This document shows positions 1 through 64,000 of a stretch of 64,000 nt of DNA, piece by piece. Numbering within the stretch: position 1 is the first letter of the stretch; each line of letters begins with the position of its first letter. A program made the position numbers and the translations under genes. The stretch is from positions 37,882,001-37,946,000 of the forward strand of contig CM097884.1 of NCBI GenBank assembly GCA_044892505.1. The letters run 5' to 3'. The stretch is from Schmidtea nova (Eukaryota). A model generated the notes under the pieces. The model ran no database searches and was not told the origin of the DNA. It saw only the letters and a list, made by a program, of their open reading frames with translations.

Positions 1-88
1 TAGATGGAATTAGTGTTTCACGATTCTTTTTAATAACTTTTCTAAGTTTTGATTTCTTTGGATGTTTGGATCGTGCTTTAAGTAACAT
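1..88 (-). CDS. 5' part of Polinton basic ORF downstream of the ATPase (runs off window)
   Basis: ATG at 88 gives MLLKARSKHPKKSKLRKVIKKNRETLIPS; homologous starts follow the ATPase copies at 3177 (MFLKSSARQLKLSKLRK) and 45431 (MILKVRIQYPKLS). Confidence 0.6.
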   Translation of the reverse strand, partial: MLLKARSKHPKKSKLRKVIKKNRETLIPS

Positions 89-108
89 GATTAATTTCTA
101 ACATAATT

Positions 109-732
109 TTAACTTTGTTTATAAACCATTGCTCCTTCTTTGTTAAAAATATCAGTTCTAACACGTAATTCATCACTAAATTGTTGAGTAAAATCGAGAA
201 AAATATATCCATGTGGGACTTTAGTTGCATCTTGAAATGCATTGATCAAAAAATTCCGATTATTAGGGTAAGCCTGTCTTGCAAGAAAATCGATAACGGT
301 AGCATCTCTAGGATTTTTAAAAATAACTAGATATTGGACATTCAAATTTCGAGTTCGATGACTACCACCCTGATGAAATAAATTCTGAGTAATAAAAATA
401 ACTGTAACTCCTTTATGTCTAGTAATTTTTGTGAATAAATTATTGAAATCCTTCTCTTTATTTGCTTCTTGATACAAATCATCAATAATAATTACATCAC
501 CACTTCGTAATCTAGACGACCAGTTTTTATCGAATCCTTTTATTATAGTCATTTTAATCTTACAGAATTGATCTTGAGTCATTCCATGTTCATCATCAGC
601 TCCCCTATGCCAATAAATTTTGTTAAATTTTGAATTTAATAATTTTGATTGTAATAATTTACAAACAAATAAAGTTTTTCCACTTCCACTTGGACCGACA
701 ATTTGATAAACTGCATCATTTCTTAACTCCAT
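109..732 (-). CDS. Polinton/Maverick A32/FtsK-like genome packaging ATPase (intact)
   Basis: Walker A GPSGSGKT, Walker B IIIDD, arginine-finger TRH, ITQNLF, and C-terminal PHGYIFLDF...RVRTDIF typical of Polinton ATPases; first ATG at 732; no introns. Confidence 0.9.
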   Translation of the reverse strand: MELRNDAVYQIVGPSGSGKTLFVCKLLQSKLLNSKFNKIYWHRGADDEHGMTQDQFCKIKMTIIKGFDKNWSSRLRSGDVIIIDDLYQEANKEKDFNNLFTKITRHKGVTVIFITQNLFHQGGSHRTRNLNVQYLVIFKNPRDATVIDFLARQAYPNNRNFLINAFQDATKVPHGYIFLDFTQQFSDELRVRTDIFNKEGAMVYKQS

Positions 733-828
733 TTTCAAAATATTAAGAGTTTATGGATATTGTTTATATTTGTTTTAATTAATTGATATACTTTTACAAA
801 ATATATTTAAAAAATAATCAGTCTTATA
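733..828. promoter_or_regulatory. Putative bidirectional promoter between ATPase and TBP-like gene
   Basis: 96-nt divergent spacer; 22-mer TATTGTTTATATTTGTTTTAAT (758-779) is identical at 3842-3863 in a diverged copy; it reads TATAAA on the minus strand ~30 nt before the ATPase ATG. Confidence 0.5.
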
Positions 829-1299
829 ATGTTAAGCAACATAAATTACAAAGGAAAATGTTCTGTTTCTCATATGAAATTTCCAAATGGTAAGCCACAG
901 CAGATTGTAGATAGGAAAGGTAAGTATCCTATAATATTTTTCAAGTCAGGTAAATGTAGAATAATGGGATGTAAACAACCTCTTAAAGATCAAGATTTAT
1001 TATATGAAATAAGAGATTTACAAATACAATCGATTACAGTTACTACAGATATTGGAAAATGTGTCAATTTACATGAATTGTCACAAAATCTCTCATGTTC
1101 TTATGAGCCAGAAATATTCCCGGCATTGAGATATATAAAGTATAATCCTTTATGTGTAAACGTATTCAACAGTGGTAAAGTTGTTATACTCGGTATAAAA
1201 ACGCTAAACTATCATGATTTGGTTGAAGAAATAATTAACGATATCAAATCGGTTATTGATGACGTAGAATTCTTGAAATTCTTGTTACTTGTTACGTAA
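829..1299 (+). CDS. TATA-binding protein (TBP)-like protein, minimal two-repeat core, Polinton-encoded (intact)
   Basis: Repeat 1 SNIN...IIFFKSGKCRIMGCK and repeat 2 IQSITVTTD...SYEPEIFPAL...VNVFNSGKVVILGIK match TBP signatures QNIV...LIFSSGKMVCTGAK and IQNMV...SYEPELFPGL...LIFVSGKVVLTGAK; 156 aa, intronless. Confidence 0.85.
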   Translation: MLSNINYKGKCSVSHMKFPNGKPQQIVDRKGKYPIIFFKSGKCRIMGCKQPLKDQDLLYEIRDLQIQSITVTTDIGKCVNLHELSQNLSCSYEPEIFPALRYIKYNPLCVNVFNSGKVVILGIKTLNYHDLVEEIINDIKSVIDDVEFLKFLLLVT

Positions 1300-1339
1300 T
1301 AAAAGATGTTATATACTTTTTAAAATAATATTTAATTTT

Positions 1340-1880
1340 ATTTTTGGCACCCTGTGAACTTCAACTTTTCTATATGTTTTTGCTTTTCTTACAAGAGATT
1401 TATAATTCAATCTATTAGAAAAAATATTCTCTACAAGATGGTATAAAGATGTTTACATAATATTGATTTTTAAATTTTGCACTCGTTGCACTTCCATTTT
1501 TTCATAGGTGCTTGAATTTATTTTCGAAAGATTTATATATCAATCTAGTAAAAAACCTATTCTCTACAAAATAATAAAGCTTTTATAATAATATCGATTT
1601 TTATTTTTTGGGACACTGTAAACATCAAGTGTTTTATAAGTTTTCGCATTTATTATCATGTAATTTATAACTCATTTTATTTGAGAAATTGTCCTCTACA
1701 AGTTTATATATAAAAGTTTGTTATAATATTGGTTTAAATTCTTTGCACACTGTGCAATTCAACTTTTTTATAGGTGCTCAAATAATATTTTAACATTTTA
1801 TTACATCAATCTTCTTGAAAACTTATTTTCTATAATACAATATCTTAATTTGGGTTACTTCATTGATTTTTATTTTGTAT
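1340..1880. repeat. Degenerate ~133-bp tandem repeat, about 4 units
   Basis: CTCTACAA-like anchor at 1429, 1562, 1694, 1828; recurring ATAATATTGATTTT and GCAC..TGTG.A.TTCAACTTTT. Confidence 0.7.
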
Positions 1881-2184
1881 CTACATTTAAAATATTACAA
1901 CTAAAATATTAACAGTTTCAACACATTCTTGAAATTTGTTGGGTATATATTTCTATTTATCGAATCCATATATCGGAAATCTATGATGAAATATAATTCG
2001 TTCTATTCGTTCCAATAAATTGATAGATTTTTACATCGGCAATTTCTGGAGCACAATTTCATCTTTAATTTCTGGATAAATCTCAATAACTTTATTAACA
2101 AAAATTTTAACTTTAAATGCTAAAACAATTAATAATAATAAAATAGTGGAGCACATATCTACCCGTTTCTGAAATTTTTATCAT
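1880..2184 (-). pseudogene. Decayed ORF-X (unknown gene downstream of TBP-like gene)
   Basis: LFYYYLIVLAFKVKIFVNKVIEIYPEIK with stops aligns to LLLLEFLGFSLELLMNKMDDLYPEFR (26034) and LLNLFLDDLLEILLKKLYELYPNVK (44253). Confidence 0.45.
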
Positions 2185-2239
2185 TGTAAAATAATTGTAA
2201 AATAAAAGGTTTTCTGTATTTATAGTGTTGTTGAATTAA

Positions 2240-2628
2240 TTAAATATTTTACATCATGAACAATTTTATTTACCAACCAATCAAAATCTGAGAACAACTA
2301 TTTTTCTGCTAGCGAATATATTTAAACACAATGGTTTATAAGGTTCAAGTCTCAATGCAAGGAATATTTCTGGTTCATATACACATTTTTTTCTTTGATA
2401 AATAATGCAAATTAATTCTTTGTTTGATTTCAAACAAACATCTTTAAAATTATAATAATGCTTTCCAAAGGTTTTTAACATCCCATTATTCGACATTTCT
2501 TTGTTTTGAAAAATATTATTGTATAATTATCTTTTTTATCTATTTTGTTGATTTTTTCCTGTTGGAAATTTCATGTTGCGTATAATTTTCATAGAAACTC
2601 GCTCATTGTAATTAATATTTACGAGCAA
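2240..2628 (-). pseudogene. TBP-like gene copy 2 (frameshifted)
   Basis: LLVNINYN...MKFPTGK...YTIIFFKTKKCRIMGC* then VYEPEIFLALRLEPYKPLCLNIFASRKIVVL. Confidence 0.8.
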
Positions 2629-2689
2629 TAATATAACTAAGGTTTAAATAATTTATTGGTTAAAAACTTTTATGACAACCTAAATTTGT

Positions 2690-3177
2690 CCTAAAACAAA
2701 TATTTATTTTAAAACAATACTGTGGTAAACCCTTCTTGTTGTTTCTATACAATTTTACGCATTTGATTTTGATTTTATCTATTTACTAGTTATAACAGTG
2801 GTTTTTGTATTTGTTCAAACAATTTTATTTGATTTACTGATGTTAATTTCACCTTGGGCAACTTCAAGTATAACATCAAGTCAATGACATAATTGGGAAA
2901 TGATTGTAAAATTCTCGTTACTTTTGAACTGAAGATTTTAACAATACAATAAAAATGGAAAGCTACGATGATTTGAAGTTTTTATTACTTTTCCAACTTT
3001 CTTTGGTTTCAGTTTTAAATTGCGTGAAATAAGATTCATTACTTAAAAATTTTCTGTTAATAATTTTTTCGAAGGTGTGAAAATGGTTTTAGATGGAATT
3101 ATTGTTTTACAATTTTTTTGCAGGATTTTTCTAAGTTTTGATAACTTTAATTGTCTGGCACTGGATTTAAGAAACAT
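2690..3177 (-). pseudogene. Polinton basic ORF copy (decayed)
   Basis: Starts MFLKSSARQLKLSKLRKILQKN..IIPS, ends near KQQEGF; parallels 45431-45925 (KQKGRFIAALLP). Confidence 0.5.
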
Positions 3178-3197
3178 GATTGATGACAAACATAATA

Positions 3198-3818
3198 TTA
3201 ACTTTGTTTATAAATTATTTTACTTTCATTATTGAAAATATCGGTTTTTACTCTTTAAGAATCTGTACATTGTTGAGTAAAATCAAGAAAAATATATCCA
3301 TAGGGGTTTGAGTTTCATCTTGAAATGCATTGATTAGGAAATTACGGTTGTTAGTGTATGTCTGTCTTGCAAGGAAATCAATAAGTTGCATTTCTAATAT
3401 TTTTGACAACAACTAAATATTAAACATTTAGGTTACGTGTTTGATAAGCTCCACCTTGATGAAACAGACTTTGAGTTATAAAAATAACTGTGACACCTTT
3501 ATGTCTTAATATTTTTGTGAATAAATTATTAAGGTCTTTTTCCTTATTTGTTTCCTGATAAAGATCATCAATAATAATTTCATCACCTTGCTGTAATCTA
3601 GATGACCAGTTTTTATCAAAACCCTTTATTATTTTCATTTTTATCTTATAAAATTGCTCTTGAGTCATTCCATGGTTATCATCAGCTATTCTATGCCAAT
3701 GAAGTTTATTGAATTTAGACTTGAACATTTTAAATTGTAATAATTTACAAACAAATAAAGTTTTCTTACTTCCAACAGGACCAACAATTTGATAAACTGC
3801 ATCATTTCTTAATTCAAT
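3198..3818 (-). pseudogene. Packaging ATPase copy 2 (mutated Walker A, stops, frameshift)
   Basis: ELRNDAVYQIVGPVGSKKT...IIIDDLYQE...ILRHKGVTVIFITQ, colinear with 109-732 through YKQS*. Confidence 0.85.
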
Positions 3819-3910
3819 TTTCAATATTATTGAAATAATATTATTGTTTATATTTGTTTTAATAATTTTTATCATAGTTCAAAAATAATTTGAAAACCTT
3901 TCATTAAATA

Positions 3911-4080
3911 TTGTTAAGCAACATAAATTTCAAGGGAAAAGGTTCAGTATCTCATTTACAATTTCCACGGAAAAGCCACAACGAATTGTTCATAGAAGAG
4001 AAAAATATCCAATAATACTTTTTAAGACTGGTAAGTGTCGAATTATGAGATGTCAGAAACCTATCAAAGTATGGGATTTT
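3911..4080 (+). pseudogene. TBP-like gene copy 3 (5' half, truncated)
   Basis: LSNINFKGKGSVSHLQFP/KPQRIVHRREKYPIILFKTGKCRIMRCQKP, head-to-head with ATPase copy 2. Confidence 0.8.
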
Positions 4081-4222
4081 ATTTAGTGGATATACTCCAA
4101 TAAATTCGTTACCCTATAACTGTTTTCGAATTCGATTAACATAAATAAAACTAGATTAATAAATTTATTGGATAAATAAATAAACTTACTCCATGACAAT
4201 TTGCTGACTTTGACTAATTCAT

Positions 4223-4663
4223 CTATACCAAAACTGTTCGATTTGCAGTAATTTGAATTTCATTTTCAAAATCTCCATATATTATTAATTGTAATGGTTC
4301 TTCAATGGCTTTAGCGAACTTTATATTTAATATCAAATTTCCATTTTGAGGTAATTGACTTTGAAAAATAAAGAATGTAAAGAAAGAGTATTTGTTTTTA
4401 AAATCAGCAAGAGTTATACCACAATTCAAATTCTTATCTAATATTCCATATTTTTGACCATTGACTGCATTTATGTAGTACAAAAATTATCATTTTCGAA
4501 ATCTCGAGTACATGTTTCTCTATAATTAGTGTTTTCGATATCGATAGGGAAGTAACATCGAACTTGATTCAGTATATGACCCATTGTATTGAATTTCACT
4601 TTGAAATGCGACCAGAATGAAATTAGGCATTTTTCGGTCTCCGAATATTTGTTCTATGTAGAA
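4223..4663 (-). pseudogene. Polinton major capsid protein (double jelly-roll), C-terminal fragment
   Basis: FYIEQIFGDRKMPNFILVAFQSEIQYNGSY...GNLILNIKFAKAIEEPLQLIIYGDFENEIQITANRTV resembles the Polinton MCP C-terminus (G.L.L...FA....IVY.EF.N.I.I...R.V). Confidence 0.75.
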
Positions 4664-7600
4664 TAGGGTTGTCCTTAGACCAATGGTAATATTTTTTTCT
4701 CACAATTGGATGTCTCCCACCCTTTTAAAATGTTCCATTTGATGCCATAAGATACTGTGCAAATTTTTTTAATGATCAGATAATGTTTAGAGGTCGCCCA
4801 ACAGCTCACAATTTATTAAAATGACCAAAAAATTTGACTTGAGCATAGTATAGTATTTTTATTACTAAACTGAAATTGGTAACGTTTTATTATGTTATTA
4901 AATGACTAGGAAATATGAAACTCCGTAATGTACAGAATCTATTGTTAAGATTTATTTATAGGAATAAATGTTCTAGACTGTCAGTGTCAGTCGGTCCAAC
5001 CAAAGACGATGTCCGCACTCCGCATTCCGCAACTAAGTCAATGTAATAACGACTTCTGACAGGTTGCATACTGACGACGATGGTCTGCCACAACTTGCAG
5101 CAGAAACTGAAACTGGTCCTCATCGTATGTGATACACTTGTTTAGCTCCTGAACAAGGGCAACTCCACGTTCTGCATTATCATTGGTGACTAGTAGCTTA
5201 GACACGATCAACATGCCATCTGTGTACTCCTGTCGAGTTTCCCAAGTGTCAGGATCGTAATTCAAGAAGTCTTGAGAAATATGGAGCTTATCAAAGAATT
5301 CCTGAGATCTGACAGTTATGAAATCCTCCAAACTGTAGTTGCATGCACTGCTTGCAGACATTGTGATGCGTTTCAGACCTTTTGGTAGAAGTACTTTGTC
5401 GACGGCATCCTTGCTACAGTAATTCAGTGCTTTCACCATTTGACGTTTTGTATCGACCGGTACATCGGGATCGAAGAAGGCAAGACCCACTAAATCTTCC
5501 GACAAATACCAAAGATGATGCTCAAGTTTTTTGGATGTTGCGATAGAGATTTTCTCATTGTAACGCTTGTAATTGTGCAAATCTTGAAGCAGTTGCAGAT
5601 CATTTCGAGGCGCACTGGAAGCCAGTGGTGCAGTGAACCAGGCCTTGAGGTATATAACCACTGCAAAGATGCACATGTGGAGAAGTCCTTTCTCCTCGAA
5701 CGATGTGAGCTTGAATTGTGAGCGAAACATCCACACTTTGAGTGAGTAGATCACTTTCGACATCCATCTCGCATGGTGCATTGCACCAGGTGCCATAAAA
5801 TGAATCCCACGATGGGGTAAGCCACCAAGAAATATGATAGATAATTCAATGAATTCTCTGTAGTCTTCTCGGACGTTGTCACGAAGCAGCTGCCTGTGTG
5901 CAAATTCCATTACTTCGTTCTTCACCACGTCAGGTATTTCATTCAAATTAGCTCCCGTCTGGTAGTTACTGTGGTCGACGATTGACCACTTTTGTTGAAA
6001 TCTCTTGAACAGAAGGACTTCAGGAGCAGATGATGGTGCAAGACTTACTGTAAATGCGGCTCCTGCCAACAGTTCCATAATGTGGTGGCGACAGGCAAAG
6101 TGTAGTAAGTCCTTGCCTAGCTTCTGTTCTATCAGAACACAGGCACCGTTGTGGATACCAGTGTTGGAACTAGTTGTATCAAAGCACAATCCTACCACAC
6201 GATCCTGCACATTCCACTCATTCAGTGCCTGGACCACTGCAGATGACTGGTTCTCACCTGTTCCACCAGACATCTTGTTCACCTTCAATAGCTGACACAC
6301 CCCAAAGCCGGTCACAATTATAGGGAGGCGATCAACGTGATCCTTCCCAGTGAGATCGACCATTAGTTTGCCATCCCAATGTACCACCAAAGGAACATCA
6401 CTAGACAAATCTTCCTTTAATGCAGCTGCCATTTCAGCTCTGTATTTCTCGCGGTGACGCTTTATAGAACTCCGATTTATATTGAGTTCATCAATATCAT
6501 GCCCAAGGCTCTGAGCTGCCGCAGCAATGACAAACGTAGCCTTTCTGTCACTCAACTTGGTACGATCCAAGGCAGCTGCTAACTTTGGGGTAATCACATT
6601 TGTTGCTGCTCTGCTTTTCTTACGGCGAGGTGATGAGAACTCAGCAGGCTTATCTGTGTCCGATTCAGGTTTATTGTCATCTTCACTACTGCTGCCAAAT
6701 CCTGCAACCATTGTGCTAACGGATGCCTCGCTTTCTGCTCTTTCACGTCTCTTCCTCTCCAAGTTTATTCTGACTGCTTTTCTCTCTTCCTTTTCAGCTA
6801 ATGCTCTATCAACTAATCCAAGGTAACCTCGTCGTCCTGGTTCTCGCTGTGCCAGCAGAAATTCTCTATCTTCCTCGATCTTCATAGTCGTTAGGGCGTC
6901 GGCATGTGCAATGTCAAAAAGATTCTTCATTTTGGCGCAAAACTCATCTTCTCTGGCAACATGGAGCTCTGTCTTGCGATCTTTGTGCTTTTTTAGCTGT
7001 GTCCAATCTTTGAATAGTTGCTCCAGCTTGGTGATTGCATGGTCTTTGCGACATGTCGGTATGCGGGCCTTGTTCCAAATTCCAGTCACCTGTTCGATCA
7101 CATGTGCTGATGCCTGTCGTGTCTGCAGACCATGGGTTAGGTGGTGATGGAAAAACAAACCCAATGCTTCACCATTTGATGCAAGTCTGAGAGTAGAAAG
7201 CACAGTAGTGGGTTGACCCAGTATATAAACTGCAGTTTGACTTCGTGTTGTTATATCAAATTCTTCACTACATCACAACAACAACATATCATACAATACA
7301 ATATTACACTAACACTGGTGTGTCACTGTGTCTACATGTGGAATGTTTACTTTCTAGCCTAAAAAATGGCAAATAGTGCATAATAACTGAATGTTCTGAA
7401 TGGCAAAGCAGCAGCTAAAACATACAACACATGAAAAAGTTTACTCACCAAAAAGATGACGCCATTTCATAGAAAACTTAATAAAACTGCAAAATCCTAA
7501 TCAGACAGTATTATTGATCAACAAAGATTATTTATTAGAGGTTAAATTAATTGTTTGGGATCAACTAACTAACAGAACTGACCAAAATAAGTAGTGAGAA

Positions 7601-7788
7601 AATAAAAAATAGTTTCTAGAAGCTCATTTGCAGCGATTTTGATGAATTTCCAATTCCAAAGCTTGGGCGACCTCTAAACATCATCCAAAAATAAAAATAA
7701 AATTAGCACAGCATCCTGTCATAATAACAAACAATTCTATGAGGTGGGAGCACAGGATTTCAACTTTTCAAAATTAAGGACCAACCTA
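4664..7788 (-). mobile_element. Complete hAT-superfamily (hATm-like) DNA transposon
   Basis: 14-bp TIRs TAGGGTTGTCCTTA / TAAGGACCAACCTA (2 mismatches); perfect 8-bp TSD ATGTAGAA (4656-4663, 7789-7796); subterminal inverted ATGTTTAGAGGTCGCCC motif (~4783 and ~7666). Confidence 0.9.
5038..7465 (-). CDS. hATm-type DDE transposase, 2 exons (7465-7449; 7267-5038), about 748 aa
   Basis: Motifs HWDGKL, CFDTTSSNTG, CRHH, HHARWMSK, NDNAERGV; ATGGCGTCATCTTTTTG|GTGAGT donor and TGTAG|TGAAGAA acceptor join in frame (MASSFCEEFDITTRSQ...). Confidence 0.85.
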
Positions 7789-8043
7789 ATGTAGAAAGAT
7801 GATGCACCTTTCCCAATAACAAATTGTACGATTTCTTTAGTTTTCATTTGATAAATTGCATATTTCTAATTACGTCCAACTTGATGTCCAGCTAATACAG
7901 ATGGTTCAACACGAACACGACGAATAATTAATTTTGCATCAACTAATTGATATTTTGGAGCACCATGAATATAGTGATAATGCTGTATCAGATCGCTTCA
8001 GTTTGATGTAATGATTGACACCAGGGAGTAAATACTTCTCTGG
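7789..8043 (-). pseudogene. Polinton major capsid protein, middle fragment
   Basis: EKYLLPGVNHYIKLKRSDTA...KYQLVDAKLIIRRVRVEPSVLAGH...YQMKTKEIVQFVIGKG, continuous with 4663 once the transposon is removed. Confidence 0.75.
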
Positions 8044-8384
8044 ACTCTGGTATTTTTGTACAGGTGGCCTAGAAAGCTACTATGTTTTTTGGTCGATCTT
8101 TTGTAAAGGAAAATTTTTGTCGGTCTTTTGTACATGTGGCCTGGAAAGCCACTATGTTTCTTGGTCGATTTTTTGTATAGGAAAATTTTGTCGGTCTTTT
8201 GAATAGGATTTTCTATTCCGAGATTTTTCTCGGGCAAAAAGGGACTCTGGATTTTTGTACAGGGATTTTGAACAAGGATTTTTGGTCTGCTATTTTTGTA
8301 TAGGATTTTTAGTCTGGTATTTTGTATAGGATTTTGGTCTGGATTTTTCGAATAGGATTTTCTACTCCCAGATTTTTTTAGGGC

Positions 8385-8675
8385 AAAAAGGGACTCTGGT
8401 AATTTTGAACTAAAATTTTAATGGTAAATAAAAAACACGTGTAAATTTTTTAAACTAGTAAAATAGATTGAAATTATTTTGAATAGGATTTTCAATTCTC
8501 TCAATTTCTAGGGTAAAAAGGGACTCTGATAATTTTGAACTAGATTTTTATAGTAAATAAAAAACACGTGTAAATTATTTTAAACTAGTAAAATAGATTG
8601 AAATTATTTTGAATAGGATTTTCAATTCCCTCAATTTCTATGGCAAAAAGGGACTCTGGTAGTTTTGAACAGAAA
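8385..8675. repeat. 130-bp tandem repeat (about 2.2 units)
   Basis: GGACTCTG anchors at 8391, 8521, 8651. Confidence 0.85.
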
Positions 8676-10589
8676 TTTTAAATAAAGATTTAAGAAAAGG
8701 GTATTAAACACGTGATTAAATTAAATAGGTAATAAAACATGGAGAATTTTACAAAAACAAAAGAATGACATAATATTTAAAATTTAATAAAAAAGGGTAA
8801 AATTAAGGCAAAGTCAGAGTTGAAATGACATAATATGAAAAATTTAAAAATAAGTACGAAATTTTTTGGGAAATCTCGGAGTTGTTAATTTATAAGTAAA
8901 ATTTTTAAAGTAAAATTTTTAAAGTAAATTTTTTAAAGTAAAATTTTTTTAGAATAAAATTTTTTATACAATTTTAATTTTTATAAAATCTTAAACTAAA
9001 TTCAATAAACTTTTTTATACTGAAATTTTTTTGATAAATAAAAAACACGTATAAATTTAGAAAAATGATAAATAGATTTAAATGGTTAAATTAAATAGGC
9101 AATAAAACATAGAGAATTTTACAAAGACAAAAGATTGACATAATATTTAAAAATTTTATAAAAAGGGTAAAATTAAGGTAAAGTCAGAGTTCAAATGACA
9201 TAATATTTAAAATTTAATAAAAAAAGGTTAAATTAAGGCAAACTGAGAGTTGAAATAACATAATAAGGAAATTTTAAAAAATAAACATGAAATTTTTTGG
9301 CAAACTCAGAGTTGGTAATTTTTAAATATAAAATTAAATTTTTTCACAAAATGAAATTTTCAAACCAATAAAAGTCTTAACAAATAAAAACTTTTATCAA
9401 ATAAAAATTAATCAACAAATAAAATATTTTAATAAATAAAAATTAAACAATACAAATCGAATTTCAAATACAAAATTTTATTCAAGAAATGTTTTGTTGT
9501 AATATATTCTTCTTCATTCTGCCAAAAGAAAAGTGTTTGATCTGGGAATTTCCAAAAATTAAAATGTTGTCAGAATTCAATAATTTTTATACCAATCTAC
9601 TGAGAATTGAAAGGCGAACAATAAAGGTAAAAAAATTAAAATCATGAAAAAATCAAAATTTTATACAGGAAATGTCAGTCTCAGTAAAAAAGGGCAAAGT
9701 ACATAAAAAACGTGGAAATATTTAAAAAATATTTAAACTAAATAATTAAATCTAAATAAATTTATGATAATTAAATAAAAAAGTAAATAATTTCTATACG
9801 AATTTCCAAACTCAGTAAATAATTCACTCAATATTTTTGTATTGAACTTATTAAATAAAATGGTACATTAAATAAAAAGCATGGAAATAATAAGTAAATT
9901 AAAGTTTGAATTTTAAAAAAATTTGAACTGGATTTATGAAAAATGGTAAAGTAAATAAATTAAAGATAGAATTTTTAAAATAAATTAAGAATTTAAAGAT
10001 AAATAGAATTATAAACAAATAATTTTTTTTTAAATAAGTAAATTAAGAAAGACGTGAGTTTTAATGTCATAATTTTAAAATGAATTGGCTTTAAATGAAC
10101 TTTTTAATGTAATATTTGAAAAATGTGAGAATAATTAAATATTTTTGAAATTCTTTAAAGTAAAAGTTTTTAAGAATAAAGTCAATGTAGAAATTTTTAA
10201 CAATTAAATCAATGTAATTTTATTTTTAAACATTAACCAACAAGTAAAATTTTTTTTAATTAATAAATACAAAGTAAATATTTTTTCACAAGTAAATATT
10301 TTTCACAAGTAAAATTTTTAACTAATAAATGCAAATCTAAATGTTTTTCAATATGATCTTTTTTTAAAGAAATAATCAAAAAACAAATAAATGTAGTAAA
10401 TAAAACACTTGTAAATATTAAATTTATTTAAGAATAAAAGTAGTTATTAAACAAGAATTGTTCCAATTTTGTATACTAAGTTAAAGAATATTGATTAATG
10501 ACATAAATTTTTAAAAATAAATGTAATAATTGAAAATATGGGAACAAGTAAAATAATAATATTAATAAAAATAATAAAAATAATAAGTA

Positions 10590-11960
10590 ACACTTATCAA
10601 TCAATCTAAGTACCAACAATAAACCGATCAACTAACTAATAATCTCATTACACACATACACAAATCAACAACTGAATAGTTAATGATCAGATACCAACTG
10701 ACTCTATCCACAAATGAACAACCGACTAGTTCTACACACTAACCAACTAACTCTTCGTATTAACCAACTAGGAAATTGTTCCATATGTCAATCAATTATC
10801 TCTTTCTATTAACTAGATATCAATTAATCCAATCCCCTTAGTTAACAAACAGACTAATTCCTTACTTACTAACTAGTTATATACACCAACCAACTAGTTA
10901 TACACACCATATAATTGGTTCTATTCATTATTCCTATACCAACAACCAACTACGTCAACTAACTATCTATACATACTAACCGGCAACCAATTCATTACTT
11001 ACTAACTCTTCTCATTAACCAACTAACTCTTCTCATTAACCAACTAACTCTTCTCATTAACCAACTAACTCTTCTCATTAACCAACTAATTCTATTCACA
11101 AATCACCAACCAACTACACTAATCAACTAACTAACTATACATACTAACCAACAACTAATTCCTTGCTTACCAACTACATCAATACATCAACAAACTAACT
11201 CTTCACATTAACCGACAAATATTATTCATTAATCATATACCAACCATACCAACTATATTAACCAACTAACTAACTAAGCACTCTAACTATCAACCAATAC
11301 CTTACTTTCCAACTACTTCTTCTCATTAACCAACTAAATCTATTCACAAATCACCAATCAACTACCCACTTTATACATATTAACCAGTCAGCAACCAAAT
11401 ACTTACCTACCAAGTAGTTTATTAACCAACTACTGCTACATGTTAACCAACTAGTTCTTTACATTAACCAACTAGTTCTATTCATTAATCCTATACCAAC
11501 CAACCAACCAACCAACCAACGGCTCTATACATACTAACCAGAAATCAATTCCTTACTAACCAACTATTTCTATACATTAATCTTATACCTATCAATCAAC
11601 CAAACAACTACACTAACCAACAATTCCTTACTAACCAACTAGTTATATACATTAACCAACTAACTCTATTCACAAATCATCAACCCACTACTCTAACCAA
11701 CTAACTAACTATACATACTAACCAGCAACTAATCTCTTACTTATATACATTAACCAACTAACTCTATTCATAAATCAACAACAGACTAGTAACTTAATAA
11801 ATGTCAATTGATTCTATTTACAATCAACTAGTTAAATCAACTAATCGGATACCAACTGATTCTATATATTAAACAAATAATTCTTCACTCTAAGGAAATT
11901 GTTCCACGTATCAATTAACTCTTCGCATTAACTATATATGATATTTAAAACTAACTGATT
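10590..11960. repeat. G-poor AACCAACT-rich degenerate minisatellite with 21-bp core array
   Basis: CTCTTCTCATTAACCAACTAA x4 at ~11005-11090; many TTAACCAACTA variants; strong strand skew. Confidence 0.8.
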
Positions 11961-12269
11961 CTAAATGTAGTGTCATAAAATTAAATTTATTACTTAGAAT
12001 AATTGAATTAATCTTTAGTTGATTATCTGTTTTTAAAAAAGGTATACAAATAACCACGTTGTTAAAAGGAAATTTTCTTTATTAAATAAAGTTCTTAAAG
12101 TCCCCTTTTGCCATAGAAATTGTGGGAATTGAAAATCCTATTCAAAATAATTTCAATCTATTTTACTAGTTTAAAAAATTTACACGTGTTTTTTATTTAC
12201 CATTAAAATTTTAGTTCAAAATTACCAGAGTCCCTTTTTGCCCGAGAAAAATCTCGGAGTAGAAAATCC

Positions 12270-12480
12270 TATTCAAAAGATCGACAAAAATTTTCCTATA
12301 CAAAAGATCGACGAAAAAACATAGTGGCCCTCCAACCCACCTGTACAAAAGACCGACAAAAATTTTCCTATACAAAAGATCGACGAAAAAACATAGTGGC
12401 CCTCCAACCCACCTGTACAAAAGACCGACAAAAATTTTCCTATACAAAAGATCGACGAAAAAACATAGTGGCTCCCCAAC
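12270..12480. repeat. 72-bp subterminal tandem repeat x3
   Basis: CAAAAGATCGACG at 12301, 12373, 12445. Confidence 0.9.
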
Positions 12481-12543
12481 CAATTTTTTTCTAGGGGGGT
12501 GGGTAGAATTTTGAAGTGGGTTGGGGGCCACTAATTACCTACT

Positions 12544-12822
12544 TATGAAACATGAAATTGTTTTGTACAGGATCATCAGTAGCAGACAACTCCTTTTTAT
12601 CACCATTTAGCAACTTTTATTTTAACAAATAATAAAGTATCATTCAAATCCAAATATTCTGTTTGCGATTTGTTAATGTAAAATATCACATCATTTCTAC
12701 CATATGTAACGGAATTCACGGAATTCTTCAAATGACCATATTCAATAACAAATTTAGGTAATAGTCAGTCAAAGATACATGATTCAGATTTATCACAAAT
12801 CATTTTACAAATATAGTTCCAT
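12544..12822 (-). pseudogene. Polinton major capsid protein, N-terminal fragment
   Basis: ICDKSESCIFD*LLPKFVIEYGH...VIFYINKSQTEYLDLNDTLLFVKIKV...PVQNNFMFH resembles the MCP N-terminus (C.KSELDLF...IE.G...Y.DL..T.L.V..KI); ends at the 12543 terminus. Confidence 0.7.
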
Positions 12823-13884
12823 GTTCTTTCATTCGATTGTTTAGATACCTATTTAATTTATTATAAAATTTAATTGACCTACTTAAATTTTACTATGATA
12901 ATATGTTAAATTTCTTAACCTTTGTTAAATCTTAGTTTACCTACTAAACTTTTGACCTTAAATTAACCTTTAATCTACTTCTTTAACATTAAAATTACCT
13001 ATTTTATTGGATACCATAGAAACAACATAATTTTCATGGAAGTCAGTGACCTACTTTTTTTAAAAATTTAGGGGAATGGGAAGTTGACTTATATTTTAAA
13101 AGAAGACACATCCCATTGTTAACACTTGAAAAAAGACAATATTTAAATTGTGTTTTTTGAATAAAAGAAACCAAGATTTGACGATTAATAAAATCAAATA
13201 ATGATCAAAGAGGACGAATATTAAAATTTTTGATGATAATAATTTTTGACAGTTAAAATTGAAAATTATATAGTGGAAATATAAATAAATACTTGATTTT
13301 TACTACAATTAGAATTTACATAACTTTTTTAATTTTCTAACCATCTGTCTTCGTCAACTGCGTTATTCAGAAATGTTTGCCGTCACTGAATATGGTAGCA
13401 ATCTATGGAATTGGATTTATGTGAAAAAAAGGTTAAAATAAAAATTAAGAATTTCCTTGTTTCTAGTTTATAAATAATAAATCAAAACAAGATGAGAAAA
13501 TCTGAGAATTTATTGAGCACTGGCAGCATTATCAGATTATCCAAATTTGTGTAATTTGATGTCGATTTCATAGGAAATATTTATCATAATTATAGGCTAT
13601 TTAAGGACGATTCCATTTCTTGATTTGATAAGCAAATCTATATATATATATATATATATACTGCTTTCTTTCATTATACATAAATAAATCAAATAAGTTT
13701 GTAAAAATTAATCACAAGTTCAAAGTTCTCCCAAATCATTACTTATTAGAATCACAGTTCAGCCCGTTACTGCCATCGCGGCTCACTAAATGGGGCATCA
13801 GTTATCACCAGTGACTGGAGCTAATATATATTTTAGAATGATTATAACATTATATAGATATAGATAGATAGGGTCCATAATGTT

Positions 13885-14035
13885 TTGAGTTCGGTATTTT
13901 TGAAAACGAAAATTTTGTTCGATCTTTTGTATAGGGAATTTTGGTCCTGATATTTGTATTGGATTTTCTACTCCCAGATTTTTTTCGGGCAAAAGGGACT
14001 GGATTTTTGTACATGGATCTTTGGTCTCAGTATAG
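13885..14035 (+). repeat. Fragment of Polinton subterminal repeat
   Basis: GGATTTTCTACTCCCAGATTTTTTTCGGGCAAAAGGGACT matches ~8355-8395. Confidence 0.7.
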
Positions 14036-14049
14036 TTGTACAGGCAATC

Positions 14050-16840
14050 TTTGTCTCGGTATTGTTATAGACTTGGTACTTTGAGAAATCTCGCAAATTC
14101 GAACCAGTTCCTGAATCTGACTCAACAAATGTTTTCTAAAATATCTATCTTTCATATAATCAACTATCTTCTCGACTTCAGAATGACAAAACAGTCCGCG
14201 TATTTCCTTTATAGTCTCTTGTATCTTATTTTCAGGTATCATCGTTTTCTTATGTACTTCTTTAAGTTTCTTTGTTGGCTGCTGCTTCTCCCTTCTTCTC
14301 TGATCGAGTCTAATAATTAATTTTTTATCCTCACTTTCTTAGCTTCTTCATGGGTCATTTGAAACTGAACACACGTGTCACATTTAGTTCTCGATATATG
14401 TCTTAATTTTGTGGATAAACACCTTTTCTGTATTCTACGACCATATCTAAACTGCTTAAATAATGATCCATGTTTGGAATTGTGAAGTAATTGGCTTCTT
14501 GATTGTCATCGTAAACGTGATCGCTTTGTGAACTGTCCTGAGTATGAATCTCTTTCCGTAGAGATAGTGCTTAAAATGAATGCAAAACTAGTATACAGAT
14601 AATAGTTTTTTCCTTGCAATACACTACCCTTTCTCGTGGCTCCTCATCGAGTGTGATTCATTAGCAATAACTGTCGCCTTTTCATCTTTATCTCTTGGTG
14701 AAAATACCGCTCCAATGGTATCAAAACTCAGATCAGGAAAACATAACATCGGTGCCGTCGTAAGTGTTCCATTAAATCCCTCAAACAAGCTATTCATTCC
14801 TTCCGTCCATTCCAATTTTATGTTACTAGGGCCACTACATAATTGTTCTAACATCATGGCCTTCTTTGCATACTCACTGATGAATCTTCTGTAATAATTG
14901 CAAATGCCTAAAAAGCTTTGGAGTTTCTTTATGCAACTTGGCTTTCCAAACTTAACCTTATATTATTTTTCTCTTTTTTCCATACGCATTTTAACGGCGT
15001 ATTCCATGGGGAATTACATTTCCGTATAATCCCATTTTCGTACAAATTCTATATTGCTTCTTCAACCTTTGTTTCCAAATTTAATAGTTGGCGATATGGT
15101 TTTATATTAATCGGTTCACCTCTTGTAACTATCTTATGTTTTACCAAATGCTTGCGACCCACATCCCATTTATCCGCCATGAACGCGTTTTCACTGTTCG
15201 TTATTATTTCCTTTAGTTTGCTATCTTCATTAATCTTTATATGTTCAAAGGCTCGTGTCAACCGTTCTCCGTCCTTTATTTGTCTGCCGAATTTTGATTC
15301 AATGTTACAAATATAGTTATTGTCTTTTTCACTAGCTTCCATATTATTTCTTTTCGACAGCCTATATCCAAATGCATCTTGTAATTCCACTCCTACAATC
15401 AAATCTGGTGTCACTTTCTCCGCCACAATGAATATAACTTCCTTAGAAATATTTCCAATAGTTACTTGCACCTTTGTTCTTCTTATTGTCTCTATCGTAC
15501 TCTCGTTTTTGCATCGTAATTTGTCGTCGTTCCTCAACAATTGTTGTCCTTGTAACTTGTTAAAACAGTTCACACTGATTACGTTGATTCGTAGCCCGGT
15601 ATCTAATAAACAGTCGACATTTTCCCATTCATCATTACTGTTACACTAAGTCTTCCTTGTAGCTTGTTTTACACAATTTTAACAGTCTGCTTCATTTCAA
15701 TTGTTCCAATTCTTTTTGCTTCTTTTTCAAATCTTTCTCTCCTTAAGAAACTGTATACTTTCTCACTTATTCTTCCTACATTTCACCACTTTTCTATTCC
15801 TTGAGGATATCCCATCAACTCTTCTGTTTGTATATGGCTCCATCCAACTCCTCTACGGGTAGAGCCCAGTTGTTTGGGTACGGCTTACTAAATTTATCTT
15901 CATTCTTCTACATGATTCCCTTTCCTCTTTTTCCTCAATTCCATTTATCTGATTGTATATGTTTCATGTCGGTCCTATTTCTCTATCGTTTTCCTGTAAC
16001 CCAACTTTCTATAATATTCTTTGGATCTATGACCATTTCTGTTGCATCTTTTACAACATATTTCCTGACAAAACCTTCTTATATGACCTTCTTTCCCACA
16101 ACCAAAACATCTTGGCGCTTTTTTATCTGGACACTTTCTACTTATTTGTCCGTTTCTGTGACATGTTCAGCACTAAACCTTTCCTTTCATTGGACAGTTT
16201 ATTTTCGTATGGCTTATTTTGTTGTATAACCAACATTCTAGCCCTTCTCTTCTACTACTTTCTTCTCTTTGTTCTTTGTGTTTGCACTGCTCGATCTCTG
16301 CGGCTCCTGATGGACAGCTCTTGCGTAACTTTTCCTAACGCTTATCTGATCTCTTTGTTTCTCCACTTTATCCATAAGAATTAGTGTTTTCTTTATTTCT
16401 TCTGTGCTTTTTATCTTTCGTAGTATTACTTCTTTCTCAACTTCCTTATTCTCCGCACATACTATCAACATCTTTGCTGTTTCTTTATCTTTGGTGGATT
16501 CTTTATTTTTGAAAAACCTGTTCACAAGAGCATCCACCTTTTAAAGTACTTTTCGATCTCTTCGCCTTTTTGCTTATTATTAAATAAAATTTCCAAATCC
16601 TTTATTACATCTCTTTTGTAATCAAATGCTATTCGAAAAGTGCCTTGAAATCCTTCTGCTTTTTTAAAAGTCCTTGCATAGTTTTCCAATAGATCCTTGT
16701 CAATCAAGCATGCTGTTAATCTTTCTTGTTCTCTCTTTTGCGTGATGCCCTTAGCATCGAAATAGATTTCGCATATTTTGATAAACTTTTCCAAGTCATC
16801 ACTTTGGCAAAACACCTTTGGTAGTAATCTTTCGGTCATT
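14050..16840 (-). mobile_element. Decayed Ty3/Gypsy LTR retrotransposon internal region (gag-PR-RT-RH-IN), RT core deleted
   Basis: gag-like 16839-15800; protease CLLDTG (~15600); PINIKPYR; LQSFLGICNYYRRFI; LTTAPMLCFPD; RNase H IGAVF...FKHYLYGKRFILRT; integrase Zn region at ~14240. Confidence 0.85.
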
Positions 16841-17289
16841 GCGTCCGTGTTTACCGCTTACATCATATTAGGATTTTCATTCTTTGAAACTTGGCAATTA
16901 ATTTGTAAGTCGCTAAATGAGTCCATAAAATTTATTTCAACAAAATAATTAAAAAACTTAAACTGGTTTTAATTTCTTATACTATTCAAAGAAATTTACC
17001 ATTTTCATTTTTTATTTGAAATTTTTCGATTTGAAATATTTTTTAAATTTTAACTTTTAAATTTAAAATCTTTTCTAAATTTTCAATTTCACATTTATCA
17101 AAGAATCAGCCAAGTATGATACAATTAGAATGAAAATAGAGGCTTTCATTCGGTCACTATTATTTATATTTTATATTACCACATCATTCATTATTCCTAG
17201 ATTTATCTCATCATCCCATCGCATTCATACAAAAAAAACAAATCACTACTGATTGATACATATATTTACGCTAAAGAGATGTTTGTATT

Positions 17290-19900
17290 TATGACCTTGA
17301 CGAGCTGCCTCTTTGTCAAATCACTCAACAAATCCACTTAGATGCCTAACTTTCCCGCGAACGGTCTCCTTTCTCGGCGTCGCTTGACACCTAATCTATT
17401 TCTTTTCTTTGTTTTAGATGGGAGTATCGCTGCGTCGGCCGTTGGATGCGCCGGTCTGTCGTTTGTCTTGGGTGGAAGGGTAACATTTTCCATTTGCGTT
17501 TCCATATCCAATTTGTTCGGTTGAACCCATCAATCGAAAGTGCTTCTTCTAATTTTGTGTTGTATATGCTATTCTATAAATTCTTTTGTTACTGCTCACA
17601 AACAACGATTTAGTTCGAGCTTCACCACCGCTGTCTCTCGAGCCTGCCTTTCCAGGGCTCTCACGGACTACTCTTGCATACTTCCTTCATCTATTCTGGG
17701 CTAAACCATGTTCTTTTTAGTTCGTCGATTTCCAACATTTGGCGGTTAATTTTTCCTTCTAGGAGATGAATACGCCTACGTAACTGTCGGTTTTCATCGG
17801 TGTTCACATGTTGCGTTAGTTTGTCCATCTACAAATGAATTCGAATTAGGACCTAACTACTCTCAAATTTTTATTGATCAATAGGAGTTCACTACCCACG
17901 GATTTGGGTCCCATCCGACTTTCAGGCTTTCATTCATCACCTCACCTCACTCGCATCAGATAAACAACATTCAGTCGAGAAAATAATCAAACACTAAAAC
18001 AATTTATTGCGATTTTACACTCAACACAACGTTCGACTCAATTAGTGACATGTCAATCCAGTCCTGTGTACAGTGACAGTCTACTTTCCGAATTCCAGTT
18101 AGCCAATAAGACTTTGGGGTTGGGCTTCCAGCATAGTTTGTCATTGTAGAGGAAAACCTCCCGAAACTGGACTGCTGAAGCCCACTGTACTTCATCTTTC
18201 CACTTTTCCTTGAAAATCCACGGCAGATTTGGGTAGGACCTCATTTCCCCTGTAAGAATATCATGTGGTTGGTCTAGCAATATATATATACCATTTGTTG
18301 TAAAGCTCGTCCTGGAATAGGTGTGAATAATAATATCCATTTAGATAAGCCCGCTTGGTCGCAGAATTTGACGAACCATTTACGTGATCGGATTCTCGAA
18401 GCTGGGTCTTGGAGTGGTCAGGAAGAGTCTCCTTCACACCTGACTCTCAGTTCAAATTGTTCCTCGGTATTTAAGGCTCGGAGTTAGGGAATTTTCTTTT
18501 CCAGTGACGAATACATCTTTCGACCTTGGTTTGGATGAGATCCGCAACCGATGATGTCGGCTGCGACCCTGAACAGGTAGATTTACCGTTCCGACGATGG
18601 TTACTTTTCATCGAAGTTGAAGCATTACTTCTCATTATCCGTATACTGAAATTACAATAATTATTCAACCAACCATCGCCATATCCACCATACTCGACCT
18701 TCCGGCATTCAATTAATTCAACTCTCATATCATTCTCATCAAGGAACTCATTTGCATACCGCACATTATGTCAACTCATATCCGACATCCCCCAACTTAT
18801 TTCCTACCTGAAATCATTCATTCACTATTTTCACATCAATCAATTTATCCCTGATATTCATACATCCAGACATCATCACTAATCGTGCTTCGGTGAGGGT
18901 TAGGGAACTTTGTTTTATCAAACTCAATTGCCCTCCTTTCTTCTCGATTCCTACGTGTACTTCTTGTTAGAATATCTGTTAATCATCAAACTCTCAACCT
19001 CTCATTCAACCTGGTCACTGTATTATAAATATTCTGTGCATTTTATTGTGTGTATCAAATTCGTCTTGTTGTGGTTTGTTCCTAGCGCTACTGTGCAGGT
19101 GGATTTGCCTGTTTGGTTCATTCATAACTCCCTGATTATTACTGATCAAACCGTCAATTGTCCATATGTGCAATCCCCTCCCAATCCCTTTAGTTTCTTC
19201 GCACTACGCTGCATCGGCCAACATCCATGAGAAATTGCGTCGAGAGGCCAATTTTCGCCCGTCGGGTCAGAAGACCGTCCGGGCGTGTTCCTACTAATCA
19301 ACTTACTTTTGAAAAATCATGAGGGTTTTATAACGTAATAGACACAATACAACTGATTATATCTTTTATTCCTTCCAATATCGCAATACTGTGATTGTTA
19401 CGAGAACTAAACAGTCTAAGACAAATTCAGTCAAGGTATAAAGCTTGCTTTATACTGATTTTAGTCGTTCCTTTTATAGTAATTTCGCCTGGGCGCTCAA
19501 TCAATCAGAATTCGCTGGTCAACTTGTAATTACTACTTAATTATTCTTAATTCGATATTATTATGTAATTATCTTGTTTACTATTCTCGATGGGTTTTTT
19601 AATTGATTTTAGAAGTTTCCATTTGTTTCACAATTGTTCATACATTAGGCCCGCACGGATCCATTTCGTTATTGATCTCGGCAAAGCGTGAGTAATTCTA
19701 CCGCTCTTGAGTGATTTTTACCGATTTGTTAATTACTAAATTTCTTTCGGTAACGTATGAGGGTTAATTTATTAATTTTACGAAATTTGTTTGTCTTTAC
19801 GACTGTTGAATTTTTCGCCGGACTTTTCTTACAGCTGTTCCTAACTAACTCAAGTGGGTTTTAAGTTTATGTTTTATTTTAATTGATTCAGCAACCACTA
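17290..19900 (-). other. Unclassified GC-richer decayed coding-like segment, probably mobile-element derived
   Basis: Higher GC than flanks; broken minus-strand ORFs including a coiled-coil-like stretch (~17700-17820) and Trp/Cys-rich stretches; no motif recognised. Confidence 0.3.
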
Positions 19901-19989
19901 TTTTTCTTTCAGCTTTTAGCTGTTGATAATTAGTTTTTGCTGATCAGTAATAATTATTGATTATTGATTATTTGTTTTTAGATGTCACT

Positions 19990-20282
19990 TCTATTTAGTT
20001 GGCGCAACAGGATTATCGATAGAAACATATTTAAAAAATAGTCAAGTTAATGAAGGAACGACAAAGCCAAAAATACTTAAACTTCATCGACAAATTTTCA
20101 ATTACAGTAATATTATTGAATCAATAATTGTTGGCGATTCCGATGTTCCACTATTAAAATCTATTTGAATTGAAAAATATGACCAGGATAATGTTGTGCA
20201 AATCACAATAGAAAATTCGATGTATTTATCCGTTTCAACTTTATGTATAAACAATATAGAAATAAAAATACACGATGACTCT
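19990..20282 (+). pseudogene. Polinton minor capsid protein (penton) fragment
   Basis: IFNYSNIIESIIVGDSDVPLLKSI*...SMYLSVSTLCINNIEIKIHDD resembles penton motif Y.DI.E..IVGD..APLLR...Y.PV....IEI.I.D. Confidence 0.7.
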
Positions 20283-20344
20283 CAATGGTCTCTCCGTAAA
20301 CGCTATTATTCAATAATTTATAGAAATCCCGATTTATCCTATTG

Positions 20345-21435
20345 AAGGATTCGTGTCGAAGTCAGGTATTTGTACTGATATAATTTTTCAGTATTTCTTT
20401 TTGTGTTTATTTTATTGCCTAATATATATTGACAACTTCCACTTAAAGGGCTATATATTATTTTAAAAGTCGCCAATGAATAACATAATTATTTATCGGA
20501 TGATGAGTTAATAATAATTAGGTACTGTTGAATTTCTTGGACAAATTTTCTCAGATGCGAATGGAAAATCATCTAATAAATCTTTAATGCTATTTGGTAT
20601 CACCAAGTCCACTTCCAAGGTGTATCCGTAAGATAATGATTTCAGTTTTGAACTAATTCAGTCAATCAAAATAGATATAAAATGGTGATTTCTTCGTAGC
20701 AGCTCTAAGTATTAAATAAATTAATAAATCAGTAACAAAATAAGCCTTTGCTGCAAAAATAATTTTCTCACTTAATAAAATTATTTTTGCAGCAAAGGCT
20801 TATTTTGTTATTTATTTATTAATTTACAAAATAGATAATAATTCTACTTCATTATATATCCACTCAAAACCCGCACATGGCAAGTTTTGGCCAAGTGCCC
20901 ATCCGTACAAGTTATTTATATCTATATAAAGCAATTATGTTTCATCATCTGTTACTGCGTGGTGTTTATTTACAAATGTGAGATCAGATTATGAAATACA
21001 ATGGGTAATATTTTTTTAATTTTTCGTTGTTGATTGCATTAATTACATGCAACTTCTAGATATTTGCCGGTGAAGTAATCATGGTCTCTCACTGTTTTTA
21101 GCATTGGCTTTTAACATGGGTAACAAGTGATTGCAGCACTAAAAGGTAAATTTTCTTCGTTTGATAAAAAATTTATTTGTTAATATCCTTTTCTATTATT
21201 CTAATCTCTAACAATATATTTTGAGATATTTTCAACTTTAACCAGAAATTTGTATACACAATCTGGTCCAATAAATTCCATGAATTTTGTTTGTCCTCTA
21301 AAATTATATACCAGTAACAGCCCCGCTGCTATGGGCAAATGTTTTTGGTGTTGTCTTTCATCCAGGGCAAAGCAACTTCGAAATCGGCATACATGACGAA
21401 TGGTGGGGTTACCACTTTTGACCTGTCATAGCAAG
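20345..21435 (-). pseudogene. Protein-primed DNA polymerase B (Polinton) fragments
   Basis: PFVMYADFE (~21400); LLYIDINNLYGWALGQNLP..GFEW (~20900); GYTLEVDLVIP...DDFPFASE and YVIHWRLLK (~20620-20470). Confidence 0.85.
20697..20826. mobile_element. Palindromic MITE inserted in pPolB remnant
   Basis: AACAAAATAAGCCTTTGCTGCAAAAATAATTTT ... AAAATTATTTTTGCAGCAAAGGCTTATTTTGTT; related copy at 50175-50287. Confidence 0.7.
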
Positions 21436-21436
21436 A

Positions 21437-23035
21437 CTTTGGTCGAACTTTTGTACAGTGATTTCTAGTCCTGATATTTTGTATAGGATTTTTTACTTCA
21501 ATATTTTTCTCGGGCAAAAAGGGACTTTGGGTTTTTTGAACAGGAAATTTTGGTCTGGCATTTTTATACAGTGATTTTTGGTTGATCTTCTAAACGTGAT
21601 TTAGCGGTCCTCCATTTTTTAAGTCCGGATCTTTTTTACAAGCAATTTTGGTTCTTATATTTTGTACATAATTTTCTACTCCTAGATTTTACTATGGAAA
21701 TATTGCATGTCCTTTTAGGTAATTTATACAGGGATTTTCCGTCTCAGTATTTTGAACATGGATTTTGGGTCTTGTATTTTTGTACAGGATTTTCAAATCT
21801 CAGATTTTTATACGGCAAAAAGGGATTCTGATAATTTGTTCAAGGGATTTTGGTTTTATATTTTGTACAGGATTTTCTACTCTCACAATATTTCTATTAC
21901 AAATAAAGACTTAGATAATTTTCAACTGAAATCTTTGAATATAGATTTTAATAGTAAATAAAAAACACGTGTTAAATTTTTAAACAAGTAAAATATATTG
22001 AAATTATTCTGAATAGGATTTTCAACTGCCACAATTTCTTCAGGCAAGAAAGTGACTCCGGTAATTTTGAACTGAAAATTTATATAAATATTTAAGAAAA
22101 AAGGGTAATAAATACGTGGTTAAATTAAAATAGGCAATAAAACATGGAGAATTTTAAGAGAAGTCAAAAGAATGACATAATATTTTAAAACTTAATGAAA
22201 AAAGGTAAAAATAAAGTAAGCTCTGAGTTGAAATGACATAATATTTAAAAATTAATAAAAAGGGTAAAAATATGGTAATGTGAGAGTTGAAATGACATAA
22301 TGTAAAAATTTTAAAAATAAGTACGAAATATTTTGTGAAATCTCAGAGTAGGTAAATTTTAAAAATTAATTTTAAGTAAATAATTTAAAACATTTTAAGT
22401 AAATTATTTCTCGGTCAAAAATGGACTCTGGTAATTTATAATGGAATTTTGGTTTGGGAATTTTTAAAAATTTAAAAATAGTCAGAATTTAATAATTTCT
22501 ATACAAATCTGCTGAGAATTGAAAGGCCAACAATAATGGTCAAAAAAGTAAAAGCTTGAAACATTTGTCTCATCCGACACAATTTAACACGTAAAAATGG
22601 TCAACTTCGGCAATTTCAATTAATTCAAAAATGGTCAGAATTCATTAATTTTTTTACCAATCTACTGAGAATATAAAGGTAAACAATAATGGTCAAAAAA
22701 GTAAAAACATGAAAAATTTTACTCATCCGACTAATTTCAACAAATAAAAAGGGTCAACTCCAACAATTTCCATAAATTCAAAAATGCTCAGAATGATTTT
22801 TAATATTTTGTACTGGATTTACAACTCTCACAATTTCTACGGTAAAAAAGGACTGGTAATTTTGAACTGAAATTTAAAATAGAGATTTTAATGGTAAATA
22901 AAGACACGTTCAAATTATTTAAACAACTAAAATAGCTTTAAATTATTTTGAATTAAAATTTCAACTCCCAGAATTTTTCTGGGCAAAAAAGAAGCTCTGG
23001 TAATTTTGAACAAAGATTTTAAATAAAGATTTAAG
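21437..23035 (+). repeat. Degenerate copy of the Polinton subterminal/internal repeat block
   Basis: Shares CGGGCAAAAAGGGACT, AAACACGTGT and TGACATAATATTT motifs with 8200-9650. Confidence 0.75.
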
Positions 23036-23044
23036 AAAAGTATT

Positions 23045-23275
23045 TTAACCAACTGTGAAAATAATTTTTAAGTCTTACAAAGTTCGGGAGATGTTCAGTA
23101 ATAAATCTGTGAGGCCATTTGGTCTGTGTTCTGATCTCGTATATAGTTTTACTTGTAATGAGTGTAATACTACATACACTGGAGAGACTGCCCGTCATCT
23201 CTGTACATGAGTTCAAGAGCATGCCAGAAAGAGCGGAAAGAGTAATATTCTTTAGCATAATAAGACATGCAAGTA
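23045..23275 (+). mobile_element. Penelope-like element GIY-YIG endonuclease fragment
   Basis: SDLVYSFTCNECNTTYTGETARHLCT*VQEH...SNIL*HNKTC matches VVY.F.C..C...YIG.T.R.L..R..EH. Confidence 0.75.
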
Positions 23276-23289
23276 AAGCATTAATATTG

Positions 23290-23731
23290 TGGTATTTGCA
23301 TGGTTCGCCTTCTCCATTGCTAATTGGATGACATTTGTCTTTGATATACGTAAATGCATTTGTTTACCCCGCAGGAAACAGACATCAAGATTTCGAATTG
23401 CCATCATAGCTTGTGGGTGAATTGCAAACAGCACCAAAGCCGTATTCTTTTTGTTATAGGTAATTGTAATACTTGTATTAACCATCATGATATTGTTTGC
23501 TTTGATGGTTTCCTCGTTATTTCGACCGTGTATCATTAGAGAGCGTATTAATCTCTTAACAGTTGGACATTGTGCTTTTCTAAATCGTTTTGTTTGATAG
23601 CGGCCAGCAGACTGGGGAATTAATTTTGCATATTTTCCACTATAATTAATGCAATCTGCCAATGACAGATCGACAGCGCGAACATCATCAGTACTCCATT
23701 TAATGAAAAGTTTAAAGTAAGACATATTCAC
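23290..23731 (-). pseudogene. Chimeric fragment: 40S ribosomal protein S5 (uS7) N-part fused to PTB/hnRNP L-like RRM fragment
   Basis: [11 protein letters not shown]...[16 protein letters not shown]...HGRNN (RPS5), then YNKKNTALV...QAMMAIRNL....LRGK...ISK (compare PTB RRM3 FNKKENALV...QAQLAMSHL...LHGK...LSK); intronless. Confidence 0.75.
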
Positions 23732-23842
23732 AGTTTAACAAAGAACACAAAATTATTTATATGAATAAATTCAACAATGCAAAACATATATTTTTAAATT
23801 TCAACAAAATTAAAACAAGCGTTTTTTTATCTTTTCCGTTTT

Positions 23843-24331
23843 TCATACAATTTGTAGGAATACTAAATGCAAATTCAATTTTATTAATAGAAATTGATCG
23901 TTAATTGATAAGTCGGTTTTTGGCAACCGGAAATCTTGACCGATGAAAACAAGAGTTGAAATGAGCAAGCTCCATGACAGTCCGTATTGATTGATTTCTG
24001 ATGCTGGCGAATAATCCTTTAATCGAGATTGATTGTGATCCAATGTATTGATTTGTAGATTTTTTGAGTTAGTCATTTCAGATTTGTCTGGATAGTATAT
24101 TAATATTGATCCAGTTGTTGACAAGCATCTTCCAGTTTGTACGGCTTCTTTACGCATTCCATCAGCGAAACATTTCTGCAATCTACTGAACTGGCAGTTG
24201 TTTCTTCTTTGAATATCAACTACACAATCTCCACTAGAGTAGAACTGATAATTGTTGTCATTTGATGAAAACGAGTCACTGTGAATGTCTTGGGTGAATG
24301 GGTATATCGAATCATTGTTAACGGCTTGCAT
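23843..24331 (-). pseudogene. Nuclear receptor (NR2-like) fragment: second zinc finger, T-box and start of LBD
   Basis: GDCVVDIQRRNNCQFSRLQKCFADGMRKEAVQTGR; DQFLLIK resembles LBD DQxxLL; first finger absent and zinc Cys lost. Confidence 0.75.
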
Positions 24332-24462
24332 TTGTTTTTTTTTGATCAGCGTGAAAAAGAAAATATGTAAATATTAAAACAACATCTATTTTACTCCATT
24401 TAATAATTAATTAATTTATAAAATTGAAAATTTAATCTAAGGCACTACACAATTTCTTTTTT

Positions 24463-24467
<5 letters not shown>

Positions 24468-24511
<44 letters not shown>
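24468..24511. repeat. (TA)n microsatellite
   Basis: Direct reading; similar tracts at ~25936-26001 and ~42261-42337. Confidence 0.95.
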
Positions 24512-24517
<6 letters not shown>

Positions 24518-25289
24518 ATACTCTTAATATATATTTAATTTATATTTATTATAAATATTATATTTAATTATATATTAATTATATCACCACAGATATTTCC
24601 AATTTCAAAATACTGTCTAGACTCTAGAGGTTTTAAAAATTATTATTAACGTGTGAATTATGAGGCTTTGATTCTAAAATCATTTATTCCTAAAATAGAC
24701 ATACAAAATGCAATATCTACATACATTTTCAGAGTTTTTAATTATTTTTACTATGGTTAATAAAAGTTTTATTGGATTGTGCGCATGTGATTATGTAATC
24801 ACTAATAAGCGTATAAACAAGATTAAATTTTATTTCTCTGAAATTGTGTAAAGTCTTATGGTGACAGCTGAACTGTCGAAACATATTGTAATAATATTGT
24901 TTATAAATGGTGTTCTTTTATTTATTTGAATAAATTGTCATTTTTATTTAATAGTTTTTATAATAATAAGTAGATAGAAGTACACTTTCGATGACTCATC
25001 TTTGCAGATGAGAATATCCATCATCATTTTTATTCAAAATTTTTTTTCAAAACATGACAATTTCAATTTTTTCAGAAATCAAATAATATGCATTTTTTAT
25101 ATATTAATATATGGAATTGTTGTGTATTACTCATGCACATGTATTGCACCTTTATGGTATTNNNNNNNNNNNNNNNNNNNNNNNNNNNNNNNNNNNNNNN
25201 NNNNNNNNNNNNNNNNNNNNNNNNNNNNNNNNNNNNNNNNNNNNNNNNNNNNNNNNNNNNNNNNNNNNNNNNNNNNNNNNNNNNNNNNN

Positions 25290-25389
25290 ATTTAAACTAT
25301 TTTGATTTCAGTAATTTACAAACAAACTTGGTTTATTCTCTACCACAAGGGCCCACAATTTGATATACAGCATAATTTCTTAATTCCAT
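25290..25389 (-). pseudogene. Packaging ATPase copy 3 (5' fragment next to N gap)
   Basis: MELRNYAVYQIVGPCGRE*TKFVCKLLKSK. Confidence 0.8.
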
Positions 25390-25487
25390 TTTTAAATTTA
25401 AAAAAGATAGATATAGTGTGTATTAATCAATTAAATGGACTTCATTAAAACATGTATTTATAGTTTGGTTTGATAATTAATTTTTAT

Positions 25488-25900
25488 ATGTTGTCAAATA
25501 TAAATTATATAGGTAAATTAGATGTTTCCAAAATGATTTTTCAAGTGAAAAGCCACAACAAATAGTTGATAGAACTGGAAAATATACAATCATATTTTTC
25601 AAATCTGGCAAATGTAGAATAATGGGTTGCAAGAACCCTATTAATACAAATGACTTTTAATATCAATGATATTCAAATCTAATCAATTATAGTCACTATT
25701 AACATCTGTTTTAATATTAATATATATACAAACTGTCACTAAAATCTAATTGTATGTATGAACCATAACTTTTTCTCGCTTAAAGGCTTTTACACCATAA
25801 CCCTCTATGTGTCAATGTTTTTTTCTAGTGGTAAGGTAGTTGTGTTAAGACTTAAAAATCTAGAGTACCAATTATTTATAAATAATTTTATCATTGAAAC
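25488..25900 (+). pseudogene. TBP-like gene copy 4 (full length, frameshifts and stops)
   Basis: MLSNINYIGK...KPQQIVDRTGKYTIIFFKSGKCRIMGCK...CMYEP*LFLA*RLLHHNPLCVN...SSGKVVVL. Confidence 0.85.
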
Positions 25901-25930
25901 CACCGGATTGTTCGAACAATGATTGGCTCA

Positions 25931-26003
<73 letters not shown>

Positions 26004-26033
26004 AAAGTTATTTTATCTATTTATTTTTTTAAA

Positions 26034-26419
26034 ATGGAACTAATAGATAAATACGGTAAATTAAGCATTATGCATGTTTCATTATTATTATTAGAATTTT
26101 TAGGATTTTCATTGGAGCTATTAATGAATAAGATGGACGATTTATACCCGGAATTCAGAATATCATTAGCTTATACAACTTCGAATTGGTGGCGTACAAA
26201 CTCCGAGGTCGCACTGGAATCGACCTGTTTCAAATCGTCCTGGAACACTGGGCTAGTTTAGATGAAGAGATCCCAAATGTGACAAAACCATATCAGTGCC
26301 CATACAGAATGACGAAATACTATTATTTTGTTTTACAAAATAAATTGAAAACCTTTGATTTTTTAAGTACAATATATATTTTTATTATGTTTTTTTCTTT
26401 TATTGTCTTTAGTAGGTAA
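26034..26419 (+). pseudogene. ORF-X copy downstream of TBP-like gene (frameshifted)
   Basis: MELIDKYGKL...LLLEFLGFSLELLMNKMDDLYPEFRISLAY then LVAYKLRGRTGIDL; aligns with 44023-44253. Confidence 0.5.
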
Positions 26420-26691
26420 CTTAGAAATATTAATTAAATAAATATATTAATTAAATAAGAAAGTTAACATACTAAATAATAATATATAACAATACACATG
26501 CATGACTAACAAAGTCACTTGCATTACAAATGCATGACACTTGCAGTACATGACTAACAAAGACTGCAGTACATATGCATGTTTAACAAAGTCATTGCAA
26601 AACACATGCCGCAATTTGATTGGACAAAGACGAGTATAAAATAAAGATCTCGATGAAATTCGTCATAACTTTAAAATGAAATTACAAAGTT

Positions 26692-27453
26692 TCAAGCGTG
26701 TTCAATTGTTTTATATTTATAAAATAAATTTTTTGAAAAACCGATAGAATTCAAATTTTCGTTTCCAATAAAGCTGACAAAGACTGAATTTTCATATCTA
26801 CGCTCGTCAAATTCTAATGAAGATAATCGAACAAAGACCGAATCGAATAAATTTTTTATTTCATCAGCAAAGAATTCATCTGTCTTACTGTCAAAGATAA
26901 CACTATTCAACCATTTGAAATTTATTTTTTTTACACATTGCATTAACTTGACAAAACCGAAGGCAAAATTATGATTGCCATACACAGCCGCGTCGATATC
27001 AAGTTCATTCAAACTTTCTGGCACATGATCTCCTTGAATCATTGTACTAATCCTGAACGGGCCTAAACAATTACAAGAGAACAGCGTTAATGATTCACAA
27101 TTCTTTCGAGATTCTCGAAGAGCAGTACAAAACCGAGCCGCACCGGCTTTCGGTTTATTAAGATAACCTTCGACGTTGTAGACATCATTGAAATGTAATA
27201 AGATAAATTCTGAAGTCATCAATTCTGAAGCTAAATTGTCTTCAACCATTTCATTGTACATGGAAATAGCAGAATATTTTATGTTAATACATCTTCCCTG
27301 TTCATATTTTCTTGTATTTCTAATTCTAGTTTCATCGGCTTTGGCACTTGCTGTAGCACAAGCTTCACTCACCAGTGAATCTGTTGAGTTAGACTTTCCG
27401 CGATCAACATGAACTATGGCATTCATATTTCGGATGGTTACCATTTTGTCCAT
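26692..27453 (-). pseudogene. Chimeric ORF: eEF2 N-terminal fragment fused in frame to 5'-nucleotidase (calcineurin-like) N-terminal fragment
   Basis: MDK..IRNM..IVHVDRGKS..TDSLV...ETR...TRKYEQGRCINIK (eEF2 with degenerate G1 motif), then LLHFNDVYNVE...GAARF...YGNHNFAFG (5'-NT HFND/GNHEFDFG); intronless and open. Confidence 0.8.
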
Positions 27454-28399
27454 AAGAGTGAAAATAAAAACTAACTCCAATTGTTCAAAATGTTTATTTG
27501 CAAAAATTAATTTACACTCAGCAAAAATTCGAAAATCTCCATAAATTAAAAACACAAGACAATTAATTGAATTAATTCGATAAAACAATCAATATAAACT
27601 CCAAAGTTTTATTATCAAATTTAATAAATTCAAACTCCACCGTGGCGCACACAGACGCTAATCATACAAAAAAGGAATCAGTGCGCACACAGACGCTAAC
27701 ACGATCTCACAAATGGACTTAACAGAGTCGTTATTATCTATAGTTATTCAATAAATAGAATATTTAGCCATCTCAATGTCAGTATGAATTGCAACAACAT
27801 TTTTATAAGTGACAAAGATGCAGTACTTTCTCGGCTTTTCATGAGATAACGTGAGATGATGAATGTCGGTACGCAGACGCAATTAGAATTTACAACAACT
27901 ATTAACCAATGAAACTTATCATCCTAATATTATTACTATGTGTGAAAACTGCAGAAGAAGAAGAACTTTGACAACTTGCTAATCGACGCACCCATTCCGA
28001 AGATAAGACAGTGCTTGAGTGAGTTACACTAAAATATGTGGTAACTTCAACAATTAGTGAAATCAAATTCGAATGCAATGTGAGCAGTGCCCTTCAAAAT
28101 CCGATTTTTTAAAACCTGTTTTGACAAAAATTCAAATCGAAACATTTATTAAAAACCTCTATGGAAAGGTCAAATGTCAAAGTCAAACTATTATTAAAAA
28201 ACAGTATGAACATCTCAGATGTCAAAATCAGAACCACCCAAATTGAAAACCAAACTACAACATTAGTATTACACTATATCAATTTATTTATCCTAATTAT
28301 GATCTTCCTAATAACAATTTCAACACAGCTTGAGAAAATATCTAATATTCCTATGAATAATTTCCAACCAAAGTATTATAAACGTGACCAACTATCATA

Positions 28400-28620
28400 A
28401 TTATCTTTTTTCACCTTTGATCTTTTTTTATTATTATTATCAATAATTCTCATAATGACTATAGATCAAATTTTTTTTTATAAACAATAACACAATATTT
28501 CGGCACAGCCTTTATCAAGTGCGTATACACACTTGATAAAGGCTGTGCCGAAATATTGTGTTATTGTTTATTAAAAAAAATTTGATCTATAGTCATTATG
28601 AGAATTATTGATAATAGTGA
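28400..28620. mobile_element. Palindromic Penelope-like 3'-end remnant (inverted pLTR pair)
   Basis: ~90-bp arms centred at ~28525; same family as 58165-58805, where it is attached to GIY-YIG coding sequence. Confidence 0.75.
28529..28561 (+). ncRNA. Minimal type I hammerhead ribozyme motif (U3-A8 variant)
   Basis: ACAC-UUGAUAA-A-GGC(UGU)GCC-GAA-AUAU-U/GUGU: 4-bp stem I, 3-bp stem II, palindromic stem III; antisense copy at ~28489-28521. Confidence 0.6.
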
Positions 28621-30012
28621 CCAACTATATTAATAAATGCATTTCTTATTTTCTCTTTTCATTAATAATAATAATAGTAAATAATTTGGCATGTAATCCA
28701 AGTGCAATGGAAATGCAATACAAATGCAAAAAATGTCTTTGTTTTAAAATATAAAAATTTTGAAAAAAATTTCTTTGTTAAACGGACAGAGAAAAATTTT
28801 CGAAAAAATGATGAGTCATCGTGTTACTAAAACTAGCAATTTCTTTGTTAAACAAACTTTAAAAAATCTTTGGAAAAAAGCAGTTCCTTTTTAAATGGAC
28901 AGAAAAATTTTCGAAAAAACGATGACTCAATAAAAAAAATTTTTTATTGAATTTCTGGAAAAATTAAAAATTTTTATGGGGGGACCAAAATAATAGAAAA
29001 GTTTTGAAAATTTCTTTGTTATAAAAACGATGAGTCATCGATATTTTTCACATGACCACATTGGCGCTTTAGTTAAGAAAGACTGAGTTATACCATCGAC
29101 TATGACGCATCATCTTGCAGCATGACTCACCCGCTATCAGATGAAAGACTCACAATGATGATTTATCTCTTCGCCGATGAGTCATTCTGTCTTGAACCAA
29201 AGAGCACCCTTTTCATTTCTCTATTGTTTTTTAAAAAATTCTTAGTTAAACAGGCAGTGTATTTAGATAGACCTTGTATAAATATATATATTCATGGTTA
29301 TTTCTTAATAACCATTAAAATATGATTAAAAATGTGGTACGATGAACTAGAATATTTATCACCATTAAAATAGTTAATAATCTCTACATATTTTCGACAG
29401 TTAAACGAGTAAATTCAACGTTTAAATGGTACGTCTCATGAAAAATACTTACAAATATATTTTATAGTTTCACGGAGAAAACAAGAAACAATAGAAAGGT
29501 AAAGCGTTATTGTGAAAGAAAGGGACCGAACATTCAAATAAGCACATATCTTCTGTCTATAGCTTTTGAATCCTTAAAAAGTTTTGAATCAATTATAGCT
29601 CAGGTAACAGCGCTCATTTTTTGCGAGTATTTCACCCAATAGTTACATTACCAACGTTGCTTGCGACAGGTTACTACTAGTTAAACAAGTTATATTGTTA
29701 CCATAGAATTAGATCCTTATGTGGTACCAAGAGTAGTCAATCTTAAATTACGAACCGTCAAAGTTTCGGAAACACTGAATTATTACTCAGTTATATGATT
29801 GTAATGAACATGCAGTTAGAAAACTGCAGAAGCTAGTCTCTTGAACAATTATTATAAAATTGTAAAGAAGTAGTAAAAGCCGATGTCGCTATCATTATTT
29901 TCGAGTTATAAACAAATTAAAAACAATTTTCAATTAAAAACAAAAATATCAAACGAAAAAATTTAAATTGTTCTAAAAACTTATTTTATCGTAGAGTGCA
30001 GTAACAAATTTC

Positions 30013-31190
30013 GGATCAGAAATATTTTTAACCCCAGAGCTTATCAGATATATTTTTTTAACTCCAATCTAAATTGATGTAAAATAAATATTAATTAAAA
30101 AATATAAAATATATTAATGTCCAAATATAAAAAATAATAAAATTATGAAAGTACAAATAAAAAAATAAATAACTACTTAAATTTTAATAAAATCAATTAT
30201 TTTTTCAAGTCTGAATAACTTATTGTTAAATTTCCAGCAAAATTCGTTAAGAAACTGCTGCCTCAATTCTGTTTCAACACCTTTTCTTCTTTGAAATTTC
30301 TATTTTCAATTTACTGTTGAAACTTTCCACAACTTACGTATGAACGCCCGTTATTTTATCCACAAATTTGTATTTATGACACACAGTGCCATGTATAAAT
30401 CCAAATCTTGACAATACAGAGTAACTCTTATGTTCATCAGTATAGTATAGTCAAATTTGGTTGCACCTGAGAGAAAATAATTGGATGCATGGTTGCTGCT
30501 TTTTTTGTTCGGGATTACACAGGCAAAGGACCGAAATATTTGGTCTTTGAACTCAACAATTGTTAAGGCATCCGTTTTATTGGTAGGACTTCTTCCCCGA
30601 TGAGACTTAGCCTTATAATTAAGCCTAGTCTCATCGGCTTGGATAATTACGTCTGGCCACCAAATTTGTTTTCTGAAAAATCTGAGGCCCGAATATTTTC
30701 AAATAGCTTTAAAAGGATTTTGTGTAGTGTTTTTTGATGTATTTTTAGATTTTTCCTCATTGAGTGTTGAGGTTGGTCGTTGCACCACCTTTAAAACTAT
30801 TAAAATATCAGTGTTCAAATTTTCAAAAAACTTTCTTTTTTATTGAACTTCTGGTTTTATAACTAGTGCAGAATTTGTTCATACATCTAAAAATGTAATT
30901 ATCTTTGATTGGTTTGTATTCTACTAAGTTCATTTTTAGCTCACGAGTATTGCAGCGTTCTCTTTTTATGAAGTTATTTATCATAAGGTATTCAATCAGT
31001 TCCTTTTTTGTAAATCTTACAAGCATATTCTCATAATTATCTGAATTCATTTTCATTATAAAGGTTTTTTTGAATTATATTGATCTATTGAAATTCATTA
31101 TTACTGATATTTATCATTTTACTATTTTGTTTAATTATAATTATGAATAGATATATTTTTAACCCCGGGATTAAAAAATATATCTGATCC
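30013..31190 (-). mobile_element. Merlin (IS1016/ISXO2-like) DNA transposon, decayed transposase
   Basis: TIRs GGATCAGA.ATATTTTT... / ...ATATATCTGATCC; 8-bp TSD CAAATTTC (30005-30012, 31191-31198); motifs IIQADET...HRGR, VCHKYKFVD, GVHT*VVESF; N-terminal Zn-ribbon ORF 30823-31056. Confidence 0.85.
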
Positions 31191-32040
31191 CAAATTTCAG
31201 TTGAACTATACTCAATATCAAATGTTACTTTTCTGTTAATTGACACTGTATACATAAAATATTTTTCTTTTTCCACATTTAGATGAATAAATTATAAAAA
31301 TTATCAAAAAAAATTTATACCACTTTTAAACGAAGTCCCTATTTTTTTAAAAGTAACAATTAAAATAAAATTTAAAATTTTTTTATGTAAACCAATAGTA
31401 ATAATTTGAATTTCAAATTAAATCCCAGCTTTAATACTTTGCAATAATCAGTTTCTATGGGTTCCTTTTCAACCAATCAAATATCTTAGATTGGTACACA
31501 CACGTAATATATGCAATTTATGCAATGATCAGAAATTTCAACAGAATCAAATCCTGAAGTGTGTCACGAATTTATATACTATGTCTCCTTGTAAAAGAGA
31601 CAGACGGTTAATTTCATCGATTTTGTGCAACACATACAAGCGCAGGTTCACGTGTAATTGAATGTGTTAGTGCTTTTTAGCATTTGTTTCTTTGGATTTT
31701 GTGTTTACTGCAGTTGGATTCTTTAATTTCATTAGTACCTATCTTCAAAATTCATTTTTTTTCAGTTCCCACTGCCAACAAATCCAAATTCATATTCCAA
31801 GGAGAAAATTTTATCTGGTTTCCTCCTTACCATTTCTTTCGAAACCCATTTGAAAAATATTTATCTCAATTTTTTTTCTAGCATAAAAAAATTTCTTAGC
31901 GGAACTGTGAAAAATTTTTGATTTTATCCAAGAACAGAAAGAAAAAAACAGTTCAATTTGTATTCGGTGACAAAAAAAAACAAAACAGAACAATTGTTTC
32001 TATGCTTTATTGTTAAGTTTATTTTTGGATTTAAACAAAC

Positions 32041-32428
32041 ATGTCAGTAATAGAAGGTGGAAGATTTGATTTCGATGATGGCGGAAGTTATGTTGGAGAA
32101 TGGTGTGATGGTCGAGCCCATGGACTGGGTATAGCTACTGGTCCAGAGAATCAAGGAGAATTTTCCGGTGAATGGGTTATGGGATTTGAAAGCCGAGGGG
32201 TTTATATTTGGCCAAGTGGAAATATTTATGCGGGCGGTTGGATGAAAGGTAAACGTCATGGAGAAGGCGTTCAGATGAAAGGTAAATGGATTTATAAAGG
32301 TGAATTTACAACCGGATTCTGTGGTCGATATGGAGTTAAAGAATCACTCTGTAGTGCTTCGAAATTCGAAGGAAGTTGGCATTTGAATTTATTTGATGGT
32401 TTCGGAGTTGAAACGAATGCAGATGGAA
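32041..32428 (+). CDS. JPH: Junctophilin exon 1 (MORN repeats)
   Basis: GGRFDFDDGGSYVGEW..GRAHGLG.ATGP..QGEFSG.W..GFE..GVYIWPSGN is the junctophilin N-terminus; donor GGAA|GTAAGA, phase 1. Confidence 0.95.
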
Positions 32429-33658
32429 GTAAGAGAATAAATTTAACTTTAATTATATTAATTTTCGGAATTTTGAAAGTAAATATTACAGTATAACTTC
32501 TACATCAATAATCATTTTGGAATTTATTTTTACCATAATGATTATGTTCATATTTAGAATAAAAATTATTTATATTTTTATAAGCCTAATTAAAAAAGAA
32601 TATTCACCTAAAGTTTTAATTGACAAGATTATTATTTTTTTAACGCTGATAATCCCCCAATTTTATATCCTAAATCAGGAACGAGCTACCTTCAGCCCAC
32701 GAGCGTGTGTGTACTAACCCACAGATGTTTTCTAAATGTTAATTAAATCACTGCCGAAGAACATATCTCACGAAATTATTGTATTTTTATTGTGTATTAA
32801 ATTGTTTATAACATTTTAATTGGGCAATTCCTGAATCAATTAAACTGTGGAAAGCTATTTAAGAAGTTGTACACTTGAACCTTACTGATATTTTATTAGA
32901 ATCACATATTTAAATATTGACCCACCCCTACTTTGAATGATTATAATTATATTTTTTTGCGAGTTTTAACCCAGCACTTTTTAGATTATCATTAAAAATT
33001 GGCTCCTCAAAAAAAATTTAAACGAAATCTTTTATTTCACGAAATTTATATGGTTAACGTTTTCAATTTTCGGTATATTAGCAGATCTGCTTTTTAAGCT
33101 CGTATATTATATGTGTATTTTAATTTCTTTATAAATTACAATCTTTCCTTCATATATGAAACTTTTTCTTTTTAACAATATGAAGAAAAATATTCTTAAA
33201 TAAATTCAATTCCTTAAAACTAGACGCAAATTACTAGCAAGTATATTTTCTCTAATACAGAAATAATAAATTGTAAGACATACTGGGAATTTTTATCAAA
33301 ATTAAAACAAAGCAGAAATAAATAAGAAATAGAACTCAAATGTTTAAAATCTATCAATCGATTTATTTAATTTAGTTTTTAGCTTTAATACTATTTGTTC
33401 CTAATTGAAATTTGAAGTTTTATTTAATTCATTTTTATTTTACTTTTTCATGTATTGAATCATTTTTTATATGTAACTTTTATTGTAATGAGATTACAAT
33501 AATAAATCCAAATAAAAACTTTTAAAATTATAATATTTAAGAATAGGTAAAAAAGGAATATTTATTGTTTACATTGTAATTGTTTATTGATTTGTGCTTA
33601 AAAATTACATAATTGGATCTTTATTTTCTAAAAATGTATTTTCAATCTTATGTAATAG

Positions 33659-34424
33659 GCACATACTCTGGCGCTTGGTCAAAGGGCGTACGGCAGGGAC
33701 TTGGTGTGCGAAAATCAGCTGTTTATTCCAAAGCGGCAACACACAAAGATCCGTCATCAGTTCGTGCTGCAACTTCACAAAACAGTTTACTTTCAGCCAA
33801 TGATTCCGATCGTCAAGCTTTTGTCGATGACGCTCGACGTCCAATTGATCATCGAAGTGGATTCGTATTGGTGACGACAAGTAATAATGCAGATATCAAT
33901 GCCAATAAAGAGAAAAAACCCAGCTTTCGAAAAGCACTATTTCGTAAACTGCGAAAACAGAAGTCAACCGGCGACTTGCGCAGTGCTCGCATGGGTGGCT
34001 CTTTGCGATCTACATTAAGTTCAAATAGCGCAGCTAGTCAAGCTACCAATCATTCATTACCCGATTCTTTACCAATACCAAGTCGGGAATTGATTGATCC
34101 AAATGTAATTGAAACTTATTCTGGTCAATGGAAGGAAGATAAACGAGCTGGGTATGGAGTTGCAGAACGAACTGATGGAGCAAAATATGAAGGAGAATGG
34201 TATAATAATAAAAAGGATGGTTATGGTGTTACACACTTTCCAAATGGAACCAAAGAAGAAGGTCGATACAAAGAAAATGTTTTAGTACAGACTTTACATA
34301 AACGACACAAAATATTTGCTCTGAGACATTCCCGCTTGAAAGATAGTGTTGAAGAGGCTGTTAAAAATGCTTTAGAAGCTTCTGCTGATGCAAAAGAAAG
34401 AGCTATGGAAACTGCCAATCAACG
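33659..34424 (+). CDS. JPH: Junctophilin exon 2 (MORN, joining region, MORN 7-8, helix start)
   Basis: Acceptor TAG|GC in phase; TYSGAWSKGVRQGLGVRKS, RSGFVL, ETYSGQWKEDKRAGYGVAERTDG..YEGEW...KEEGRYKENVLV; donor CG|GTAAGA. Confidence 0.95.
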
Positions 34425-36807
34425 GTAAGAAATCGTTGCTTAAATTAACAATAATGAAATTATAATAATTCATTTATATTCCTTAATAAGACAATGAAGT
34501 AAGATTTGTTATACACAAATTTTCGGTACAGCGTTTTTAAATTTTGTATAGAATTGAATTTAGATATATTTGATCAATTATCTTAAAATAGGAAAATAAT
34601 TCAAATGATACAATTAATTCAAATGATACAAGTTAAATTTGATGTTAAAATAATTTAATTTCTAAAAGATTTTAACTCAAGAATTTATAATCCTCCTTAA
34701 TTACGCATAATTTAAATCACTGTAATTAAATTTTAAAATAAAATTATAACCAAACTATATATCATTGAAGTAAATAAAATTGTTTATAAATTTAATTATG
34801 AAGCATTTAATTTTGTCTTTTAAAATATTGAGGCTATTCAAAATATTTAACCCTGGCCCGCTCTTGATCTCCACAGCAATTATATTTAATGAAAATAAAA
34901 ATATAACATATTTGCTTTATTGACTGCTTGATGTGTAAAACAGTAAAAAATTCAAATGGTTTCTATAAGAAATGGAATATTGATGCTTAATTTTTCAATA
35001 TGATTTAGGTCAACAAAATTTGATTGTTCGCTGATTTTTATTTATTAATATTTAATAATAGAAATTTTTTTAATTTTCAATGTTTCATGTTTACATATGA
35101 TGTCACTTAACTATATAAAATTTCAAATAAAATTTTCCAGGCAGTACTACAAAATGTAAGCATGCATGAAATGTTGAAAATCACTGAAGATATATCGAAA
35201 GACTAGAATACAAANNNNNNNNNNNNNNNNNNNNNNNNNNNNNNNNNNNNNNNNNNNNNNNNNNNNNNNNNNNNNNNNNNNNNNNNNNNNNNNNNNNNNN
35301 NNNNNNNNNNNNNNNNNNNNNNNNNNNNNNNNNNNNNNNNNNNNNNNNNNNAAAATTGTAATAAGAACACAAAATAAAAATAAGTTAAATTTGTCTGACT
35401 GTCTACATATACCACAGTTAAAACAAATAAATATATTGTAATATTTTAATTTCAATTTATAATATAAAAATTACAATACAAAAAAATGTAGTTTATAGGG
35501 AAATTTTTAGAAAATAATGTTCTTTCAATTTTTCTCAGGGTTTTAAATGAATTATCTTGATAGTGTAATAATTAATTACAATTGCTAAATATTTTGATAA
35601 TTGAAGTGAAATTTTTGTATATTTGTTTTCTTTTTTGTAGTGTAGAATCATTTAAAATCAAAATAATATATTAAGCCTTCATAACAAACCATCATNNNNN
35701 NNNNNNNNNNNNNNNNNNNNNNNNNNNNNNNNNNNNNNNNNNNNNNNNNNNNNNNNNNNNNNNNNNNNNNNNNNNNNNNNNNNNNNNNNNNNNNNNNNNN
35801 NNNNNNNNNNNNNNNNNNNNNNNNNNNNNNNNNNNNNNNNNNNNNNNNNNNNNAAAAATAAGAAATCAAAGACGAAAATAAAACCATATTTCAATAAAAA
35901 TAATTTATTTTATTGAAAACACAGGACAACAATAAGTTTTTTATTCACAACAGAGGAGAATAAAAACACATAATGGGCAACAAAATTATGGCCAAAGTTA
36001 AATTTATTTAGTAGTATCTAGAAGATAAAGTATTTAATAATCGACTCTAGAACATTTAATTAAATTAATAACCTCTTTCATATAACATTCAATAAAGGAT
36101 TTGATAAACAGTCATAAAAATATATGAAATTAGTTGATAAATGTTTACATTTGCTCAGAATTGTGCTTTTGAGCATTAGCAAGCTTTAATGAATTTTAAT
36201 TTCATTGCCTTACATCTATGAAATGTATCCTATGAAAACATATTTGAGTTTTAATTAAATTTGGCTATATTTTTTCTTTTAACAGTGTTTGATAATTAAT
36301 AACAACGTTAATAAAGAGATTTCAGTCTTCCCTTGAAATGGTTCCCTTTAACATGATACATTTTGTAAACGTATTTCTACTAAATATTAGGTACTTTTTT
36401 CTGATTTCGTATGAAGACCTTTGATAACCATAGAATGACTATTAAATTCCAAAATGCTTCTGCTTGTAATAAAAATCTTTCTCGAAATTAACTTGCATTA
36501 ATATGTGTATTCTTTATCTATTAATCTTTCGAACAATAAACAAAAATTATAATAACAAAACGTAAGAATATTAAGACTCATTTTGTATATGAAGTCTGTA
36601 ACTGGAGAATTTGAAAGAACATTTGCATAAACTTCGTAGATTCGACGATTATCAACATTGTCTGATACATTTTATTCCAGTAATTTGTAATGAGGTTCTC
36701 AGAATTTTTTGGGTTTAGTTTGATTCGTCTTCCAGATCTGATTATAATATTCAATTATAACATCGTAAAATTAAGAGGAACAATCCTATGCATTTATACA
36801 CACAAGC

Positions 36808-36839
<32 letters not shown>

Positions 36840-39800
36840 ATTGTAAGTATTGCTATAATAATAAATAATAATGAATTAAAAATATTCGATCTATGTCTGT
36901 AAAGCTAGAAATATGGTCCTCGTTCGTTCGAAGTAAAAAACACTTCATACGAACTCTGCGTCCGATATTAATATTGTCATCAGGAGTTGTTGAATATGAA
37001 TTAGTAGAAGAAAATAGAAAAACAGATTTTAAACGCATCAGCAAATTATGCATTTTAATTGATATATTAAACAAACGTCTGTAATTTTTGAAGGGTTATA
37101 ATACTATTATATTTCATTAACAATAACAAAATTATTTCAACAAATAATTTTAATTAAAAGAATAAATTTTAAAATATAGAAATATGTTACAGTCAGTCCT
37201 ATTTTGAATGTATTTCCCATTTACTTAGTATATAACCAAAGCACTCACTTGACCAATTAATAAATAAATACTATTGTCAACTTATTTACTGTCAAATTTG
37301 AACCGCTTTCTAGAGCAATTATTGTTTCACATTTAATGTGGATTTGTTGCATTATATTTTATAGGAATAATAATTTGGTTTGCAATAAAAATTTGAAGAG
37401 ATTTATTGGTTTGTAACGGTTAGATATAAGTAAAGATTTCCAAGTTCTAGAACCGCGATTTCCGAAGAGTATTTGTCGAATAGAGATGGTAAACTCTAGA
37501 ACCAATTGTCAAATATTTAAGAACACGATACAGAGAAATTATTTCATTCATCTCATTACCATATTGAATTCGATTTGTTTCGTAGACATAATAAGGACGA
37601 CAAATTATAATAATTGACAAATTCCAAAATGATTTTACGGTTAATCTGTTGCATATCAAATAAATATTTTAAAGAAATATAAAATTAACCATTAATGATA
37701 ATTCCACAGACGTTTTGTAGATGAAAACGCAGAAATATAATAATCCACTAAGCAATGTGTCCCACTGAAGACAATACTAATATCTATGGTAAAATAAAAA
37801 TTATTAAGCTCCTAATATTCAGTCCCAATAGTTTGTAACCAACTGCCAAATATTAGGTTTGAAATACCTTTCTTAGATTGAAAGATTTTGAGATTTTGGA
37901 AAGAAACAATGGTTTGTCACACAATCGCACACGTAAAATCAAAATTTACTTTAAAACTGGTGGGACATATGATCTTAGTCAGTAATCCCATATAGGACAA
38001 ATATATCTATGCCTCCCCAACCTATTTTATTTGAAATACAACCATACATGGCTAGATCTAATAAGCCTAAATAACATGCACACACTAAAAACATTTAATT
38101 TTATAAAGTATAAAATTGACAGTCTAATGGTTAACAATCAACTTACATTGTTTACGGTTCAATAAAATTTCCGTTATTATAAAATAAGTTTTTCCAGTGG
38201 GATGCTGAATTTCCAAAAGTGACTTTGAAGAAAACCGACGTTTTTAATTAATTTTCCTTGATTTCATGAGGTATTTCAAGTTTTTTACCGTTTCTGATGA
38301 TTTTATATTTTGCGCAAACAAATGAATGTTGCTTGCAATGATGAATACAGATCTTCATTCTCCTAATGTTTATTTCATTTGAAATGTTTTAATGAAAATT
38401 TGAGTTTTTTAAACATATTTTCCACATGTATTAGAAAAATAATATCAATTAAAACTAAATTGGTTTTCGTGCATTAATACATCAAATAGTACATATTCGT
38501 TTATTTTCAATAAAATTTAAAATTCATTTTTACGTCTTATTTGCTGTACAAAATTCTTTCACCTTTTTTAACTCTTTATATTAACTTCCAATTTCTGTTT
38601 GTTTTCTTGACAAACTTTGGATCGATTTTTAACCCACTTCCCGATATCCAATCGATCTGAAAATTTGCGAGCAGACTTGTTGTGGCCCACAAATTATTCC
38701 ATTGAAAAATTGAAAAATTTTGAAAAATTTTGAAACAATGTGATTTTTCAATTTACTGTTGCCAAGAAACTACCAAACAATAAAACAACAATAAAATTAA
38801 CCGAGAACATGAGAAAAAGAAAGAGTTACATTAAAAACTTGTTTTTATGGGTTCCTTTTTATTATATTCTGATTTATTAGGCTGATGGGTACCTTATATA
38901 TATTTGGAAATTGATCAGAATACAGTAGGAATATAATTATTATTTTTAATTATGAAATTAAACAATAAAGAATCAACTCTTAAAGTGTCTAAAAATTAAT
39001 TAGTTCCTTGAAAAATTAAAAATTTCCAAAAAATATTGATTTTTTGAAATTGCATGCTTTGATGGCACAATATTGAATAAAGTCGACTAATATTGGTGGG
39101 CGAGAGTTGACAGTGTAGAGTAGAGATTGTGTAATATGGGATTTTCTGCTATTTTCTGCGTGTACAAGGCGACATCAAGTATTTCGAAAGTGCAAGTTTA
39201 AAAGAATTCTGAATTTTATTTTATATGAAATATTTTATGATTGTTGTCATGCAAACTGATAAATATAATTAATTTTTTTATATTAACCCATTTGCACCCA
39301 TGGGAGTCAAGTGACGACTCTATTGTTTATATTTGTTATTTGTAATATTTTTAATTTATTTGGCTACCTTTAAGACCTATAGTCGTCATTTGACTACCAC
39401 TGATATTATCAAGTTTATTTCTACAGATATGTAAGCAAAATATTTTTTGGTAATTTTACTTAGTTTTGATGACCAATTAAACCTATTTCTGCAGAAAAAA
39501 ATTTTAAAAAAATCTGANNNNNNNNNNNNNNNNNNNNNNNNNNNNNNNNNNNNNNNNNNNNNNNNNNNNNNNNNNNNNNNNNNNNNNNNNNNNNNNNNNN
39601 NNNNNNNNNNNNNNNNNNNNNNNNNNNNNNNNNNNNNNNNNNNNNNNNNNNNNNNNNNNNNNNNNNNNNNNNNNNNNNNNNNNNNNNNNNNNNNNNNNNN
39701 NNNNNNNNNNNNNNNNNNNNNNNNNNNNNNNNNNNNNNNNNNNNNNNNNNNNNNNNNNNNNNNNNNNNNNNNNNNNNNNNNNNNNNNNNNNNNNNNNNNN

Positions 39801-40627
39801 NNNNNNNNNNNNNNNNNNNNNNNNNNNNNNNNNNNNNNNNNNNNNNNNNNNNNACATAAAATATTTATAATTTCCAGGCATAATAAATTATTCAAAAAAC
39901 ATTTATTGATTTTAAAATTGAAATAATAACGGATTATTATTTTCCTATAAAAATATATTCATAAATGTAACCCTCAATACACCGACATTTCTGTGACATA
40001 GAAATGAGAAACAATTTTTATATAATAATTAATAAAAAATCCTTTTAATTTTCAATGGAACATTTGTAAAAATTTTGCAAAAATTTATTCAAAAATTGTT
40101 TTGAATAAAATTTGTTCGTAAATCGGTTCTACTCATATTTTCAATGAAAACAAAAACTATATTAAATCTGATATTTTCGTTATTTGTTTTGTATAAATAA
40201 GTTTAGATTGTTGAATGAGAGACCGAATATCAGTTTGAAAATGTTTATTTTAGAATCTGATTATCCGACAAAATAATTAATTAAATAATCAATATCACTT
40301 TTAAATATTTTTGTGATATAAATATTTTAATTCAAATTCTGTTTTCAGTCTATTTTATATTTTGATTATACTTTTATCTATAATATTGTTTTTAACTTTA
40401 TTATTATAGCATTGATTTTAGTAATGTAAAATGGGTTAAATTTAATTAAATTAATTTCAATTGATAAAGGCTGTTTCCGAAGTTTGCGTGCTAACCCCAA
40501 CAATATGTAGTCACAAAATGGAATTAAATATTTTCATCAAATTTGCCCAAGTCTGCTAAATTTTTTTATATTCTATAAAACATTTTTTGTGGTCTCAACT
40601 GAGGTTGGAGTCCATACTTCGTTTTAC

Positions 40628-41030
40628 TGATTTCCCGTGTCGAATCAAATTAAACCGCAGATTACACTTCTTGCGATGCCCTTCCGTCAAATCCTTTTCA
40701 TTTCGGCTTTGCAGCCATACATCCCCCGCAACTCAAATACTTTGGTTTCCATTGTGACTTCGAGTAAAATTAATTTAATCATCTTAATAAATGTCAGTTG
40801 GTCAGAACTATGACAGTATCTTTACGTCTTCGATTCTTTGACTTTCATCCTTGATTAATGAAATTATTTTTGGCAAATGCTTTCTCAGTAGATTGTCTTT
40901 TGATGATCTAAAAATTTCACCTCTAACACCAGCATATACACATGTACCCAGACGTCTCTTTTAATCATTACTTTGGTCAAGAAAACTAACAAAATAAAAT
41001 CAAAGTTTTATTTCATTATTCCATGCAACA
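40628..41030 (-). pseudogene. Decayed 18S rRNA fragment in junctophilin intron 2
   Basis: Reverse-complement matches to conserved SSU blocks: TCAAATTAA.CCGCAG, TGCCCTTCCGTCAA, CTTGATTAATGAAA, GGCAAATGCTTTC, AATTTCACCTCTA, CATTATTCCATGC. Confidence 0.85.
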
Positions 41031-41870
41031 TTGTAATAATTTTGATATATCCCATTATTTACCCATGAGATTATACTTTCCAGAAGCAAAATGTCAACTT
41101 GAAAAGTATTAAATACCACAAGGAAAGATTTCTAAGTAATTTTTTGACAGCAAATATTGAGCTCTTGAACCGATAAAAGTGATATAAATCTAATAATATA
41201 TGCTAAGAAACATACAAGATATATACTTTTGTAAATATACAAAAATATTTATACTTACGGTGACCATACGTCCTTTACTTCAGGCTGTCGTCCTTTAGAT
41301 TTATTGATTTTTTAAAGTCACTTTTGTCTATTTCAAGTTTTAAGCTTTTAAAGTCATATAAAACAATATATATTCATTTTTATTAATATTCCCTATTTTA
41401 GATTTTGAATTCAGTAATTTTATTTTTTGTTATCGGAAGAAAATAAAGCGGTATTCCATAACTAATATCTGCAATTTTCATATCTGTAATTTGCTATAAG
41501 GATGAGTATTAAATAAAGTTTTATTCATATTTGCAAAAAATAATTAATTAATTACAATTTGTGTTGTTGACTTCCTTGTTATAAACACTTTCTTATTTTT
41601 TTTGAAATGTTTCATATAAAATCATGGAGACTTCGTTGTTTATTTGTAATATTTTTTTTTTAGTTTATAAGAGAATAATAATATTCAAATTAAGAAAAAA
41701 CTAGTTTTAAATTGAACTTTATTTTTATGTTTTTAATATTATAATCGTACTTATTCTCCATTCATATATGTAGCCAACCAGCGGCTCATTGCAATAAAAT
41801 TTAAGGCTCATGAAACAGTTTAAATATTTTAAAATATACTTAAAATCAAAAGAAAATTAATTAAAGCAAG

Positions 41871-41891
<21 letters not shown>

Positions 41892-41901
<10 letters not shown>

Positions 41902-42257
41902 GATGTATGTTTGCTTGTTTGTTTGTTTGTTTGCTTTTGGTATAACGCTGTTTTCGCTAACTCATAACATTTTCATTTCTTAAGATAGAAAGCTCAAACA
42001 AAGTGTTTTAAAGATATTTTCAGAAGCTTTTCAACGGTATATAGTACATTTTATCTCATTTTTTTGACATTTTTTTATTATACATCTGTCATTTTAAATA
42101 ATAGAAAACTGAAACAAAAAGTATTATAAGCGTCTTTTCAAAAGCTATTCAACGATTTATAATACTACTTTCTACTTTAAAAATTAAATAAATTATTTTA
42201 TCTCAGCTAAAATATATTTATTTAGAAAAAATCCGTCATTTTTTGACGGGTAACACA

Positions 42258-42261
<4 letters not shown>
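41892..42261 (+). mobile_element. Non-autonomous Helitron-like element between TA tracts
   Basis: 5' (TGTT)n tract; 3' hairpin CCGTCA-TTTTT-TGACGG (42233-42249) followed by CTAA (CTRR) end. Confidence 0.55.
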
Positions 42262-42341
<80 letters not shown>

Positions 42342-42344
42342 CAT

Positions 42345-42560
42345 AATTATCTTTTTTCACCTTTGATCTTGTTTTATTATTAATATCAGTAATTTCCATA
42401 ATGAATGACTATAGATCAAAATTTCTTTAAATAAGTACACGATATTTCGGCACAGCCTTTATTAATACACACTTGATAAAGACTGTGCCGAAAGATCGTG
42501 TACTTATTTAAAGAAATTTTGATCTATAGTCATTCATTATGGGAATTAGTGATATTAATT
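42345..42560. mobile_element. Palindromic Penelope-like remnant with hammerhead-like arms
   Basis: GACTATAGATCAAA...TTTCGGCACAGCC / CACACTTGATAAAGACTGTGCCGAAA...TTTGATCTATAGTC. Confidence 0.7.
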
Positions 42561-43559
42561 GAATATAATTTTTATTTGAAAATTTTAGTTTTTGCTTAAG
42601 CTGAAAAATAATTACCAATTGAAAATTAATAAAGAAATTTTCTTAAATATTTGACACAGAAAATAATGAGAATTTTCCAGCGATGAAATTCTCATTTTCA
42701 TCCACGAAAAATTCAAACTATTAACGAAATTAATTCATTAATATTAAAATGTGAAATAATTGATTTTTATTATATATATCAAAGAAAAGAGAAATAGTCA
42801 CTTAATTGGCAGTCATATCTGACGAGGAATCAATGACATTTACCAACAGACTCCATGACTTGGCATCGCTGATTATGGGGAGATCAGCTCAATTTGCGCT
42901 GCTCCTTTAATAAAACCACTGATAAATAATCAGTAGGAGATTTTTCTTTTGGAAACATACATTCATGCTGTTTTTTTGGATTTAATAGTAGTTGGAAAAT
43001 TAGGTTAATATGTTAGCAGTTTGAGATTGATAGCAATTTATTGGAAGAGTCTACAACTATTGCATGCAGTGCTAATATTTATGTAAAATAAATAATAGGA
43101 ATCATTCAGATGCCTAGACAAGGGAGAGGTTTTTTGGTTTACACCACCGTGACAACAGGGCTTGTTGATACCAAATGAATCAAAGTAGGCCAAGATATGA
43201 AATGTCAACGAATAAGGTAGATGATGTTCTAATAATATAACTTTGAAATACTTCTTTCCATCAAAATAATCTGAAGTGTTTTTAATTAATTGTACTTCTG
43301 AATCTTTTAGGGCGTTATCTGCCCAATTAGTAGTGAGACTCTTATAGAAGTAAATAAATGAAATAAACCAAACTGTATATATAGATAAATATAGTAGCAT
43401 TTTTTTTAAATCTGTTATTAATTAAGTAATAAATTTTAGCATTAAACTCAGTATCAGTACTTTTCTCTTTATGAAAGGAAAGACTAGAGAAGAAATCAAC
43501 ACAGTGCTGAGTGTTTTTATGTTAGTGAGTACCCATCAAAAGCAATAACTTATTACTGT

Positions 43560-43900
43560 TACAATTACTTCCAGAGGAGTAAAACCTCTGTTTCTGATGA
43601 AGAAAAGCCACGAAGGCCTTATGAAATCAAAGAAAAGATAACGGAAAACCTGAAAGAAATTGTTCAGACTGAGAAGAAAATTAGAACCAGAGAGCTAGCA
43701 ATGCGTCTGAATGTGAGTAAAAGCACTATTTATACAATACTCAGTAAACCTTGCATATGAAAATAATGCTCTTGCTTTGTGCCACGGTTTTTAACAATTG
43801 AAAATCAAAAATGACGTCTGCAACGCAGCGAAGAGGACTTTCAGATTTTGGACGATGTTGGAGAGTTTTTTGGAAAAGATTATTACCATGGATAAAAACC
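43560..43900 (+). mobile_element. Mariner transposase remnant (HTH region to WVPHEL-like motif)
   Basis: SVSDEEKPRRP, RTRELAMRLNVSKSTIYTIL, FVPRFLT. Confidence 0.65.
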
Positions 43901-44022
43901 ACTAGAAGTGGGATGTGAGCCCGCTGGGCCAAACCCCCAGAGTAAGAGGTACTCGAAAAACGTGAAATTTTGGTATAGCTCTCACAATCCATTTCAGCAA
44001 TTAATACATGAATAGCAATTTC

Positions 44023-44253
44023 TTAATAGTTCTCATCATAACAATCATAATCTACCATATTTGCAACTAAAGTATCATACTTGTTCATCAAGTCTTCAAT
44101 ATTAATTCTTATTATTTCTTGTATTTTACAAACATAAAATTTAGGGGCTTGATATTTTAACATGAATTTAACATTTGGATACAACTCATATAATTTCTTT
44201 AACAAAATCTCCAATAAATCATCTAAAAATAAATTTAATAAATAATATACCAT
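44023..44253 (-). CDS. ORF-X copy (76 aa, open) downstream of TBP-like copy 5
   Basis: MVYYLLNLFLDDLLEILLKKLYELYPNVKFMLKY; homologous to 26034 and 2184 copies in the same position relative to TBP. Confidence 0.45.
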   Translation of the reverse strand: MVYYLLNLFLDDLLEILLKKLYELYPNVKFMLKYQAPKFYVCKIQEIIRINIEDLMNKYDTLVANMVDYDCYDENY

Positions 44254-44307
44254 ATTTCATTTTTTATAAATTAATTAAAATTAATTTTCACTAGTATTTA
44301 CAGTATT

Positions 44308-44753
44308 TTATCAACAGAATAAACTTTTTATATCAGAAATTAATTAATCAACAAACATTTGATATTCTAGACTTTTGATACCTAAAATAACAATATTTTC
44401 ATTTGAAAATATGTTTACACACTTTGGATTATATTTCATATATCGTAAAGCAGGGAGCAATTCAGGTTCAAATATACATGTACATTTTTGTGCTAAATTA
44501 TACAAATCCTTCATCAAATCAAGATTTTATGTTATTGTGATTGATTGAAGTTCAATATTTTCGAATTTTTGTGGCAAATGTTCCATTTCAAATCGGTTTG
44601 TTTACAACATTCTATACGGCATTTCCCTGATCTAACAAATATAATATATTTCCCAGATCAATCCACAAATTGTTGTGGCTTTTTATCGAAAATTTTATTT
44701 TGGAAATAATTTCTTGTGATTCTTTAGCCTTGTAATTAATATTTAATCAACAT
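44308..44753 (-). pseudogene. TBP-like gene copy 5 (decayed)
   Basis: NINYKAK...KKPQQFVD*SGKY..FVRSGKCRI...LQSITIT...CIFEPELLPALRYMKYNPKCVNIFSN.NIVILGIK. Confidence 0.85.
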
Positions 44754-44838
44754 TTCTAAAGGTCTTGTCTGTTAAATTCAAATATATAATTGTTTAGATG
44801 TTATAAACAAAATTAAAACAATTAATCAAACTTATCAT

Positions 44839-45412
44839 ATGGAATTAAAAAATGATGCAATATATCAAATTACTGGTCCCAGTGGTAGTGGATAAACATT
44901 ATTTGTTTGTAAATTACTAGTCTAAATTATTCAAATCAAAATTTGATATGGGTTAATACAATCAAAGTTTTATAATTTTAAAAATATCAGGATTATCAAT
45001 GGATTTGATAAAAATTGGTCAAGTCAATTGAACTAAGATGATGTTATCGTCATTGATGATTAGTATCATAAAGCAAATGAAGAAAAGGATTTTAATAGTT
45101 TATTTTACAAATATTAGTAGACATGTTGGTGTTACAATTATATTTATAATTCAAAACTTATTTAATCAAGGAGGATCACATCGAGCACGTAATTTGAACT
45201 TTCAAAAATCCAAGAGACTCCACGGTTATAGATTATATTGAAAGACAATCTTATCTTAATAATCGAAATTTTCAATAAATGCATTTCAAGATGCTACTAA
45301 AGAAACTTGTGGATAGTTATTTTTAGATTTTAATCAATAATGTCTAGATTAATTACGAGCAAGAACTGATATTTTCAACAAAGATAGAACCATAATTTAT
45401 AAACAAAGTTAA
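44839..45412 (+). pseudogene. Packaging ATPase copy 4 (decayed)
   Basis: MELKNDAIYQITGPSGSG*TLFVCKLL...ISRHVGVTIIFIIQNLFNQGGSHR...RTDIFNK...YKQS*. Confidence 0.85.
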
Positions 45413-45430
45413 ATTAATAATCAAATAATC

Positions 45431-45925
45431 ATGATTTTAAAAGTTCGTATACAATATCCAAAATTGTCAAATAATCAAAAACATTAGCTGTTCCAAATAC
45501 TAGTTATACACCATCGAAAACACTTTTGACAGCAAATTTTCCTCAAATGAATCTAGTTTTTCATAATCAAAACCAGTAAAATCTTCAAAACAAGCAAAGA
45601 ATCATAGTTGTTTTGCATATTTTAATACATTACTAAAGGCACCAAATATGTCAATAAGACTATTTAACAGCTTTTTCCTGATTTTCTTATTAATGATTTA
45701 CTTGATATAATAGTTAATGTAGTCAAAGGTGAGGTTATTTTTAGTGAAGCTAAAAAACATCTATTAGAAAAACGCAAAAGATCATAACTTGATCTTGTAA
45801 ACACAAAAATTCAGAATCCCATGCGAAAAATAATATTTAAACAAAAAGGAAGGTTTATTGCAGCTTTATTACCACTGGAATGATCTTTGCTAGGTAACCG
45901 AGGTTTATTAGGAAAACAGCCATAA
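45431..45925 (+). pseudogene. Polinton basic ORF copy (decayed)
   Basis: Follows the ATPase; C-terminal RKIIFKQKGRFIAALLPL resembles the Q(K/R)GGF..LL motif of small Polinton virion proteins. Confidence 0.5.
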
Positions 45926-45986
45926 ACAATGGGTGCTAATCCTTCATTACCTAATCTTAATTTAAATCCTAAATCTTGTTATTACA

Positions 45987-46336
45987 ATGGCGAAGATATG
46001 GACAAACCTGAAAGACTCAGTCGGTTTCGGTAGAGTCGAAAAACTAAAGAAAAGAGTCTCGTGTTCCAAAAAAGAGACGCACAACTGGTTATCAGGACAA
46101 CTGACAAAACAAATCAATTTTGAAAAGATTTCAAACAAGAGCATATGAAACAGCCTATATCAGCGATTTGTGGCAAATGAACATGATGGAAATGAGTCCA
46201 TATTAAAATATTAACAAAGTTTAAAAGTATATTTTGACATGTATTGACTTCTTCATTCATTTTGCACGTGCGATTCTAACCAAGACAAAGTCTATTAATG
46301 AAATGGCTAAAGCTATAAAATTAATGTTTGCAGATA
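45987..46336 (+). pseudogene. Polinton RVE integrase 5' fragment
   Basis: GFGRVEKL...NWLSGQ...ISDLWQMNMMEM...KYILTCIDFF..FARAI..KTKS..EMAKA matches SFGG.EKL...WL..Q...WQ.DL.DM...KYIL..ID.FSK.A.A.PLK.K. Confidence 0.8.
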
Positions 46337-48862
46337 TATATGCAATCTATTGTAAGAAATATGGGGTATTAAAAAACTAAATTGTGGTATTAATCTTGTT
46401 GATCTTAAAAAGTAGTATCCATTATTTTCCTTTCTTTTGGCTCCTGATTTTGATTTTGTTAGTCGCAACGAAGCTGACGGTCATCTTATTTTGAAAATCA
46501 AAAGTCATGTTTTGTTTACAATTTTTAATAATAATGAGTTGTTTAATTATTTAATTGAATTGAATTCCAATTATTATTTAAACAAACTTTCCATTAATCA
46601 AAATAAACATTTATTTAAATTTCATTTAATTTTTTTTCAAAATAAAATTTCCTAAATTACAATAAAAATTTTATAAAAAATTTCATAAATTTTTATAAAT
46701 TTTTACAAATTTCTCAATTGTTATTTTAATCAATGGACTGCATATCACAGATTTAAATCAACATCAATCACCACAAAGTGGTAGATTATTGATTTAACCA
46801 ATGAACCTTCAAGTAAAGTGTTTTCTTAATAAATTACTTATCATTTTGTTTTATAAACATGTTAATAATGTTTATCTAATAATTGCCTTGTTAAAAAATA
46901 AAAAGAATGAAGCATAAACCAATTTTATCAAAAATACAATCTTTTGATGAATAATATCTTTTCCTAAAGAGAAAAGTCACAAAAATAGAATTAGTGCTCG
47001 ATCGTTTAATTTTTAGTGTAAGTATNNNNNNNNNNNNNNNNNNNNNNNNNNNNNNNNNNNNNNNNNNNNNNNNNNNNNNNNNNNNNNNNNNNNNNNNNNN
47101 NNNNNNNNNNNNNNNNNNNNNNNNNNNNNNNNNNNNNNNNNNNNNNNNNNNNNNNNNNNNNNNNNNNNNNNNNNNNNNNNNNNNNNNNNNNNNNNNNNNN
47201 NNNNNNNNNNNNNNNNNNNNNNNNNNNNNNNNNNNNNNNNNNNNNNNNNNNNNNNNNNNNNNNNNNNNNNNNNNNNNNNNNNNNNNNNNNNNNNNNNNNN
47301 NNNNNNNNNNNNNNNNNNNNNNNNNNNNNNNNTTTTTTGAATTAATTTTTATCATCCTGCTATGTCCTTTTTTTTCCTTTTCCTTCTTTATATTTTATTT
47401 TATTTTTTATTCTTCTTTTATTTTCTGTTTTTTGCATTTTTATTTGATAAATATACAAGTTAAACTTATTGATTATTAGTTGCAATAATTTTAACTAGTT
47501 TTTTCTTTCTTTTAATTCTTTTCATTTTTCTTGAATATTATTTTGTAAAGTTTTGATGCTTAATTGTCTAGAACAAGCTATAAATCTAGTAAGTTCATCA
47601 AGGCAAAGAGTTATAAATCAAGAAATGTAAAGATTTATTTGGGGTGTCTTTGGAGAAAACAAAATTTACGAGAGGAGTCTCTGAGAAAAGAATTGTAGGG
47701 ACTCTAAAAATTTGTTAAAAGGGGGTTTTCTAAAGTTTCACAATTTTCGGGTAGCCCGGGGGTTTGGACCAGTGGGCTCACATCCACTACTATCAGTTGC
47801 ACTATATGTTCCAATTTAAACGGTAATCTGAAGACTAAAAATTACCTGGAAAGGTCTGATTTAAGAAGATGAAGTCGCTAACAAGCGCATATGTTGACTG
47901 TGTTTTTGGATGCCAGTGACATTATTTGTATTAATTAGTATGAAAGTGGGTTTTGAATTTACAGCTGAGACTATTTCAGTACCGTCTAGCTTACTTGTGT
48001 CTAAGACGGGTCTGACTACAAACGTAAATAATAAAAAATGTTATTTACAACCCATCTATATTTTGGAATCACTTTAGAAATATTTTGTGTCATAGCAGAA
48101 TGTCATTAAGATTTCATATGACAGGAATTAGGACATGTTTGTGAAGTTGTCAGTCCGGAAACTTTGTCAAGAATCGCAACTCAGAGATATAGAGATAGCT
48201 TTTATATTTATAAATTTATTTTCATAATATGTTCGTATTAGAAATTTGTTTTATTATATTCATAAAGAATCAAGGAAATTATTGACTGCTCATCAAAGAA
48301 ATAACATAATATATTGGTTAATAATTGTTGAATAATAAATAAATATTTATAAAATCAATAATAAATGTCAAAATTTCAGTTTGACTTATAATCATAAATT
48401 TTATATTTTTTTATATTGCCGACAAATAATTTCAAAATTCTTTGATTTTCAGAAACGGCATAAATAAATTGACCAATTTTTATATATTTGTTTAACACTT
48501 GACAAAGACTAACAAATTTAAAATAATGATCAAAATATTATTAGAAAAAACCGAACGGAAAATAAATTGAAATTTCTTTGTATTCAATTAAAATGGTGAG
48601 AAATATTGAAACATTTTACCCAATGAAATCAAATATAAATTATAAAAATTGTCATTTGTCATCATTTGTTCAGTGCTCATTATTTATGTATGATGCAGAT
48701 TATAAAATAAAAGTATAAAATAACAATTGATTGAACATAAAATTTAATTTCATGTATTTTAATTTAACAACATCTACACAAAATATGGCATCCGTCATAT
48801 ATGCAAATAAAATCTGAATCAGAGAAATCTGTGATTAATATGACACCGATTTTTCACTTTAG

Positions 48863-64000: not shown

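Follow-up and report, generated by a model that had tools for sequence, protein, structure and literature searches.

The TATA-binding protein (TBP) and TFIIB are a textbook, DNA-dependent pair, and canonical TBP carries four intercalating phenylalanines (F99, F116, F190, and F207; yeast numbering is used throughout). TBP lays its N-terminal half on the 3' half of the TATA box, a stretch that disfavours C, while I194, V203, and L205 are the three sites changed in TBPm3, an altered-specificity yeast mutant that accepts TGTA (PMC1636458). Helix H2 of the N-lobe bears a basic patch that binds TFIIA, Mot1, Brf1, and TAF1 (PMC7221094). KSHV ORF24, one of the viral TBP mimics of beta- and gammaherpesviruses, recognises TATTWAA, and its residues at V122, T124, and L205 are polar (PMC12529657, Table 1). 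A gene labelled 'TBP' also appears in the legend to Fig. 5 of Starrett 2021 (PMC8502044), in a MELD/adintovirus-like element.

The window analysed here is a 64,000-nt stretch of the Schmidtea nova genome (GCA_044892505.1, contig CM097884.1, positions 37,882,001 to 37,946,000, forward strand). Near its left end lies an intact gene for a 156-aa protein, hereafter mini-TBP (Table 1). The protein matches the Pfam TBP profile with 59 bits (cut-off 22.9) over repeat 2 only, and all 35 of its 35 PDB sequence matches are TBPs or TBP fusions. An AlphaFold2 model built from 84 sequences (pLDDT 97) forms a two-repeat saddle, residues 1-147 of which match yeast TBP (1tbp, chain 66-240) with a Z-score of 12.4 and an rmsd of 2.8 over 145 aligned residues; BFVD structure matches of the model include viral TBP folds. 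In 22 of 23 pairs dN/dS lies between 0.09 and 0.33, the remaining pair being saturated. The ORF is a genuine TBP-like gene, intact and under purifying selection. Rather than being a host paralogue, it belongs to a high-copy Polinton/Maverick element.

Table 1. Features of the window that belong to the mini-TBP element or to its decayed relatives (window coordinates).
Feature	Position	Strand	Basis
Start of 181-aa basic element gene	1..88	-	
A32-type packaging ATPase, head-to-head with the TBP gene	109..732	-	Pfam Pox_A32, 26.8 bits (cut-off 22.8)
TATAAACA box within the last codons of the ATPase (YKQ), 34 nt before the next gene	116..123	-	
Putative late promoter of the ATPase: TATAAACA box, 35 nt upstream of its ATG; second ATAAAC at 749-754	761..768	-	
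Polinton-encoded mini-TBP, intact, 156 aa	829..1299	+	Pfam TBP, AlphaFold2 model, fold match
Likely poly(A) signal, a canonical AATAAA that overlaps the stop codon of TBP	1298..1303	+	Sequence
Broken older TBP copy (frameshifts, stops)	2290..2628	-	
Older decayed copy: remnants of 181-aa gene and ATPase (-) with box 33 nt upstream; broken, 3'-truncated TBP from 3911 (+)	2727..4083		
Decayed copy: ATPase stub (-), broken TBP from 25488 (+)	25318..25892		
Decayed copy: broken TBP (-, start near 44753), ATPase (+, box 36 nt upstream), remnants of 181-aa gene, integrase, and capsid	44320..46502		

Terminal inverted repeats, AG..CT ends, and a 6-bp target duplication are defining features of Polinton/Maverick elements. 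The left end of the window copy and the right end of another copy share an inverted match of 994 nt at 99.5% identity, the element ends in AG..CT, and 6-bp target duplications flank both of the two independent copies for which both ends are available. The integrase (Pfam rve, 34.8 bits, cut-off 32.6), the A32 ATPase, and an adenain protease all exceed their Pfam cut-offs, with the integrase-linked chromodomain falling under its own. The element carrying mini-TBP is a Polinton/Maverick. To the left of the window (L021 and L022) it continues with the integrase and chromodomain, ORFs of 340, 130, and 406 aa, the protease, a 139-aa gene, a 1320-aa ORF, and the terminal repeat. The window copy breaks off at 1304; other copies run about 1.9 kb further to the right terminus. 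From motifs and layout, we take the 406-aa and 340-aa ORFs to be the major and minor capsid genes and the 1320-aa ORF, which has B-family-like polymerase motifs, to encode a protein-primed family B polymerase (pPolB). The two putative capsid ORFs are conserved in related loci and gave no Pfam, PHROG, or PDB match, and the 1320-aa ORF matched no polymerase profile. No RNA polymerase gene was found in the element, and no TFIIB match among the 10 element ORFs scanned. In the genome (G000), 150 of 19,457 candidate matches were scored, and all 150 share the protein sequence at 100% identity, giving at least 150 copies; 20 of 20 fetched copies differ by 1-2 nt. Planarian Polintons are PIWI-silenced (PMC8532177), which suggests where element transcripts might be found.

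Two further small genes often adjoin TBP. The 139-aa gene (L021:4928-5344, minus strand) and its 14 homologues share invariant Cys/His residues and a D/E-rich N-terminal motif, which we take to resemble that of a DEDD exonuclease; the gene had no Pfam or PDB match. The 147-aa gene (L022:7198-7641, minus strand; L040:896-1339, plus strand) lies inside the terminal inverted repeat of about 1 kb and adjoins TBP in many loci; it matched no profile, and by residue pattern we presume a possible SSB. In three copies a short intron-like stretch with GT-AG ends interrupts the integrase frame (L021:8424-9475, minus strand) at one shared position, and the protease frame and many 147-aa homologues look intron-led. 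The genome also holds palindromic derivatives of the element (G000:C3:87126190-87139806, spanning L023-L025, and G000:C1:338377724-338389030, spanning L032-L033, with similar ones at L029-L030 and L035-L036). Each consists of two inverted arms 98-99.6% alike, every arm having TBP, ATPase, and the right terminus; the polymerase region has no match of at least 90% in them. As two of the derivatives are flanked by 6-bp target duplications, they likely integrated as units. One of them is included in a 28-kb duplication of 99.7% identity (G000:C3:87120001-87150000 and 87223001-87253000).

Four more TBP copies, at 2628, 3911, 25488, and 44753, are all frameshifted or interrupted by stops, that at 3911 being also 3'-truncated. 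The first-pass annotation of the window had sorted the copies into two N-terminal subtypes, short (829, 3911, and 25488) and longer (2628 and 44753). That division does not hold up well, because every copy except the one at 829 is broken; the length difference amounts to a loop indel of a few residues, and across the family the N69-F116 span ranges from 33 to 46 residues. Scattered pieces of the putative genes for capsid, minor capsid, and polymerase lie at 4226-4687, 7791-8037, 12545-12803, and 19995-21419. The decayed copy at 44.3-46.5 kb apparently sits inside a host gene whose MORN-repeat exons (MORN by Pfam) span 32041-57385 on the plus strand, presumably a junctophilin-like gene. An intact 630-aa ORF at 5038-6930 (minus strand) had no Pfam match and looks like the transposase of a DNA transposon. 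Fragments that resemble a C4 zinc finger and a GTP_EFTU domain in Pfam at 23252-27453 (minus strand) are probably decayed or captured gene pieces.

Residues were placed by sequence alignment. Yeast numbers were transferred through a host TBP exon (L041:1510-1860), positions 1-116 of which correspond to 1rm1_A 68-183 without offset, and were carried on for repeat 2 from the next host exon. Column counts refer to the 84-row family alignment, with the rows having a residue at the site as denominator. An alignment by eye had earlier suggested that the acidic YEPE stirrup, F190, F207, and F116 are kept while the F99 stirrup is altered and N159 has become Ser. These calls were right, since the 84-row counts and the F99-site alignments agree with them. 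The TFIIB stirrup is retained at E186 (E93, 79/84 rows) and E188 (E95, 83/84), with Asp or another residue replacing E186 in several distant relatives. F190 (F97) and F207 (F113) are present in all 84 rows and F116 (F38) in all 77, N69 (N4) is present in 72 of 73, and P191 is also retained. Ser (S68) occupies the N159 site in 83/84 rows. The F99 site is Pro or a gap, never aromatic, in three MAFFT modes and in hhalign, and three of the four canonical intercalating phenylalanines are therefore present. The S3 strand keeps a single register across the three MAFFT runs, P23 being Pro in 74 of 75 rows, and in a model of a longer form of the protein the stirrup at the F99 site is a two-residue K-P turn. 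F18, conserved in 66/74 rows, has no firm place in yeast numbering; considered as the missing phenylalanine, it was placed at F99 by none of the sequence alignments.

The helices had been described as shortened, which understates the change: in repeat 1 of the mini-TBP model no helix reaches four residues, H1 and H2 both being absent. The N69-F116 span is 34 residues against 47 in host TBP, and the G125-N159 span is 21 against 34, 13 shorter and without H2. The DNA face is changed as well. Arg occupies the I194 site (R101, 83/84 rows), Cys the V203 site (C109, 84/84), Asn the L205 site (N111, 83/84), Arg the V122 site (R44, 76/78), and Met the T124 site (M46, 83/83), and these residues are near-invariant down to 37% identity. 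Mini-TBP is a divergent member of the TBP fold that fails several canonical TBP features. The long form (L107, L111, L114, L118-L127, and L140) shares the K-P turn and the altered DNA face, and its model retains H1 and H2 (Z 17.5 to 1ytb). Because it has the altered face yet keeps the helices, the face may have changed before the repeat-1 helices were lost, an order that our quick tree is too weakly rooted to prove.

The first-pass annotation had read such changes as altered, possibly non-TATA specificity of the TRF2/TBPL1 kind, or as the mark of a TFIIB decoy. In doing so it left the Polinton setting unmentioned and took decayed copies for diversified subtypes. Altered specificity is supported by a DNA face that is changed alike throughout the family and by the matching non-canonical box described below; TRF2/TBPL1 serves as an analogy only. 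A decoy would sequester host TFIIB (or Brf), or compete at host promoters, and so damp host transcription. The stirrup kept while F99, N159, and both repeat-1 helices were lost would suit that role, as would the very many element copies, yet near-invariant DNA-face residues are needless in a decoy that does not bind DNA, which makes a pure decoy less likely, and the box would be left unexplained. We regard this explanation as distinctly improbable and favour a mini-TBP that would bind DNA with altered specificity.

Homologues of mini-TBP number 83, at 37-73% identity, and 61 clusters were found at E<1e-30 among 50%-identity representatives. Another element gene accompanies TBP at 57 of 80 metagenome loci; the remaining 23 are short contigs, five with a cellular-type TBP. 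A quick tree splits 32 family rows from 14 others, cellular rows and the host paralogues among them, with an SH-aLRT of 99. The host (L041-L047) encodes a canonical TBP, another TBP present at two near-identical sites, of which one is broken, and a pair of divergent paralogues (L043 and L044), which group with eukaryotic TBP in the same tree. The host also retains its own TFIIB, split into exons. PF00382 gives only 6 matches in the genome, so there is no high-copy viral TFIIB. Viral contigs scanned with TBP, ATPase, and putative capsid sequences and their alignments yielded no relative. Five contigs filed in bacterial MAGs (L139, L140, L141, L142, and L143) carry Polinton genes, likely through binning contamination.

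Upstream regions (110 nt before called starts) were taken from 75 metagenome loci, the five cellular-type ones omitted, and from nine stretches of the S. nova genome, with near-duplicates removed. An unbiased scan of 86 upstreams of the ATPase, putative capsids, integrase, and three other genes returned ATAAAC as the top enriched 6-mer. It occurs in sense orientation in 75/86 and in antisense in 3/86, against 8.7 expected from dinucleotide shuffles, counts that derive from related loci and so are not independent, some starts being auto-called and possibly off. By class, the box precedes the ATPase in 23/24 (mode 35 nt before the ATG), the putative major capsid gene (MCP) in 10/10, the putative minor capsid gene in 10/11, the 130-aa gene in 6/6, the 181-aa gene in 8/10, the integrase in 9/13, and the 139-aa gene in 9/12, and is missing from 11 of the 86. 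In the window element seven genes have it and the protease frame does not. Before TBP genes it is at background (4/52, 3.4 expected), as it is before the 147-aa gene (1/17), the polymerase (0/3), and a 90-aa gene (0/3). TBP genes are preceded by a canonical TATA box in 29/52 upstreams (13.9 expected), and an Inr-like TCA lies at +29/30 after 19 of 43 canonical TATA boxes from the TBP and 147-aa upstreams; the window TBP gene has no canonical TATA match within 110 nt upstream.

The extended box reads (T/C)ATAAAC(A). Position 1 is T in 52/83 sites, giving TATAAAC, and divides by clade, with T in 47/59 sites of short-form elements and C in 18/24 of long-form elements; this is one clade split, not independent support. 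The C at position 7 stands out among single-base variants. Where the box is embedded in coding sequence, the YKQ terminus is encoded as TAT AAA CAA in 17 of 17 ATPases ending YKQ, compared with a background use of TAT and AAA of about 70% each. A pattern search for a box embedded in the minor capsid gene matched nothing, and the chromodomain-embedded site is represented by only five rows.

TATAAA and CATAAA are weak poly(A) variants, and at many sites the motif falls where the upstream gene ends, as a variant poly(A) or termination signal of that gene would. The motif is not AATAAA, since A precedes it in only 3/83 sites. The box at 761-768 lies between the divergent ATPase and TBP genes, where no same-strand gene ends, and the TBP gene itself ends in a canonical AATAAA (1298-1303), making a poly(A) role highly doubtful. 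The Forkhead consensus is RYAAAYA, which ATAAACA fits, and a host Forkhead site might in principle drive the element genes. Against this, GTAAAC occurs in 4/86 upstreams compared with 75 for ATAAAC, and the strict orientation (3 antisense) and the peak about 35 nt before the ATG are those of a core promoter, so that we consider a Forkhead site very improbable.

A core-promoter box might instead be read by host TBP/TFIID (as CATAAACA and TATAAACA), leaving the viral TBP to other work such as binding the termini or origin. Because TATAAACA differs little from an ordinary TATA box, the T form, which is the majority form at position 1, might be readable by host TBP. The C that predominates there in long-form elements argues against such reading, as in normal TBP residue P191 is proposed to admit T alone (PMC1636458), and so does the distinctive C at position 7. 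Furthermore, among control contigs found by ATPase alone, the box precedes 0/13 upstreams in four TBP-less contigs and 3/3 in one TBP-bearing contig, a small control in which the four TBP-less contigs are partial (TBP could lie beyond their ends), two come from one organism, and three have 51-56% GC. The TBP genes also use a different, canonical box. Taken together, these points make host TBP an unlikely reader. In two of the TBP-less contigs (L139 and L142), TATAAG precedes some genes. A second ATPase subfamily in the genome was considered as a further TBP-less control and set aside, all 10 of its 10 loci carrying TBP.

We therefore return to the element's own TBP, and propose that a viral TBP, made early, probably recognises (T/C)ATAAAC(A) and brings host TFIIB and Pol II to the late genes. 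This reading of the sequences starts from the observed element context, fold, residue pattern, and purifying selection, and from a box with strand, position, and gene-class bias. Mini-TBP would be made early from an ordinary host-type promoter. Its remodelled saddle would then read the box, with the C-A at the 3' end facing the altered N-terminal half; the remodelled half of the protein corresponds to the half of the box with C at position 7. The retained acidic stirrup would recruit host TFIIB. Loss of the repeat-1 helices would leave TFIIA, TAF1, Brf1, and the evictor Mot1/BTAF1 with no surface to dock on, and mini-TBP would escape these factors because H2, which carries their patch, is lost. 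Under this proposal, mini-TBP would prefer the (T/C)ATAAACA forms TATAAACA and CATAAACA over TATAAAAG, and transcription starts would fall about 25-32 nt downstream of the box. The label 'late' is presumptive, because the box also precedes the integrase and the 139-aa gene, neither of them obviously structural. More broadly, this Polinton clade may well run a self-contained early-to-late switch on one 150-residue TBP shed of its TFIIA, TAF, and Mot1 surfaces, with its own box and with TFIIB and Pol II supplied by the host.

A factor with a cognate 8-bp site makes the timing of Polinton virion genes, and the autonomy of animal Polintons as viruses, testable with one small protein. If the proposal is true, these elements would produce their virion proteins in the nucleus with no need of a helper giant virus, and the herpesvirus late-gene strategy would have been invented independently, keeping host TFIIB instead of replacing it. 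The protein and box would then rank as the smallest orthogonal Pol II core-promoter system in nature, and mini-TBP, with three phenylalanines and no repeat-1 helices, would amount to nature's own test of how little a TBP requires. Since one genome holds at least 150 intact copies, host transcription could also be affected by any expression of them.

In the literature searched, which excluded subscription journals, Repbase, and bioRxiv supplements, no description of the box was found, and no paper on a Polinton TBP beyond the legend in Starrett 2021. That element resembles ours in being a Polinton-type element with a TBP-like gene, which may or may not be of the same family; in the accessible text the legend is a label without residue or promoter analysis. 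The terms TBP and TATA do not occur in PMC11161782, PMC11131425, 10.64898/2026.10.13.758929, or 10.1101/2023.08.22.554363, nor does 'Polinton' in the available text of PMC7221094. A TBP in such elements was thus already labelled in 2021, and what is new here is the box before packaging, integrase, and putative virion genes.

Compared with cellular TBP (eukaryotic and archaeal, PF00352), mini-TBP keeps the two-repeat saddle and N69, F116, F190, P191, F207, E186, and E188. It differs in the Pro or deletion at F99 and in N159S, I194R, V203C, L205N, V122R, and T124M, in the subfamily lacking repeat-1 H1 and H2, in being encoded by an element, and in its separate branch in the quick tree (SH-aLRT 99). 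TRF2/TBPL1 is likewise a divergent TBP with likely non-TATA specificity, and is a cellular gene with Trp at the F116 site (PMC7221094), whereas mini-TBP has Phe there in all 77 rows and is set apart from the host paralogues in the quick tree. The TBPs of large dsDNA viruses share the viral TBP fold and the loss of the N-lobe regulatory signature, but their TFIIB-binding residues are described as having diverged in co-evolution with a viral TFIIB (PMC7221094); mini-TBP keeps both glutamates, and no TFIIB gene was detected in its element. By analogy, mini-TBP would work like the herpesvirus late-promoter TBP, yet it stands outside that family. KSHV ORF24 too has a viral TBP fold, a more polar DNA face, a late-gene TATA variant (TATTWAA), and host Pol II as its polymerase. 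As described in PMC12529657, however, it keeps all four phenylalanines, is without the acidic TFIIB residues, has additional Pol II-binding and C-terminal DNA-binding domains, and acts with five partner activators. Mini-TBP, by contrast, consists of the saddle alone, in 156 aa, and retains the TFIIB stirrup, and homology between the two is claimed only for the fold.
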